Shown here: one piece after another, positions 1 to 64,000 of the stretch
Layout: the number at the start of each line of letters is the position of its first letter
Position numbering within the stretch: the first letter of the stretch is position 1
Source: Pseudobdellovibrionaceae bacterium
Lineage (GTDB): Bacteria > Bdellovibrionota > Bdellovibrionia > Bdellovibrionales > Bdellovibrionaceae
Assembly: GCA_022843825.1 (NCBI GenBank)
Contig: JALHMX010000012.1
Coordinates: 22,185-86,184, forward strand
DNA: 64,000 nt
Direction of reading: 5' to 3'
Position numbers and translations under genes: made by a program
The notes under the pieces: model-generated
Databases searched by the model: none
The model's input: the letters and a program-made list of their open reading frames with translations, nothing else
What the model was told of the DNA's origin: nothing

Positions 1-173
1 TTAAATCATTAGGGCTTATTGGCTGTTATGAAGGCGAGTTTAGAGCAGCTGTTTCAGGATATGAGATTAAAGAGGGACAAGTTTTTATACCAAATAAAAC
101 ACGCAGCATATTAAATTTAGATGTAGATCAAGATGTCTTCGTAACGCCCTTTGATTATGGAGGCAAAAAATAA
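1..173 (+). CDS. 3' end of a gene that starts upstream of the window (possibly arginine N-succinyltransferase-like; context guess only)
   Basis: The frame is open from the window edge to TAA at 171-173 (...DVDQDVFVTPFDYGGKK*). The stop overlaps the next ATG (TAATG), suggesting translational coupling to the AstD-like gene. Confidence 0.4.
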   Translation, partial: KSLGLIGCYEGEFRAAVSGYEIKEGQVFIPNKTRSILNLDVDQDVFVTPFDYGGKK

Positions 174-1678
174 TGCAAAATAAAAATATTCAATTCTTAG
201 GCGATTTTTTAAATGGGCGCTTTGTTTTATCTGAAAAACCCGATGGTCAATTTAAAGATGAAAGCCCAGGTGACTTAAGTGATCAGATCTTAACAGCTCA
301 GTACTCTTTGGATAATATCGAAAAAGCCTGCCAGCATGCGAAGGCGGCTTATCTTCCATGGGCGAGACTTAGTTTAGATCAGCGAAAAAATTATCTATTA
401 AAGCTTAAAGATATTTTTGTGGCGCATGAGGCAGAAATCGCTGAGGCCATTGCGCGGGATACAGGAAAAGCACTTTGGGATGCGGTTGCAGAAGCTAAAA
501 ATTTAGCGGCTAAAATTGATATCACTTTGAACGAATCATTAAAACTCGTGCAAGAGCAACGTATTTCAAATGCCTTACCACAGGTGGACGGGGTTCTACG
601 CTATAAGTCCCGCGGAGTAATGGCCGTAATAGGACCGTTTAATTTTCCGGCTCATTTACCGAATGGTCATATTGTTCCAGCTTTAATTACAGGAAATACA
701 ATTGTATTTAAACCTTCGGAGCAAACACCTTTTGTCGGTCAATTGTATGCCCAGATGATTGAAAAAGCGGGTTTTCCTCCCGGAGTATTTAACTTAGTTC
801 AAGGAGAAGGTGAAACAGGAAAGCGACTCGTTGCGCATGAATTAGTTGATGGAGTTTTGTTTACTGGTTCCTACGAGGTCGGACTTAAAATTAAACAAGA
901 AACTTTAACTCACTACTGGAAAATTTTAGCATTAGAAATGGGTGGAAAAAATGCCACTGTAGTATGGGATGATGCTGAAATGGATAAAGCGGTGTATGAA
1001 ACGATTGTAGGCGCTTATATGTCTGTCGGACAGCGGTGTTCTGGTACATCGCGTGTTATACTTCATGATAAGATTGCGGATCAGTTTATAGAAAAATTTT
1101 ATCAAGTTGCTAAGAAATTAACGATTGGCCACTGGTCTAAAAATCCATTTATGGGGTCTTTAATAAATGCCGCTGCTGTGGAAAAATATGTGCGTTTCCA
1201 GGAAATGGCTAACCGAGAAAATTGCGAAAGCATAATGCGAGGTAAATCTTTAGAGTTAGATGTAAAGGGACATTACGTGACACCTAGTATTCATCTGGTT
1301 AAATCTTTTGATCCAAAGTCGGTGTATCAAAAGACCGAAATTTTTGGACCTAATGTGGCTATTTACCGATCGAGTGATTTTGAAAATACAATGGATATTG
1401 TGAATTCGACCGGCTACGGTTTATGTATGGCTTTGTTTACTCAAAACATGGATCTTTACAATGAGGCTTTGTTAAAGGCGCGTGTGGGATTGCTGAACTT
1501 GAATCGCACTACAAATGGAGCTAGTTCAAAACTGCCTTTTGGAGGAATGGGTAAGTCAGGAAACGACCGCCCATCAGGACATTTTGCAGTTCAGTATTGT
1601 ACTGTGCCTTTAGCCAGCCTGGAGGATCCAACTCACTTTGATAAAACCAAATTATTGCCTGGGGTAACATTTGAATAA
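173..1678 (+). CDS. NAD-dependent aldehyde dehydrogenase, succinylglutamate-semialdehyde dehydrogenase (AstD)-like
   Basis: 501 aa. ALDH hallmarks are present: LEMGGKN (catalytic Glu region), GQRCSGTSR (catalytic Cys) and FTGSYEVG. Confidence 0.85.
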   Translation: MQNKNIQFLGDFLNGRFVLSEKPDGQFKDESPGDLSDQILTAQYSLDNIEKACQHAKAAYLPWARLSLDQRKNYLLKLKDIFVAHEAEIAEAIARDTGKALWDAVAEAKNLAAKIDITLNESLKLVQEQRISNALPQVDGVLRYKSRGVMAVIGPFNFPAHLPNGHIVPALITGNTIVFKPSEQTPFVGQLYAQMIEKAGFPPGVFNLVQGEGETGKRLVAHELVDGVLFTGSYEVGLKIKQETLTHYWKILALEMGGKNATVVWDDAEMDKAVYETIVGAYMSVGQRCSGTSRVILHDKIADQFIEKFYQVAKKLTIGHWSKNPFMGSLINAAAVEKYVRFQEMANRENCESIMRGKSLELDVKGHYVTPSIHLVKSFDPKSVYQKTEIFGPNVAIYRSSDFENTMDIVNSTGYGLCMALFTQNMDLYNEALLKARVGLLNLNRTTNGASSKLPFGGMGKSGNDRPSGHFAVQYCTVPLASLEDPTHFDKTKLLPGVTFE

Positions 1679-2735
1679 AAAATTTACTACCTTCTTTGCA
1701 GGAGTCATTGTCTTGTCATTGGCACTGGTACTAACGACAACATTTTTTGCTCAGCAGCTTTTATTTTCTGGTGTAAGCCAAGACAGCACAGAAATTTTGT
1801 TTGATGTATATCCAGGTCAGACAATGTTTACAGTAACAAATAATTTAGAAAACATGGGCTTAATTAAAAATAAATGGCTTTTTTACCAGTACGCACGTTT
1901 GCTGGGTGCCAATGCTAGACTTAAAAAAGGCGAATACTCTTTAAATCAAACTATGCCGGCGGATCAGATTATATCGGTCATTACCTCAGGTAAAAGTGTG
2001 GCGCGAAATATGACCATTATAGAGGGTTCGACTATTTACGATGTGGCCGACGTCATCGAAAAATTAGGAATTGCTTCTCGGCAAGATGTCCTAATTTTAG
2101 TGCGGGATCCAGTATTTATTCGTCAAGCTTTAGGAGAAACTCAGGAAAGTCTAGAGGGCTATTTGTTTCCTGAAACTTATAAGGTCACTAAGTTTGATAC
2201 TCTTAAAGATACTCTTATGCAAATGACAAGAAGATTTCTAGTTGTTTGGTCAGAATTTGATGCTCAGGCTCGCGCCATAGGATGGCCTCGTCATAAAGTA
2301 ATTACGTTGGCGAGTATCGTTGAAAAAGAAACAGGACATGAGAAAGATCGCACCATTGTTTCGTCGGTGTTTCACAATCGGATTGCAAAAAAAATGCGTT
2401 TGCAAACCGATCCGACAGTATTATATGGATTGGCCGTTGAAAAAGGTTTTATGCCAAATAATATTTCAAAAAAAGATTTACAAACTCCGAACAGATTTAA
2501 TACTTATACGATAGCCAGTTTGCCGCCGACTCCTATTTCAAATCCGGGCCGAATGGCCATTATGGCAACTTTAAATCCGGCTCGAACAAACTACCTTTAC
2601 TTCGTCAGTCGAAATGATGGAACTACAGCTTTTTCAGAAAGCTTAGTTCAACATAACAAATCAGTAGACAAATACCAGCGTAATCCCAAGGCCCGCGAAG
2701 GCAAATCCTGGCGCGATCTTAAAAATAAAAAATAG
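1671..2735 (+). CDS. mltG: Endolytic murein transglycosylase MltG (YceG family)
   Basis: N-terminal TM helix followed by a YceG-like domain with LASIVEKET and QTDPTVLYG motifs. TTG start, so the exact start is uncertain. Confidence 0.88.
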   Translation: MNKKFTTFFAGVIVLSLALVLTTTFFAQQLLFSGVSQDSTEILFDVYPGQTMFTVTNNLENMGLIKNKWLFYQYARLLGANARLKKGEYSLNQTMPADQIISVITSGKSVARNMTIIEGSTIYDVADVIEKLGIASRQDVLILVRDPVFIRQALGETQESLEGYLFPETYKVTKFDTLKDTLMQMTRRFLVVWSEFDAQARAIGWPRHKVITLASIVEKETGHEKDRTIVSSVFHNRIAKKMRLQTDPTVLYGLAVEKGFMPNNISKKDLQTPNRFNTYTIASLPPTPISNPGRMAIMATLNPARTNYLYFVSRNDGTTAFSESLVQHNKSVDKYQRNPKAREGKSWRDLKNKK

Positions 2736-2737
2736 GT

Positions 2738-3244
2738 TTAATAATCGGTGGCGACAGTTTGAAAGAATTGCTGAGAAGTTGAATCGTATTTAAAGACATT
2801 AAGTCGAGATGATCCATAGCTGTCAACCGTTGGAGCTACTATATCAAGGACTCCGTTTTTATCGATATCAGTTAAGGCCAAGCTGACGGAGTTGCCTTCG
2901 ATCATAAGATAAGCGTCTTTATCGTCAAGCAGTACGAACCTTTGCTTAAGTCGTTGTAGTGAGGACGATGGATTGGATGCATTTATGGTTTTTTCATAAA
3001 TTTCTATTTCAATTCCAACGGCAGTTCTAATTTTAAATATGATAAATTGGGACCCATCATAGTTTGTAAAAATCTTTGCCAGTATGGCGCGCTGACTAGA
3101 GTCTTCGGAAAACTGATTAAAGTATGCTCGCAAATTTTGAGACGAAGACAAAACTGCTGCGGCGATGGATAAAATAATCATTGTAACCATTATGATTAGT
3201 TTATATTTTTCAGATATTGATGCAGTGCTATTAGTTAAGCTCAT
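2738..3244 (-). CDS. Membrane-anchored hypothetical protein with one FG-GAP/VCBS-like repeat
   Basis: 168 aa, one N-terminal TM helix and a DIDKNGVLDIV calcium-loop-like motif. No further recognisable family. Confidence 0.55.
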   Translation of the reverse strand: MSLTNSTASISEKYKLIIMVTMIILSIAAAVLSSSQNLRAYFNQFSEDSSQRAILAKIFTNYDGSQFIIFKIRTAVGIEIEIYEKTINASNPSSSLQRLKQRFVLLDDKDAYLMIEGNSVSLALTDIDKNGVLDIVAPTVDSYGSSRLNVFKYDSTSQQFFQTVATDY

Positions 3245-3272
3245 TTATTTATATTCTGGTATACTCCAAATT

Positions 3273-3875
3273 ATGAGTCAAACAGCAATCAACCCAGACA
3301 GCTTTTATCAACTTATTCAAAGTCGAAAGTCTATTCGTCAGTACACACCAAAGCCTGTTAAAAAAGAAATCATTCAAAAAATTCTAGAACAAGCTGCTTT
3401 TCATGCTCCATCGGGCAAAAACCGTCAAAATTGGAGATTTTACGTCGTCCAGGGAAAAAAAAGGGATGAGTATTTGCAGTACTCGCAGAAGTCGTGGCTG
3501 GGAATCAAGGATATTCTTAAAAAAACCTTAAAACCCTCACTTTATGATTTTACCGAAAGGTTCTTTTTTACATTAGGCGATGCCCCGGTCATTATATTTG
3601 CCTATTCACAAAATTCAGCTGAAGAGCGCCATTACACCAGCATCGGCAGTGTGTACATGGCTGTTCAAAATATTAATCTTGCTTGTCAGGTAGAGGGCTT
3701 AGGTTGCTGCACTATGGGAGCTCCGTTAGAAATAAAAAACGAAGTCGATAAATTTTTAGGTGTCGATCATAACGAAAATTTGGAATTACTTTGCGCTGTG
3801 GTTATTGGTCATCCCGCGCACGACCCGCCGAAAGCCCCTCGTAAAACAGAGGGGCGCATTACTTGGTGGGAGTGA
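3273..3875 (+). CDS. Nitroreductase family protein
   Basis: Nitroreductase N-terminal signature RKSIRQYTPKPV plus APSGKNRQNW. I start at the internal ATG 3273 (MSQTAINPD...) because the ORF-track 5' extension overlaps the divergent gene 2738-3244. Confidence 0.8.
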   Translation: MSQTAINPDSFYQLIQSRKSIRQYTPKPVKKEIIQKILEQAAFHAPSGKNRQNWRFYVVQGKKRDEYLQYSQKSWLGIKDILKKTLKPSLYDFTERFFFTLGDAPVIIFAYSQNSAEERHYTSIGSVYMAVQNINLACQVEGLGCCTMGAPLEIKNEVDKFLGVDHNENLELLCAVVIGHPAHDPPKAPRKTEGRITWWE

Positions 3876-3876
3876 A

Positions 3877-4323
3877 TTAATCCACTATAGTATCAATAAT
3901 TTTCAGCTGGTCTAAAGCTTGAATGTCCGTGGTACAATCAACTGACGTGATCATGCGTACAATATCGAATGGAGGATATGTACTGCGGATCACACTTTCA
4001 ATTTCAAATTGGAAAAGGTCGCTTCCTTGAGAATGTAAAACTAAAGTTTCTTCACCATAATTAATAATTAGGTCTTTAGATAAAGATCGGATAGATCCAA
4101 GTTGCACAGTTTCATGTATGGTATCCATCGTTCCATAGACAGAATCTTTAGAAAAAAGGGTCTTGATCAATATACCCTTTCCATTAACAGTGGCCGCTTC
4201 GTAACTCGTAAAATTTAAACGAGGTGTCCCATTAGGCGTCGATAGGTGGCGGCAATATACCACATTTTGAGCGTATGATGAGAGCGTAAACAGCGATACT
4301 AGCATTAAAATCATTTTATTCAT
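3877..4323 (-). CDS. Secreted hypothetical protein
   Basis: 148 aa with an N-terminal signal peptide (MNKMILMLVSLFTLSSYAQ). No recognised domain. Confidence 0.55.
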   Translation of the reverse strand: MNKMILMLVSLFTLSSYAQNVVYCRHLSTPNGTPRLNFTSYEAATVNGKGILIKTLFSKDSVYGTMDTIHETVQLGSIRSLSKDLIINYGEETLVLHSQGSDLFQFEIESVIRSTYPPFDIVRMITSVDCTTDIQALDQLKIIDTIVD

Positions 4324-4429
4324 AAATCCTCCTTGGATAAAAATAGGTTATGCATATTAAGGACCAAAGAGTAATTCTTAAAGAGAATGTTTAACATTTC
4401 TAATATGAATGTAAAAAAACTATTGTAAA

Positions 4430-5323
4430 TTGCGATCAAGAATGTTTATCATTCGCATGATGAATAGTGATTTAATGAATAAATACGTCAGTTGGAGCCC
4501 TTTTCGCTACGAAATAGATTGCATATTAGCCTGTGCAGAGCATGGTAATATTACCAAGGCGGCAGAAAGAGTCGGTTTGACCCAGGCCAGCTTGTCTAAG
4601 GTCTTACAAAAAACTGAAAGCAGTTTGGGACTAAAAGTGTTTGTTCGTAGTCCGCGAGGCATAAAGTTGACGGCTAGCGGAAAAGAATTTGTTCAATCAT
4701 TAAAAAATATTCGCAATCATTGGACGCAGTTCGCTCAGGATAACCCGCAAGATGAAGAGTATGGTTTGTCAGAAATTTCCGTTGGAACGCATTCATCGAT
4801 TGCAGGAAGTTATTTTCCTAAAATATTGGAAAAAATGTTTTTACAGTATCCTCGGACGAATTTTAAGTTTGATTTTAGTCGTTCGGTCGAGGTCACTCAA
4901 AAAGTCGCACGCTCTGAGTTAGATATAGGACTGGTGGTCAACCCGGTTCGCAATCCTGAGCTCATCGCTAAAAAGTTCAGTTATGGATATTTAGCTTTAT
5001 GGGGCAAGGATAAAACCCCATCTCAGGATGTACTCTACAGTAGCGATATGTTTTTAGGTGAAAAAATACTTCGAGTTATTAAAAATAAAAGATTGATTGA
5101 AATGAATGATTACTATGTCATAGCCAATACCATTAAAAACTCATCGATTACAGGATTGCTCCCTCGCCAGGTGGGAGAGATTTTCGGGCTTCATATGCAA
5201 TCTAATCGTTTTTTAGTTGTGGATATGACCCTTATTTATCGAAAAGACCGTTTTCACTCTCCACACCAAAAAGCTTTTATTGCAAAAGTTTCGCAGTTAT
5301 TAATGACTTATAAGGATTCATAG
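4430..5323 (+). CDS. LysR-family transcriptional regulator
   Basis: N-terminal HTH (GNITKAAERVGLTQASLSKVLQKTE) plus a LysR substrate-binding-like C-terminal part. The true start is probably an internal ATG (4442-4475). Confidence 0.8.
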   Translation: MRSRMFIIRMMNSDLMNKYVSWSPFRYEIDCILACAEHGNITKAAERVGLTQASLSKVLQKTESSLGLKVFVRSPRGIKLTASGKEFVQSLKNIRNHWTQFAQDNPQDEEYGLSEISVGTHSSIAGSYFPKILEKMFLQYPRTNFKFDFSRSVEVTQKVARSELDIGLVVNPVRNPELIAKKFSYGYLALWGKDKTPSQDVLYSSDMFLGEKILRVIKNKRLIEMNDYYVIANTIKNSSITGLLPRQVGEIFGLHMQSNRFLVVDMTLIYRKDRFHSPHQKAFIAKVSQLLMTYKDS

Positions 5324-5367
5324 AATCTCTATGGACAGTTTATAGGGATTCATATAAAACCCGTAGA

Positions 5368-6390
5368 GTGAAATTGCATCCTTTAGACGCCTTAAAAAAA
5401 AATCCATTTGTACTAGCGCCGATGGCTGGGATAACCGATCACGCTTTTAGATCATTTATGCGAAAGCTAGATGCTAGTATTGTCGTCACTGAGCTGGTTT
5501 CCGCTACGGGAATAGAATATAAATCACAGAAGACCTTAGATCTTATGAGTTATGATGAATCTCAGCGACCTATTGGGATTCAACTTTTTGGTGAAGATGC
5601 AGAGACTATCGGTCGCGCGGCTCAGGTGGCTGAAGAGCATGGAGCCGATTTTGTGGATCTTAACTTCGGCTGCCCGGTTCCTAAAGTCGTTAAAAAAGGT
5701 GCGGGCTCTGCTATGCTTAAAGATTTGCCGAATATGCAGAAGGTGCTTTCGTCTTGTGTAAGGTCTGTAAAAATTCCCGTGACCATTAAAATTAGAACTG
5801 GATGGGACTCAACGTTGCGAAATGCAGTAGATGTGTGTCAGCTCGCTTATGATGAGGGCATCAGCTGGGTCGCTATTCATGGTCGAACTCGTGCGCAGGG
5901 ATATAGTGGTTTGGCCGACTGGGATTTTATTTCCGAAATTAAATCAAAATCTAAGATTCCTATACTGGGAAATGGCGATATTTTAACTCCTCAAAAAGCT
6001 GTAGCGCGCTTATATGAGTCCGGATGTGATGGCGTGATGATCGGTCGCGGGTGTCTGAAAAATCCGTTGATCTTTGCCGACGCTTTAAGCTTGTGGAAAA
6101 ATGAGCCTCTTCGGGTAGATCTAAAGCGGAATTATCATGGAATTTTCACCGATTTGAGTCAGCAAATACAGGCCCATTGTCCAGATCACATCACCAACAT
6201 TCAGCTGAAAAAGTTTGCCTCTTGGTTCTCGACAGGGTATCCAGGAGCAGCTGCATTTCGAAAGCAAATTTTCCAAATTAAGGATAATGACGAAGTCCTT
6301 CGATGTGCGCTAGAATTCTTTAGTTCAATTACAGAATTGGAACAAGAAGACACTAGCGGTGATAACTTTTTAATGGGTGGTCACGGCTAG
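5368..6390 (+). CDS. tRNA-dihydrouridine synthase (Dus family)
   Basis: LAPMAGITD, DLNFGCP and IHGRTR motifs typical of FMN-dependent Dus enzymes. GTG start. Confidence 0.9.
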   Translation: MKLHPLDALKKNPFVLAPMAGITDHAFRSFMRKLDASIVVTELVSATGIEYKSQKTLDLMSYDESQRPIGIQLFGEDAETIGRAAQVAEEHGADFVDLNFGCPVPKVVKKGAGSAMLKDLPNMQKVLSSCVRSVKIPVTIKIRTGWDSTLRNAVDVCQLAYDEGISWVAIHGRTRAQGYSGLADWDFISEIKSKSKIPILGNGDILTPQKAVARLYESGCDGVMIGRGCLKNPLIFADALSLWKNEPLRVDLKRNYHGIFTDLSQQIQAHCPDHITNIQLKKFASWFSTGYPGAAAFRKQIFQIKDNDEVLRCALEFFSSITELEQEDTSGDNFLMGGHG

Positions 6391-6437
6391 GAAATTAAAA
6401 GGAAGGTCGCGCAGAAGGCGCGACGAAAGAAGGAACC

Positions 6438-8258
6438 ATGCAAGATCCAAAAAAAATTAGAAACATCGCCATCATTGCCCACGTCGATCATGGTAAAACT
6501 ACACTCGTGGATCATTTGATCAAACAAGCGGGTATGTACCGTGATAATCAACAAGTTGAAGAGCGCTTGATGGACTCTATGGATCTTGAAAAAGAGCGTG
6601 GTATTACTATTGCCGCAAAAAATGCTTCATTCACTTATAAAGACACTAAAATTAATATCGTTGATACTCCGGGGCATAGTGACTTCGGCGGAGAAGTTGA
6701 ACGCGTATTAAATATGGTTGATGGCGCAATTTTACTTTGTGATGCGTCGGAAGGGCCACTTCCGCAAACACGTTTTGTTTTGAAAAAAGCTTTAGAGCAA
6801 AATATTAAAGTTATAGTCGTTATCAACAAAATCGATCGTTCAGATGCGCGTATTCAAGATGTGCATAACGAATTGTTTGATCTTTTTATTGATCTAGATG
6901 CCACAGAAGAGCAATGTGATTTTCATACTATATATGCGATTGCGCGTGAAGGTATGGCGACACTCGATCCCAATAAAAAAACAGAAAACCTAGAAGTTTT
7001 GTATGATGCTATTGTAAATTTAGTTCCGCCTCCGAAAATCGAAGAAAATGCACCTTTGCAGTTAATGGTTTCTAATATTGGTTACAATGATTACGTGGGT
7101 CGTTTAGCGATGGGTCGTATGCGTGCAGGCACTATTAAGGTAGGCGACGAAGTTCTTTGTCTCCAAGAAAACTCACAGAAAAAAGTTAAAGTCAGTGCGC
7201 TTTTTCAATATCACATTAACTCTCAAATTCCAGTTCAGGAAATTGGTGCTGGAGATATGGCCATTATAGCCGGGATTGAAGACTTCGCCATTGGCGATAC
7301 CATTACGTCGGCGACAGATCCTCGTCCACTGCCTCGAATTAAAGTGGAAGAGCCTACAGTAGGAATGATTTTCTCTGTTAATAACGGTCCGTTTGCAGGC
7401 ATGGAAGGCAAACAAGTTACCTCACGAAAAATTTTAGAGCGATTAGAAAAAGAACTTTTGTATAACGTTTCAATTCGAGTTGAAAAAACAGATACAACGG
7501 ATGCATTTAAAGTCGTAGGTCGCGGAGAACTACAGCTTGGAGTTCTTATCGAGCAAATGCGTCGCGAAGGCTTCGAGCTTTTAGTTTCTAAACCGACAGT
7601 CATCATGAAACATGAAGGCGGAAAAAAGTTGGAGCCTATGGAAATCGCTGTCATTGATATCGAAGATCCTTATGTGGGAGTTGTGACAGAGAAACTGGGT
7701 AAGCGTAAAGGTGTTATGATGAATATGAACACGAAAGGTTCTGGTCGTACGCGGTTAGAATTTAGAATACCTTCTCGTGGTCTGATTGGATATCGCTCGG
7801 AGTTTTTAACAGATACTCGTGGTACGGGTTTATTGAATACGCAGTTCGACGGTTGGGATGAATATCGTGGAGATATTCAATCACGTATGAATGGGGCAAT
7901 GATTTCAGATCGTAAGGGTGTAGCAACATCGTTTGCTATTTGGAATAAGCAAGAGCGTGGAGTTATGTCTGTTGTTCATGGTCAAGAGGTGTACGAAGGC
8001 ATGATCGTCGGAGAGCACGCTAAAGATAATGATTTGGTTGTTAATATTACTGAAGAGAAAAAATTAACTAACGTTCGTGCTTCTGGAACTGATGAGGCTA
8101 TTCGCGTAATTCCAGTACGTCCTTGGACCTTAGAAGCGGCGATGGAGTGGATTAAAGAATCAGAACTCATCGAAGTAACGCCGAAGAATATTCGGATTCG
8201 TTGTCGAGAACTAGACCCTCACAAGCGCCCGAAACCACAAAAAGATAAAAAAGACTAA
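6438..8258 (+). CDS. typA: Translational GTPase TypA/BipA
   Basis: 606 aa. G1 [10 protein letters not shown]3 DTPGH and G4 NKID motifs, with a full-length BipA-like architecture. Confidence 0.95.
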
Positions 8259-8264
8259 TTAGAC

Positions 8265-10256
8265 TTATTGAGAAAAATATTTTGATAAGCAGTTTATGAG
8301 CTTCGCGCGATCATAGGGCTTACTCAAATATTCGTTGCAACCAGCTTCCAGACATTTTTCTTGGTCTTCTTTCATCGCGTAGCCGGTTAATGCAATGATT
8401 GGAGTTTTAATTCCTAAGCGTCGCAACTCAGTGGTTGCAGTATAGCCATCCATAATAGGCATTTGGATATCCATCAAAATAGCATCGTATGAGTTAGACA
8501 TAGCTTTCTCAATACCTTCAACGCCATTATTTGCGAACTCTGCAATTACTCCACTTTTTGACAGGAAGTACTGCGCGATGGTCTGATTATCTAAAGAATC
8601 TTCAACAACTAAAATCTTTTTGCCTTTAAGTGCCGAGTCATCAATGGGTGATGAATAAGACATATTCGGAGAAACAAGACGGGCCTCTACAGGTTGGTAG
8701 GCAATTCGAATTTCAAAAACGCTTCCTTGGCCAGGTTGACTTCGAACCAATTGTACGTCTCCACCAAGCAGTTGAGAAAGGCGCTTCGCAATGACTAATC
8801 CTAAGCCAGTACCTCCATATTTTTTACGTACAGAGCTATCACCCTGCGAGAATGGTTGAAATAGATGTTCGGCTTGTTCTGCAGTAATTCCATTTCCCGA
8901 ATCTTTTACAAAAAAATGAATGTGATTGTTTTGTACATAATAGACTACGTTGACTGCACCGCGATCCGTAAACTTAATAGAATTACCAATAACATTCGCC
9001 AGAATTTGACGTAATCGTATAGGATCAGAATGAATATAGTCTGATACCTCACCCTGACGTTCAAAAAATAACTGAATATTTTTTTCCTCACAGCGCAAGC
9101 GCAACAACGCCTGCAAATCAGAAACAAGTTGAAACAGAGAGAACGGAGTTTTTTCGATTTCAATTTGATCAGCTTCAACTTTTGCAACATCAAGAATATC
9201 ATTAATGATGGTCGTTAAGCTGGCCCCCGTGCGTTTTATTATAGCCGCAAATCTTTGTTTCTCTGTATCCGAAATTGTTTTGTCCTGTAAAAGCTCGGAA
9301 AATCCAAGGATGGCGTTCAGCGGCGTGCGAATTTCGTGACTCATGTTAGCTAGAAAAAGATTTTTCGTCTGACTGGCCTGTTCGGCATGTTCACGCTCGT
9401 GAGTTTGTAAGCGCAGATTTTCAATCATCGTATTAATTGATTTTGAAAGTTGTCCTAGCTCATCATTAGAATGTACCATTACGTTTTGTGAAAGATCACC
9501 TTCACTGACGCGTATGGCGGTTTTATTAAGATCTTTAAGAACTCGAGTCAAATTTCGACCGAATCGTATGGTTAAATAGATTCCAGTACTTTCTACCGTA
9601 ATGACGGCGCAAATAAGAATAATCATCAAAAGGCGCTCAAGCCAGCGAGAAGCAGCCCCTAATGTCGATGAGAATTCATTTTCAATTTCTGTTAGATGTG
9701 CGTCTAAGTGATGAATTTGATCTAATATATTTTCGACTTCTTCAAGCCGAGGTTTAGGCGAACGGATTTCTGCGCGGAGCTTCTCTGCCATTATTATATA
9801 ATCATCTATCAGCAGATCGGCTTCACGCCACTTATCTAGCGCGGCCGCTAAGTGGGGAACTTTGTAAAAACGGCGCACCAGATTAACCATAGGCGGTATG
9901 TCGTCGGGATGATTTTGTCCCTTAAGGAAACCTGCCGTAGCGGCTTCCATATCTAAATCAGATTTTTCAATAGCTAGTCGTGCTTCTCTGTCCCCAAGCG
10001 GCACAGAAAGGGCTTTAAGATATTCGTTATAGTATATTTCATTTCCTGTGTAGGCGTATTTTTGAAGTAGATATACCGAATGTTTTTGAGCTTTCGACCA
10101 TAGACCTTCTCCGCCCACGAAGGCACGCACGGCAGAAAGAGTTGTCATGGCGAAGTACAGCGTAAAAAGCTCGGCAGCAATGAGCAAAGCCATAACGCCC
10201 ACGACACTATACAGCTTTTTCGATACAGAAAGGTTGCGCCACCAGTTAACTTTCAT
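8265..10256 (-). CDS. Hybrid sensor histidine kinase / response regulator (TM-sensor-HAMP-HisKA-HATPase-REC)
   Basis: H-box SHEIRTPLN and G-boxes GTGLGL. C-terminal receiver with DSLDNQ...DIQMP...LTG. Confidence 0.9.
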   Translation of the reverse strand: MKVNWWRNLSVSKKLYSVVGVMALLIAAELFTLYFAMTTLSAVRAFVGGEGLWSKAQKHSVYLLQKYAYTGNEIYYNEYLKALSVPLGDREARLAIEKSDLDMEAATAGFLKGQNHPDDIPPMVNLVRRFYKVPHLAAALDKWREADLLIDDYIIMAEKLRAEIRSPKPRLEEVENILDQIHHLDAHLTEIENEFSSTLGAASRWLERLLMIILICAVITVESTGIYLTIRFGRNLTRVLKDLNKTAIRVSEGDLSQNVMVHSNDELGQLSKSINTMIENLRLQTHEREHAEQASQTKNLFLANMSHEIRTPLNAILGFSELLQDKTISDTEKQRFAAIIKRTGASLTTIINDILDVAKVEADQIEIEKTPFSLFQLVSDLQALLRLRCEEKNIQLFFERQGEVSDYIHSDPIRLRQILANVIGNSIKFTDRGAVNVVYYVQNNHIHFFVKDSGNGITAEQAEHLFQPFSQGDSSVRKKYGGTGLGLVIAKRLSQLLGGDVQLVRSQPGQGSVFEIRIAYQPVEARLVSPNMSYSSPIDDSALKGKKILVVEDSLDNQTIAQYFLSKSGVIAEFANNGVEGIEKAMSNSYDAILMDIQMPIMDGYTATTELRRLGIKTPIIALTGYAMKEDQEKCLEAGCNEYLSKPYDRAKLINCLSKYFSQ

Positions 10257-10300
10257 ACATTGAAAATGTTATGGCGGATGGAACACTTAAGCAAATTAAT

Positions 10301-11146
10301 TTAATTGTCTTGTGTTTCGTTAATGATCATTTCCTCAAGCTCTTCTTCGGTTAAGTGATCAAATTCATTTTCTATAGGCAGTGCCTGAGGGGGAATTATT
10401 GTACCTTCAGCTAAAAATGAGTCAATTCGCGCCAAAGCAGTATAATAAGATTCTTCAGGGATCATTTTAAATCTATACATATTTTCAACAATTGTGGTTA
10501 TTCGACGACGAGCAAATTGGGTTAAGCCTTTGCGGTGATAGGACTGAGAATATATTTCTGGGCTGGGTAAAACCATAGCTAAAAAGGCACTTTCCACCAC
10601 GTCCAATTCCGCGGGCGATTTTTTAAAATAATACTGAGCAGCCTGTTTTACTCCGTATATATTTTTTCCGAACTGAACTACGTTCAAATACTTCTCTAGA
10701 ATTTCTTTTTTAGTTAAAGTTTTTTCAAGCTTCACTGTAATTAAGGCCTCAACGCCTTTTCGAACTACATTTTTTTTCTTAGACAAAAACATATTTCTGG
10801 CCAATTGCTGGGTTATCGTAGATCCACCACAAACAAAACGTCTTTTCTCTTTAATTTTTTCTATGCAAAGTTCGATGCCCTCAAAATCAAATCCTTTATG
10901 AGTATAAAACTTACCATCTTCTGTACTAATTATCGCTTTTTGTAAATAGCTAGAAATGTTTTTTAAAGGAGTAAAATTCTTTGCTCTAGGGCACAAATCA
11001 ACTTGATGCATGCTGGTGACAAGACAACCTTTAATTTCTTTAGTGCTGGGAACTTGCCAATACAAAATCAGAAATAATCCCATTATAAATCCCAAAAAAA
11101 TCAGCAAATATATTTTCAATTTATATATCCATTCTGTTTCATCCAC
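10301..11146 (-). CDS. mtgA: Monofunctional peptidoglycan glycosyltransferase (GT51, MtgA-like)
   Basis: N-terminal TM helix plus GT51 motifs EDGKFYTHKGFD and GGSTITQQLARN. Confidence 0.85.
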   Translation of the reverse strand: MDETEWIYKLKIYLLIFLGFIMGLFLILYWQVPSTKEIKGCLVTSMHQVDLCPRAKNFTPLKNISSYLQKAIISTEDGKFYTHKGFDFEGIELCIEKIKEKRRFVCGGSTITQQLARNMFLSKKKNVVRKGVEALITVKLEKTLTKKEILEKYLNVVQFGKNIYGVKQAAQYYFKKSPAELDVVESAFLAMVLPSPEIYSQSYHRKGLTQFARRRITTIVENMYRFKMIPEESYYTALARIDSFLAEGTIIPPQALPIENEFDHLTEEELEEMIINETQDN

Positions 11147-12090
11147 AAAACGCTATCGTCAATGGCGTCTTGCGCGGATTTTTTAGGTGCAAACCCCAGC
11201 TCTTTTCTAGCTTTATCTGCATCAAACCAATGGTACATGGTTGCGGTGTAGGCATTTTCGCGACTTAATCCTTTTTTGAAAAAATCTCCTACATATCCTA
11301 GTATGTGCAAAATAGAGGAAGGAAGTTGGATGAACGGCGCTTTGACGCCAGCACTTTGTGCAATCATTTGGAACAATTTTTTTATAGTTATATTTTCATG
11401 GGCTAATATATAACGCTCTCCATTTTTTCCATTTTCTAAAGCCAGCAGAATACCATCGGTCACATCATCTACCGACACGACATTTACGCCGCCGCTAGTG
11501 TAGAAGGGAAGTTTACCCTGAGCCACTTTAATTTGATTTTTTCGGCTACCTTTTTTTGCGTCAGCAAATCCATAGATGGTGCTTGGGTTTACACACACAG
11601 CATGAAGCTTTCCGGTTTCTGCTGCCAGGATAACTTTTTTTTCGGCTTCACGTTTTGTTTCAAAATAGCCTAGATTCAAATTTTCAATAGTATACGGAGA
11701 TTTTTCGTTTAAAGTTTCTGGATAAAAACTGCTGCCTATGGTGACTACTGATGATAAGTGAATTAATTTTTTAATTTTATTTTGAAAACAAGCTTGAATA
11801 ACATTTTCGGTGCCTAAAACGTTAACAAGATGCATTTTTTCGCGATCGTACTTTTTATAAGAAATTAAACCTGCTAAATGAATAACATAGTCCTGATTTT
11901 TAAAAGCTTCGATCAGCGAAGCTAAATCAGTGACGTCACCATGGGCATATTTCAAAGAAAGATTTTTAATTTCACTGATATCGCTATTTTTTCTAATCAC
12001 GACAGTGACATCGAAGCCTTGTAAAACCAGTTTTTTACATAAATTAGATCCTAAAAATCCGTTAGCGCCGGTGACTATGATTTTATTCAT
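11116..12090 (-). CDS. NAD-dependent epimerase/dehydratase (extended SDR) family protein
   Basis: Rossmann motif TGANGFLGS at the N-terminus and an extended-SDR length (324 aa). Confidence 0.8.
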   Translation of the reverse strand: MNKIIVTGANGFLGSNLCKKLVLQGFDVTVVIRKNSDISEIKNLSLKYAHGDVTDLASLIEAFKNQDYVIHLAGLISYKKYDREKMHLVNVLGTENVIQACFQNKIKKLIHLSSVVTIGSSFYPETLNEKSPYTIENLNLGYFETKREAEKKVILAAETGKLHAVCVNPSTIYGFADAKKGSRKNQIKVAQGKLPFYTSGGVNVVSVDDVTDGILLALENGKNGERYILAHENITIKKLFQMIAQSAGVKAPFIQLPSSILHILGYVGDFFKKGLSRENAYTATMYHWFDADKARKELGFAPKKSAQDAIDDSVLWMKQNGYIN

Positions 12091-12661
12091 GCAGCGCAGG
12101 GTTCTCTAATTTTTTTTGTACAATTCGTTGCACTAAGTAAGCAAATAACCATCCCCACATAATTCCCATCATAGCTCCGAATAAAATATCGCTTGGAAAA
12201 TGCACCCCTACGTGTACGCGAGAAAGCGCAATAATTAAAGCTAATCCATAAAGACCAAACCTAGCGACTGGAAAAAATATGGCGATGTAAGCGGCCATGG
12301 TAAACATATTTGATGCGTGGTTTGAATAAAAGCTTCGGTTCTCTCCTCCGGAAGCTTTCTGAATTGTTTGTGTTTCTGCAATTTGAAAAGGGCGAGGCCG
12401 CTCGACAATTTTTTTAACTTTGCCACCAACAAAGTCACCCATGGAAATGGCTAAGATAAGGAAAAGAAAGTAAGTAATGCCTATTCGCTTAAATTTTTTG
12501 TAAAATAAAAACCCCAATATTAGGGGAGCAACAAACTTGAACCAGGTATGAAAATGCAAATCCGTAATGATCGGCGTGATTTGATCTAACCACGCCAGTG
12601 AGGGCGTCTGATTAAAAAATTTAAAGAGGGCTAAATCAATATTCCACAGAAGATCTTGCAT
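12083..12661 (-). CDS. PAP2-family phosphatase (membrane)
   Basis: Multi-TM protein with PAP2 motifs KxxxxRPRP, SNHAS and SRVHVGVHFPSD. Confidence 0.85.
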   Translation of the reverse strand: MQDLLWNIDLALFKFFNQTPSLAWLDQITPIITDLHFHTWFKFVAPLILGFLFYKKFKRIGITYFLFLILAISMGDFVGGKVKKIVERPRPFQIAETQTIQKASGGENRSFYSNHASNMFTMAAYIAIFFPVARFGLYGLALIIALSRVHVGVHFPSDILFGAMMGIMWGWLFAYLVQRIVQKKLENPALHE

Positions 12662-12698
12662 GCCTTATAGTCTCATAAGGCATGTCGATGGTAAATAA

Positions 12699-13382
12699 TT
12701 ACTCGCGAATTATTTTAACGTGCTTTAGAATGATAGGTTCGCTGGGCTTATCCATGGCTCCAGTTTTTACCTTAGAGATTGCTTCAGCGATGTCATAGCC
12801 TTCTACAACCTCTCCAAATACTGTGTGTTTACCATCTAGCCAAGGTGTAGCAGCTACTGTAATAAAAAACTGGCTGCCATTGGTGTTAGGTCCGGCATTC
12901 GCCATAGATAATTTACCAGGTTTATCATGTTTTAAATCTTTTACGATTTCATCTTCAAATTTATATCCTGGATCGCCAGTCCCTGTTCCCTGCGGACATC
13001 CGCCTTGAACCATGAAGTTAGGAATAACACGATGAAAATTAAGACCATCATAATATGGCTTTCCTTCTCGCACTTTAGTTTTGGTGTTAGTGCCTTCAGC
13101 CAAACTCACAAAATTTTCAACAGTCTTCGGTGTTTTATCTGCAAATAATTTTATTTTAATAGTGCCCTTAGTTGTTTCAAATACGGCGTACATAGGTGTT
13201 CCTTTCGATCCAGTTGCGGAGGTTGCTTTTTTGGTTTTTGCTTTAGTTTTTGGCGTATCGGCTGACTGAGCTGTAAATGACATCGTCATCAATATAAAGG
13301 CCAAAAGATAAATCCAAAAAACAGTGGATACCTTCGACTGATTAAGTTGGCTGGTCATTTGGCGGATATTTTCAATTTTCAT
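12699..13382 (-). CDS. Periplasmic cyclophilin-type peptidyl-prolyl isomerase
   Basis: Signal/TM region followed by a cyclophilin core ([29 protein letters not shown]). Confidence 0.9.
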
Positions 13383-13462
13383 TTTAACCTCGAACAGACA
13401 CAGTTATAAAAGCCTGTGCTGTTCGTCAAGTTATCGTCTTAAACCTTAATTTTGCTTAAAAT

Positions 13463-14836
13463 TTACTCTATGTTGTTTGACCATTTGGGCTTAAAATAGT
13501 TATAAGAATCGCTTGTGACACGATGCTCATTATCACCTTCTAAATTGTTAATATAGATCTGGTTTTTACCCGTGCGATTACTAGTATAAACTAAAAAACG
13601 TCCATCTGGAGAGAACGAAGGATCTTCATTACTGGCACGTCGGCCGTTAGCTTTATAGGCCGTGGTAATACGAGTAATATTGCTGCCGTCAGCATCCATC
13701 ACAAATATGTCGAAGTAATTATTGATTTGTCCGGCAAAGGCGATTTTTTTACCATCGCGGGACCACGATGGTGTTGAATTATACTTCCCTTGAAAAGTTA
13801 AACGCTTCACGTTTGAGCCGTCCGAATTCATAGTGTAAATCATAGGATTGCCGCCGCGATCCGATGAAAAAGCTAGTTTACTTCCATCAGGAGACACAGA
13901 CACCTCTACATTCATAGCCCCTGCCGGACCTCGAGTAAGCTGAGCGACCTCTTGTCCCTTAGTGTTGAGTTTATATATATTTGGCGTTCCACCCTTAGAG
14001 ATTGTCAGGTAAATAAATTCTCCATCTGGAGAATAACTTCCACCAGAATTTAAACCATTCCGATTAGAAAGAATTGCTCGTCGTCCTTTAACAAAGTCAT
14101 GAACAAACATAGTTAAATTTTGCTGTGTGGAACCCACTTTGCGTGTGTAAATTGAATAAATAACTGATTTTCCGTCTGGTGCCCAATTAGGAGAAATAGC
14201 TACACTGCGATCGCTGGTTAAGGAATCCATTTGGCTGCCGTCCCAATTCATAGTCACAACTTCCTTGTATCCTGTTTTGTCCGTCGTAGCGATGATTTTG
14301 GAAAGGAAAAATCCTTTTACTCCAGTCACGGATTCTAAAATGTCATTGGCAAAAGTATGGCCTATTTGCGTAGCCTGTTTCAAAGAGCCTCGATAGCGTT
14401 TCCCAATAATAAGTTTTTCTTGATTAACGTTATAGAGAAACGATTCAATCACCATTTCGTTGCTTTCAAATGAATAGGTCGTGCGTATTAGAAACTCAGC
14501 GTTTAAGGTTTTCCATGAATTAAATTTAAATCCCGAAGGATTTTCTGTGGAGTGGGGTCGAACTGACAGCGTCGCCGTGTTTTCTAAAAAACCTGCCGGA
14601 GAAAGAACGTTAAAATATCCTGAAAGCTCTAGGTTGCGCTTAGCTGTTTCATAGACGTCAACGCCTGCTTTAAGTGCGTCTGTAGTTTTGTTAGGTCCGA
14701 CCTGATTAAATATCGGAAATGCGAGTTCACTTTTTTTAGCTTTTGCCGTACCGACTTTGATCAAAGGCTCTTGAGCAAAAGCCGAGGCGCCCACGAAAAG
14801 TGTTAAGATTATTGTGTTTAAAATTTTCTTTCTCAT
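13463..14836 (-). CDS. tolB: Tol-Pal system beta-propeller protein TolB
   Basis: Signal peptide, TolB N-domain and repeated SPDG/SWSRDG beta-propeller blades. Lies downstream of tolQRA. Confidence 0.9.
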   Translation of the reverse strand: MRKKILNTIILTLFVGASAFAQEPLIKVGTAKAKKSELAFPIFNQVGPNKTTDALKAGVDVYETAKRNLELSGYFNVLSPAGFLENTATLSVRPHSTENPSGFKFNSWKTLNAEFLIRTTYSFESNEMVIESFLYNVNQEKLIIGKRYRGSLKQATQIGHTFANDILESVTGVKGFFLSKIIATTDKTGYKEVVTMNWDGSQMDSLTSDRSVAISPNWAPDGKSVIYSIYTRKVGSTQQNLTMFVHDFVKGRRAILSNRNGLNSGGSYSPDGEFIYLTISKGGTPNIYKLNTKGQEVAQLTRGPAGAMNVEVSVSPDGSKLAFSSDRGGNPMIYTMNSDGSNVKRLTFQGKYNSTPSWSRDGKKIAFAGQINNYFDIFVMDADGSNITRITTAYKANGRRASNEDPSFSPDGRFLVYTSNRTGKNQIYINNLEGDNEHRVTSDSYNYFKPKWSNNIE

Positions 14837-14860
14837 CTCTTGTCCTTTGTATTTATTTTC

Positions 14861-15601
14861 CTAATCAGGAAATCCTATAACTACACCGTCTACTTTGTAG
14901 ACGGTGGTGAATTTATCTGGAACGCGTGGAAACGGCGAGGCCTTATCTATGGCCAACAAACAATATTCATCATAAGTGGGATTTCCGCTGGATTGCACCA
15001 CTCTTTTATAAATAATTGCCCCTGTCTCATCAAACTTAATGTGGACGCGCGTTCGAAAAGGTTTTCCTATAAGCCACTGCGGTAAAGACCAATGGGCTTT
15101 GATGCGGACATCCAGCTGCGAGAGGTAACTATCTGATTGCATCTTGTCTAAACCTGTTAATGCCGTTCCGGCGGAAAGAGCGCGACCCTTAAAGACTTGC
15201 TGCGCAGCCTGCTCTGCAGCGCGCTCTTTTTCCACTTCTTGCTTTAGCTTTTCAACAGCTGACGAGGCTTTAAGTCGATTTAGCGCCTGTTGTTGCTTCG
15301 ACTTAGCCTTATTTATGTTAATAGCGTCTTCTTTCGCCTTAGGTTTTTTTTCCGGCAATGCCTTAGGAGCAGCTACTGGTTTTTCTGGAGGCTTCTTAGG
15401 AGCAGAATCTTTAGTGATTTCTTTTTTAATTTCTTCAGGTATGGGCGGCGAAGTTATTTTATCTGGAAGATCAACCATATCCACCCGTATCGCTTGCGAC
15501 AAATCTAAAGCATCGCTGGGGAAAAATACAATTTGAACGATCATGAAAAGCACGATCACTAAGTGGACTATAAAAGAGTAAAGAAAGCCTCTACTATTCA
15601 A
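14861..15601 (-). CDS. tolA: TolA/TonB-like energy-transducer protein
   Basis: N-terminal TM helix, a Pro/Lys/Ala/Glu-rich spacer and a TonB_C-like C-terminal domain. Positioned between tolR and tolB. Confidence 0.75.
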   Translation of the reverse strand: MNSRGFLYSFIVHLVIVLFMIVQIVFFPSDALDLSQAIRVDMVDLPDKITSPPIPEEIKKEITKDSAPKKPPEKPVAAPKALPEKKPKAKEDAININKAKSKQQQALNRLKASSAVEKLKQEVEKERAAEQAAQQVFKGRALSAGTALTGLDKMQSDSYLSQLDVRIKAHWSLPQWLIGKPFRTRVHIKFDETGAIIYKRVVQSSGNPTYDEYCLLAIDKASPFPRVPDKFTTVYKVDGVVIGFPD

Positions 15602-15603
15602 AA

Positions 15604-16017
15604 TTAATCCTTAGGTAGCGTAATCAAGCTGATATTATATATTCCGGCCGCACGCGTTTCAGCCATGACTTCTGCGACGATGCCGTAATCAACTTTTTTA
15701 TCGCCTTGAATATAAATTTGCTTATCTTTCCGATCCTTAAATATAGCTGTCAATTTTGATTTTAAATTATTCATCGAAATTGAAACATCGGAAATTTTGA
15801 TTTTTCCATCCGCACTAATGACCATGACGAAGGGCTTTTCGTTAAGCTCTACGCCTGACGACTCGGTTTTAGGTAAGTTGACATCGATGCCTTGCTGCAT
15901 AAGCGGAGCACTGACCATAAAAATAACAAGTAGAACCAACATCACGTCAACAAAAGGAGTGACATTAATTTCACTCATAACCATTTTAGAATTTCTATTT
16001 GATGGACTCATTCCCAT
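15604..16017 (-). CDS. tolR: TolR/ExbD family protein
   Basis: EINVTPFVDVMLVLLVIFM TM motif typical of ExbD/TolR. 137 aa. Confidence 0.88.
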   Translation of the reverse strand: MGMSPSNRNSKMVMSEINVTPFVDVMLVLLVIFMVSAPLMQQGIDVNLPKTESSGVELNEKPFVMVISADGKIKISDVSISMNNLKSKLTAIFKDRKDKQIYIQGDKKVDYGIVAEVMAETRAAGIYNISLITLPKD

Positions 16018-16039
16018 TGTTGATTCCTAGGCTTAATGA

Positions 16040-16897
16040 TTAGTTTTTGAAAAAATTTCTTTTTACGATATTTAAAAAATCAAAGCTAAAATTAGTTAAT
16101 GAAGTTTCTTCTTTTTTAACAACGGTAATAAAGTGATTGTAAATGATTACGGCTGGAATCGCGGCGAATAGCCCTATGGCCGTAGCAATTAAAGCTTCCG
16201 AAATACCAGGCGCTACTGCGGCCAGACTGGCGGACCCAGTTTGCGCAATTTTATGAAATGAATTCATAATTCCCCACACTGTTCCGAATAATCCAATAAA
16301 TGGGCCTGTAGATCCAGTTGAAGCCAGTATGGTCAGTCGCGACTCCATGGCCGAAATTTCATTTTCGATAGCTTTGCGCATCGATCTTTCTAAATTATCT
16401 ATGCCAGAAAGTTGTGGAGAATCTGTTTCAGTGCCGGCCTTGCTTAGAAGGGGAGAGTCCGCAATTTTTTTCATCTCCGCATAAGCGGCGCGGAAGACCT
16501 TAGCGTGCGAGCTTTTAGTCGTCGAAGGAACTTTTTCATAAAGATCGTCCAAAGATGTTGATTTCCAAAATAAATGATCAAACTCGTCATTATGTTTCTT
16601 TAAAGCTTTAAACTCTTGGAATTTACTCCAAGCAATACCCCAGCATAGAATAGACAAGCTGATTAAAATTAAGATCGTCAGTTGGACGACTGGACTTGCG
16701 GACAGCAGAGCATCCATTCCGCTATAATCGACACGGACTTTAGTCGAGGCATCTTGCGCCCACGCTGACCAAAGCGGTGTAAAAATTAAGTTGATTGCGA
16801 CAAATTTTTTAAAAAGCGATATAATATTTTTCATATAGTAAAGTTTAGATGCAAATACAAGGGCAAGCAACATGAATCGATATAAATATTCAGTCAT
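16040..16897 (-). CDS. tolQ: TolQ/ExbB (MotA/TolQ/ExbB proton channel) protein
   Basis: The C-terminal channel region is conserved (GLFGTVWGIMNSF, ALIATAIGL). The start is uncertain: in-frame ATGs at 16834 (gives a signal-peptide-like N-terminus) and 16717 (gives a canonical-length TolQ). Confidence 0.85.
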   Translation of the reverse strand: MTEYLYRFMLLALVFASKLYYMKNIISLFKKFVAINLIFTPLWSAWAQDASTKVRVDYSGMDALLSASPVVQLTILILISLSILCWGIAWSKFQEFKALKKHNDEFDHLFWKSTSLDDLYEKVPSTTKSSHAKVFRAAYAEMKKIADSPLLSKAGTETDSPQLSGIDNLERSMRKAIENEISAMESRLTILASTGSTGPFIGLFGTVWGIMNSFHKIAQTGSASLAAVAPGISEALIATAIGLFAAIPAVIIYNHFITVVKKEETSLTNFSFDFLNIVKRNFFKN

Positions 16898-17969
16898 AAT
16901 TTTGAGTTTATTTTTGATTCAGTGTGTTCAAAAAAATAAGAACGTCCGGTCTGAAAAATATGAAAAAATACCTCGATCGATAGCGTCTGAAAAAAAACTT
17001 GAATTTCCGAAATGTGACAACCCCAAAGCTAACTACTTAGAAAAACAAATACTCAAGTTACCTTTTGAATTTTTACATCCCCAAGAAAATCATTGGAGTA
17101 AAACTATCCCCTTAACTTGTATTCAGTTTGCGCAGAAAAATTTTAAAGGTGCGTTCGCATATTGTGGAACAGAAGAAGATAAGCCCGTGGTCGGGGCGCC
17201 CAAACCCTGTTTATCAGAAAATTATACAAAACTTGTTTATAATGCATATCACGATGTAAAAAATTGTTTTAACTTAGATCCAAAAAATTCATTTTTGCAA
17301 ATAATGATTGAAAGTGGTTTTCATATCAATGCCATTAATCGTACAGGATTTGATGCAGGCATTGGTCAGTTTACTAAAAATGGAATTTTAAGAGTTATGG
17401 ATCGAAATATTGTGAGTCGCACCGGTAGACTTTTGTTAGAAAGTTCTAATCCCGCTTGTGCCCGGATCTCTGGGGCCTTTCGCGATATTCAAAAAGATGC
17501 TTTTAAAATTGAAAAGCGATGCTCTATGATGGCGCTTCCACAAAATCCGTACAGGTCCTTAGTATTACACTATTTACATACGATGCGCGATCAAAGTGAC
17601 TTAAAAAGATTATTAAGCACTCGGATAGAAATAGAGCCAATATTAAACGACGAAATTTTAGAGCATTTGGTCTACATGGCTTATAATCGTGGTATTCAAG
17701 GTACATTACGATTAGTTGATGGGTATATTAAAAGTCGTAAAGCAGTCGGTGCTGCGATCACATCAGAGGATATGAATTTGTGGAAAAATTTATCACGTGC
17801 CCGCAGCATTTTAAAAGAGGAGCCACGCAAACGTCAGATTTTAAAATCTGCAAAGATCAAAAATTTAACCTTTGCAGAATACGCCATGATTCATGAGCAA
17901 AATTATTTAGGCATTATGGCCGAAGCCAGCGAGATCGTAAAAGCTCGCGTAGGCGAGGGGTGTTTTTAG
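16872..17969 (+). CDS. Lipoprotein with lytic-transglycosylase (SLT)-like catalytic motif
   Basis: Lipobox LFLIQC. The stretch IESGFHINAINRTGFDAGIGQFT resembles the SLT ES...GLMQ core. Confidence 0.55.
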   Translation: MNRYKYSVIILSLFLIQCVQKNKNVRSEKYEKIPRSIASEKKLEFPKCDNPKANYLEKQILKLPFEFLHPQENHWSKTIPLTCIQFAQKNFKGAFAYCGTEEDKPVVGAPKPCLSENYTKLVYNAYHDVKNCFNLDPKNSFLQIMIESGFHINAINRTGFDAGIGQFTKNGILRVMDRNIVSRTGRLLLESSNPACARISGAFRDIQKDAFKIEKRCSMMALPQNPYRSLVLHYLHTMRDQSDLKRLLSTRIEIEPILNDEILEHLVYMAYNRGIQGTLRLVDGYIKSRKAVGAAITSEDMNLWKNLSRARSILKEEPRKRQILKSAKIKNLTFAEYAMIHEQNYLGIMAEASEIVKARVGEGCF

Positions 17970-18039
17970 GCTTGCTACAGCGCGTTTCTGGGTGATTCAA
18001 CAAAAAATACGATGTTAGCTAGCACCAAGGAGACATCGT

Positions 18040-19092
18040 ATGACAAAGTTAACCCTTCAATTTTTAGTTTTATTTATAGGCCCATCAGCCTTCGCAGCGC
18101 CACAAATCATGAGCTTAGTCGAATTTCAACATCCTTCAAGTCTAAACACAATTTTAACTCAGACTCAGCAAGACTCTTTTTGTAAACCGTTTGAAGGAAA
18201 ATGGACAGGCACTTGTGACGTCGACGATTCTACACAACAACTCAGCGTGCAAGATTCTATCGAAATATATGCATACAACAATTGCCAGGGAATCACTGTT
18301 GGTAGCCGTTACGGGCACATCGATGGGCAAAAAATTATAAGTGTTTTAAGTCCCGCAATGACTTCGCTAGGGCTGGATTCTAATCAAAGTAACTCTTACG
18401 AAACTTGGTCTTGGAGTACAGATTTGTCCACTTTAAAGATCGCAAAAAGATGGTCACAAAAAATAATTGGATCAGCACAACCAACTGCTGAGGTTTCTGT
18501 TGATCAAAATATGCAAGTCAGCGGAGATACTTTAGTTAGAACCATTTTATCAAGCAATAAAAGAAGCGTATCGTGCAAATATCAAAAAGACTTAAGTCAG
18601 GATCCACTGACGAATTATAACGGCATAGACTTCGAACAACAGTATTTAGGTTTGTTTGATAAAATACCTCATCAACCACCAGCTGCTGGTGAGTGCACCA
18701 GCTTTGCAGGAACCTGGAAGGGGCAATGTACTTTTGAAAGTGGCGCTTACACGAACACATGGTTAGAACAAATTGATGTTCAACAGTACGGTTGTGAAGC
18801 GGTCAATTTTGGCACTAGCTGGACTAAGTTGGGATCAATCACCAACACTTTAGAGACGCAGAAAGTTTCTGGCGGCATCAAGAATGGCACTTTTGTAAAA
18901 ACCGTAAATTGGGACGAGAAAAAACAAAGGCTCATCGGAAACCAAGATGAAACTTTTGTTTTCCCTAACGTTCCCACTATCTACGCTAAAACTGAATCCA
19001 GCATTTTCATCCGCGGCGATGGAAAGCTAGTTCATCGCTCAACCCCCCACGGCAACTGCTACGCCCTTTGTGTTTACGACAAGGTGAAGTAG
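18040..19092 (+). CDS. Secreted hypothetical protein with internal two-domain duplication
   Basis: Signal peptide, then two roughly 150-aa halves that each open with C-x2-F-x-G-x-W-x-G-x-C (CKPFEGKWTGTC and CTSFAGTWKGQC). Confidence 0.6.
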   Translation: MTKLTLQFLVLFIGPSAFAAPQIMSLVEFQHPSSLNTILTQTQQDSFCKPFEGKWTGTCDVDDSTQQLSVQDSIEIYAYNNCQGITVGSRYGHIDGQKIISVLSPAMTSLGLDSNQSNSYETWSWSTDLSTLKIAKRWSQKIIGSAQPTAEVSVDQNMQVSGDTLVRTILSSNKRSVSCKYQKDLSQDPLTNYNGIDFEQQYLGLFDKIPHQPPAAGECTSFAGTWKGQCTFESGAYTNTWLEQIDVQQYGCEAVNFGTSWTKLGSITNTLETQKVSGGIKNGTFVKTVNWDEKKQRLIGNQDETFVFPNVPTIYAKTESSIFIRGDGKLVHRSTPHGNCYALCVYDKVK

Positions 19093-19195
19093 TTTGGCCT
19101 TGTAATAGATGCCTTACTGGATTATTTTAAGCATGCTTTAAGCAAATAAACTTGAAATAGATATCAAATCGGTTCATAAATACTTTTTTTAGAAG

Positions 19196-20800
19196 GTGTT
19201 TATGATCAGTGTCAGTAACGTTAGTCTTAGATATGGTGGCAAGAAGCTTTTTGAAGATGCTACCGTTAAATTTACTCCTGGAAATTGCTATGGCCTTATC
19301 GGAGCTAACGGCGCTGGTAAGTCGACGTTTCTTAAAATTCTAGCCCAGGAAATCGAACCTAATTCCGGCGAAGTGATCAAAGGCAGCGATCAACGACTTT
19401 CGGTTTTAAAACAGGATCATCACGCTTTTGATGAGGTTATCGTTTTAAAAACGGTTATCATGGGAAACCAAAAACTTTTTCAAATCATGGAAGAAAAAGA
19501 AAAGCTTTATAGCAAGCCCGACTTTTCAGATGCTGATGGAGATCGGGCTTCTCAGTTAGAGATGCTGTTTGCAGAAATGAATGGCTATGAGGCCGAATCT
19601 GAGGCCGCAACTCTTTTGGCCGGCCTTGGTGTCAGCGAAGAGCTGCATTCAAAATTTATGAAGGACTTAGTGCCTTCTGATAAAGTAAAGGTGCTTTTGG
19701 CTCAGGCCCTTTTTGGTCAGCCGGATATTTTATTGTTGGATGAGCCCACTAATCACTTGGATATTTATGCTATTCAGTGGTTAGAAGAGTTTTTATTTAA
19801 TTTTAAAAATACTGTCATCGTGGTTTCGCATGATCGCTACTTTTTAAATAAAGTTTGTACTCATATTGCAGATATTGATTACTCTAAAGTAACCACTTAT
19901 AGCGGAAATTATGATTTTTGGTTACAAGCTAGTGAACTCAGTCAAAAATTGTTGGCTGATCAAAACAAAAAAAGTGCGGATAAGGCTGAGGATTTAAAAA
20001 ACTTTATTGCTCGATTTAGCGCGAACGCTTCAAAATCTCGACAGGCGTCCTCGCGTCAGAAGCAATTAGAGAAGCTCACCTTTAATGAAATGCCGACTTC
20101 ATCTCGTCGTCGACCTTTTGTAGGATTTGAATCACTTCGCGAGGCCGGACAAGATATAGTAACTGTTAAAAATATTTCTAAAAAAGTTAACGGTGAGGAT
20201 CTTCTTAAGAATGTTTCTTTTACGCTTAAAAAAGGCGACAAAGTTATTTTACTGGGACGTAATGACCTGGCTAAAACGGTATTGTTAGATATTTTAGCTG
20301 AGAAAACTTCGCCTGACGAAGGATCAGTGACTTGGGGCGTGACTACGACTAGAAGCTATTTACCATCAGATAATTCAGAGTATTTCCAAGATGGCGATTT
20401 AAGTTTGGTCGACTGGCTTCGTCAGTTTTCTACCGAGAAAGATGAATCTTTTATTCGGGGATTTTTAGGCAAAATGCTTTTTAGCGGTAATGAAGCGCTT
20501 AAAAAATCGAATGTGCTTTCGGGTGGAGAGAAAGTCCGGTGTATGTTGTCCAAAATGATGCTTTCAGGAGCCAACGTATTATTACTAGATGGTCCCACTG
20601 CACATTTAGATTTAGAAAGCATAACAGCCGTGAACGACGGTGTTAAAAAATTTAAGGGTACTGTCGTTATGACTTGTCATGATCATGAATTTATTCAAAC
20701 CACAGCGAATCGTATCATAGAGATTTCAGATGGAAAAATCATCGAGGACATTTATTCGACTTATGAAGAGTATATGATGTCAAAAAAAATGCAGCACTAG
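19196..20800 (+). CDS. ABC-F family ATPase (two ABC cassettes, no TM domain)
   Basis: Two Walker A sites (GANGAGKST and a degenerate second site) and two signature motifs (LSGGEKVR), with a linker between cassettes. The start may be ATG 19202. Confidence 0.88.
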   Translation: MFMISVSNVSLRYGGKKLFEDATVKFTPGNCYGLIGANGAGKSTFLKILAQEIEPNSGEVIKGSDQRLSVLKQDHHAFDEVIVLKTVIMGNQKLFQIMEEKEKLYSKPDFSDADGDRASQLEMLFAEMNGYEAESEAATLLAGLGVSEELHSKFMKDLVPSDKVKVLLAQALFGQPDILLLDEPTNHLDIYAIQWLEEFLFNFKNTVIVVSHDRYFLNKVCTHIADIDYSKVTTYSGNYDFWLQASELSQKLLADQNKKSADKAEDLKNFIARFSANASKSRQASSRQKQLEKLTFNEMPTSSRRRPFVGFESLREAGQDIVTVKNISKKVNGEDLLKNVSFTLKKGDKVILLGRNDLAKTVLLDILAEKTSPDEGSVTWGVTTTRSYLPSDNSEYFQDGDLSLVDWLRQFSTEKDESFIRGFLGKMLFSGNEALKKSNVLSGGEKVRCMLSKMMLSGANVLLLDGPTAHLDLESITAVNDGVKKFKGTVVMTCHDHEFIQTTANRIIEISDGKIIEDIYSTYEEYMMSKKMQH

Positions 20801-21582
20801 TTTATTATAATTCCCAGAGGGTTTAGTTTTAAGGCCTCTTCTTTTTCGCTTTCAGCAATGGGCCCGATAATTATTTTTTTGAAGCGCTTATTTATATTTT
20901 CTATCAATTTATCAGTGAAAAAAGGACGATTATAGTAGGTCAGTGGATGGATAATGATGTCGGCACGAAAGGTGGCGGCCTCTAAGATGAAAAGACTTTC
21001 CATGGCCTTGATGCGCAAAATTTCTGGCTCGGTTGAGCCAAACAGATAAGTCGGCTGCAACTCCTTAAGATCTTTTGCCGGCGGATCATAAGCACTAACA
21101 AAGACAAAATTATTTCCGGCTTCAAAGCCTAAGTTTTTCATCGTATCAATAAAAACCGGAGAGCCTGACAGCGGATTATCACTCATGTTAAAAATGATTC
21201 TCTTGTCTTGAAGCTCGTTTTTATAGTTTTCAAGAAGTACCGCTGAATTCGGATCTGTACTTTGGATTTCGTCAAAACTACGACTTTGAAACTTCGAAGT
21301 TCTTTTTTCAGAAGTTTGCTTATCGGTTTCGTAGGCAGGATCGATCACAATTAACTTTTTATCGACTGTAACCGCAACATTAAGATAGACATTGTTTTCA
21401 GTTTTTAAACCCGCGTTAAGATTTTGGGGTTTAAGGACTTTAAAAATCAGGGTGTCCGTCACATCCGCGTAAAAGGGGTGCTTATATTCGATATAAAGCT
21501 GAGATCCGCCCCACATTTTGATAAGCACAAAGAAAAAAAGACAGACAGCTAGGGAAATAATGGTGGCGGTAAGTAATCTCAT
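20797..21582 (-). CDS. Membrane-anchored hypothetical protein
   Basis: 261 aa with an N-terminal TM helix and no motif I can assign. Its stop overlaps the ABC-F stop (CTAG). Confidence 0.5.
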   Translation of the reverse strand: MRLLTATIISLAVCLFFFVLIKMWGGSQLYIEYKHPFYADVTDTLIFKVLKPQNLNAGLKTENNVYLNVAVTVDKKLIVIDPAYETDKQTSEKRTSKFQSRSFDEIQSTDPNSAVLLENYKNELQDKRIIFNMSDNPLSGSPVFIDTMKNLGFEAGNNFVFVSAYDPPAKDLKELQPTYLFGSTEPEILRIKAMESLFILEAATFRADIIIHPLTYYNRPFFTDKLIENINKRFKKIIIGPIAESEKEEALKLNPLGIIIN

Positions 21583-21686
21583 AGGGGGTTTATTACAGAA
21601 TTTGAGGGAATCGGCAAGGACTGCATTTTCATTTGCCTTTCATTTAAAATGGCCGTATACCAAGAGGGCTTAAATACGATTAATTT

Positions 21687-21711
21687 TGACGTATATACAC
21701 TTTTAACGTCA
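21687..21711. promoter_or_regulatory. Inverted repeat TGACGT-N13-ACGTCA upstream of the Rrf2-suf operon (candidate operator)
   Basis: Perfect 6-bp arms read directly from the sequence, about 40 bp upstream of the Rrf2 start codon. Confidence 0.3.
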
Positions 21712-21750
21712 CCTAGTTGTTCTTAAGTACTTAATATTACTAGGAATAAA

Positions 21751-22158
21751 ATGAACAAGATTAATAAAAAAACTGAATATGCATTAATGGCTCTTAAGTA
21801 TTTCAGCGATAATACTCAAGGCCCCGTATTAGTCAGCGCTAAGGATTTAGCTGAAAAAACTCATACTCCTTTTGATGTTATTGCCCGCGTGCTGCAGGCC
21901 CTCAGTTCCCGTGGAATTTTGAAGGCTGAGTATGGCGTCAGCGGTGGCTATCAGTTGGTGAAAAACTTAGAAGATATTACTGTTTACGATTTAATGAATA
22001 TCTTAGAAAGTTCTACTGAGCTGGCCAAATGTCTAGGATCTGAAACCAGCTGTGAGCTCAGTTCTACGTGCACGATTGTTTCTCCTATTACCAATTTAAA
22101 TCATAGAGTTCAGAATTTTTATAAATCCATTTCATTGGCCGAGGTTCTCCATGTCTGA
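21751..22158 (+). CDS. Rrf2-family (IscR/SufR-like) Fe-S cluster-binding transcriptional regulator
   Basis: N-terminal winged HTH ([10 protein letters not shown]...) and a C-x6-C-x5-C cluster-ligand motif. First gene of the suf operon. Confidence 0.85.
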
Positions 22159-23584
22159 GTCCTACGAATATAAATATGGATTTGAAACGAATATTGAATC
22201 CGACACCATCCCGAAGGGATTAAACGAGGATATTATACGAATAATATCAAAAAAGAAAAACGAGCCTGAATGGGTTTTGGACTATCGTTTAAAAGCCTTT
22301 CGTCATTGGGAGACCTTAACCGAGCCTAGTGTGGCTGTGAACAAATGGGCACAGGTCAGTTACCCACCAATTAATTTTCAAGATCTTACTTATTATTCTG
22401 CGCCAAAAACAAAAAAAGATATTAAGAATATGGACGAAATTGATCCAGAACTTATTAGAACTTTCGAGCGCTTGGGAATCCCTTTGCAAGAGCAAAAAAG
22501 AATTTCTGGAGTGGCGGTGGATGTGGTGTTTGATTCAGTCAGCATTGCAACGACTCATTACGAAGAGTTAGAAAAAATTGGAGTTGTTTTTTGCTCTATC
22601 TCTGAGGCCATTCACAAACATCCAGATATAGTCAAAAAATATTTTGGTTCCGTTGTGCCTTACACGGACAATTATTACGCCGCTTTGAATGCTGCTGTGT
22701 TTTCTGACGGATCATTTGTTTATATTCCTAAAAATATTCGATGTCCGATTGATTTGTCTACGTACTTTCGAATCAACGCCAAAGAGACCGGCCAGTTTGA
22801 GCGAACTTTAATTATTGCCGATGAGGGCAGTTTTGTTAATTATCTTGAGGGCTGTACTGCGCCTCAACGAGACGAGAACCAATTGCATTCAGCAATCGTA
22901 GAGTTAGTTGCTTTAGAGCGCGCCGAAATTAAGTACTCTACAGTTCAGAACTGGTACACGGGAGACAAAGAAGGAAAAGGCGGAATCTACAATTTTGTAA
23001 CTAAGCGTGGCATCTGCAAAGGCTATAAATCTAAAATATCATGGACGCAGGTGGAATCTGGCTCTGCTATAACTTGGAAGTATCCTTCTGTTATACTACA
23101 AGGTGATTACTCAGAAGGTGCTTTTTACAGTGTGGCGTTAACTCATGACTATATGCAGGCTGATACTGGCACTAAGATGATTCATATTGGAAAAAACACC
23201 AAAAGCACAATTATTTCTAAGGGTATCTCTGCGGGACATTCCTCTAACTCCTATCGCGGCCTAGTGCGCATTATGCCTTCAGCAGAAAATGCACGAAATT
23301 ATTCACAGTGTGACTCAATGTTGGTCGGCGATAAATGCAGTGCGCATACGTTTCCCTATATTGATGTAAAAAATAAATCAGCGACTTTAGAGCATGAAGC
23401 CACAACGTCGCGCATTTCAGAAGATCAAATTTTTTATTTGAATTCACGCGGGCTGGATTCAGAAAAATCTATTTCGATGTTAGTTAATGGATTTTGCAAA
23501 GAAGTTTTTAAAGAGTTGCCACTTGAGTTTTCGGTCGAAGCCGTAAAACTAATTGAAATGAAGTTAGAAAACAGCGTGGGATAA
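22151..23584 (+). CDS. sufB: Fe-S cluster assembly protein SufB
   Basis: 477 aa full-length SufB-like sequence, including the typical C-terminal [13 protein letters not shown]. Confidence 0.95.
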
Positions 23585-23595
23585 AGGAAGCCAGT

Positions 23596-24345
23596 ATGTT
23601 AGAAATTAAAAATTTGCATGTTAAAACAGATGATAAAGAAATTTTAAAAGGGCTTAATTTAAAGATTAAGGCTGGTGAAGTGCATGCTATTATGGGTCCG
23701 AATGGATCCGGAAAAAGTACATTAGCTAAAGTGATTGCTGGACACCCTGCGTTTGAGGTCACAGAAGGCGATATCAAATACGAGATTAATCTTCAGATGA
23801 AAAATTTGTTGGAGCTGGCTCCAGATGTCAGAGCTAAAGAGGGCGTTTTTTTGGCCTTTCAGTATCCCGTCGAAGTTCCAGGAGTAAGTAATATTAGTTT
23901 TTTACAAACTGCTTTTAATTCAGTTTTGCAATACCAAGGCTCAGAGCCTATGAACGAGAGCGACTTTAAAAAGTTTTTAAACAAAAAAATGGAGTTAGTA
24001 CAGATGAAGCCGGAATATCTTGATCGCTCGGTCAATGTGGGATTCTCTGGCGGCGAAAAAAAGCGTAATGAAATTTTACAAATGGCTGTGCTATCTCCTC
24101 GATTAGCTTTATTGGATGAAACTGATTCAGGGTTAGATATAGATGCCTTAAGGATAGTAGCGGATGGTGTTAATAAAATTAAATCAAAAGACAATGCCAT
24201 AGTTATGGTAACGCATTACCAAAGACTTTTAGATTATATAAAACCAGATTTTGTTCACGTCTTGGCAGATGGAAAAATTATTCAAACCGGTGACGCTAGC
24301 TTGGCTTTAGAACTTGAGAAAAAAGGCTATGATTGGTTAATGTAA
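23596..24345 (+). CDS. sufC: Fe-S cluster assembly ATPase SufC
   Basis: Walker A GPNGSGKST, signature FSGGEKKR and Walker B LLDETDSGLD. Confidence 0.95.
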   Translation: MLEIKNLHVKTDDKEILKGLNLKIKAGEVHAIMGPNGSGKSTLAKVIAGHPAFEVTEGDIKYEINLQMKNLLELAPDVRAKEGVFLAFQYPVEVPGVSNISFLQTAFNSVLQYQGSEPMNESDFKKFLNKKMELVQMKPEYLDRSVNVGFSGGEKKRNEILQMAVLSPRLALLDETDSGLDIDALRIVADGVNKIKSKDNAIVMVTHYQRLLDYIKPDFVHVLADGKIIQTGDASLALELEKKGYDWLM

Positions 24346-24346
24346 T

Positions 24347-25609
24347 ATGATGACTAAAGAACAGTTTCTAACTTTTAAACAACAGCATCCTTTAGACAGC
24401 ATTAAGGCATCGCAATTGCGCGACCAGGCCTTTGAAGCTTTTATGCATGACGGCTGGCCGAGTAAAAAAGAAGAGGCCTGGAAATACACTTCGCTGAGCC
24501 ATCTAAAAAATGAGCCATACGCTTTGCTTTCGGAAGAGGCTGCGTTGGGGCATGAGGATTTAAAATGGATTTCTGAACACTTAAGAAGTGATGATATTAA
24601 TTTAGTTTTTGTAAACGGTGTATTTAATGAAACCCTCTCTGACGAAGCTGAAGGGCTTTTTGACTCACAAGAGCTGTCAGCAGAGGATTTTAACATAACA
24701 GCTCCCACAGAAATTAAAGTGCTTCATCATTCACAGGCTTTTTATAGTAAAAAATATGCTTTGAATGTGAGTGCTAAAAATCATGCGGAGAAAATTATTC
24801 AGATTACTTTTGCACAAACAGAAAAAGAAATGACTTTTGTAAACTCACTGATCGAAGTCATCGTGCAAAAAAATACGCGTGCTAAAGTCGTGATCAACCA
24901 TATTGGGCAAAAAAACACTGGGCAGTATTTATCCAGCACTCAAATTAAAATTAAAGTTCAGCAAGATGCTCATTTACAGTTTTTGCAAATGCAGAATTCA
25001 GAAGTATCTAATACTTACTTCTCTCAAGTCACTTTTGATTTAGACCAACAAGCGCACTTAACCACTTTAGATTTGGCCCTAGGCGCGAAACTTTCTCGCC
25101 ATTATTTGCAAGTGAATTTTAATGGAGAACATGCGCAGGCGGAGGTTTACGGAGTTATTGGTTTATCGAAAAATCAACACTCGGATCATTACACATTTAT
25201 TAATCACGTTAAGGGTCACAATCATTCTGTGCAAAAATATAAGTCGATATTAGCCGATCAATCACATTCGATTTTTCGCGGACGCATTCGCATTGAAAAA
25301 GATGCGCAAAAAGCTTCGTCAGAGCAATTAAATAATAGTCTGATGTTAAGTAGAGAGGCTCATGTAAATAGCATTCCTCAGCTAGAAATTTATGCCGACG
25401 ACGTCAAGGCGGGTCATGGTTCAACAGTAGGACAGTTAAGCCAAGACGAAATGTTTTATTTATTAAGTCGCGGTATAGATCAAGTTCAAGCAGTAAAAAT
25501 GATGTCTTACGGTTTTGTTTTAGAAATGACTGCGATTTTTCAAAATGTAGAAATGCGGCAAAAAGTCTCTACGGCTTTAAACCAGAAACTTAATGGGATG
25601 TTTATATGA
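24347..25609 (+). CDS. sufD: Fe-S cluster assembly protein SufD
   Basis: SufB/D beta-helix C-terminal region (IPQLEIYADDVKAGHGSTVGQL). Positioned after sufC. Confidence 0.9.
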   Translation: MMTKEQFLTFKQQHPLDSIKASQLRDQAFEAFMHDGWPSKKEEAWKYTSLSHLKNEPYALLSEEAALGHEDLKWISEHLRSDDINLVFVNGVFNETLSDEAEGLFDSQELSAEDFNITAPTEIKVLHHSQAFYSKKYALNVSAKNHAEKIIQITFAQTEKEMTFVNSLIEVIVQKNTRAKVVINHIGQKNTGQYLSSTQIKIKVQQDAHLQFLQMQNSEVSNTYFSQVTFDLDQQAHLTTLDLALGAKLSRHYLQVNFNGEHAQAEVYGVIGLSKNQHSDHYTFINHVKGHNHSVQKYKSILADQSHSIFRGRIRIEKDAQKASSEQLNNSLMLSREAHVNSIPQLEIYADDVKAGHGSTVGQLSQDEMFYLLSRGIDQVQAVKMMSYGFVLEMTAIFQNVEMRQKVSTALNQKLNGMFI

Positions 25610-26823
25610 TGGATACAGCTTCGTTAAGAAAACAATTTCCAGCCCTAAGTCAGAAAGTTTATGGCAAGCCATTGGTATATCTAGATAGCGCAGCTACAAC
25701 CTTGAAACCTCAGTCCGTAGTAGATCGCATGACTCGTTTTTATTCCTTTGAGTGTTCAAATGTTCATCGGGGCGCTCATTTTTTGAGTGATCAGGCAACG
25801 GGGTATTTTGAATCTGCACGCCAGACAATTAAAGAGTTTCTGAATGCCTCTAGCGCTGAGGAGATTATTTTCACAAAAGGAACAACAGAAAGTATTAACT
25901 TAGTTGTTGATAGCTATGGCTTTAATTTTTTGAATGATGGCGATGAAATTGTATTAACAGAACTTGAGCATCATGCGAATTTAGTTCCTTGGCAAAATTT
26001 AGCTTTAAAGAAAAATCTTAAGTTAAAATTTATATCTGTTTTACCAAATGGAGAAATAGATCTGAGTCAAATGGATCAGGTGATTACTTCAAAAACAAAG
26101 TTAGTCAGTTTTTCGGGTTGTTCAAATATTTTGGGAACCTTTTTGCCGGTGGAAAAAATTGTGCAAAAAGCCAAATCGGTGGGGGCGATAACTTTACTAG
26201 ATGCTGCCCAGTTGGTATCGCAAAAAAAGGTCGACGTTCAAAAATTGGATATCGATTTTTTAGCATTTTCAGCCCATAAGCTTTTTGGTCCCTACGGCTT
26301 CGGAGTTCTTTACGGTAAAAAAGCATTATTAGAAAAAATGCCTCCGTATCAGTTTGGTGGAAGTATGATTTCGGAAGTTCAGTTTGATAGTTCAACATAT
26401 AACAGCTTGCCTTATAAATTTGAGTCAGGAACTCCTCACATAGAAGGAGCCATTGGCACGGAAGCTGCGATTCATTTTTTTAGTAGTCTATCCTTAGAAA
26501 AAATTTATCAACACGAGCAACTGTTGCTGAAAACGGCTACCGAAAGACTTAAAACTATGCCAGAAATAAAAATTCTGGGTGAAGCCGCGGAAAAAGCTCC
26601 GATCATCAGTTTTAATTTACAAAATGTACATCATTCAGATGTCGGCCAAATTCTGGATCAGCAAGGCGTTGCAGTACGAGCGGGGCATCATTGCACTCAG
26701 CCTTTTTTGCGCAAGATCGGCTTGACGGGCACTATCCGAGCTTCATTTTCTGTATATAACAATCTTGAAGACGTTGATCGATTAATAGAGGGCGTCCAAA
26801 AAGCAAAAAGGATGTTGTTATGA
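25606..26823 (+). CDS. sufS: Cysteine desulfurase SufS (class II)
   Basis: PLP lysine region SAHKLFGP and catalytic region RAGHHC. 405 aa. Confidence 0.92.
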   Translation: MMDTASLRKQFPALSQKVYGKPLVYLDSAATTLKPQSVVDRMTRFYSFECSNVHRGAHFLSDQATGYFESARQTIKEFLNASSAEEIIFTKGTTESINLVVDSYGFNFLNDGDEIVLTELEHHANLVPWQNLALKKNLKLKFISVLPNGEIDLSQMDQVITSKTKLVSFSGCSNILGTFLPVEKIVQKAKSVGAITLLDAAQLVSQKKVDVQKLDIDFLAFSAHKLFGPYGFGVLYGKKALLEKMPPYQFGGSMISEVQFDSSTYNSLPYKFESGTPHIEGAIGTEAAIHFFSSLSLEKIYQHEQLLLKTATERLKTMPEIKILGEAAEKAPIISFNLQNVHHSDVGQILDQQGVAVRAGHHCTQPFLRKIGLTGTIRASFSVYNNLEDVDRLIEGVQKAKRMLL

Positions 26824-27374
26824 GTGAGATTTTAATTCGTGTACAAGCTACGCCGAATCCTTGCGCTTGGAAATTTATTTTAGATCGTCCTGTTTTAAAT
26901 GAAGGCAAGGCTACATATTCTAGTATCGATGAAGCGGCTCACAATCCTTTGGCGAAATCTTTGTTTGAAATTCCTGGCGTGCGCCAAGTACATTACTTTC
27001 AAAATGTAATTACAGTAACGCATCAGTTTGATGTTGAGGAAGAGGCCATTAAAGCCGCCGCATGCGCGGTTATTCAAACTCGAATGCCTATTCATAATCC
27101 GAATCAAACCGTGTTTGATGAGAAAAAAATTGCTCGTGAAAATTTGTCACCAGAGCAACAAAAAATTGAAGAAATTCTAGATCGTACAATTCGTCCTGGT
27201 CTTCAAGGTGACGGCGGCGATATAGAAATCATAAAACTTGAAGATAATAAAGTTTATGTCATGTACCAAGGGGCGTGCGGCACTTGTCCAAGTTCCACCA
27301 CCGGCACTCTTATGGCCATCGAAGGCATCCTTAAAGACGAGTACGACCCTGCCATCGAAGTTATCCCGTTATAA
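26820..27374 (+). CDS. Nfu/NifU-like Fe-S scaffold or carrier protein
   Basis: Nfu_N-like N-domain plus a NifU C-domain with the CGTCPSS (CxxC) motif. Confidence 0.85.
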   Translation: MSEILIRVQATPNPCAWKFILDRPVLNEGKATYSSIDEAAHNPLAKSLFEIPGVRQVHYFQNVITVTHQFDVEEEAIKAAACAVIQTRMPIHNPNQTVFDEKKIARENLSPEQQKIEEILDRTIRPGLQGDGGDIEIIKLEDNKVYVMYQGACGTCPSSTTGTLMAIEGILKDEYDPAIEVIPL

Positions 27375-27375
27375 A

Positions 27376-28152
27376 GGTGCCAGGCTACTTTTCGGAACGC
27401 GGCGCATATTAATTATGCTGCTTCTGCTTTAATGAGTTATTAGCTGAGCATGGCTTTTGCCTTAGTAATCAGTATGCCTAGAGCCAATACAGTTTTGCAG
27501 TCAGATTATCCGTATAATATCAGTGCGCGGTGTATTAATCGCGACTGGTTTGCAATTCCTATCGAGAAAGTTTGGGAGATATTTTGTGAGGAGCTTACTA
27601 TAACTTGCGACAAATATAGTATGCAGATCCATAGCTTTGTTTTAATGAGTAATCACTTCCATTTGCTCGCTACAACTCCTAAATCCAACATTAGTGATTG
27701 TATGCAATACTTAATAGGTCGTACAAGTAAACGCATAACGAAATCCGCAAACCGAATTAATGAAACGTACGCTGGCCGATATTATAAGTGTATTTTACAT
27801 GAGCAGAGCTATTACTTGAATGCCTATAAGTATAACTATAGAAACCCTGTCACCGCAGGAATATGTAAAACAGTTCAGGACTACTCATTCAGTACACTGC
27901 CTATGGTAATCGGTATAAGAAAAAATCTAATACCCTTAGTTGAGGATCTTACGTACTACTGCAGTCCTCAAGAAACGTTGAATTGGTTGAATCAGAAACC
28001 TGATTCAACAAAAATAGAAGCTGCTCGCTATGGATTTAGGAGACAGTACTTTCAGTCAAAAAAATGCCTGAGAACAAAAAAATTTATTTTAGGGCCAAAC
28101 GACATATTGTAAGCTATTTGTTGCTATGCGTTCCGAAAAGTAGCCAGGCACC
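27376..28152 (+). mobile_element. RAYT gene bracketed by inverted REP-like arms
   Basis: GGTGCCAGGCTACTTTTCGGAACGC (27376-27400) and its reverse complement with one mismatch (28128-28152) flank the Y1-transposase-like gene. Confidence 0.8.
27450..28112 (+). CDS. REP-associated tyrosine transposase (RAYT; IS200/IS605 Y1 TnpA-like)
   Basis: HUH motif SNHFHLL and the catalytic-Tyr region YKYNYRNPVTAGI. The start may be ATG 27474 (MPRAN...). Confidence 0.85.
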   Translation: MAFALVISMPRANTVLQSDYPYNISARCINRDWFAIPIEKVWEIFCEELTITCDKYSMQIHSFVLMSNHFHLLATTPKSNISDCMQYLIGRTSKRITKSANRINETYAGRYYKCILHEQSYYLNAYKYNYRNPVTAGICKTVQDYSFSTLPMVIGIRKNLIPLVEDLTYYCSPQETLNWLNQKPDSTKIEAARYGFRRQYFQSKKCLRTKKFILGPNDIL

Positions 28153-28781
28153 TATTTAATAACTTTTTTTAAGTCGAATTTTTTAGAGCGTGATGATTGG
28201 GTTTCAACTTTTTGATTTGCGCGCCGTTGTTCTTGTTCGGCGGCATGAGCTTGCTGCACTACATACTCAAATGAGTCTTCTGGTCTGGACGATGATAAAA
28301 CTTCTTTATGAAGTTTGTGGCTATCAACAACACCATCGATCACAAAGCTAAGATATGTTTGAGCTGATTTGTTAAATCCATAGACAATTAATGGGATTTC
28401 AATTTGTTCGCCCTGCTTTAATTCCTTGAGGGTGCCATCTATATGTGAAGCAGATGCTGTTACAGATTCTCCTAATATCCACTTATACTGCAATCCAGCT
28501 GGTAAGTCCTTCTTGGCTGTAAGTACTGCTTTGACGATCGAGGTTTGATTTCCATCTTCAGAGATATGTTCATGCTTAATACGCACTTCAAAGTAGTCTT
28601 GATATATTTGATGCGCGGCTATTTTAGTGAGCGTGCGATTTTGGTTTATCGAAGCCGTTGTGCGAAGTGGATTGCCATATAAATCAGAATTTTGATTTAG
28701 AAATACATGAGTTACACCATAACCAGTGAAGACGCCAATGATGGTAATACCTAATAAATTTAAAATGAACTGCTTGGACAT
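28152..28781 (-). CDS. Small TM-anchored partner protein, copy 2 (paralog of 30795-31301)
   Basis: 209 aa with an N-terminal TM helix. The core LQYKWILGESV...GTLKELKQGEQIEI...SFEYVVQQ aligns with copy 1. It overlaps the upstream gene by 22 nt. Confidence 0.7.
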   Translation of the reverse strand: MSKQFILNLLGITIIGVFTGYGVTHVFLNQNSDLYGNPLRTTASINQNRTLTKIAAHQIYQDYFEVRIKHEHISEDGNQTSIVKAVLTAKKDLPAGLQYKWILGESVTASASHIDGTLKELKQGEQIEIPLIVYGFNKSAQTYLSFVIDGVVDSHKLHKEVLSSSRPEDSFEYVVQQAHAAEQEQRRANQKVETQSSRSKKFDLKKVIK

Positions 28782-30808
28782 AAGTAACCTCCACTTTGAT
28801 TTCTTAACGTATATGAATATGCCGTATTCCCTGCTATGAAGCCGGGAGTGTATGCGCGCACATTTAATAAATAGTTTGCTGAGCTTGACAGCCCAGAAAT
28901 GCTAGCGGCTTTTGGGTAAGCAGTAGCCCCGCCGGAAGTTCTGGTTGAAGACACGACATCAGATGAGATTCCGCGCGAGCACGTAGTGCCATTGCAGTCT
29001 TCATTATAAATAAAGTCTTCTAGAAAAATAAGTAGGTCGATAGGAACATTTGGAGTACCACCAAGATTATTCACATCTTGGAGAACGATGCTAGTTACGC
29101 CGGGTAAAGCTGTTTTATCGATTTGAAAATAATGATTGGAATAGCGCTGATCACTTTTGTCTTGGTAGTTGTTTACACGCGGCAGGATTCTAAAGGTACA
29201 AGCACTGCCACTGGGAATTAATTTTATAGCATAGGCTGGCCATGTTAAATCTCCACCAACAGTAAAGTCTGCATCGTCATATAAATGTAAGGCTTCATCG
29301 GAGGTCAGCATGTTGTTAATATTTACTGAAAGTGATCCGGCTTTGACGGCTTTAAAGCGCTCTAGCCAGCGCACAGAACTGCGGAAGGGATAAATACTTT
29401 GTCCAAGGCCAAGGCCAAACTTATCGAAGGATCTCCATAAATCACTAAAATTGTCTTCGTTTACACAATTTGCAAATGGAGCTAAACAGGTATTTGTTGC
29501 TTTAAATAGTCCTCGGGAAATGGACACCTCACGAAAATGACTTTCTCCTGGATGCATAGCAGGGCTTACCGGATCAAAGCTGTAGGCCCCGCTTCCTGCT
29601 GATGTATGTAAAGTTTCAGTTGTGCTGTTGCCTGGACGAGCCAAATTAAAGCGGATGTATTCGTAGCCACTGGCAGTGTGTCCTTCAGAGTCAAAGTAGT
29701 AAAGCCATTCTCCATTAGGCAAATCTGCTTGTAAGTCAGGATTAATATCATCAATTTTGTTTTTAATGATATGGGCGCTAAAATAATTTCCCCAAGCTTC
29801 AGACCAAGCCAGTCGAGCATCAATACGCATGTTTCCGTTATGTGGCCCGCCCGGAGAATCCATACCACTACAAACATTTTCTATATGATGGCCAAGCTCA
29901 TGAATAATTACCGAATCATCAAAATGGTCTGTGTCGACTGTCGATACATTCCCCAAAATACCGCCGTTAATGTAAAGCTCATTGTCGCCTCGAAGATAAA
30001 ATGAAATTGTTCCCAGAGAACCCGGGTCCACTGAAGGATAGATATACTGATTAGGATTAAAACCTGCTTTCCAGAAAGCGCTTACTTTGGTGTTTAAGCA
30101 TGTCAAATCTTGAGTTCCAGTGTTGTTCGCTAGATAGTCATAAGTAGTTATAATATTATTATAGATATTAAATGCGCCGCCCTCGATCTTTGGAGAAATA
30201 TTTTCTAGTGCTGTTGCGCTCATGGCAATTGGATATGATCCAGTGCCAGTAGTATTTATAGTAGTAGAAATGCGATGTACATTTTCAGAACAAATTTCTT
30301 CTTTTACGCTGACAAGTGCATTGAATGCAGGTTTTCCCCCAGGCACACTCATTGTATGATTTGATCGGGCTAAAACTTCAACTTGATAAGTTCCCGCTGT
30401 GTCAGGTATTTGCAGATCCCCTGTTCCGTTTAAAGCCTTAAGCTGTCCGGTCCCATTGGTTTTTCCGCACTGAATAACTTGTCCAGCGGAGTTGAGTACA
30501 CGAATTTCAGCAAAGCGAATCGGTAAGTTTGATGAAATAGGATTAGATAAAGTTAAACGCTCTACCACACCGGCATTTTCACTGACGACAAGGCCTCGTT
30601 TTGAAAAAGTCGCTGATCCAATGATAATCGTACTTCCAGTGTAAGCGGTACTTACAGAGCAAAGAGGATCTTCTAATTTTTGGACTGAACATAAGCCATT
30701 GCCACCATTACTGCTGACAGCTTCAGATTCTGCAGGTTTACAGCCTGCTGCAAAAGCAAAAACTGCAAGAGCTAAAATAGATTTAAGTAAAATTTTATTT
30801 ATCAGCAT
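28760..30808 (-). CDS. Lipoprotein, putative secreted zinc metallopeptidase (HExxH gluzincin-like), copy 2
   Basis: Lipobox FAAGC, HELGH at 29888-29902 (residues 303-307) and a downstream LAWSEAWGNYF motif. Full-length paralog of 31292-33388. Confidence 0.7.
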   Translation of the reverse strand: MLINKILLKSILALAVFAFAAGCKPAESEAVSSNGGNGLCSVQKLEDPLCSVSTAYTGSTIIIGSATFSKRGLVVSENAGVVERLTLSNPISSNLPIRFAEIRVLNSAGQVIQCGKTNGTGQLKALNGTGDLQIPDTAGTYQVEVLARSNHTMSVPGGKPAFNALVSVKEEICSENVHRISTTINTTGTGSYPIAMSATALENISPKIEGGAFNIYNNIITTYDYLANNTGTQDLTCLNTKVSAFWKAGFNPNQYIYPSVDPGSLGTISFYLRGDNELYINGGILGNVSTVDTDHFDDSVIIHELGHHIENVCSGMDSPGGPHNGNMRIDARLAWSEAWGNYFSAHIIKNKIDDINPDLQADLPNGEWLYYFDSEGHTASGYEYIRFNLARPGNSTTETLHTSAGSGAYSFDPVSPAMHPGESHFREVSISRGLFKATNTCLAPFANCVNEDNFSDLWRSFDKFGLGLGQSIYPFRSSVRWLERFKAVKAGSLSVNINNMLTSDEALHLYDDADFTVGGDLTWPAYAIKLIPSGSACTFRILPRVNNYQDKSDQRYSNHYFQIDKTALPGVTSIVLQDVNNLGGTPNVPIDLLIFLEDFIYNEDCNGTTCSRGISSDVVSSTRTSGGATAYPKAASISGLSSSANYLLNVRAYTPGFIAGNTAYSYTLRNQSGGYLCPSSSF

Positions 30809-31301
30809 GAATTTTTTCTACTTCCTGAACAATGGATTCAAATGATGATTCTTGATGAGAGGATACAATGCCGTCAGAAAAGATTCGCTTAGCCGGGTCT
30901 GTTCCAAAAACTTCGAACCGAACGAATCGATTTTCATGAGCATTAAAATTTTTAACTTTAATAATCACTTCGGCCACTTCACCTTTTTGCAAAGAATCAA
31001 TGGTTCCAGCTAAAGATCCTTGAACGAGTGAGACGTTTGAGCCCAATTTCCATCGATATTGAAATGGCGAATTGTAGTTATAGGGAACTTGTACCGAAGC
31101 TTTAATAATACTTATCGCCTCTTTTTTAAATGAGAGTTTAAGATCAATCTCACGTGCGGCTTGTCCGATGTAGCTGTATTTAGTTCTCTGTAAAGTCGAC
31201 ATACCGTGCGACTCTAAATTCTTTGACGCAGAGTCAGTGCGAGATGTGCAGCCAACACTCATAAAAAACAAAATAATAATTAATTTATGGGTTAAGGACA
31301 T
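30795..31301 (-). CDS. Small lipoprotein partner protein, copy 1 (paralog of 28152-28781)
   Basis: 168 aa with lipobox MSVGC. The core FQYRWKLGSNV...GTIDSLQKGEVAEV...SFESIVQE is shared with copy 2. It overlaps both neighbouring genes. Confidence 0.7.
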   Translation of the reverse strand: MSLTHKLIIILFFMSVGCTSRTDSASKNLESHGMSTLQRTKYSYIGQAAREIDLKLSFKKEAISIIKASVQVPYNYNSPFQYRWKLGSNVSLVQGSLAGTIDSLQKGEVAEVIIKVKNFNAHENRFVRFEVFGTDPAKRIFSDGIVSSHQESSFESIVQEVEKIHADK

Positions 31302-33388
31302 AGAACCCCCAAGTTGCTGTTTATGACATAGGTATAATTAGTGTTGCTGCCAATAGTTAAGCCCGCAGTCCATGCACGTAGATCTAATAAATATTTTTGG
31401 GACTGATCTATGCCGGCTAATGAAATCGCTTTAGTGTATGGGGTACTTAATGTAGTCGCCGGTGTGCGATTCATTACGAAAACATCTGCGTTGGCACTAT
31501 TGCGGTTGGGTTGAAATGAAGTACAGGTTCCATTGGTGAAGGTTAAGCAAGTGTAGTCATCATTAAAAAAGTAACCAGGCTTGAAGAGAAGAATATCGTG
31601 ATCAGTATTTGTCCCCGCATTTTTAGTAAACTCAACTGATATCTGAGTGAGCCCAGGTAGTAAATTGAAATCAATAGTATAAAAATGATTTGAGTATCGC
31701 GGATCAGAGGCACTGTTATTAAGTGCGCCATCAGATTTGGGCTGAATTCTTAAATCACACGCAGAACCCGTAACAAGACTATTGCCATAACCGGGCCAAA
31801 CCAATGGCGATACTCCGAAAGTTCCTTCTGAAACTAAGTGTAGTGCTTCGGCTTCAGTCACGGCTTTTCGGGTAACAGTACCGACAGCCCACGATCCAGA
31901 TATTGTTTTTAGTTTTTCTAGAAATTTATCAGAGGCGATAAAAGGATTCTGATCAGAAGCTACTCCGGTAAGCCGATCAAACGACTTCCATAAGTCTTCA
32001 AAGCTGACTAGGGTGTCAGTGCATAGTGGCCCGCAGGCGTTAGCAATTTTAAAAAGTCCCCGGGATATAGCTCCCTCACGGGTGTGTCCCTCCCCCGGAA
32101 AAGAGGTTGGATTTACGCGATCAAATTCTTGTCCTGTGTAGGGCGCAAACTGATAGGCACCCGGATTGGTACCGGATCTTTTAAGATCAATCACGAAGCC
32201 ATCACCATTGCCGATATTTTGAACCGAATCAGAAAAGCCATAGGAATTAAAAAAATAGGTCCATCCAAAATTAGTGGGATTATTTTCTGTCAGCACTGAT
32301 AGCTTTTGTGTTAATGAAAAATCTAGATCACTTAACTTATTTTGAATAACCTGCGCGGCAAGAAAATTAGCCCAGCCTTCAGACCATGCAAGTCGCGGAT
32401 CAATTCGCGTAATTAGTGTATGATTTCCACCTGGAGATACCCACTGACCGCATTGATCTTCAATAAAGTGAGCGAATTCGTGGATGATAGCAAAGTCGTC
32501 ATAATGATCAGTGTTGGATAGGCTTACATCTCCCAGTTGGCCACCAGTGATAAATAATTCTTTAGTCGAGGAAACATAGTATGATGTATTGCCGAGGGTT
32601 TGCGGATCTGCGCTGGGGTATTGGTATTGTACTGGATTAAAACCTGCTTTCCAGTATACGTTTACTTTTTCTGATAAACATTTGGTATCTACGGCTCCGG
32701 TATTATTTTTTATATATTCATAAGCCGTTTGCAAAGAGTTAAGAATATTAAAAGCGCCGCCCTCAATAGTTTCGGATTCTGTTTGCCGCGCATGAGCTAC
32801 TAAACCAACAGCTACTGTAGATGTATTTGTAACACTAAAGTTGGCGATTAAAGTATGAGGCTCATTGCGGTATTTGTCTTTTTTTACCGAAATAAAAGTG
32901 TAATCAGTAGGATCTCCGTTATTAATTATATAAGACCTAGAAGTAACTCTGACTTTGTAGCTTCCAGGCGAATTAGGAATTGTTAAGGTAGAAAGACCAT
33001 CCAGCGCCTTAATGTTGCCGCTAGCATCGGTACGACCGCACTGTACTTTTTGATTTGCAGAATTGTAAACCGTAACTTCCGCAAACCTGATCGGTAGCGG
33101 AGTCGGCAAGGGGTCTCCAAGTGACATGGTTTTAAGTTTTATGTTTGGAGCCGGAGGTTCAGTAGTACCGACATTTTCAGTCGTGATATCTATGGTTCTT
33201 TTTTCAAAGTGTGCAGTTCCGATAAGGCTTACGGCATCGGCATAAACAGTTTCGGTATCACACAACACCTCTTCAACTAATACTGAAGCGTAATCATCTA
33301 TGCGGGAAGAAAAAGAGAGACCGCAACTTGTTGAAAACAAGCTGAAAACGAAAATATAAAAAACATTGCGAACGAACCCTATATTCAC
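31292..33388 (-). CDS. Lipoprotein, putative secreted zinc metallopeptidase (HExxH gluzincin-like), copy 1
   Basis: Signal peptide with a lipobox-like FSTSC, HEFAH at 32468-32482 (residues 303-307) and a LAWSEGWANFL motif. GTG start. Confidence 0.7.
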   Translation of the reverse strand: MNIGFVRNVFYIFVFSLFSTSCGLSFSSRIDDYASVLVEEVLCDTETVYADAVSLIGTAHFEKRTIDITTENVGTTEPPAPNIKLKTMSLGDPLPTPLPIRFAEVTVYNSANQKVQCGRTDASGNIKALDGLSTLTIPNSPGSYKVRVTSRSYIINNGDPTDYTFISVKKDKYRNEPHTLIANFSVTNTSTVAVGLVAHARQTESETIEGGAFNILNSLQTAYEYIKNNTGAVDTKCLSEKVNVYWKAGFNPVQYQYPSADPQTLGNTSYYVSSTKELFITGGQLGDVSLSNTDHYDDFAIIHEFAHFIEDQCGQWVSPGGNHTLITRIDPRLAWSEGWANFLAAQVIQNKLSDLDFSLTQKLSVLTENNPTNFGWTYFFNSYGFSDSVQNIGNGDGFVIDLKRSGTNPGAYQFAPYTGQEFDRVNPTSFPGEGHTREGAISRGLFKIANACGPLCTDTLVSFEDLWKSFDRLTGVASDQNPFIASDKFLEKLKTISGSWAVGTVTRKAVTEAEALHLVSEGTFGVSPLVWPGYGNSLVTGSACDLRIQPKSDGALNNSASDPRYSNHFYTIDFNLLPGLTQISVEFTKNAGTNTDHDILLFKPGYFFNDDYTCLTFTNGTCTSFQPNRNSANADVFVMNRTPATTLSTPYTKAISLAGIDQSQKYLLDLRAWTAGLTIGSNTNYTYVINSNLGVLCP

Positions 33389-33774
33389 TAGTATTTTTTC
33401 GGATTTTGGAGAGTGATGCTACAGTCTAGGAGATGGAATTTAAAAATTTAAAATCTTGTTTTGATACAGAAATTTTGTGACTCAAAATAAGTCGTTGAAA
33501 GGACAAATAAAAAAGGCTCGAAGACAACTCTGAAAGATAAACCTCTGTATGCAAGGTGGGTGACCATTATAACGACTTTAGGCTTCTCACTACTGGGTGA
33601 GCTTGCACACCATCGTCAGGGACAGTCCCCTAATGTATGCTTGTAAGGTTTATTTTCGATGAGTTTTACGTCAGCGAACCCTAATAAATATATTATATAA
33701 TAGTTTCTTAAAAAGCCATACAGGAAAACAGTTTCAGGACTCATGTTTATAGAAAAGATATCCGATTATTTGGC

Positions 33775-33981
33775 ATGATTTTTAAATTAGATTATTATTT
33801 TCCATTTTTAGTATTTTTTTATGGTCTAGTGATATTATTTGTGCTTGAAATTCCGTATCTCGTATCCTTAGCTAAAAAAGAGATGCCTAATCAGCTTATG
33901 GCCTTTGAGCGTCACAGAAAAATTGCACTTGTATCTGTCATAATTGGCGGCCTGTGGTCGTTACAAAATATCTGGTTATAA
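33775..33981 (+). CDS. Small two-TM membrane protein (hypothetical)
   Basis: 68 aa with two hydrophobic helices. Coding status rests only on ORF and hydrophobicity. Confidence 0.4.
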   Translation: MIFKLDYYFPFLVFFYGLVILFVLEIPYLVSLAKKEMPNQLMAFERHRKIALVSVIIGGLWSLQNIWL

Positions 33982-34016
33982 CTTGACTTGAAAGCCGAGC
34001 CTGCTAAGGTTTTGCC

Positions 34017-35369
34017 ATGTCTTTGGATATGGCCGATTCAGACGAAAATAAAATCACACAAAAAGTATATTCAGTTGAGCAATTGAATATGCAGATTCGC
34101 TCAATTATCGAAGGACAAATTGGTATTGTTTGGATTCAAGCAGAAATTTCTAATTTTAAACCCCATACTTCGGGACACTTTTATTTTTCATTAAAAGATT
34201 CAAAATCACAAATTTCAGCCGTGATGTTTCGCGGTCATAATTCTAAGTTGCGATTTAAACCCCATGATGGCCTAGAGGTCATTGTCCGAGGGCGGATCAC
34301 TGTTTATGAGCCTCGGGGTAGTTATCAGGTCATGTGTGAATCCATGGAGCCCGTTGGAGCAGGTGCACTTCAAAAGCAGTTTGAGCAACTTAAAGAAAAA
34401 CTAAAAGCCGAGGGTCTTTTTGATTCATCCCGAAAAAAAATTATACCTGCACATCCGCGCACAGTAGCTGTTGTAACGTCGCCCACCGGAGCGGCTATCC
34501 AGGATATTTTAAATATCATGAGCCGCAGAGCTAAAAATGTTCAGGTGGTCGTAGTGCCTAGCAATGTTCAAGGCGCCAATGCAGCTCCACAGCTATGCGA
34601 CGCCTTTAATCAAGCGCAGCGCTTACAGCCTGATGTTATTATTATTGGTCGTGGTGGTGGTTCGATAGAAGACATGTGGTGTTTTAATGATGAAAAATTA
34701 GCTCGACTAATTGCTTCTAGCTCTATTCCTGTGATTTCAGCGGTAGGACATGAAATTGATTTTACTATAGCTGACTTTGTTGCCGATCTTCGTGCGCCGA
34801 CTCCCTCTGCAGCGGCAGAGCTCGTTGCAAAAAGCTCAGCAGAAATTGAACAAAGGCTGACTCAGCTGTATAAAAATTTAAATTCGCTTATAACAACGCA
34901 GTTGAAAATAAAATTGCAAACAGTAGTTCATTTGGCCCGACAATTGACAGATCCTAAAAAGAAGCTGCAAGACCTAATGTTACGTAATGATGATTTATTT
35001 AATCGCTTAGAAAATGCCGTGAAAGTCTACGTTGGCGGATTAAATAAAGATATTCAGATATTAAAAAATAAACTTGTTTCACCTCTTCAAGTTATTCAGA
35101 AATTACGACTTAGTTTAGATCATAAAAATATACAGTTGAAAAATGCGATGGATTTAAATATTAAAAACAGAGTGTATAAAGTAGAAAGCATGATGGCGCT
35201 ATTAGATTCATTAAGCCCACTTAAAGTTGTAGAAAGAGGGTTTTCGATTACTAAAACCAAAGGCCATTTAGTTAAATCGATTACACAAGTAAAGAAAAAC
35301 GATATTATTGATATTGAAGTGCATGACGGTGTTATAGAGGCTGAAGTTATACAAACGCAAAAAGGATAA
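34017..35369 (+). CDS. xseA: Exodeoxyribonuclease VII large subunit
   Basis: N-terminal OB fold (SGHFYFSLKD) and catalytic core (VVTSPTGAA, IIGRGGGS). Followed by xseB. Confidence 0.93.
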   Translation: MSLDMADSDENKITQKVYSVEQLNMQIRSIIEGQIGIVWIQAEISNFKPHTSGHFYFSLKDSKSQISAVMFRGHNSKLRFKPHDGLEVIVRGRITVYEPRGSYQVMCESMEPVGAGALQKQFEQLKEKLKAEGLFDSSRKKIIPAHPRTVAVVTSPTGAAIQDILNIMSRRAKNVQVVVVPSNVQGANAAPQLCDAFNQAQRLQPDVIIIGRGGGSIEDMWCFNDEKLARLIASSSIPVISAVGHEIDFTIADFVADLRAPTPSAAAELVAKSSAEIEQRLTQLYKNLNSLITTQLKIKLQTVVHLARQLTDPKKKLQDLMLRNDDLFNRLENAVKVYVGGLNKDIQILKNKLVSPLQVIQKLRLSLDHKNIQLKNAMDLNIKNRVYKVESMMALLDSLSPLKVVERGFSITKTKGHLVKSITQVKKNDIIDIEVHDGVIEAEVIQTQKG

Positions 35370-35379
35370 GGAAAGTAGT

Positions 35380-35601
35380 ATGGATTTTGAGAAAAAACTT
35401 AATCGGCTAGAAGAGATTGTTCATAAAATGGAAAAAGGCGAGATGGCTTTGGATGAGTCCTTAAAATTATTTGAAGAGGGCGTCAAACTTTCGCGGGATT
35501 GTCACAAGCAGTTAACGCAAGCGGAAGCTCAAGTAAAAAAATTAGTGGGTTTCGATGCAGAAGGAAAAGCCATTACTGAAAATTTTAGAGTCGAGGAATA
35601 G
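35380..35601 (+). CDS. xseB: Exodeoxyribonuclease VII small subunit
   Basis: 73 aa; FEKKLNRLEEIV...LDESLKLFEEG is typical of XseB. Confidence 0.9.
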   Translation: MDFEKKLNRLEEIVHKMEKGEMALDESLKLFEEGVKLSRDCHKQLTQAEAQVKKLVGFDAEGKAITENFRVEE

Positions 35602-35603
35602 TC

Positions 35604-36467
35604 ATGAGACTGGCGTTGGTTGTTTCATTATTTTTTGTGGCCTTAACGTCGTGTAAAACAGTGCCGCGAAAAAGCAGTCCAACTTCGCCCGGACCTACTC
35701 GGTTTGAGGAACCACAGGAAGGTCCAGAGCCTGTTATTAGTCAGCAGATAGATACTAAGCCTGAAAAATTTGGACTTTTATTTTCAGGCGGAGGCGTTAG
35801 GACTTGGTCCTATATTACTATCTTGAAGGAAATGCAAAAATACAAAATGCCTATCGTTGCCGCTGCAGGTGTTGAGTGGGGCGCTATTGTGGCTGGTGTT
35901 TTTGCGCAAAACGTTTCTGCTAATGAAGTGGAGTGGGAACTTTCAAAATTTAAGCGTGCGGATGAATGGCTCGATTATATAAAAAAGTCACTTGAGAAAA
36001 AATCTATAGCTAAAGCTAAAATACCTTTTGCGTGTGCCTCGCTAAATCTTAGAAATCAAACTTCATATATACTTAACAAGGGCCAACTAGATGCTTTAAT
36101 ACCATTGTGTTTGCCCGCCTTAGGTGTAATTAAACCCCATAGCCAAAGTGTAGCGTCGATGGGTGACATGACTAGCTTAGTTCAGTTTTTAAAAAATACT
36201 GGTGCCACGAAAATTATTTTAATAAATGCAATTTCACCGCGATCAGGAAAGCCTCATGGCAGCGGCGTGGAGTCTGCAGAAAATCAACTGTGGATTCAGT
36301 CGGCCTCAGCACTCAATAAAAAAGCAGCGGGCGTCGATGAGATTATTGAGATTGATTTAGCCAACATACCCGTTGAAAGATTTGACCTCCGGCGCTCAGT
36401 AATGAATGCCTCAGTCCCACTGGCCAAAGACCAGCTTAAGCGAATCGCAAACAAGTACGGTTTTTAA
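35604..36467 (+). CDS. Patatin-like lipoprotein with degenerate catalytic motifs
   Basis: Lipobox LTSC and oxyanion motif SGGGVRT. The nucleophile elbow reads G-V-E-W-G (35868-35882) instead of G-x-S-x-G, and no DGG motif is visible. Confidence 0.6.
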   Translation: MRLALVVSLFFVALTSCKTVPRKSSPTSPGPTRFEEPQEGPEPVISQQIDTKPEKFGLLFSGGGVRTWSYITILKEMQKYKMPIVAAAGVEWGAIVAGVFAQNVSANEVEWELSKFKRADEWLDYIKKSLEKKSIAKAKIPFACASLNLRNQTSYILNKGQLDALIPLCLPALGVIKPHSQSVASMGDMTSLVQFLKNTGATKIILINAISPRSGKPHGSGVESAENQLWIQSASALNKKAAGVDEIIEIDLANIPVERFDLRRSVMNASVPLAKDQLKRIANKYGF

Positions 36468-37759
36468 TACTTCTTCTCTGTTAATATTTTTTTAGCATTC
36501 ACTAAATCTTCTGGTGATACATATAGACGGTCGATAGTCCGGGCATCTTCGTATTTTTGAAAAATTTGGGTTGAGGCGCTGACCGGCGCTGGTTTATCCC
36601 ACTTGTCGTATTGGTCAACGACGTAAAGTAGGTTAGCGCTTTCGGTGGCGGTAGTGTGATACTTTGAAAGTCGAATGCTGGAGTTAGTATATATATAGTC
36701 AATGTCGGCATCGGTTAGAATTTTCTGGGCGTGGCTTACACGATCAGGATCTTGGTTGTGCAATTCAGTAACTACGCGATAAGGATTGCGGTCGGCAATG
36801 CGCTTCGCCCATTTGTCTGAAACATCATCTAGATGTTCGTACAGCTTGTAATCGGTGTAAGCTATGTAGTCTTCAAGTTTCGGTGGCAAAAAGAATTTAC
36901 AGTCAGGCGAAGATAAATATCGGACGAGCATCTCATCGTAAACCACGCTTTTGTGGTGAAAGTACACCATAAGATGCATATGGTGACGAGAAATCAAAAA
37001 ATCGTCAAAAGCATACAGCGCCCTGCGATTCAGCGCTAGCTGTGCCCGATAGTTTTCGATGTGAATCGTTAAATTCTGGATCAGCCAATCGCGATCAATG
37101 TTTCCATAACTAATGCCACAAAAGTAAGAATCTCGCTCTAAGTAATCCATACGATCAGCATCCAGCTCTGAACTTACAATTTGCGTGAGAATACCGCGAT
37201 AGTCGATCTTACCATCATTAAATACGGTTTCATCACAAGGCAAATTTTTATCAATTAAACAGGCCACGTGATAAGGATCGATGTCAGGATGAAATTTTTT
37301 AATTAAACTTGCTATGTTGGAATCGGTAACAAATTTTATGGTGTAATCTTCATGGTTGGCTCGACGAGGCGATGCACCTTGTGGATAAACTGATATTTGA
37401 AGCTCGTCAACCGCAGGCATAACCTCTTCAGTGGTGTGGCTTAAAGGTCCGTGACCAATATCATGTAATAAAGCAGCAAGCTTAGTAATTTGTCGGAAGC
37501 GTAATTTATTGGAAGGCTTTTGAAAAAAATAAGCTTTAAAAATGCTATCAAAAATTTTTCCTGCATTATGACTAACGCCAATAGAATGAAGGAAGCGGTT
37601 ATGAGTTGCTCCGGGAAAGCTGAACTCTGCAAAGCCAAGCTGCTTAATTTCGCGTAGACGTTGAAATTCTACAGATTCAATAAGGGCTTCTTCGCCATCA
37701 GTTAAGAAAATTGAGCCATGAATGGGGTCACGTATTTCCATCAAAATAAAATACTTCAA
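36464..37759 (-). CDS. HD-domain phosphohydrolase (dNTP triphosphohydrolase-like family)
   Basis: HNRFLHSIGV and LLHDIGHGPLSH metal-binding motifs, with DADRMDYLERD downstream. Confidence 0.8.
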   Translation of the reverse strand: MKYFILMEIRDPIHGSIFLTDGEEALIESVEFQRLREIKQLGFAEFSFPGATHNRFLHSIGVSHNAGKIFDSIFKAYFFQKPSNKLRFRQITKLAALLHDIGHGPLSHTTEEVMPAVDELQISVYPQGASPRRANHEDYTIKFVTDSNIASLIKKFHPDIDPYHVACLIDKNLPCDETVFNDGKIDYRGILTQIVSSELDADRMDYLERDSYFCGISYGNIDRDWLIQNLTIHIENYRAQLALNRRALYAFDDFLISRHHMHLMVYFHHKSVVYDEMLVRYLSSPDCKFFLPPKLEDYIAYTDYKLYEHLDDVSDKWAKRIADRNPYRVVTELHNQDPDRVSHAQKILTDADIDYIYTNSSIRLSKYHTTATESANLLYVVDQYDKWDKPAPVSASTQIFQKYEDARTIDRLYVSPEDLVNAKKILTEKKY

Positions 37760-37989
37760 AGTGTGTCATTCAACAAACAGTATTCACCCTGACAATGAGA
37801 CACTTAATTTTAGTTTTAATAAAAGTTTAGACAATGTTTCGAAAAACTTATAGACAGAGTGTAAACGAAGCAATCACTTTTACTTAATATTTTCAATACC
37901 TTAGGCCTGATCGCCTAGTCAAAAGTCAAGAAAATCATCAAAAAACCTACGGCTTAAGTCTAGAAGTGAAACTTTATGAAACGAATGTC

Positions 37990-38016
37990 TCAAGTTTTCT
38001 CATGCTGAGCCGAAAA
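37990..38016 (+). promoter_or_regulatory. Sigma-28 (FliA)-type promoter for the first flagellin gene
   Basis: TCAAGTTT-N11-GCCGAAAA compared with the consensus TAAAGTTT-N11-GCCGATAA, about 90 nt upstream of the ATG. A strong AGGAGGAGG RBS precedes the start. Confidence 0.6.
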
Positions 38017-38106
38017 AGTGTACAAGAGTGAACCATTTGTATTTCCAGTATGGAAAAAAGATCGACAGAATATTGAAAAATATTTTGTACCTCAGGAGGA
38101 GGAAAG

Positions 38107-38943
38107 ATGGGAATGAGAGTAAGTACTAACGTGATTGCACTAAAATCGCAACAAGCGTTAGGGGTAAGTAAGAAGGGATTGGATAAGGCTATGGCTAGAT
38201 TAGCTACAGGAAACCGAATCAATAGCGCATCTGATGATGCAGTTGGCTTGGCCATTTCTGAAAATTTTAAGTCTCAAGTTAGGGGTTTAAAACAAGCCAA
38301 TAGAAATGCTCAAGATGGAATTTCTATGATTCAAATTTCTGAAGGTGGATTAAGCGAGATTAATAATATGCTCATTCGTTTGCGCGAATTAGCAATACAG
38401 AGTGCCAGTGATACTTTAGGTGATCAAGAACGCAGATTGGTTAATGAAGAGTATCAAGAAGTGTTAGGTGAAGTCGATCGAATCGCAGCAACGACTGAAT
38501 ATAATGGGACACCATTATTATCAGGGTTTGGGGAACGAATTGATTTTCAAGTGAACACTAAGAATTCTGATGAATTGGATCGAGTTTCATATGATCCAGT
38601 AGATTCAGACTCAAGCACTATAGCTTTAGGAATTAATTTTTGTAGCGTGGCTACAAAAAAAGATGCGCAGGACTCTCTGGGCCTTATTGACGGGGCCATG
38701 AATCATATCAACGCCGTAAGGTCTGGTATGGGAGCGATGCAAAGCCGACTAAATTCAGCTGTTGAAAGTTTATATAACAGTGTGGAAAATATTTCGGCTG
38801 CAAATTCCAGAATTCGCGATGCTGATATAGCAGAAGAGAGTTCAGAGTTTGCAAAGAATAACGTGCTTATGCAGTCGGGGACCGCCATATTAGCGCAAGC
38901 TAATCAGCAAAACCAACTGGCGTTGGAGTTACTAAGAAATTAG
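38107..38943 (+). CDS. fliC: Flagellin
   Basis: Conserved flagellin N-terminus (RVSTNVIALKSQ...LATGNRINSASDDA) and C-terminus (SRIRDADIAEESSEF...AQANQ). 278 aa. Confidence 0.95.
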   Translation: MGMRVSTNVIALKSQQALGVSKKGLDKAMARLATGNRINSASDDAVGLAISENFKSQVRGLKQANRNAQDGISMIQISEGGLSEINNMLIRLRELAIQSASDTLGDQERRLVNEEYQEVLGEVDRIAATTEYNGTPLLSGFGERIDFQVNTKNSDELDRVSYDPVDSDSSTIALGINFCSVATKKDAQDSLGLIDGAMNHINAVRSGMGAMQSRLNSAVESLYNSVENISAANSRIRDADIAEESSEFAKNNVLMQSGTAILAQANQQNQLALELLRN

Positions 38944-39067
38944 TTATTACAAATATGATTTTTGTAACAGCTGATGGAACAAAGTTTTAGTTATTAAACA
39001 GAAGGAAAGGATTCCTTTTGGACCAAGGAAAGGGCAGATCAGGATGATTAACAAACAAGGAGGATAA

Positions 39068-39904
39068 ATGGGATTACGTATAGCAACAAACGTACCCGCA
39101 CTGACCGCACAGCGAAGTCTGTACTCGGTCGGAAATGCGCAGCAGACCGCGATGGCCAGACTGGCTTCCGGTTATAGAATTAACAAGGCATCCGATGATG
39201 CCGCAGGTTTAGCGATTAGCGAAAACTTGAAAGCACAGATTCGCGGTTTTAGACAAGCGAATCGAAATGCCAACGACGGGATCTCATTAGTACAGGTCGC
39301 CGAAGGTGGTATGAGCGAAGTATCAAACATGCTTATCCGATTGCGTGAATTAGCAATCCAGTCAGCATCTGATACGGTAAGCGATAAAGAACGCGCTTAT
39401 CTTGATATCGAATATCAACAGCTCAAAGAAGAGATCAACCGAACCGCAAACTCAACTCGCTTTAACGGCGTAGGTTTGATTAACGGTGAGGGTGGAATGT
39501 ATGATTTCCAAGTTGGAACTGGAAATGATGAATTCCAAGATAGAATATCCTTTGACTCATCAGTCGGTAATGCGACCCTTGAAGGTCTAGGTTTGCTTGA
39601 CGTTACTGTCATAGACAAACTCGGCGCTCAAGAAAGTTTAGCGTTCGTCGACGATGCACTTAACAGCATTAACGGTGCGAGAGCAAATTACGGCGCCCTA
39701 CAGAGCCGATTGCAATCAACCGCAGAATACTTGGGTGTGGCAGAAGAGAATTACTCAGCAGCAAATTCACGAATTCGTGATACTGATATGGCTGCAGAAT
39801 CTTCAAACTTAGCGAAAGCGAGCATCTTACAACAAGCTGCTACGTCAGTCCTAAGCCAAGCCAACACACAACAACAATTAGCGCTGAAGTTGCTTGCAGC
39901 CTAA
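39068..39904 (+). CDS. fliC: Flagellin (second tandem paralog)
   Basis: Same conserved termini (LASGYRINKASDDAAGLAI; SRIRDTDMAAESSNL). 278 aa. Confidence 0.95.
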   Translation: MGLRIATNVPALTAQRSLYSVGNAQQTAMARLASGYRINKASDDAAGLAISENLKAQIRGFRQANRNANDGISLVQVAEGGMSEVSNMLIRLRELAIQSASDTVSDKERAYLDIEYQQLKEEINRTANSTRFNGVGLINGEGGMYDFQVGTGNDEFQDRISFDSSVGNATLEGLGLLDVTVIDKLGAQESLAFVDDALNSINGARANYGALQSRLQSTAEYLGVAEENYSAANSRIRDTDMAAESSNLAKASILQQAATSVLSQANTQQQLALKLLAA

Positions 39905-39943
39905 TAGTTGAAATAAAAGATACATTTATCTCAATACCTTGTA

Positions 39944-39986
39944 CCGCAGGTTCGGAAATTTTCCGAAGCCTGCGGTTTTTATTTTT
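39944..39986 (+). terminator. Rho-independent terminator after the flagellin pair
   Basis: 12-bp GC-rich stem with one bulge (CCGCAGGTTCGG / CCGAAGCCTGCGG) followed by TTTTTATTTTT. Confidence 0.8.
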
Positions 39987-40005
39987 AAAAAGGGGTCAGG
40001 CTCCC

Positions 40006-40446
40006 TTATTTTTTGTTTTCTAAATTTTCGGCCAGCAGATTAAGTTCGTCTTTGAGTTCAATAAGGAAATCGCCTTCTCTAAGCATTGCTCGCGAGCTGT
40101 AGTTCCCGTTTTGTAACTCTTTAATATGCCGAGTAAGCGGAACTAGCGGTCCAAAGATACGATGGCTGATCTTAAGCCAAATTAAAAAGACAGTAATTAA
40201 AAATCCAATAAACGTTAGGCTCATTACATTAGTGAAGCTACTAAGGTTGTTTTGGATTGATTCAATAACTTCAATGTCTATAGAGTAAGTTTTCTGTAAA
40301 AAGCTAAGAGAGTTTTTAATGGATAACGTAAAATACCAAACTAAAAAACCTAAGGTAATAAAGGAGAAGGCAAAAAAATAAAAAGCGACCTTAAGTTGAT
40401 ACTTAGGATTGATTATAATACTGCTAAATTTTCTTTGAGATTTCAT
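40006..40446 (-). CDS. Two-TM membrane protein consisting of a HAMP domain only
   Basis: Two TM helices, then a HAMP-like segment (RIFGPLVPLTRHIKELQNGNY...ELNLLAENL), with no output domain. Confidence 0.65.
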   Translation of the reverse strand: MKSQRKFSSIIINPKYQLKVAFYFFAFSFITLGFLVWYFTLSIKNSLSFLQKTYSIDIEVIESIQNNLSSFTNVMSLTFIGFLITVFLIWLKISHRIFGPLVPLTRHIKELQNGNYSSRAMLREGDFLIELKDELNLLAENLENKK

Positions 40447-40457
40447 ACTGGTACCTT

Positions 40458-41264
40458 TTATTTAGGAATACATAATGCTCTGCACGTTTTTCCGGGGTCA
40501 CTTCCTCTGTTCCCAGATAATATCCAATTTGGTCCTACTCGCGAGACTTCACAGAAGTCTCCATTGCCCCCATTGTCTCCACCTGATGAAGATCTGCTTA
40601 AAAAACAAAATAAATATGGAGCAGCGGGAATAAGTCTTGTTTGAGTAGGACCAACGCCCGATGAACTACAACCACCGCATCCAGGAACGAAAAGATCGAA
40701 TGAAGTTGGGGGTGCTGAAGATACTTGTGAATTTGAAGCGGAACACGATTCAATTTCTTTAGCTGAGGGTAGACCTGTCGATTTAAGACTGAAAAATACT
40801 GGAATAGAAATTGGCTTTCGCGATCGCATTAAAAAATTTTGGTCTAGCTGAATTTGTATTTGTCCTGAGTATTGCAATGGAGCAATCATATGAACAGTAT
40901 CGCTTGGTATTTTTACAGATACAGGTTTTAAACTAGTCGTAGGCAAAAGAGTGCCCATTGGATTACAGCCCGATCCTTCGTATGCGTTCGGTATTGTATT
41001 TGAAAAATCGTTCCACATCTTAAGTGAGGTATTAAAAGTGTTTCCGCCGAAAAAGCATTTACAATAATCACCTTGAGACATAATACTCGTTAATAGAATC
41101 TGAGTACTTTGAATACTTAGCTTTTCATCAAGTGTACGCATTTCTTTATTTTGATTTGATATCAAAGTCATAGATGCATAGGTCAAGATAGACAGCAAAC
41201 CGAAACCTAATATAACTTCGATCATTGAAAATCCAGATTCTGATTTAGAGAACTTTGGAAGCAT
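40458..41264 (-). CDS. Prepilin-type (type IV pilin / pseudopilin-like) protein with Cys-rich C-terminal extension
   Basis: Class III signal motif SESG|FSMIEVILG with Glu at +5. Start chosen at ATG 41264 because AAGGAA lies 8 nt upstream (the ORF track starts at 41300). Confidence 0.75.
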   Translation of the reverse strand: MLPKFSKSESGFSMIEVILGFGLLSILTYASMTLISNQNKEMRTLDEKLSIQSTQILLTSIMSQGDYCKCFFGGNTFNTSLKMWNDFSNTIPNAYEGSGCNPMGTLLPTTSLKPVSVKIPSDTVHMIAPLQYSGQIQIQLDQNFLMRSRKPISIPVFFSLKSTGLPSAKEIESCSASNSQVSSAPPTSFDLFVPGCGGCSSSGVGPTQTRLIPAAPYLFCFLSRSSSGGDNGGNGDFCEVSRVGPNWILSGNRGSDPGKTCRALCIPK

Positions 41265-41353
41265 ATATTTCCTTGTTATTTTGATAGAATAGCTTCGCAA
41301 TGCTCAAAAAAACAGAAAACTTATAACTTAACTGGATTAAAGTCCTGATGTCG

Positions 41354-42244
41354 TTACTTAAACTTCCCTAGATTCGACCAAGCCCAGATCGTCATTAAGC
41401 GATTTGCTCCGGTTCTTATGGCGGCTTGAGTTTCGGTGCGGGATATGGTCAGCCAGTTTTCGGTGGATAAGATAGCTCCGCCGACGGTGTGTATGACTTT
41501 AAAATTTTCATTTGATCTTTTTTGATAGTCCAAGGATGAGGTTCCGTTAATACGGGCGTAAAGACCTACTTTTTCGGCGTCTTGGCTGAGTGGTCCGATG
41601 AAGCAACTTTGTTTTTGTTGTTCAGTAAGTAATTCAATGCTGTTTCTTCTAAAGGTGTCTAACATTACAGTTAGGCCATCGCGGAAACAAAAGGGCTCAT
41701 AGAAGCCATCAGCTGCATAGATTTTCTTTTTGTAGTCTGCGTGATATTTCAAGATATCTTCATACACAATGCCACGAACAGGGTATTGACCACCGGACTG
41801 AGTAATAATTTGCTGAGTTAATATTTTGATACAATTCAAGTTGGGTTTATTTATTTCCATGCAGGTATTAGTCATCCACTGAGACATTATGGAGTCGGAT
41901 ATTTTTAATAAGATAACAGACGAAGTCTTAGTCAGCCTTTTGCCAGCAGAATCTTTAACTTGGTATTGGCAAATCTCTAGGGGATAAGACTTCCAATCCT
42001 GAACGCCGTACTTAGACAAATCGCTATCAGCTAGGTCCTTACAGTTTTTTCGCATATAGCTGGTTCTTAAGATTCGACTTTGAGTTGCGCCAGTTTTTAC
42101 GTCCTTCATCTTAAGATACGAACTGGTTAGATTTAGTAATTCGAGTTGATTGCGTGACGTAAGGTCATCATTGGCTAAAGCTATGGTAGGCGTAAGGCCA
42201 AAGGCAGCAAGTATTAATAGCTTTAAAATATTATTATTTTTCAT
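41354..42244 (-). CDS. Secreted hypothetical protein
   Basis: 296 aa with a signal peptide (LILAAFGLTPTIALA) and several Cys residues. No recognised domain. Confidence 0.55.
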   Translation of the reverse strand: MKNNNILKLLILAAFGLTPTIALANDDLTSRNQLELLNLTSSYLKMKDVKTGATQSRILRTSYMRKNCKDLADSDLSKYGVQDWKSYPLEICQYQVKDSAGKRLTKTSSVILLKISDSIMSQWMTNTCMEINKPNLNCIKILTQQIITQSGGQYPVRGIVYEDILKYHADYKKKIYAADGFYEPFCFRDGLTVMLDTFRRNSIELLTEQQKQSCFIGPLSQDAEKVGLYARINGTSSLDYQKRSNENFKVIHTVGGAILSTENWLTISRTETQAAIRTGANRLMTIWAWSNLGKFK

Positions 42245-42450
42245 ATATATAGACAGGCGATGCCAGACCTATGCCGCCTATTAATATATATAGACGTTTG
42301 CAAGCGCGATTGTCTCAAAATAGGCCGCCTTAGTTGTCGCCGTGTAAACTTATTAAACACAGTTGGGCATTCAAAAGCGTCTGATTTGATTTCAGTTGGA
42401 ATAGTCTTCGCAAAGTTGTTTCGAAGTAATACTTTTTTTGAGGAGACTTT

Positions 42451-43782
42451 ATGAAAAAGCCGAATTATTCGCACGTTGCTCGCTTTGCCTTGGGTATAGC
42501 TCTGACCACTTTCATTTTTAGCTGTGGGGCAGGAGGATTACCTCCTCAAGATGATTTATCGTATTTTGGTGAAGTGGCTCATGAAGCTGAGTATTCCTTA
42601 GACGCTCATTTAATAATGACGAGCGCTACTCAACAAAGACCGACATCAGCTGTCGCGACCAGAGAAGTGAGAAATGCTGCTAAGTATGCGATGGGACACA
42701 TGCGTAGCGATGGATCTATCAGTTATGGATTTAAGACAACAATTAAAAGCATTGATGCAGTTTCTGCAAAAACTTTCAAAATAACATACAATATATCGGG
42801 AAAAGCAGTCTTAAAAAAATTGTACTCAAAATATTATAATTTCATTGTGCCAGTGTACCCACAGTCAATGCATGCCTTAGCGGAAGGCAAATGTTTTGCA
42901 AAGGACTATGCAGCCGATAAATCAACTTTTTGGTATCACTGGGATACTCAAAAAGAAGGCTGTCCATTAGTTGAAGGCGAACACTATCTAAAAGTAAAAA
43001 CGGATCTAAAGGTTTTAGATCAAAAAGAAACAACATATCCAGAGTATGAAAGATTGATGGTTAATAATACTTTAACTATGACGATGCTTTTTGGAGCAGA
43101 TGCTTATGGCAATAAAAATTGGAATCCAAATGACCAAGAAAATACTGACTGGGGAGCGCGCGGTTACCGTCAAGCAAGAAGTTATTTAAAACAGTTAGGA
43201 TATGCAGATCGTAGATATGAGGAAGCTGAATTACGACAGATTTATAATCCAAAAAATGCTGCGAAACTTCCATTCGCTGAAGAAATGACAAAAGAACTTA
43301 ACGGGAAAAAGGTACAGATAAGATTGGTATTTTTAGATACTCATGTAAGTGCAACAGAAGCTAGTGAAGCATTTCACTACTTCTTTAGAAGAGCCTTAAG
43401 AACAGATTCAGTCGTATTATATAATGGACACTCAGGTATGGGTTCAAATTTAGATTTAGATCGCTTAGAAGCTCAACGTGGATTTAAAATTCCATTTAAT
43501 CCAAATTATCAAATCGTATTTATGGGAAGCTGTATTCCGTATGCGTACTACTCAGATATGTATTTTAAGCGAAAAATCACTGCACAAGATCCAAAAGGAA
43601 CAAAAAACTTAGATATTTTGGCATACGCTAAAGAGTCTTACTTTGGAACTAAAGAAAACGAGTACTTAGTTAGAGCATTGGATTTATATGCTTTTACTGG
43701 CCACAAAATGAGTTATCAAGAATTAATTACTGCTACGCCAGTTGATCTATACGGCGTGCTCGGTGATGAAGACAATAATTAG
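42451..43782 (+). CDS. Lipoprotein with possible clan-CD (caspase/gingipain-like) His-Cys dyad
   Basis: Lipobox IFSCG. VVLYNGH(327)SG and QIVFMGSC(361)IPY each follow a hydrophobic strand, 34 residues apart. Confidence 0.5.
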   Translation: MKKPNYSHVARFALGIALTTFIFSCGAGGLPPQDDLSYFGEVAHEAEYSLDAHLIMTSATQQRPTSAVATREVRNAAKYAMGHMRSDGSISYGFKTTIKSIDAVSAKTFKITYNISGKAVLKKLYSKYYNFIVPVYPQSMHALAEGKCFAKDYAADKSTFWYHWDTQKEGCPLVEGEHYLKVKTDLKVLDQKETTYPEYERLMVNNTLTMTMLFGADAYGNKNWNPNDQENTDWGARGYRQARSYLKQLGYADRRYEEAELRQIYNPKNAAKLPFAEEMTKELNGKKVQIRLVFLDTHVSATEASEAFHYFFRRALRTDSVVLYNGHSGMGSNLDLDRLEAQRGFKIPFNPNYQIVFMGSCIPYAYYSDMYFKRKITAQDPKGTKNLDILAYAKESYFGTKENEYLVRALDLYAFTGHKMSYQELITATPVDLYGVLGDEDNN

Positions 43783-43810
43783 AATTAGTTTATTTAATAA
43801 AGGAGATCTT

Positions 43811-44095
43811 ATGAAAAAAATGATTATAGCAGCTTTGATGATGATGATGACCTCAATGGCTTTTGCACAACAGTTTACGGGAAAAGTTGTTAGCGTTATT
43901 CCTGAAGAAGAAGGCGTTAAAGTTATTTTAGAATCAGAGAAAGGGCATTCTTCATTGTTTTCTGTACGAGGATCAACTAATCATGAAGAAATTAAATCTG
44001 CCGCAGAGTCCGCATTATTGACAGGAAAACCTGTAAATATTCGTGCACTTAAAAAAAATAGTCTTACTGAAATCATAAGCGTAAAAGGACAATAG
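43811..44095 (+). CDS. Small secreted hypothetical protein
   Basis: Start at ATG 43811 is preceded by AGGAG (43801-43805). Signal peptide MKKMIIAALMMMMTSMAFA. Confidence 0.55.
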   Translation: MKKMIIAALMMMMTSMAFAQQFTGKVVSVIPEEEGVKVILESEKGHSSLFSVRGSTNHEEIKSAAESALLTGKPVNIRALKKNSLTEIISVKGQ

Positions 44096-44103
44096 GTTTT
44101 ATT

Positions 44104-45636
44104 ATGAAAAAATTATTTATACCACTAGCCTCTATTATAACATCTGTTCTGATAACAGTACCTGCGCACGCACAAGTAACTCAGACTGTAATGGATCAGT
44201 ATTCGCAATCAGTTCAGCTGTCTCAGGGGCAACTTAAAATTAGTAAAATTCAAGACCTAGTTCTCGCCGCCGAAACTCATGGAATGATTTATTCTTTATA
44301 CTTTTCAAAAAATGTCGAAAACGAGTTGCAAAGCTTAGCTGCTGCGAATAACATTGCTGTTTTAGACGTAAAATTAAGTGCTATTGTAAATCGCCTTGCA
44401 AGTGATTTATCTCGTGGTCGCGTTTTACCTAATACTATTGCGGGAAAATCATATATTGCTCCAAAGGCATTTGCTCATAAGATGATTGCAGATAGCTATC
44501 TAAATGGTTCTATGTCTGCAGAGCAATTTATATCTACTGTTACTCCTAAAAATCGCATATATAACGAAGCACAGGCTATTGTAAAAAGATTAGTTGAGCT
44601 GAAAAGAAATGGCCAGTGGGCAACGAAGCCCGCGAATCTAACATTGGCTACAGTTAGCAAAAAAACAACGAATGCGGCGTTGATTCTGTATTTGCGCGCG
44701 AAGCTCGACAATTTTGGTTATATCAATAATATTAGTAATCCTGTTTTTGATTCGGAGCTTGATAATGCCATTCGATCTTTCCAAGCTGATAACGGTGTTG
44801 GAATAGATGGAGCTATCGGAACGCAAGTGGGCTGGAAGTATTTAGACAAGTCTATAGATCAACTAATAACTCAGGCTATTTTAAATTTGGACCGCACCCG
44901 CTGGCTACCTAACCAAAATGCAGCAGAATATATTTTTGTTAACTTAGCTCGTCAGTGGTTACAGTATTTTGAAAACGAATACGAGACATTGTCGATGAAA
45001 ACAATAGTTGGGCGCTTAGATCGTCAAACTCCTATGATGGTTGATGTGTCAAAGCACGTTGTTTACAATCCAACATGGACTGTGCCAAGTGGAATTTTTG
45101 CTAAAGATAAATTGAAAGAGTTGCAAAAAGATCCGGGATATCCATTACGTCATAATATGAAGGTGATCAGTGATATAACTAAAAAAGAAGTTGATCCATT
45201 CACTGTTAATTGGAATGCACCGGCTTCATCTTTACCTTATAGCTTAGTACAAGGGCCTGGTCCTACTAATGCGTTAGGATTTATTAAGTTTCCACTTACT
45301 AATGGCAGCGCGATTTATTTGCATGACACTAACGATAGATACTTGTTTAATGAGGCCAATCGCTTGCGAAGTTCTGGTTGCGTTCGCGTAGAACGTCCAT
45401 TCGAACTAGGAGAGAAGCTTCTAAAAGGAACTAAGTGGAATGCGTCTAGCTTGCAACAAGTTTCCGAGTTCTCACCGGTTCAGGCCACTACTCAAACGTG
45501 GTTAACGTTAAAACGGAATGTACCTGTATACTTGTTTTATCAAACATCAACTCTAAGCGGTGGAAAACTGATTTCATCAAACGATCCTTACGGTGTTGAT
45601 GCTGAAATGTACAAGGTTTTGGTTTCGGGTAAATAA
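44104..45636 (+). CDS. L,D-transpeptidase (YcbB/LdtD-like; PG-binding plus YkuD domain)
   Basis: PG_binding_1-like segment (AIRSFQADNGVGIDGAIG) and the YkuD catalytic motif IYLHDTN...SSGCVRV. Confidence 0.85.
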   Translation: MKKLFIPLASIITSVLITVPAHAQVTQTVMDQYSQSVQLSQGQLKISKIQDLVLAAETHGMIYSLYFSKNVENELQSLAAANNIAVLDVKLSAIVNRLASDLSRGRVLPNTIAGKSYIAPKAFAHKMIADSYLNGSMSAEQFISTVTPKNRIYNEAQAIVKRLVELKRNGQWATKPANLTLATVSKKTTNAALILYLRAKLDNFGYINNISNPVFDSELDNAIRSFQADNGVGIDGAIGTQVGWKYLDKSIDQLITQAILNLDRTRWLPNQNAAEYIFVNLARQWLQYFENEYETLSMKTIVGRLDRQTPMMVDVSKHVVYNPTWTVPSGIFAKDKLKELQKDPGYPLRHNMKVISDITKKEVDPFTVNWNAPASSLPYSLVQGPGPTNALGFIKFPLTNGSAIYLHDTNDRYLFNEANRLRSSGCVRVERPFELGEKLLKGTKWNASSLQQVSEFSPVQATTQTWLTLKRNVPVYLFYQTSTLSGGKLISSNDPYGVDAEMYKVLVSGK

Positions 45637-45670
45637 TTTCCCAGGCTTCAGTCTGAAGTAGACATCTTGA

Positions 45671-45706
45671 AAAAGGCGCACGATTTATTGTGCGCCTTTT
45701 TTATTT
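45671..45706 (+). terminator. Rho-independent terminator
   Basis: AAAAGGCGCAC-loop-GTGCGCCTTTT followed by TTATTT. Confidence 0.8.
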
Positions 45707-45815
45707 AGAGGACTTTTAGGACTATATCAGACTGACTTTTCTGCCTAAAGCTATTGCTCTGGACGTATAACACCTATAAAAACTATTTCTAGACATTTAA
45801 AGACCAAAGTAAGCC

Positions 45816-46751
45816 TTACTTTTTAGCGCAGTTTTCAAAATTTGAGAGGTCGCCCTTCTCTATCAAAGAAAAACAGCTAAGGAAAATTTCTTTGTTTGAA
45901 TCCAAAAACTGAGGATCGGCAAAGGCAGAGATATGCCGACCGCCTTCATTAAGCACTAAAACTTTCTTACCTGGCCAGCGATTAAAGTTATTAATGCCGT
46001 TTTCCTTTTTGATAAGTGTGTCTGCAGTACCGTGAAAAAAAATGACGGGTAGAGCAGGTGTTTTTTCATATTGAGCTTCTGCGCTAAAGGTGTCATTGAT
46101 TGCTAAGTAGGAAAAAGGCATCAAAGGATATAAGAACCATTGCTGCGATAAAGCAGATCTGGCTGCCGCTTGATAAGATGTGAATGAAGAATCTAAAATG
46201 ACTAAGTCAGGATAAAGCTTTGAATCTAGATCTTGCAAAACTCGCATTAAAACGTTCGATCCCAAGCTTTGCCCTATAGCGATGATTTTTTGTGACTTAA
46301 AGCTTTTGTGGATGTAGCTAAAGACGGCAAGTCCATCCTTAACTGTTTTTTCCTGAGTGGCGTACTGATCTGAGCTTTTTCCGTAACCACGATAATCAAA
46401 TATTATATAATCGAATCCAAAGGTGGTGACCCATCGAAAAAAATTAAAATGAGTCGTCAAATTTTCACCATTACCATGAAAATGTACAACTAAGCCTTTA
46501 GTCATTTTTGACTGAGCGGGAAAGTGCCACGCATGCAGAAAACCTATTTGCTGTTCAGAGTTGGGAGTTATATAAACAGGTATCGTCAGGTCCAACGGTG
46601 GTGGAGTTAGAAACTTTTTGGATACAAAGGTCTCTCGCGATGCGGGGTATAACAGATGATTGCAGCTAGTAAAGCTAAGGGCGGACCCTAAAGTCGATAA
46701 AACCAATATAATCCGTCGATACCAAGGACTGTATCTAAGTCGCTTTTTCAT
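45816..46751 (-). CDS. Alpha/beta hydrolase family protein
   Basis: HFHGNGENL oxyanion region and nucleophile elbow GQSLGS, plus a C-terminal HGTADT and a His region. Confidence 0.8.
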   Translation of the reverse strand: MKKRLRYSPWYRRIILVLSTLGSALSFTSCNHLLYPASRETFVSKKFLTPPPLDLTIPVYITPNSEQQIGFLHAWHFPAQSKMTKGLVVHFHGNGENLTTHFNFFRWVTTFGFDYIIFDYRGYGKSSDQYATQEKTVKDGLAVFSYIHKSFKSQKIIAIGQSLGSNVLMRVLQDLDSKLYPDLVILDSSFTSYQAAARSALSQQWFLYPLMPFSYLAINDTFSAEAQYEKTPALPVIFFHGTADTLIKKENGINNFNRWPGKKVLVLNEGGRHISAFADPQFLDSNKEIFLSCFSLIEKGDLSNFENCAKK

Positions 46752-46832
46752 AAGATCAGTGAAGCTCTAAATGATTAGTAGTTCAATATTTATTTTCTGT
46801 ATGTTAAGCTATGGAAAGCATAAGGAATTGAC

Positions 46833-48194
46833 ATGAATAAAATGAATCTAAAAACAAGTCGAAGACCTACAGAGAATCCTGAGATTTTTAAGGCGCGTCG
46901 TGCAAAAGTAGCTAAGGCTATTTTGGGTAAAGACGGTGACACAACGGCACTTTTGGTGGCCTCTCATCCAGAGCTGATCAGAAACTATGATGTTCATTAT
47001 TTATATAGACAAGATTCTAATATGTACTACCTGACTGGGTTTGAAGAGCCTGAAAGTGTTTTACTTCTACGCCCTGGAAAAACCCCTGAATCAGTTATGT
47101 TTGTGCGCAACAAAGACGTAGAGAGAGAAACTTGGGATGGTTTTCGCTATGGACCTGAAGGAACTAAAAAAGAATATGGAATCGATGAAGTTTTTTCAAT
47201 AGACGATTTTCCTAAAAAATCTGTCGAACTTTTATCAGGATATGAAAGTATTTATTACCGCCTATTTAAAAATAAAGATGCAGATCATCACGTTGAAAAA
47301 ATGTTAACTGATTTAAGACTTTCAAGTGGCCGATCAGGCTACGGAATTCTTACAATAAAAGATGCTGATACTTTACTGGGAGAGTTTCGATTAATTAAAG
47401 ATCAGACTGACTTAGCTAATTTGCGCAAAGCTTGCGAGATTTCAGCTGTGGCCCACGTTGCTGCTATGAAAGGTACAAAGCCCGGTATGACAGAACGTCA
47501 GATTCAAGCTTTAATGACAGCTGAATTTTATAAACAGGGAGCCGCGCGCGAGGGCTATAACTTTATTATTGCCAGCGGCAATAGTGCGACGACTTTGCAT
47601 TATAATTTTAACGATCAAGTGTGTGAAGACGGCGAATTATTACTTATTGATGCGGGAGCTGAGTATAACTATTACACTGGCGATATTACCCGCACCTATC
47701 CAGTCAATGGTAAATTTTCAGAAGCACAGAAAAAAGTGTATGCAGGTGTTCTTAAAGTTCAAAAAGAAATTATTAATTTTGTTAAGCCTGGTATTTTCTT
47801 TAAAGATTTGCACGATATGGGAACGAGCTTGCTTGTGGATCTAATGTTTGAGCTTAATTTGGTTCGCGGTCGTAAAGAAGATGTTATTAAATCCTTAGAG
47901 CATAAGAAATATTATCCGCATGGTGTAGGTCATTGGCTAGGAATGGATGTTCATGATGCTGGATTATATCACATTAAAGGAAAGCCGCGACCTTTAGAGC
48001 CCGGTATGACTTTTACTGTAGAGCCAGGACTTTATGTTCCAGGGACCGATACCTCGGCCCCTGCCGAGCTGCGCGGAATTGGGGTACGTATCGAGGACAA
48101 TGTCATTGTGACCGAAAAGGGTTGCGAAGTGATGACCTCCGGGGTTCCTAAAGAGATTGAAGAAATTGAAGCCATTGTAGGACGCGGAAATTAG
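46833..48194 (+). CDS. pepP: Xaa-Pro aminopeptidase (M24B, PepP-like)
   Basis: AMP_N N-domain (YRQDSNMYYLTGF) and M24 metal ligands (DAGAEY...GDITRT, HGVGHWLGMDVHD, EPG, IRIED). Confidence 0.9.
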   Translation: MNKMNLKTSRRPTENPEIFKARRAKVAKAILGKDGDTTALLVASHPELIRNYDVHYLYRQDSNMYYLTGFEEPESVLLLRPGKTPESVMFVRNKDVERETWDGFRYGPEGTKKEYGIDEVFSIDDFPKKSVELLSGYESIYYRLFKNKDADHHVEKMLTDLRLSSGRSGYGILTIKDADTLLGEFRLIKDQTDLANLRKACEISAVAHVAAMKGTKPGMTERQIQALMTAEFYKQGAAREGYNFIIASGNSATTLHYNFNDQVCEDGELLLIDAGAEYNYYTGDITRTYPVNGKFSEAQKKVYAGVLKVQKEIINFVKPGIFFKDLHDMGTSLLVDLMFELNLVRGRKEDVIKSLEHKKYYPHGVGHWLGMDVHDAGLYHIKGKPRPLEPGMTFTVEPGLYVPGTDTSAPAELRGIGVRIEDNVIVTEKGCEVMTSGVPKEIEEIEAIVGRGN

Positions 48195-48245
48195 GTACCA
48201 GTTCCCTTTTTGTACTGCTTTGCGATACCAAAAGGGAACTGGTAC
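48194..48245. repeat. REP-like palindromic element (diverged family member) between convergent stop codons
   Basis: GGTACCAGTTCCCTTTT...AAAAGGGAACTGGTAC. It has the same length and a related loop (TGC-NN-TGC) as the 56993-57053 element. Confidence 0.7.
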
Positions 48246-48248
48246 TTA

Positions 48249-48632
48249 TCAGTTTTCGATACTGAGATTTTCCTCTTGAATCAAATTCTGAGTGTTAATA
48301 TCAAACAAAAGAAGTTGCACAACTAGAGGTGCTTGGTTGTCTTCTTCATTAGTAAATAAATTCATTTCTAAATAAACATCTGATTCAGGATCTAATTTTA
48401 TTTTCATTTTTTGTATTTGCTTGATGTCGATTTGATATTTGTGTTTAGCGTCTTTAATGTAGTTTCGGACTTCGACTCGTGCTGGTGTTTTCAAAGCTGA
48501 GATTTGTTGTTTTATTTTTTGAATCATTTGGTTCTGCATGCTTGTGGCCCTTGGGCCGGCATCCACACTTTTCTTGTACATGTAAAATGTCATACCTATT
48601 AAAAGAAATAGAACAGCAATAAGGGGCTTCAT
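48249..48632 (-). CDS. Membrane-anchored hypothetical protein
   Basis: 127 aa with an N-terminal TM helix. Its ATG directly abuts the stop of the upstream HAD gene (TAAATG). Confidence 0.5.
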   Translation of the reverse strand: MKPLIAVLFLLIGMTFYMYKKSVDAGPRATSMQNQMIQKIKQQISALKTPARVEVRNYIKDAKHKYQIDIKQIQKMKIKLDPESDVYLEMNLFTNEEDNQAPLVVQLLLFDINTQNLIQEENLSIEN

Positions 48633-49388
48633 TTAAATAAACCTATGGGCCAGCCAGTTATTCTGCTGTGCCTTTGTTTGAAGTTCAGATTCGGTTTTGT
48701 AAATAGCATCATCTCTAGAGGCAGCACTGACGGCTAATCTTAAAGCCGAAGAGGTATTTAATAGTTCCCAGTCTCCCATAGTATTGCCACAACAAAGAAA
48801 AGGTTTAAGGCCGTTAGTTTTTTTAAGCAGGGCTTCAACCTTCCCTTGACGATAAGTCACAGGGTAGACCGGCTGATCAGTTATGATATCTCCTTCAACG
48901 AAGGTTTCTACTCCAAGAATATTTTCCTTGGGTATTCCTAAAGCCTGAGCTCCGGGCTGCACCGCCAAAGTTATAGAAGCGGTCACCACATAGACAGTAA
49001 CATCACTTTTTATAAGCAATTCAACCAATTTTTTTTGTTCACTAAATATAGGATTAGGTTGAATACTTTGAAAAGCGGCTTGCGCCCATTGATGAACTTC
49101 GCCTAGATTTTTGTTCTTATTAATTTGTGCTAACCACATAAAAGCGGATCGGGGATCGTTATCCAGTTTTTTAAGATCAAGATAATACTGCATAGGATTA
49201 CTGGGAAGATCGACCAGCTTGTTATCGATTTGATATTGAAAAAAATTTTCGCCTAAATCTGTATCCCACAAAGTTCCATCGGCATCAAAAGCTGCTACTA
49301 GCGGTATGCCTTTAGATTTATATGTATCAATCGTATTTTGAACCAAGGTCCAATACTCAGAGGGGTAAGCTTTATAATTCATTGTCAT
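48633..49388 (-). CDS. HAD-superfamily hydrolase
   Basis: Motif I FDADGTLWD, with later HAD motifs (VVTAS; GNTMGD). Confidence 0.75.
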   Translation of the reverse strand: MTMNYKAYPSEYWTLVQNTIDTYKSKGIPLVAAFDADGTLWDTDLGENFFQYQIDNKLVDLPSNPMQYYLDLKKLDNDPRSAFMWLAQINKNKNLGEVHQWAQAAFQSIQPNPIFSEQKKLVELLIKSDVTVYVVTASITLAVQPGAQALGIPKENILGVETFVEGDIITDQPVYPVTYRQGKVEALLKKTNGLKPFLCCGNTMGDWELLNTSSALRLAVSAASRDDAIYKTESELQTKAQQNNWLAHRFI

Positions 49389-49464
49389 AGATTACGCTGT
49401 TATAGCATAACGTATCAATGAAATTTTGCAGACATTTAGTCGATCTCGTATCAGAATTAAGACT

Positions 49465-49914
49465 ATGAAGGTAGATTATCGAATAGCTCAGATGTCCGAC
49501 TTAGAAGCCATATATCAGTTTTCAGAAGAAAAACTAAAAGAACTTGTACCTGATGATACCGAGCGAATGATGAAAATATGGGATTCACGTTTTCGCAAGG
49601 AAGCGTTGGAGCATTATCTAAAATTAGGATGGAGCTTTGTGGCTGAGGACGATAATCAGCGAATTCAAGGATATTTTTTGGGCCAACCCTTGCTGTTTTT
49701 TGAGGGCAACACTCAAACTCTTTGGGTAGAGCACATCCAAGCGTCTCAAGAAAATATTGCGGCGGACCTGGTGGAGATTTCTTATAAGCTTTCTAGAGAA
49801 AAGCATTTTCAAAAAGTTATCTTACCGCAAAGTGCGTTTTCAATTTTAGATTTAAAAGACATTAAATATCAAAAACAATCAGACTCTTGGATTTGGTGTA
49901 AAACTACAAAATGA
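49465..49914 (+). CDS. Small cytoplasmic protein, weakly GNAT acetyltransferase-like
   Basis: Start moved to ATG 49465. The size and beta-alpha pattern resemble a GNAT, but no clean acetyl-CoA motif is visible. Confidence 0.4.
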   Translation: MKVDYRIAQMSDLEAIYQFSEEKLKELVPDDTERMMKIWDSRFRKEALEHYLKLGWSFVAEDDNQRIQGYFLGQPLLFFEGNTQTLWVEHIQASQENIAADLVEISYKLSREKHFQKVILPQSAFSILDLKDIKYQKQSDSWIWCKTTK

Positions 49915-51545
49915 AAAATTTTTCCTACAAAACTCGTGAAAAAAATATTGAGCTGCTCACTCAGCAGGAATTCGACTTATTAATTATTGGCGGTGGAATT
50001 ACTGGGGCAGGAGTGGCTCGTGATGCATCAGCCCGCGGGTTAAAAGTAGCACTTATCGAAGCACACGACTTTGCTTTCGGAACGTCTTCTCGCTCAAGCA
50101 AATTAATTCACGGGGGAATTCGCTATCTTGAAAATATGGAATTTCACCTTGTGTTTGAAGCCTTGTCTGAAAGGTCAAAACTTTTTGCAATGGTTCCTCA
50201 CTTAGCCCACCCTTTACGATTTGTTATTCCACTCTATGAAAATAGCCGAGTCGGGATGTTTAAAATGGGCTTAGGCATGATGTTATATGATGGCTTGGCA
50301 CTATTTAAAACACCGGAGATGCATGAGCGGTTGAACGCCTTTGAAACTATCGAAAGATATCCTATTGTTAATTCACACCAACTTAAGGGATCTTATGTTT
50401 ACTCTGATGGGTATATGGATGATGATCGTTTAGTGCATGAGACCTTGCGCGCGGCTAACGAAAATGGAGCCCTATGTGTGAATTACATGAAAGCTGCTGA
50501 TCCACACTATCATGGTGATGCCATTACTGCTGTTGATGCAGTGGATGTTAAAACAAATCAAAAACACACAATAAAAGCTAAATACATCATCAGCACGGTA
50601 GGGCCGTGGACGGACTTAGTAGGAGCCCAGCTTATCGATCACTGGAAAAAAATTCTTCGTCCTACAAAGGGTGTGCATTTAACGTTTTTAAAAGAAAAAA
50701 TTAAGCTCGACAGTGCCGTGGTTATGGCCGCTGAAAAAAGCGATCGTATTGTGTTTGCAATCCCCCGTCATGAAATGGTCATTGTAGGGACTACGGACAC
50801 GGATTTTAAAGATCACCCAGAAACGGTTTCTGTTACACCAGAAGATGTTGAATATTTATTACAGATAACTAATCAGTACTTTCCCGGGGCTAAATTAACC
50901 GCGCAAGATATTGTATCCTCCTATGCTGGTGTTAGGCCTTTGGTGCAAGATCAATCGGCTACCGAGGGAAAAACCAGTCGAGAACATACCATTATACATG
51001 ATCCAGCTGGAGTGACTTTTGTCGCTGGCGGAAAATACACGACTTATCGTTTGATGTCTGAAGAAGTTGTTGATCAAGTTTTGAAATTTTTTCCCTTAGA
51101 GATTCGCGCCGCTTTAAGACGTTGTGATACTGAACAGCCGCTAAACAATTATACCAGCGAAGATGCATATGCACAGGCCTTGAATCTGACACTTCATACC
51201 GATGATTCTCATTACCTTTTAGCTGAACGCTACGGCATGGAATACGAAAATATACTTAAAAACTTCAATCAATATAAAAACTATTGGCAGCTTGAGGCAG
51301 CTCAGGCCATTCACACCACGATGTGCTTAACAATGGTGGATTTTTACACTCGCAGAGTGCCGCTATTCTTGGCCCTTAAGGATCATGGTTTATCTTTAAT
51401 GGAAGAGATCGGGCAGGTATTCGAGAGCGAATTACAATTAACACCTGCCGAGATTAAACAACAGAAGCTGGACTTACAGTCTTATGTTGATAAAGAGTTT
51501 TCGTGGCGCAAAGCTTTTAACGTGCGCCCAATAAATACGAATTAA
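49911..51545 (+). CDS. glpD: FAD-dependent glycerol-3-phosphate dehydrogenase
   Basis: FAD motif DLLIIGGGITGAGVARDA, GTSSRSSKLIHGGIRY and a GlpD-type C-terminal domain. Confidence 0.9.
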   Translation: MKNFSYKTREKNIELLTQQEFDLLIIGGGITGAGVARDASARGLKVALIEAHDFAFGTSSRSSKLIHGGIRYLENMEFHLVFEALSERSKLFAMVPHLAHPLRFVIPLYENSRVGMFKMGLGMMLYDGLALFKTPEMHERLNAFETIERYPIVNSHQLKGSYVYSDGYMDDDRLVHETLRAANENGALCVNYMKAADPHYHGDAITAVDAVDVKTNQKHTIKAKYIISTVGPWTDLVGAQLIDHWKKILRPTKGVHLTFLKEKIKLDSAVVMAAEKSDRIVFAIPRHEMVIVGTTDTDFKDHPETVSVTPEDVEYLLQITNQYFPGAKLTAQDIVSSYAGVRPLVQDQSATEGKTSREHTIIHDPAGVTFVAGGKYTTYRLMSEEVVDQVLKFFPLEIRAALRRCDTEQPLNNYTSEDAYAQALNLTLHTDDSHYLLAERYGMEYENILKNFNQYKNYWQLEAAQAIHTTMCLTMVDFYTRRVPLFLALKDHGLSLMEEIGQVFESELQLTPAEIKQQKLDLQSYVDKEFSWRKAFNVRPINTN

Positions 51546-52162
51546 ACCATGGACTTTGTTAAATCACGAACCTTTTTAGAGGCATAGTTTTCAGAAACAA
51601 AGTTCCAATTAATATGATTCCAAAAAGTCTCAAGATACTTTTGACGTGCGGTTCGATAATCCACGTAGTAAGCGTGCTCCCATACATCAGCTACGCAAAG
51701 CGGAGTTGGACCGTTACCCGTGAAAGGCACCGCCGCATTCGAGGTAGATACCAAAGACAGCTTACCTGAAGCATCAGCACATAACCAAATCCAACCTGAT
51801 CCGAAAGTTTTAACTCCGCCATCGACGAATTTAGTTTTTAACTCATCCATCGATCCGAAATCTTTTTTAATTGCAGTCTCTAGTTCTGCTGATGGCTTTC
51901 CACCTTGTCCTGCAGGTGAGATATTGAACCAGTAAAAAGTGTGATTCCAAATTTGTGCAGCATTATTAAAAACTCCACCTGAAGAGGAAAGTACGATTTC
52001 TTCTAAGGATTTCCCCTTTAATGAAGGATCGGTCTCAAGAAATTTATTCAAATTATCGATATAAGCTTTATGATGTTTATCGTAATGAAACGTCATTTGC
52101 TCTTCATTTAAGAAGGGAGCTAAACCTGTTTTAGGATATGGTAAAGTTGGTAATTTAAACAT
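51542..52162 (-). CDS. sodB: Superoxide dismutase (Fe-type)
   Basis: HHDKHH, AAQIWNHTFYW and DVWEHAYY motifs. Confidence 0.9.
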   Translation of the reverse strand: MFKLPTLPYPKTGLAPFLNEEQMTFHYDKHHKAYIDNLNKFLETDPSLKGKSLEEIVLSSSGGVFNNAAQIWNHTFYWFNISPAGQGGKPSAELETAIKKDFGSMDELKTKFVDGGVKTFGSGWIWLCADASGKLSLVSTSNAAVPFTGNGPTPLCVADVWEHAYYVDYRTARQKYLETFWNHINWNFVSENYASKKVRDLTKSMV

Positions 52163-52187
52163 TTTGTTCTCCTTGTGAAAATAGACT

Positions 52188-53495
52188 TTAACTATTTAAC
52201 ATCTGTCTGACAAAGGTAGGAAGAGTAAACGCAGCGCCGTGAAGATCTTCGTTATAGTATTTAAGGGACTTTTCGCCACTTAAACTGTCTACAAACTTTT
52301 TTACTTGATCTAATTTAACATCTTTAACGGGACTATATTGTCCCTTAACAGCTAATTGCAGGCTCCACATACCTGATGGGTAGGTCGTGGCATGAAATAG
52401 CATAGTATGTACGCTATTTTTGCCGAAAACATTTTTTAGACAACTGTTTAATTCAACAAAAGTTTTTTGATGAAACATCGGTGATTCACCCTGAGTAATT
52501 AAAACACCGTTGGTTTTTAATGCTTTCATGCAGTTTTTATAAAATTCAGTGGTAAATAAGCCTTCCGCCGGCCCTGCGGGATCAGAGCCATCAACAATAA
52601 TGACGTCGTATTGCTCAGACTTGGTCTCCGCAACAAACTTGATTCCGTCTCCGATAATCAGATTTAATTTTGGATTAGAAAATTCACGGGCAATCGAGGG
52701 TAAATGCATTTTACACGCACGAACAACAGCCTCATCAATTTCGACCATGGTTACTTTATCTAAAGTGTTATATTTAAAAAGCTCACGAATGGTTCCCCCA
52801 TCGCCACCTCCGATAACTAACGCATTTTTAACAGGCCCCTGAATAGCTTGAAAGGCTTGAACTGCGGGGTGAGTGATCATCTCATGATAATGAAATTCAT
52901 CTTTTTCCGTACACATAACCATGTCATCTATGGTTAACATTTTACCGTAAGCATAGGATTCAAGTACACGTACGCGTTGAAAAGGGGAAACCTCGTCGAA
53001 TAAAACATTACCCGTGTAACGAAGTGACAATGCTTGGTTTTCATCTTTGTCTGTGAACCAAACATTACGATTAATTTTGTAACCTTTTGATGGGTCATAG
53101 TTTTCAGCATCATTTGGTTTTACTTGTATTCCATCTCCTTTTTTAATGACGTGTGTAGATCCGCGATTCATTTCAAGGGCCGAGTATGAGGCCCCGAAGG
53201 CTTCTTTTAAATGTTCAAATGACACCCAAGGATCGACTGAGTCTCCGCAGGTAAACAAATCCACAGCGGCATAGCGGTATTCAGGCCAAGTATGAATGGC
53301 TAAGTGACTTTCTTGAATGACCACGACGCCAGATACTCCATAGGGTGAAAAATGATGAAAGGTGGAATTAATAACCGTTGCGCCTGCGATTTGCGCGGCT
53401 TCAACCATGGCTTTTTCAATTTGAACGACGTCGTTTAAGACATCCGCTTTACAGTTTAAAAACTCAACTAAAATATGGCGACCTAATGCTTTCAT
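52188..53495 (-). CDS. Fused S-adenosylmethionine decarboxylase (SpeH-type) and spermidine synthase (SpeE)
   Basis: The N-terminal ~120 aa carry the pyruvoyl self-cleavage site VIQE|[10 protein letters not shown] (Ser63 codon 53307-53309). The C-terminal part carries [20 protein letters not shown] and [12 protein letters not shown]. Confidence 0.88.
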
Positions 53496-53548
53496 TACTT
53501 TTCCTATCCTCGTTTTGTAGAATTGGAAAAATAGGGCCTACGAGCCGT

Positions 53549-54487
53549 TCACGCAAGTGTTTTTTTGTTAAAACGAATCTCAAAGGAATGGTGAATTTTT
53601 TGGTCGTGACAGTCTATGGGAATCGTCTTTTCAGAGGTGTTTTTGACAAAAAAATCGTTTTCTATCTGTGGATCAAGTTTAAACTTTCTTTTATTTGTGG
53701 AAAAATAGAGTACTCCGTCAGATTTTAAAAATTTTAGGGCATCTAAAATGATCTTTTTTTGGTCGCGCTCTACTTCGAAATCTTCATCCATTTCTTTAGA
53801 ATTTGAAAATGTTGGCGGATCTAAAAAAATCACATCAAAAGATTGCTTATAATCTGGCCACTCAGAGGCTTGTTGCAGGAATTCCAGAGCATTTTGTTCG
53901 ATAAAACGATGCTCAGTTAGAGGTATCTCGTTTAATTTAAAATTATCCTCGGCCCAAGATAAATACTTTCCGGACATGTCGACACTGACGGTTTTAGCGC
54001 CACCCAGAGCAGCCATCAAAGACACTACTCCGGTGTAGCAAAATAGATTTAACATTTTTTTGTTTTTTGAATTTTTTAAGAAAAAGTAACGAAGAGGGCG
54101 ATGATCTAAAAAGAGTCCGGTATCCAGATAGTCCCATAAATTGACGTATACGGGATGCGAGTTCTCTAAAACGATCAGTCTTTCGTTTTTAGCACTTAGT
54201 TTTTGATACTGATTGGTGCCGGCCTGACGTTGGCGTTTTTTTACGATAATTTTTTCATCAGAAATTTGGAGTAAATTTTTAACTGCACTTACTACGGCTT
54301 CATCTTTACTTTTGCCTTCATCAATCAGCTCAGTTTTATCATAAATCACAACATAATCTTTGTAGATATCAATTAAAAAAGGAAATTCAGGAATATCTTT
54401 ATCATAAAGTCGAAAGGCTTCGGTTTTAGACTTATCAAACCAGGGTTTAAGTTTTTTGTAGTTTTTTTCAAGTCGTCCGGAAAGCAT
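53549..54487 (-). CDS. Class I SAM-dependent rRNA methyltransferase (RlmK/RlmI-like)
   Basis: LNLFCYTGVVSL SAM-binding motif and the FLDPPTFS catalytic motif. Confidence 0.8.
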   Translation of the reverse strand: MLSGRLEKNYKKLKPWFDKSKTEAFRLYDKDIPEFPFLIDIYKDYVVIYDKTELIDEGKSKDEAVVSAVKNLLQISDEKIIVKKRQRQAGTNQYQKLSAKNERLIVLENSHPVYVNLWDYLDTGLFLDHRPLRYFFLKNSKNKKMLNLFCYTGVVSLMAALGGAKTVSVDMSGKYLSWAEDNFKLNEIPLTEHRFIEQNALEFLQQASEWPDYKQSFDVIFLDPPTFSNSKEMDEDFEVERDQKKIILDALKFLKSDGVLYFSTNKRKFKLDPQIENDFFVKNTSEKTIPIDCHDQKIHHSFEIRFNKKTLA

Positions 54488-54625
54488 AAATTACATATTA
54501 CATAGAGTGGCGCCAGTGTAAAAGAATTACTCAATTTGAGACAGTGTACTCAATTATATGCGTTTTAAGACGGCTATGGATTTGCTTTAGAACTTGTATT
54601 GATAGTTTTATACAGAGAGGTTTTT

Positions 54626-55807
54626 ATGAAATTACAGAAATTAGTGGCTTTATCGTTACTTTCAGTTGTTTTAGTAGCTTGTGGTGGAGGGAAATCCAAT
54701 CAAGGCGGCAACCAACGAATCCAGGACAATCAAGGTACTGATGGACCAGTAACGACGCAACCGAATCAACCATATAAAGAACTTAAAGAAGAAGAAATCC
54801 TTCGTGAGTGTTCCACTGCAGATGTGGCCATAATTTCATTATTTGAGAATTCAGTTAAAAAGTCAGATACATTGATTACAAACTCTAAGGGCAAAAGAAG
54901 TGATAGTGCTATCTTAGCTGGAGTAGATGCGATCAGATCTTGTGATGGTTTAATAGCACTATTAGATTCAGTAGGTGCGTGTCGTTGGAATAAGAAGACA
55001 GTTGTAAGTACGACCGTCCTTTTCTATGACCAGTACCGAGTTGATCAAAGATGTCAAAATACTGAGTCCTATTTGACGCGTTATGATTCGCGTCCGCCTA
55101 AGGAAAAACAACCTCCTGTAGCGCCACCCGTAAAGCCTCAGCCGCAACCTCCAGTTGTTAATCCTGCACCTGTTCCTCCATCTCCACCAGTAAGTGGTTC
55201 TTTGCGAAAATGTACAGATGCGGAATTTTCAAAGCTTGCTGATGGTCTGAATAAGAAAAACGATGTAGCTGATGCTTTAGTAAGTAAGCAAGGCGATTTT
55301 AAAAATTGGAAATACGATGGCTCTACTGTGAGTAGCGCTGCTACAGCGACAAAGGCTTGTGAAGATTTAATCGCTTATCATGATCAACAACCATGTGAGC
55401 GTAGCAAGCAGTATACTGGCGCTATATTGCGACAACGTTGTGAAAAAGTTCGTAGTTATTACTATGAGTTTGTTCAAAATAAGACGACTTTGAATTTTAA
55501 AAATGCTGATTTATTTTTAGATGTATCAAATTTTAATACCAAGTACTTTGAAGTTGATTATGTTAATACTGTTGTGGGCTGTCGTACTGAGAATGTGTCT
55601 GGCCAAGTCATTGATTATAGCCAGTCAAGTGCAGTGTTGGTTAAAGACACGCATTTTGAAGGTCAGATGATGTCTTTAAAGACGAACGAGGGATTATTAA
55701 TTCAATGTTATGGATTAGGAATTGGGTCTGCGTTTAGTAAACGTGAAATCGTTCGTTTGCTTAAAGAGGGCGGAGCTAATTTACCGTTAATTTATCGTCT
55801 GAAGTAA
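54626..55807 (+). CDS. Lipoprotein with two 4-Cys repeat domains separated by a Pro-rich linker
   Basis: Start at ATG 54626 after GAGAGG, and lipobox LVACGG. The Pro-rich tract PPVAPPVKPQPQPPVVNPAPVPPSPP separates two similar Cys-patterned modules. Confidence 0.6.
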   Translation: MKLQKLVALSLLSVVLVACGGGKSNQGGNQRIQDNQGTDGPVTTQPNQPYKELKEEEILRECSTADVAIISLFENSVKKSDTLITNSKGKRSDSAILAGVDAIRSCDGLIALLDSVGACRWNKKTVVSTTVLFYDQYRVDQRCQNTESYLTRYDSRPPKEKQPPVAPPVKPQPQPPVVNPAPVPPSPPVSGSLRKCTDAEFSKLADGLNKKNDVADALVSKQGDFKNWKYDGSTVSSAATATKACEDLIAYHDQQPCERSKQYTGAILRQRCEKVRSYYYEFVQNKTTLNFKNADLFLDVSNFNTKYFEVDYVNTVVGCRTENVSGQVIDYSQSSAVLVKDTHFEGQMMSLKTNEGLLIQCYGLGIGSAFSKREIVRLLKEGGANLPLIYRLK

Positions 55808-56211
55808 TTTAAAAAAAATGGGAATGACCCCCCAGAATTATTTCTGTGGGGTTTCGAGTTGCTGTTTCAAGAAGAATCTAATGTTGTCTTATATTCCTGA
55901 AAGGTCACTCCCGCAAGCCTTAAGGGAAGGGCACAATTATTTGCTGTGTCTTTAGAGTTAATTATTTTTTACTCTTTCACAATCACAATTTTTTTATATT
56001 TAACTGCATCAGAGTTCTCCACAAAATTTAGAATGAAAAATGTGGAGAAGTGAAATTTAAAAATTACTTTTTCGATAGCCACTAGATCTAGTGGCAGTAA
56101 AATTTTGTAAAAACTTTTTTCGATGTTGATAACTTGGTGTAAAACAGTCTCATAATGAAACAGCACTTATTTTTGGAAGTACACAGGATGTTCCTGTGTT
56201 AAGATATAACA

Positions 56212-56994
56212 ATGAAATACAGCCATCTTATATTTGCATGCTTGTTTTTGGCGACTTTAAATTCTTATGCTCAATCAACTGGTGGAAGCCCACGAACCAC
56301 CACTAAGCGACCGTGGTTACTTTCGAGCGCCGACGACGCCGCTGAAGCTAAACGATTTACGCTTTCAGAGTGGATGGCGAATAAACAGAAATCTCAGATG
56401 ATGGATGCATGGATGGGCTACAATACCAATGCTCCTGATCCTTATGAATTTAAGTTCGGCTTTAATTTGCGTGATTATGATTATACTCAATCTAGTGCAG
56501 GAACGACTTTGTTATCTAAGGCGTATAAAAGTTATGACGGCGAGTTTTCGGCCTATGCCCGAAATGTCGGTTTAACGCTTCAGTATCAAAAAAACGACGA
56601 AGAAGAGTTTAACGACACGACCGGAATATTTAATGTACGGATTCTAGGAATGGGATTGCAGAACACACATTTTTCTTTGCATTATGGTTTAAGAACTCGC
56701 GAAAATTCTGGCAATGACTCACGCATGAATCATCAATTTGCAGCGGCAACATTGCAGCTGTATGTATTCCAAAGCTTCGGTATTTTAGGCCACTATCGCC
56801 AATATTTTAAATCTTCCGAATCTGTCTACGGGGTAACAGAAGGTACCGAATACCAAGCCGGCGCCTATTTGGAATTCGGCCGCTTGCGGTTGCTGGGAAA
56901 TTACTTCGAAGAAAATAGCAGCTCCACGATTAATGCTACAATGACCGACCATCAACGCAAAGGCACGCAGGTCGGCTTCCTTATTCATTTTTAA
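56212..56994 (+). CDS. Probable outer-membrane beta-barrel protein (hypothetical)
   Basis: Signal peptide (LATLNSYAQ), alternating-hydrophobicity strands rich in Tyr/Gly, and a C-terminal Phe (...GFLIHF). Confidence 0.55.
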   Translation: MKYSHLIFACLFLATLNSYAQSTGGSPRTTTKRPWLLSSADDAAEAKRFTLSEWMANKQKSQMMDAWMGYNTNAPDPYEFKFGFNLRDYDYTQSSAGTTLLSKAYKSYDGEFSAYARNVGLTLQYQKNDEEEFNDTTGIFNVRILGMGLQNTHFSLHYGLRTRENSGNDSRMNHQFAAATLQLYVFQSFGILGHYRQYFKSSESVYGVTEGTEYQAGAYLEFGRLRLLGNYFEENSSSTINATMTDHQRKGTQVGFLIHF

Positions 56995-57053
56995 AAGGTG
57001 CCAGGCTACTTTTCGTAATGCAGTGCCTAACGAAAAGTAGCCTGGCACCTTTT
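56993..57053. repeat. REP doublet / perfect hairpin between convergent stop codons
   Basis: AAAAGGTGCCAGGCTACTTTTCG - 15-nt loop - CGAAAAGTAGCCTGGCACCTTTT, a perfect 23-bp stem. The arms are identical to the RAYT-flanking arms. Confidence 0.85.
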
Positions 57054-57702
57054 AGCGAATTTCTAAAATTTCGTCGACAGGGAAGCGGACCTTTTTATTT
57101 TTTTGGTATTTGTCGTCGGCAGCGCGGTAGCCGCAGGCCACAGCAGCAATGGTTCTCCAGCCGGTGCCCTCTAAACCCAGGACTTTGTCGAATTCTGCAG
57201 GATTAAGTCCTTCCATAGGTAAAGTATCAATTTCCATTAAAGCCGCTGTTGTTAGTAATGAACCCATAGCAATGTAAGTTTGACGTTGTGCCCACCAACT
57301 TATCGTATCAAAGCGAGGACTCTTAAGTAGATCGTTGACCATTACATTTTTGTATTTATCTAGATTTGCGATATCAATACCTAGTGTAGCGGCCATTTGG
57401 TGAATATGTTTTTCTATGTGGGGCTCATCCATTTTTTCTTTATAAGTAAAAACTATAAAATGAGAGCTATCAGTCACCGGAGTTTGGCCCCAAGCCCATG
57501 GCAGTAGTTGTGCGCGTATCGCTGGATCCTGCACCAGTATAAACTTCCAAGGTTGTAAACCATAAGATGATGCCGATAATCGCAATGATTCGACCAGAAT
57601 ATTCCAGTCATTTTCCCGGATTTTTTTTGTTGGATCAAATTTTTTACACGCGTATCGCCAGTTAAGCTGCTTGTGAATCACTTCATTATCTACGCGCGCC
57701 AT
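57052..57702 (-). CDS. NAD(P)H nitroreductase family protein
   Basis: RYACKKFDP N-terminal motif, SSYGLQPWKF, and a 216-aa length typical of NfsB/oxygen-insensitive nitroreductases. Confidence 0.85.
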   Translation of the reverse strand: MARVDNEVIHKQLNWRYACKKFDPTKKIRENDWNILVESLRLSASSYGLQPWKFILVQDPAIRAQLLPWAWGQTPVTDSSHFIVFTYKEKMDEPHIEKHIHQMAATLGIDIANLDKYKNVMVNDLLKSPRFDTISWWAQRQTYIAMGSLLTTAALMEIDTLPMEGLNPAEFDKVLGLEGTGWRTIAAVACGYRAADDKYQKNKKVRFPVDEILEIR

Positions 57703-57726
57703 GGGAGTTCCTTTTTAATGTTACGT

Positions 57727-58224
57727 CTATCTGGTGGAAAAAGATGACGCTGTAAATTTTGACTTAGTGTAGGCTTCTTTAAGGTCATTATTTTGCGCGG
57801 CAACTCTCCAAAAATACTTTGTGCCTGGTTCTAAATTATTTACTTCAAAAGATGTATCAGTTAAAGCCTGATTATTCACGACATACATAGATCTGTTGTT
57901 GAAGCCTGCGTCTTTCGATACTTGTAAATGATAAACTTTAGCGTTGTCTGAAGGGGTCCACTCTAGTTTTACTGACGTACCATTTATTGAAGATAAAAAT
58001 TTTGGAGAAACAATTTTTACCACCGCAGGCACAGCAATTTTAGACTTATTAGGTTGAAGTTCTGGTAAAACATGCTCAACTTGTTCTACTCGCTTAGCCG
58101 TCCAATCTTTATTGAAAGATTTGCATGAAGCATCTGTCTCTGGCGAACATGCTGGGCCAGCTTGCGGAGCTGCCGCTGTGTATGATGATACGATCAGGCT
58201 TAAAATAAATACACGAAATTTCAT
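57727..58224 (-). CDS. Secreted protein with a fibronectin type III-like domain
   Basis: Signal peptide, then VKLEWTPSDNAKVYHLQVS...LEPGTKYFWRVAA, which matches the FN3 pattern. Confidence 0.55.
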   Translation of the reverse strand: MKFRVFILSLIVSSYTAAAPQAGPACSPETDASCKSFNKDWTAKRVEQVEHVLPELQPNKSKIAVPAVVKIVSPKFLSSINGTSVKLEWTPSDNAKVYHLQVSKDAGFNNRSMYVVNNQALTDTSFEVNNLEPGTKYFWRVAAQNNDLKEAYTKSKFTASSFSTR

Positions 58225-58333
58225 ATAAACTCCTCTGGAAGATTAGAACTTTAAAAGTGCCTGGACGGATGAAAATCGTCAAGATTTAGCTTAATCTCTT
58301 GTGTTCTAAATATGTTTAATGCTACAACATCAG

Positions 58334-58728
58334 GCATGGTTTTGCGGGTAATCGCTGCGTCTACGTTTTACGTCGACGGAGAGGAAAGTCCGAGCTTCAT
58401 AGAGCAACGTCTGGGGTAACGCCCCTCTACCGTAAGGTAAGGAACAGTGGAACAGAAAGAATGTCCGGGGTTATGATCTGATTGTCGGGAACGGGAGACT
58501 TTCAGGGAATCGCCGGAGTGAAAACAGCTAAACTCGACGTGAAGCAAGATCAAATAGGGAAACGTTGTCATCTTAGGATGGCATAACAGTGGGCTCGCTG
58601 GTGGTTTCCGGGTTAGATCGCTTGAGCCTTTAAGTAATTAAAGGCCTAGAGGAATGATTACCGAAGTGTGATAGTAAATGTGGGAACGCACACACGGAAC
58701 AGAACTCGGCTTACAGCAAAACCATCCC
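58334..58728 (+). ncRNA. rnpB: RNase P RNA, bacterial type A
   Basis: Universally conserved blocks GAGGAAAGTCCGAGCTTCATAG, GGTAACGCC, AGCAAGATCAAATAGGGAAAC, CGCTTGAGCC and ACAGAACTCGGCTTAC. P1 pairs ATGGTTTTGC (58336-58345) with GCAAAACCAT (58716-58725). The ends are approximate. Confidence 0.93.
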
Positions 58729-58745
58729 ATCTTTTTCAAAAAAAT

Positions 58746-58767
58746 AAGGCGTACCTTCGTACGCCTT
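58746..58767 (-). terminator. Rho-independent terminator of gene 58799-59572
   Basis: AAGGCGTAC-CTTC-GTACGCCTT hairpin, followed on the minus strand by ATTTTTTTG. Confidence 0.75.
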
Positions 58768-58798
58768 AAATGTTAATAATATACTTTTTTTAATCTGA

Positions 58799-59572
58799 TT
58801 ACTTGTTAAATGCCTTTACTTTACTGTTAGAGGAATTAATTTTGATCACTTGGCTTGTAGAATCTACTTTTATAATACCGCTATGTTTCTCAATAAGTTG
58901 AACCACAGTATTTTTTATTAGATCCAAGCGACCTGACTTCAGACCAATTGTGCTAACGTTAAGACCGCACAGAACTGTTTTTCCATTGGCAGTGTTAATT
59001 GAAATTTGCTTCATGTCAGCATTTCCTGTTGAGCTGTAAATAAAAACTGACCCTTTGATGACGTCCAGTTTATGCCCATCAGCTAACTGGGCAATATCGA
59101 TGACATTGCTGAAGCCCGATTTATTGACATCTAAACATGAACCAACATGTAAGTCGTCATCCTCGGTCTCATCTTCATTAACAGACTGTTTAGGTACATC
59201 AGCAACTTGTTTAGGAGTTTCTTCCATGTCAGTGTTCTGCTTAGGTACATCAGCCACTTGCTTAGGAGTTTCTTCCATGTCAGTGTTCTGTTTAGGTACG
59301 TCAGCCACTTGTTCTGGCGCCTTGGTGTCGATGTTATCTACAGAGTCTTTAGTAGTATCTTTAACAGGAAGAGTGGTGACAATATTATTGTCCTCATCAG
59401 TTACTATAACACCTATAGAGTCCGGAACGTTGACGCCATGAGGGTCAACGAGCTGCAGCTGTCCTTTTTCATTCACAGGAGTGAAATGACTTTGAGAACA
59501 GTTCTGGAAAAAAACCATTAACGTACCAAACAAAGACACAATTAATAGATTACGAATTTTTAACTTGTTCAT
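58799..59572 (-). CDS. Secreted repeat-containing hypothetical protein
   Basis: Signal peptide and acidic 17-aa tandem repeats (QVADVPKQNTDMEETPK), followed by a beta-rich C-terminal domain. Confidence 0.6.
   Translation of the reverse strand: MNKLKIRNLLIVSLFGTLMVFFQNCSQSHFTPVNEKGQLQLVDPHGVNVPDSIGVIVTDEDNNIVTTLPVKDTTKDSVDNIDTKAPEQVADVPKQNTDMEETPKQVADVPKQNTDMEETPKQVADVPKQSVNEDETEDDDLHVGSCLDVNKSGFSNVIDIAQLADGHKLDVIKGSVFIYSSTGNADMKQISINTANGKTVLCGLNVSTIGLKSGRLDLIKNTVVQLIEKHSGIIKVDSTSQVIKINSSNSKVKAFNK
59186..59311. repeat. 51-bp tandem repeat (about 2.5 copies) inside the CDS
   Basis: Units at 59186-59236 and 59237-59287 differ at 3 positions (59189, 59206, 59210 versus 59240, 59257, 59261). A partial third unit starts at 59288. 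Confidence 0.9.
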
Positions 59573-59710
59573 TGGATCCCCCTACCACAGTATGCAGCAA
59601 TTTGCGCACCATTTCAAATCTAATAAAATCTACTTCTATAATCAATTAGTGTTTAACTTTTAAAAACTATCAAAAAGATATACTGCGCTAATCTCAACAT
59701 GAGACACTTT

Positions 59711-60397
59711 TTACATTCCTGAAAGTCTTTTGCGTACCCATAAACGAATTTTAGAAAGCTCTTTATCTGTTAGCCCTACAAAGTGGCCTTTGATGTAATA
59801 GTTATGGGTTTGATCTGCAGCTTTGGTGCATTCGGAAATCCTGACATTTGTAAAGCTGATTTCTAGCTGTGATAAAAAATCGCTGGATATGCGATACACT
59901 TGACCGAGATTAAGTTGATAGTTGGTCATCAATTTAATCTCACTTTCAGAAATTGTCAGTATATCGGTCTTAACATTCAGAGTTGCTGGGGCATTTACTG
60001 GCGCTTCGACGAAATCTACTTTTTCATGAGATTTTTCCAATAAACTTTTAATTTTAGCTGTCAAGATATCGGGGTCAATGGGCTTAATGATATAGTCGTT
60101 TGCGCCCACTGTAAGTGCTTTTTCAATGTCAGCTTGCTCCCTTTTTCCGGTCAACATGATAATAGGAATATCTTTATTGCGTTGGCCTGAACGAATCGTA
60201 GAGATAAGGGAGTATCCGCTTGCGCTCGCAGGCATAATCGCATCAGTAATTAACAAGTCGAAGTGCTCAGCATTAATTTTATCGAATGCATCCATCGAGT
60301 TCGTACAAGAAGCAACATAGTAGCCTTCTTTTACTAAGATGGCTTCGAGTGTAATTAAAATGGATTTGACGTCATCAACAATTAAAATCTTTTTCAT
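59711..60397 (-). CDS. Response regulator: REC domain plus PilZ-like C-terminal domain lacking RxxxR
   Basis: REC motifs (IVDDV...DLLITD...LTGK). The C-terminal ~100 aa resemble PilZ (TISESEI...IKGHFVGL) without an obvious RxxxR. Confidence 0.75.
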   Translation of the reverse strand: MKKILIVDDVKSILITLEAILVKEGYYVASCTNSMDAFDKINAEHFDLLITDAIMPASASGYSLISTIRSGQRNKDIPIIMLTGKREQADIEKALTVGANDYIIKPIDPDILTAKIKSLLEKSHEKVDFVEAPVNAPATLNVKTDILTISESEIKLMTNYQLNLGQVYRISSDFLSQLEISFTNVRISECTKAADQTHNYYIKGHFVGLTDKELSKIRLWVRKRLSGM

Positions 60398-62937
60398 GCG
60401 GCCTTCTTATCCAAACTTTTTATATTTTGTATTTCATTTTGAATGTCTTTTAAGGATAGATGAAACTCGCGCTCAAGCTCTGTCAGCAGACTTTTCAGGT
60501 CTGTATCTTGCACACCATTCTTTACATTTTCTATACTTTGACACAGTACTTGAACTTTTTTCGCACCTAAAGATCCACTGGCTGACTTTAGACTGTGGGC
60601 TACGTCCGATAATGAATTAAAATCGTTGTTATCGGCTAAGGTATGCATATTTTTTATAACTTCTGGTGTAGATTGACTGTATTCTTGAAATAGAACCTCA
60701 AGCAGTAAATCATTACCTACTGTTAATTCTTTAAGTTTGTGTAAGCTGGTTTTGTCAAAATTTCCAAAATATTTTTTTATAACGGCTACGAATTCTTCAA
60801 TCATTATAGGTTTATTGATAAAGTCAGACATTCCAGCCTCTAAGCACTTATTAAGTCCAGTGACTTGGCCTTCCGCGGTTAAGGCGACCACCTTAATTTG
60901 CTGATGACTTGACTTGTGTTTTTGTAATTCATTAATTTTTTTAGTGGCCTCATAGCCATTAAGTACGGGCATATTACAATCCATTAATACAAGATCATAT
61001 TTATGAGTTTGAAACATTTCGAATGCTTCTGCTCCATTATTGGCAATATCAGCAGTGAATCCTAATTTACTTAAATACTGTTGAACAACTTTTTGATTAA
61101 TAATGTTATCTTCAGCGACTAAAATATGACCTGCAAATGAATTATTGAAATCAGAAAGCTTTATATTTTTAGTGGCATTAGATTGATTTGATCCCTTTTG
61201 TAAGTTCAATTCAAACCAAAAAGTAGAACCCTTTCCTGGCTCACTAGTGACACCAATTCTTCCCTTCATTAAGTCAACGAGCTGCTTACAGATGCTTAGG
61301 CCTAATCCAGTACCACCGAATTTAATACCAGTTTTCGTTTGAAAAAATCTTTGAAAAAGTCGATCGAGCTCTTTTTGATCCATACCTGGGCCTGTATCAG
61401 TTACAGAAATACGTAGTAAACTTTCTTTATCTCGATCCTGCAAAAGTTCAGCTTTAATTGTTATGCTGCCATTTGAAGTAAACTTAGAGGCATTTCCTAC
61501 TAAATTAATTAAAATCTGACGAATTCGGTTTTCATCTGCTACATAATATTTGTTTACATTTTCTGGAAAATCTAGATGCATCTGATTATTTTTTTCCGTG
61601 CTGGGCAGTCTAAAATTCTCTAAGACATCTTTTATTAAGAAGCTTAGATCAAAATTAGTTTGGATAAGCTCTATTTTTCCGGCTTCAATTTTAGAATGAT
61701 CAAGAATGTCATTTATTAGTGCTAGTAGTGAATAAGCTGATCGTCTGATAATGCTTACAAATTCTGACTGCTGTTCGTCAAGTTTCGATTCACTTAATAG
61801 GGTCGTTAATCCAATGATGCCATTCATAGGTGTACGTATTTCATGACTCATAGAAGCTAAAAAATCTGATTTTTTCTGTGAACCCTCTATGGCAACTTGA
61901 CGCTCTTTTTTCCATAGCTCCTCGAGCTGCTTTTTGTGGCTTATATTTTTCATCACAACAACTGCACCCAGTGTTTCACCCTTTTCATCGACGAAAAATC
62001 CATTTGAGGCTGAAATGTAAATTCCTTCAGGATGAATTCGATTGCGCACAAATATTTCCTGGTCTGTAACGATATCTTTTTTCACGGCCTTATGAAAAGG
62101 AGAATCATTTTTTAGCAGCTTTTGTCCTTCCATATTGTAGAAGCCAATAAGATCTAGCGAGCTCTGATAGTAGATATCCTTTACATTTGATCCAATAATT
62201 TCTAAGGCCGATTGATTGTAGTAAGTAAAAAAACCAAATCGATCAGACACCACAACACCTTCAGACATATTATCAATAACACTTAAGAAAGTTTTAAGTT
62301 CAGATTCTTTTTGAACGAGTGTATTTTTTAGTTTTGTACTTATAGAGTAAAATAGCCAAATCGAGACTAGGGAAAATAAACTAAGGCCCATAATTGAAAG
62401 GAAAAATAAAAAGGTAGGTCGATTAAAAGAGAAAAGGCTAAACTCAGTGACTGACGGATGTTGATTAAGTTGGGCATATCTTTCGAAGTATACCGAAGGA
62501 GTTGAGACAGCAGTTGAACTTTTCTTATCTGATAAAAGCGTTCTAGTTGAGTCAAGAAATTTAAAAGCCTCGTTGTTAGTTTCCAGGAACTGTTTTTTTA
62601 AACTTAAGTTGTTATTAAAAAAAGAAGAAGAATCAATTTCTTTGTTAAGGCGATTGTATTCATTGGCCAGCTTATTATACTGATCAATCTGCTCATTAGC
62701 AATATGACGCGTTCCCTTAGTGATCTCAGTTTTTAATTTGTCATTTTGATGAAGTATATTTATTGCCCGCTCAACTAGATTTTCAACTAAGATTTGTGAC
62801 TCGCTTTTAATTTTTTCATGAAACGAAATTTGGTTGTTATGATGAGCAAAAATAGTTAGCCCGCTGATTAAACAGATTATAGCCAATAAAGCGAAAAAAA
62901 GCGGAAGAACAAATGAAGTTTTTCGAGGTTGTTGCAT
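60394..62937 (-). CDS. Hybrid sensor histidine kinase (TM-PAS-HisKA-HATPase-REC-HPt)
   Basis: H-box SHEIRTPMN and G-box GTGLGLS, a receiver ([10 protein letters not shown]) and an HPt motif [12 protein letters not shown] at the C-terminus. Confidence 0.9.
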
Positions 62938-63003
62938 ATTTTTTTATCGGTTTTTAGCAGTGTTTTCTGAACAAGTTTTTACCTAGACTTGACTAAAGGC
63001 TGG

Positions 63004-64000
63004 TTATCTTTTTTTGGCTAGTACAAAAAGCTCTTTACCTAATCTTTGTGGCAATGAATTCCGCAGTCTTCCCCAAAATAGGAATTGAAAACTGGGCTGC
63101 AATAAGGCGCGTAGCTCGTCTTCTGTAACACCGTACGGTGGTCCTGCGTTTTTAAACATGGTAAAAAACACGGACATCAGCTGTCCTTCTTCGTGTAACA
63201 TTCTTTTCCAAAGGACAATTAAATTTTCTCTTTGGTTGGCATCGATGGCGCAAAATAGAGTGTGCTCGATAACTAAGTCAAAATTAAAGTTCCACTCATG
63301 AGGTATATCAAAAATATTCATGTGTTCAAACGTCAAATTTGATAAGTGGCCGTACTTTTTCTTGGCCCCACTGATTGCAGCACTTGAAAAGTCGATTGCA
63401 GTGACAACATGTCCGACTTCAGCAAAAAGTGCGGCATCATGCCCGTACCCACAACCTAAAACCAAAATTCGCGATTTAGGTAGTTTTAGTCTTGGCAGCA
63501 TATCCTTAAAAGCTTCGGCAGGTTGGTTTAAGTCCCAACCAGGACGCGATTCATTTTTATAAATTTCACTCCAAAATAATGATGATTTAATTTCAGTGCG
63601 AGGTAAATAGTACGGAGGAGTGGCATATCTTTTATTTTCAATTGTAAAACTGTCATCATCGTATTTGCTGCACATAGAAAAAAGCTGGTTTAAAGCTTTT
63701 TTAGATAGTCGAAAAGGCGCACCATTTACAGTCAGGCCGCAAAAATGATCTTTTTGATTAACGGTCCAGGCTTCAGGTAGTGTTTCAAAATACAGTCCGG
63801 ACTCGGTGTATATAAGTAATCGGCCAGCGGATAAATGAATTGCCTGTGCAATAATCGGAAAATCAAATGATTCAACTATAAATTTTTCGTCATTAAGGTC
63901 AGTTATTAAAGTTTGATCTTCGCTAAGTTTAAGATTTTGAAAGACTTGATTGAGCAGATTTTGATCAGTGATTTTATGTTCTGTATCGTTTAAAAAAATT
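63004..64000 (-). CDS. SAM-dependent methyltransferase (TPMT/TehB-like), possibly with an N-terminal extension running off the window
   Basis: SAM motif VLGCGYGHDAALFA. The ORF track starts at ATG 63675, but my hand translation shows the same frame open with no stop and no Met from 63676 to 64000. Confidence 0.7.
   Translation of the reverse strand, partial: IFLNDTEHKITDQNLLNQVFQNLKLSEDQTLITDLNDEKFIVESFDFPIIAQAIHLSAGRLLIYTESGLYFETLPEAWTVNQKDHFCGLTVNGAPFRLSKKALNQLFSMCSKYDDDSFTIENKRYATPPYYLPRTEIKSSLFWSEIYKNESRPGWDLNQPAEAFKDMLPRLKLPKSRILVLGCGYGHDAALFAEVGHVVTAIDFSSAAISGAKKKYGHLSNLTFEHMNIFDIPHEWNFNFDLVIEHTLFCAIDANQRENLIVLWKRMLHEEGQLMSVFFTMFKNAGPPYGVTEDELRALLQPSFQFLFWGRLRNSLPQRLGKELFVLAKKR

What the first reader, a model, noticed from the sequence alone, without database searches (positions are those of the whole stretch)
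28152..33388. Tandemly duplicated two-gene cassette: HExxH lipoprotein plus small membrane-anchored partner, translationally coupled
Four minus-strand genes form big1 (31292-33388, 698 aa), small1 (30795-31301, 168 aa), big2 (28760-30808, 682 aa) and small2 (28152-28781, 209 aa).

Seen directly:
- big1 and big2 align over their whole length, and small1 and small2 align over their cores, so the unit of duplication is the pair.
- Every junction overlaps (10, 14 and 22 nt), which argues for co-translation.
- Both large proteins carry lipoprotein-type signals.
- Both share an N-terminal beta-sandwich-like block (IRFAE[IV]xVxNSAxQxxQCG).
- Both have HExxH at exactly residue 303-307, followed about 30 residues later by LAWSE[AG]W[GA]N[YF].
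- Both have a C-terminal domain that resembles pre-peptidase C-terminal domains.

From memory, the SE[AG]W motif resembles the third-zinc-ligand motif of thermolysin/fungalysin-type gluzincins (NEAFSD / GEGWGD).

Inference: this is a secreted or surface metalloprotease with a dedicated partner, which could be a trans-acting inhibitor or immunity protein, a chaperone or an anchor. I do not recognise the small protein family at all. The block sits next to a RAYT/REP element and ends a long intergenic leader, so it looks accessory.
Basis: partly seen in the sequence, partly recalled or inferred. Interest (0 to 1): 0.8.

Follow-up and report, generated by a model that had tools for sequence, protein, structure and literature searches.

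The report
Duplicated thermolysin-fold lipoprotein protease with partner
Predatory Bdellovibrio-type bacteria carry, at a fixed chromosomal spot next to the 6S RNA gene, an uncatalogued zinc protease with a thermolysin-like fold that is lipid-anchored and always encoded together with a small membrane-anchored partner of unknown family; here the pair is duplicated.

Summary

No Pfam, NCBIfam or PDB sequence search places either family. A confident AlphaFold model of big1 (pLDDT 86.8) matches aureolysin and thermolysin by fold (Foldseek prob 1.0). H303, E304, H307, E310, H323, E337 and the lipobox Cys22 are invariant in 99 homologs. The large proteins are therefore probably active gluzincin lipoproteins of a new family.

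The small protein has an N-terminal anchor, an Ig-like β-sandwich and a conserved acidic/aromatic motif. A partner gene follows every large gene wherever the contig extends, in about 70 Bdellovibrionota loci.

More distant genomes have a single pair. The trees of the large and small proteins mirror each other, so the pair duplicated as a unit.

The locus is core and syntenic (xseA–6S RNA–cassette–nifU–sufS), not accessory. The "long leader" is the 6S RNA gene. The RAYT is an insertion seen only in this genome.

What the partner does is inferred, not shown; I favour a cognate latency or self-protection factor.

The parts
31292..33388 (-). big1: 698-aa lipoprotein (lipobox Cys22). Domains: N-terminal bMG3/transthyretin-like beta domain (about residues 52-198), thermolysin-fold catalytic domain (about 205-515), C-terminal jelly-roll (534-697).
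   Evidence: ORF. AlphaFold model with pLDDT 86.8 and pTM 0.88. Foldseek hits to aureolysin and thermolysin. bMG3 weak in 21 of 32 members.
32468..32482 (-). big1 codons for HEFAH (residues 303-307), on the predicted active-site helix 298-314. E310 follows.
   Evidence: H303, E304, H307 and E310 are invariant in 99 of 99 homologs. hhalign places H303/E304/H307 on thermolysin H142/E143/H146.
32378..32380 (-). big1 codon for E337 within LAWSEGWAN, on the next helix (331-350). Candidate third zinc ligand.
   Evidence: W335 and E337 are invariant in 99 of 99 homologs. Helix assignment. The ligand role is inferred from gluzincin architecture.
30795..31301 (-). small1: 168-aa partner. Features: lipobox (MSVGC), disordered linker, 8-strand Ig-like beta-sandwich (residues 53-147), C-terminal helix carrying the SSxQExSFE motif.
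28760..30808 (-). big2: 682-aa paralog of big1 (40% identity). Lipobox FAAGC, HELGH at residues 303-307 (nt 29888-29902), LAWSEAWGN.
28152..28781 (-). small2: 209-aa partner. Features: uncleaved N-terminal TM anchor, [NH]RxxAS-type linker motif, beta-sandwich, SSRPEDSFEY motif and a basic C-terminal tail.
31292..31301 (-). big1/small1 junction. The small1 ATG lies inside the Leu-Cys-Pro codons at the end of big1 (CTA TGT CCT TAA). A GGGGG Shine-Dalgarno lies 6 nt upstream.
   Evidence: Overlaps of 10, 13 or 16 nt in 36 of 36 four-gene loci.
28760..28781 (-). big2/small2 junction. The small2 ATG again lies inside big2's Leu-Cys codons (TTA TGT). A GGAGG lies 7 nt upstream.
   Evidence: Overlap of 22 nt in 29 of 36 loci and 19 nt in 4.
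33418..33430 (-). Conserved CCTAGACTGTAGC element about 30 nt upstream of the conserved GTG start of big1. Possibly the cassette's own promoter or 5'UTR element.
   Evidence: Alignment of 7 loci. Function not tested.
33509..33685 (-). 6S RNA (ssrS) gene, a conserved co-oriented upstream neighbour of the cassette. It ends in a conserved T-tract.
   Evidence: Rfam RF00013 at 66.7 bits vs gathering score 46.4. Present in the same position in 18 of 19 related loci. T-tract.

Best explanation
Each large gene encodes a Sec-exported, lipid-anchored zinc endopeptidase. Its catalytic core has the thermolysin (clan MA gluzincin) fold. The proposed chemistry is zinc held by H303, H307 and E337, with E304 as the general base.

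The catalytic core is flanked by an N-terminal macroglobulin/transthyretin-like beta domain and a C-terminal PPC/collagen-binding-like jelly-roll. It lacks the covalent FTP/PepSY propeptide of classical thermolysins.

Each small gene is translated in tight coupling with the large gene before it. Its product is anchored at the periplasmic face of the membrane, by a TM helix or in some clades by a lipid. I propose that it binds its cognate protease 1:1 through the Ig-like sandwich and the conserved acidic/aromatic motif (SSRPEDSFEY). On this view it keeps the enzyme latent or harmless to the producer's own envelope until the protease is sorted onward, so it acts as a trans-acting latency or self-protection factor.

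An ancestral single pair was duplicated as a unit in the Pseudobdellovibrio/'B. qaytius' lineage. That gave two cognate pairs, both catalytically intact.

What is shown: gene structure, paralogy, fold, invariant residues, lipobox, anchors, strict co-occurrence and synteny.

What is inferred: zinc-ligand roles, physical binding and the inhibitory role of the partner.
For: - Fold: the big1 model has pLDDT 86.8. Its top Foldseek PDB hits are aureolysin, thermolysin and gentlyase, at E 9e-6 to 4e-5, prob 1.0, TM(target) 0.53-0.58.
- Catalytic residues: H303, E304, H307, E310, H323, W335, E337, R437, E438, R443 and K447 are invariant in 99 of 99 full-length homologs covering both paralogs and the single-copy forms. 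HExxH and E337 lie on consecutive helices.
- Export: Cys22 is invariant, -1 is G/S/A and +2 is never Asp. Many conserved Cys suggest disulfides.
- Partner: every small protein has an N-terminal hydrophobic anchor. The model shows a beta-sandwich followed by a helix.
- Co-occurrence: a partner gene follows the large gene in all loci with enough downstream sequence, including the HMM-negative but positionally equivalent L064.
- Coupling: the overlaps keep a conserved phase, with the small ATG inside the large protein's LCP codons and an internal Shine-Dalgarno.
- Duplication as a unit: the large and small trees mirror each other.
- Evolutionary rate: the small proteins evolve faster than the large ones (36-38% vs 49-50% mean identity), and their divergence tracks that of the large proteins (r = 0.84).
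- No FTP/PepSY propeptide is detected.
- Precedents for protease or enzyme plus a co-encoded protective partner: potempins (PMC9890683), emfourin/protealysin (PMC9505478) and Bdellovibrio Bd3459/Bd3460 (PMC4686830).
Against: - No sequence-level link to any peptidase family. Pfam and NCBIfam give nothing above cut-off. The PDB profile search is empty. hhalign against thermolysin aligns only the HExxH helix, at prob 1.5%.
- Foldseek TM normalised to the query is low (0.28), because only one of three domains matches.
- The partner's fold is a generic Ig-like sandwich (GAE, MSP, CsgC, DsbD-alpha). It resembles no known protease inhibitor, so the fold does not support inhibition in particular.
- No complex model or biochemistry was available.
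- If the lipoprotein is moved to the outer membrane while a TM-anchored partner stays in the inner membrane, any complex must be transient. That fits a foldase equally well.
- The correlation between large and small divergence is expected from shared phylogeny alone.
Confidence: 0.5

Rival explanations
1. The small protein is a membrane-anchored steric chaperone, in effect a trans-propeptide. It would be needed to fold the propeptide-less thermolysin-fold domain in the periplasm and then release it. This is analogous to the lipase-specific foldase LipH/Lif, which is encoded downstream of its lipase.
For: - The large protein lacks FTP/PepSY, although thermolysin-type enzymes normally need a propeptide chaperone (established knowledge of family M4).
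- The partner has an N-terminal TM anchor, lies downstream and is translationally coupled, as with LipA-LipH (PMC13381987).
- A +2 residue that is never Asp suggests the protease moves on to the outer membrane, away from an inner-membrane partner (this uses the E. coli sorting rule, so it is an inference).
Against: - Lif foldases are all-helical, whereas this partner is a small beta-sandwich.
- No Lipase_chap or other chaperone family matches.
- In some clades small1 is itself a lipoprotein that could travel with the protease.
Confidence: 0.22
2. The small protein is a stable structural subunit, acting as an anchor, adaptor or substrate-recruiting module. It would position the protease at the membrane or select substrates, without inhibiting or folding it.
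For: - Strict 1:1 genetic coupling.
- The Ig-like sandwich is a typical protein-binding module.
- Adaptor lipoproteins for periplasmic proteases are known, for example NlpI-Prc and LbcA-CtpA (from general knowledge, not checked here).
Against: - The protease has its own lipid anchor and two accessory binding domains, so an extra anchor seems redundant.
- The partner evolves faster than the enzyme, which is more typical of cognate inhibitors or immunity proteins.
Confidence: 0.15
3. The large proteins are not peptidases. They would be a thermolysin-like scaffold used for binding or for another hydrolytic chemistry, and the neighbouring small genes would have no physical relation to them.
For: - No sequence-based family assignment was possible.
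- Function was never tested.
Against: - The complete HExxH...E set, plus further charged residues, is invariant across 99 sequences down to about 30% identity. That argues for retained catalysis.
- Conserved overlapping junctions and mirrored phylogenies argue against chance adjacency.
Confidence: 0.06

Closest known systems
Thermolysin family (MEROPS M4: thermolysin, aureolysin, gentlyase/bacillolysin)
   Same: - Two-lobed catalytic fold (Foldseek prob 1.0).
- HExxH on the active-site helix, and a Glu on the following helix.
- Secreted enzymes that often carry C-terminal PPC-type domains.
   Different: - No detectable sequence homology.
- The Glu lies 30 residues after the second His, in WSEGWxN instead of NExxSD.
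- No FTP/PepSY propeptide.
- Lipid-anchored.
- An extra N-terminal MG/transthyretin-like domain.
- An obligatory separate partner gene.
Fungalysin family (M36)
   Same: - An EGW-type motif around the third-ligand Glu (GEGWSD from memory, compared with SEGWAN here).
- One sub-threshold Pfam hit of big2 residues 294-369 to Peptidase_M36, E 0.014.
   Different: - The hit is below the curated cut-off and occurs in only 1 of 32 members.
- No M36 structure appears among the top Foldseek hits.
KLIKK-peptidase/potempin system of Tannerella forsythia (PMC9890683)
   Same: - Secreted peptidases, each genetically paired and co-transcribed with a small membrane-anchored protein specific for it.
- Several paralogous pairs in one genome.
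- A self-protection rationale.
   Different: - Potempins are encoded upstream of the peptidase, are outer-membrane lipoproteins, and have OB-fold or 8-stranded up-and-down barrels.
- Here the partner is downstream, is mostly TM-anchored, and has an Ig-like sandwich.
- Inhibition is not shown here.
Protealysin-emfourin (pln-m4in) operon of Serratia proteamaculans (PMC9505478)
   Same: A thermolysin-type protease followed in the same operon by a small cognate protein that binds the active site 1:1.
   Different: - The paper describes protealysin as an intracellular metalloprotease and its M4 type is my recollection; its operon partner emfourin is an inhibitor.
- The pair here is exported and membrane-anchored.
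- No sequence relation to the partner was found.
Lipase LipA and its membrane-anchored foldase LipH/Lif (PMC13381987)
   Same: An exported hydrolase whose downstream gene encodes an N-terminally membrane-anchored periplasmic partner required for maturation.
   Different: - Lif is helical and acts on lipases.
- No homology to the partner here.
Bdellovibrio Bd3459 DD-endopeptidase / Bd3460 self-protection protein (PMC4686830)
   Same: A predator enzyme with a self-protection protein that shields the producer from it.
   Different: - A different enzyme class.
- An ankyrin-repeat protector.
- No homology to either protein here.

Membership tests
Clan MA(E) gluzincin metallopeptidases | HExxH motif on an active-site helix | tested here: met
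   H303, E304 and H307 are invariant in 99 of 99 homologs and lie on predicted helix 298-314.
Clan MA(E) gluzincin metallopeptidases | Third zinc ligand is a Glu on the next helix, 18-72 residues downstream | tested here: inconclusive
   Invariant E337 lies 30 residues after H307 on helix 331-350, so the position fits. Zinc ligation itself cannot be shown without model coordinates or an experiment.
Thermolysin family M4 (Pfam Peptidase_M4 / Peptidase_M4_C) | Significant match to the family HMMs or to thermolysin sequence | tested here: not met
   No M4 hit even at E <= 1 in 32 members. The PDB profile search is empty. hhalign vs 1KEI gives prob 1.5%.
Thermolysin family M4 | Thermolysin-like two-lobed fold | tested here: met
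   Foldseek: 7skl_A, 1kei, 1bqb and 4ger at E 9e-6 to 4e-5, prob 1.0, TM(target) 0.53-0.58.
Thermolysin family M4 | N-terminal FTP/PepSY propeptide | tested here: not met
   No FTP or PepSY Pfam hit. The N-terminal region is modelled as Ig/MG-like beta domains.
Fungalysin family M36 (PF02128) | Match at or above the Pfam gathering score | tested here: not met
   big2 scores 15.0 bits against a cut-off of 23.3. Only 1 of 32 members hits.
Bacterial lipoproteins | Signal peptide ending in a lipobox with an invariant Cys | tested here: met
   Cys22 is present in 99 of 99 homologs, -1 is G/S/A, and -3 is mostly L/I/F. Lipidation itself was not tested.
PPC / collagen-binding domain (PF04151) | Pfam match, or a jelly-roll fold like the ColG/ColH collagen-binding domains | tested here: inconclusive
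   There is a fold match to 1nqj (prob 0.99, TM target 0.58) and 3jqw (prob 0.98), but no Pfam PPC hit.
Potempin-type lipoprotein peptidase inhibitors | OB-fold or 8-stranded up-and-down beta-barrel that inhibits the adjacent peptidase | tested here: not met
   The partner model is an Ig-like sandwich plus a helix, and the top 50 Foldseek hits contain no potempin. Inhibition cannot be tested with these tools.
Lipase-specific foldase (Lif) | Helical Lipase_chap domain | tested here: not met
   No such Pfam hit in 42 members, and the model is a beta-sandwich.
6S RNA (RF00013), the upstream neighbour | Covariance-model score at or above the gathering threshold | tested here: met
   66.7 bits vs 46.4, full-length match. 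62-76 bits in 18 related loci.

The most novel reading that the evidence does not exclude
The small protein founds a new class of membrane-anchored, trans-acting latency or immunity factors. In this reading it replaces the covalent propeptide of thermolysin-type enzymes by plugging the active site with its conserved SSRPEDSFEY segment, in a Glu/Asp-switch-like manner. The protease/partner module would be a phylum-wide core component of the Bdellovibrionota envelope or predation machinery, with expression tied to the adjacent 6S RNA locus (attack-phase/stationary-type regulation).
Probability: 0.25. Interest if true: 0.72.

Novelty: new variant of a known kind. Interest (0 to 1): 0.55.

Why it matters
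Bdellovibrio-like predators are studied as sources of prey-degrading enzymes and of the self-protection strategies that go with them. This locus has four features of interest:

- It defines a protease family that current profile libraries miss entirely. The family is recognisable only by fold.
- The family is conserved, with an intact active site, across all the Bdellovibrionota loci recovered here.
- It never occurs without a fast-evolving membrane-anchored partner of unknown family.
- It is propeptide-less, so it offers a clear test case for how a thermolysin-fold enzyme is folded and kept harmless.

The two cognate pairs in one operon allow specificity-swap experiments. If the partner proves to be an inhibitor, it would add a new inhibitor fold for thermolysin-type proteases. 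If it proves to be a foldase, it would be a new kind of trans-propeptide.

Tried and rejected
- **Sequence-based assignment.** Pfam and NCBIfam on all four proteins and on 32 and 42 family members gave only sub-threshold noise. The one recurrent signal was bMG3 in the N-terminal domain. PDB profile searches with both families found nothing. hhalign of the large family against verified thermolysin aligned only the HExxH helix.
- **Fold of the small protein.** It gave only generic Ig-like sandwiches, so the fold does not discriminate between inhibitor, chaperone and anchor.
- **Exhaustive profile search with the small family.** It found 283 representatives at 50% clustering, almost all standalone proteins of 150-235 aa. 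Three giant repeat proteins among the hits (for example from a Ligilactobacillus plasmid) match only a 50-residue segment many times. I rejected them as composition or repeat artefacts.
- **Source assembly.** Looking it up through the 100%-identical protein P0001 failed.
- **'Accessory island' idea.** Rejected because of conserved synteny.
- **'Long leader/riboswitch' idea.** Rejected because the stretch is the 6S RNA gene. The remaining 120-nt gap shows no stable structure (z = 0.41).
- **Co-transcription with 6S RNA.** Considered, but left open. 6S ends in a conserved T-tract, and a conserved element precedes the start of big1.
- **Promoter and terminator scans.** They were at or below shuffle expectation.
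- **Inter-protein covariation.** Not attempted. About 95 phylogenetically structured pairs are too few for a meaningful result.
- **Literature.** I found no paper on this family. The Bdellovibrio proteome paper concerns an unrelated protease, Bd2269, which I recall to be a serine protease.

Full report
**Observation**

The ORF table reproduces the four minus-strand genes exactly:
- big1, 31292-33388, 698 aa, GTG start
- small1, 30795-31301, 168 aa
- big2, 28760-30808, 682 aa
- small2, 28152-28781, 209 aa

From these coordinates the junction overlaps are 10, 14 and 22 nt. big1 and big2 align end to end at 40% identity over 679 aa (E 6e-147). small1 and small2 align over their cores at 30% over 97 aa (E 3e-14). 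The quoted motifs are all at the stated residues.

**What sequence libraries say**

- No Pfam-A or NCBIfam model reaches its cut-off on any of the four proteins.
- Scanning 32 diverse large-family members singly gives one recurrent weak signal. It is the bacterial alpha-2-macroglobulin MG3 domain in the N-terminal region (21 of 32 members, best E 4e-5). No peptidase family recurs, and Peptidase_M36 hits only big2 at E 0.014.
- Forty-two small-family members give nothing coherent.
- Profile searches of both families against all PDB sequences are empty.
- Sources call the proteins 'hypothetical', apart from one automatic 'M48 family' label.

**Structure**

An AlphaFold2 model of big1, built on a 32-sequence alignment, is confident (mean pLDDT 86.8, pTM 0.88). 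It has these parts:
- beta domains at about residues 52-198
- a long helix at 210-229
- a helix at 298-314 carrying HEFAH and E310
- the next helix at 331-350 carrying W335-S-E337-G-W339
- a helical lobe extending to about residue 513
- a beta jelly-roll at 534-697

Foldseek against the PDB returns aureolysin, thermolysin and gentlyase as the top six hits (E 9e-6 to 4e-5, prob 1.0, TM normalised to the target 0.53-0.58). Lower hits match collagenase collagen-binding domains and the Tk-SP C-domain for the C-terminal jelly-roll, and transthyretin for the N-terminal domain.

I checked a thermolysin sequence I recalled from memory against PDB 1KEI; it matched at 315 of 316 positions. I then compared the PDB version with the family profile. 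Only the HExxH helix aligns (H303=H142, E304=E143, H307=H146, E310=D150), at 1.5% probability. The relationship to thermolysin is therefore visible at fold level only. This is not a member of M4 or M36 by sequence criteria. It is best described as a new gluzincin family with a thermolysin-type core.

**Conservation**

I built HMMs of both families and searched the six-frame ORFs of 74 related loci. Ninety-nine full-length large proteins were aligned.
- C22, F213, H303, E304, H307, E310, H323, W335, E337, R437, E438, R443 and K447 are invariant in all 99. No copy of either paralog has lost the catalytic set.
- The lipobox has G/S/A at -1. Position +2 is G/S/T and never Asp.

**The partner**

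- Every small protein begins with a hydrophobic anchor. In small1 of the window's clade, and in some others, it ends in a lipobox Cys. In small2 and in all single-pair genomes it is an uncleaved TM helix.
- The small1 model has pLDDT 79.1 overall and above 90 in the core. It shows a disordered linker, an eight-strand beta-sandwich (53-147) and a C-terminal helix.
- Foldseek finds only generic Ig-like sandwiches: GAE/adaptin ear, MSP, CsgC, DsbD-alpha and a FixG-related protein.
- The best conserved segments lie outside or at the edge of the sandwich. They are a [NH]RxxAS motif in the linker, YxWxLG in a strand, and SSRPEDSFEY (SSxQExSFE in small1) directly after the sandwich. small2-type proteins also carry a basic C-terminal tail.
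- An exhaustive profile search finds 283 representatives at 50% clustering. Almost all are standalone proteins of 150-235 aa.

**Co-occurrence and history**

- In every locus with enough downstream sequence, the large gene is followed by a small gene. The single HMM-negative case, L064, has a 251-aa TM-anchored, beta-rich ORF in the same position.
- About 40 genomes labelled Pseudobdellovibrio, 'Bdellovibrio sp. qaytius' or Pseudobdellovibrionaceae have the four-gene form.
- Fourteen more distant genomes (29-34% identity) have a single pair.
- Neighbour-joining trees give big1 and big2 clades as sisters with the single-pair proteins outside. The small proteins give the same topology. The pair therefore duplicated as a unit.
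- Small proteins diverge faster than large ones (mean 36-38% vs 49-50% identity).
- Junction overlaps keep one phase: 10, 13 or 16 nt for big1 to small1; 22 or 19 nt for big2 to small2; and 16 or 19 nt in single pairs.
- In the window, both small ATGs lie inside the Leu-Cys codons of the large protein's conserved C-terminal LCP motif, with GGGGG or GGAGG 6-7 nt upstream. This dual coding explains why small proteins start with MS or MP. It also shows that the coupling predates the duplication.

**Context**

- The cassette sits in a fixed slot. Upstream and divergent lie xseA and a 68-aa membrane ORF. Downstream and convergent lie nifU and sufS. This holds in distant single-pair genomes too, so the locus is core and not accessory.
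- The supposed long leader contains a 6S RNA gene (33509-33685, minus strand, 66.7 bits vs gathering 46.4).
- That 6S gene is co-oriented and immediately upstream of the large gene in 10 of 10 close loci and 8 of 9 distant loci.
- It ends in a conserved T-tract. A conserved CCTAGACTGTAGC element precedes the conserved GTG start of big1. Co-transcription with 6S is therefore possible but not shown, and the adjacency may simply reflect block synteny.
- The RAYT is real: Y1_Tnp at E 4.5e-10, flanked by 32-nt inverted repeats at 27369-27400 and 28128-28159. It is found in none of the other loci, so it is an insertion between small2 and nifU.

**Mechanism**

The best-supported reading has two parts. 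The large proteins are an envelope lipoprotein zinc endopeptidase with a thermolysin-type core and no covalent propeptide. Each is made together with a cognate, membrane-anchored partner that binds it and controls it.

I favour a latency or self-protection role for the partner, for four reasons:
- Paralog-specific pairs are retained.
- The partner evolves fast.
- The most conserved segment is an acidic/aromatic linear motif suited to a metalloprotease cleft.
- There are precedents: potempins (PMC9890683), emfourin (PMC9505478) and Bdellovibrio's own Bd3460 (PMC4686830).

A Lif-like foldase or trans-propeptide role (PMC13381987) is a serious rival, because the enzyme lacks a propeptide and probably leaves the inner membrane. 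A plain anchor or adaptor role is a third option. None of these could be discriminated with the tools available. No complex prediction could be run, and the partner's fold is uninformative.

**Verdict**

The finding is real. The protease call is right at fold level. The 'accessory island' and 'leader' readings are wrong. The partner's function remains open. This is a new family-level variant of a known kind of system, namely a secreted gluzincin with a co-encoded cognate partner. It is of moderate interest, mainly to researchers working on predatory bacteria and on peptidases.

Noticed in passing
window 33509-33685 (-); also L001, L002, L004, L006, L007, L012, L020, L025, L039, L047, L061, L062, L064-L067, L069 and L070, just upstream of the large gene: A 6S RNA (ssrS) gene lies about 120 nt upstream of big1 on the same strand. 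The adjacency is conserved in 18 of 19 related loci, including genomes where the protease is only about 30% identical. 6S ends in a conserved T-tract. Whether the cassette is read through from ssrS is unknown.
   Followed up: partly
window 27369-28159 (+): A RAYT-type Y1 transposase gene (27450-28112, Pfam Y1_Tnp E 4.5e-10) is flanked by 32-nt inverted repeats (27369-27400 and 28128-28159, 91% complementary). The right arm overlaps the small2 stop codon. The gene is absent from this position in all related loci, so it is a lineage-specific insertion.
   Followed up: yes
window 56997-57021 (-): A third copy of the REP-like repeat that flanks the RAYT (3 mismatches in 25 nt; none expected by chance).
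   Followed up: no
window 33775-33981 (+): A 68-aa hydrophobic ORF (MIFKLDYYFPFLVFFYGLVILFVLEIPYL...) lies upstream of xseA. It is conserved by tblastn in nearly all related loci (43-85% identity) and has no Pfam family.
   Followed up: partly
window 33389-33430 (-): big1 starts at a GTG that is invariant in 7 aligned loci and has no Shine-Dalgarno. It is preceded by conserved CCGAAxAAAT and, about 30 nt upstream, CCTAGACTGTAGC. This may be a non-canonical promoter or leader.
   Followed up: partly
window 58336-58729 (+): Bacterial RNase P RNA class A (220.6 bits).
   Followed up: no
window 35370-36467 (+) compared with L001 1275-4050: In the window, xseA is followed closely by a patatin-like phospholipase gene. 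In L001/L002 an ispA-type polyprenyl synthase and a TlyA/FtsJ methyltransferase lie between xseB and the patatin gene, so there is a local rearrangement or loss.
   Followed up: no
L064 7858-8613: In this single-pair genome the partner is longer (251 aa), does not overlap the protease gene and escapes the family HMM. It keeps the TM anchor and the beta-rich core, and has an acidic Ser/Asp-rich tail.
   Followed up: partly
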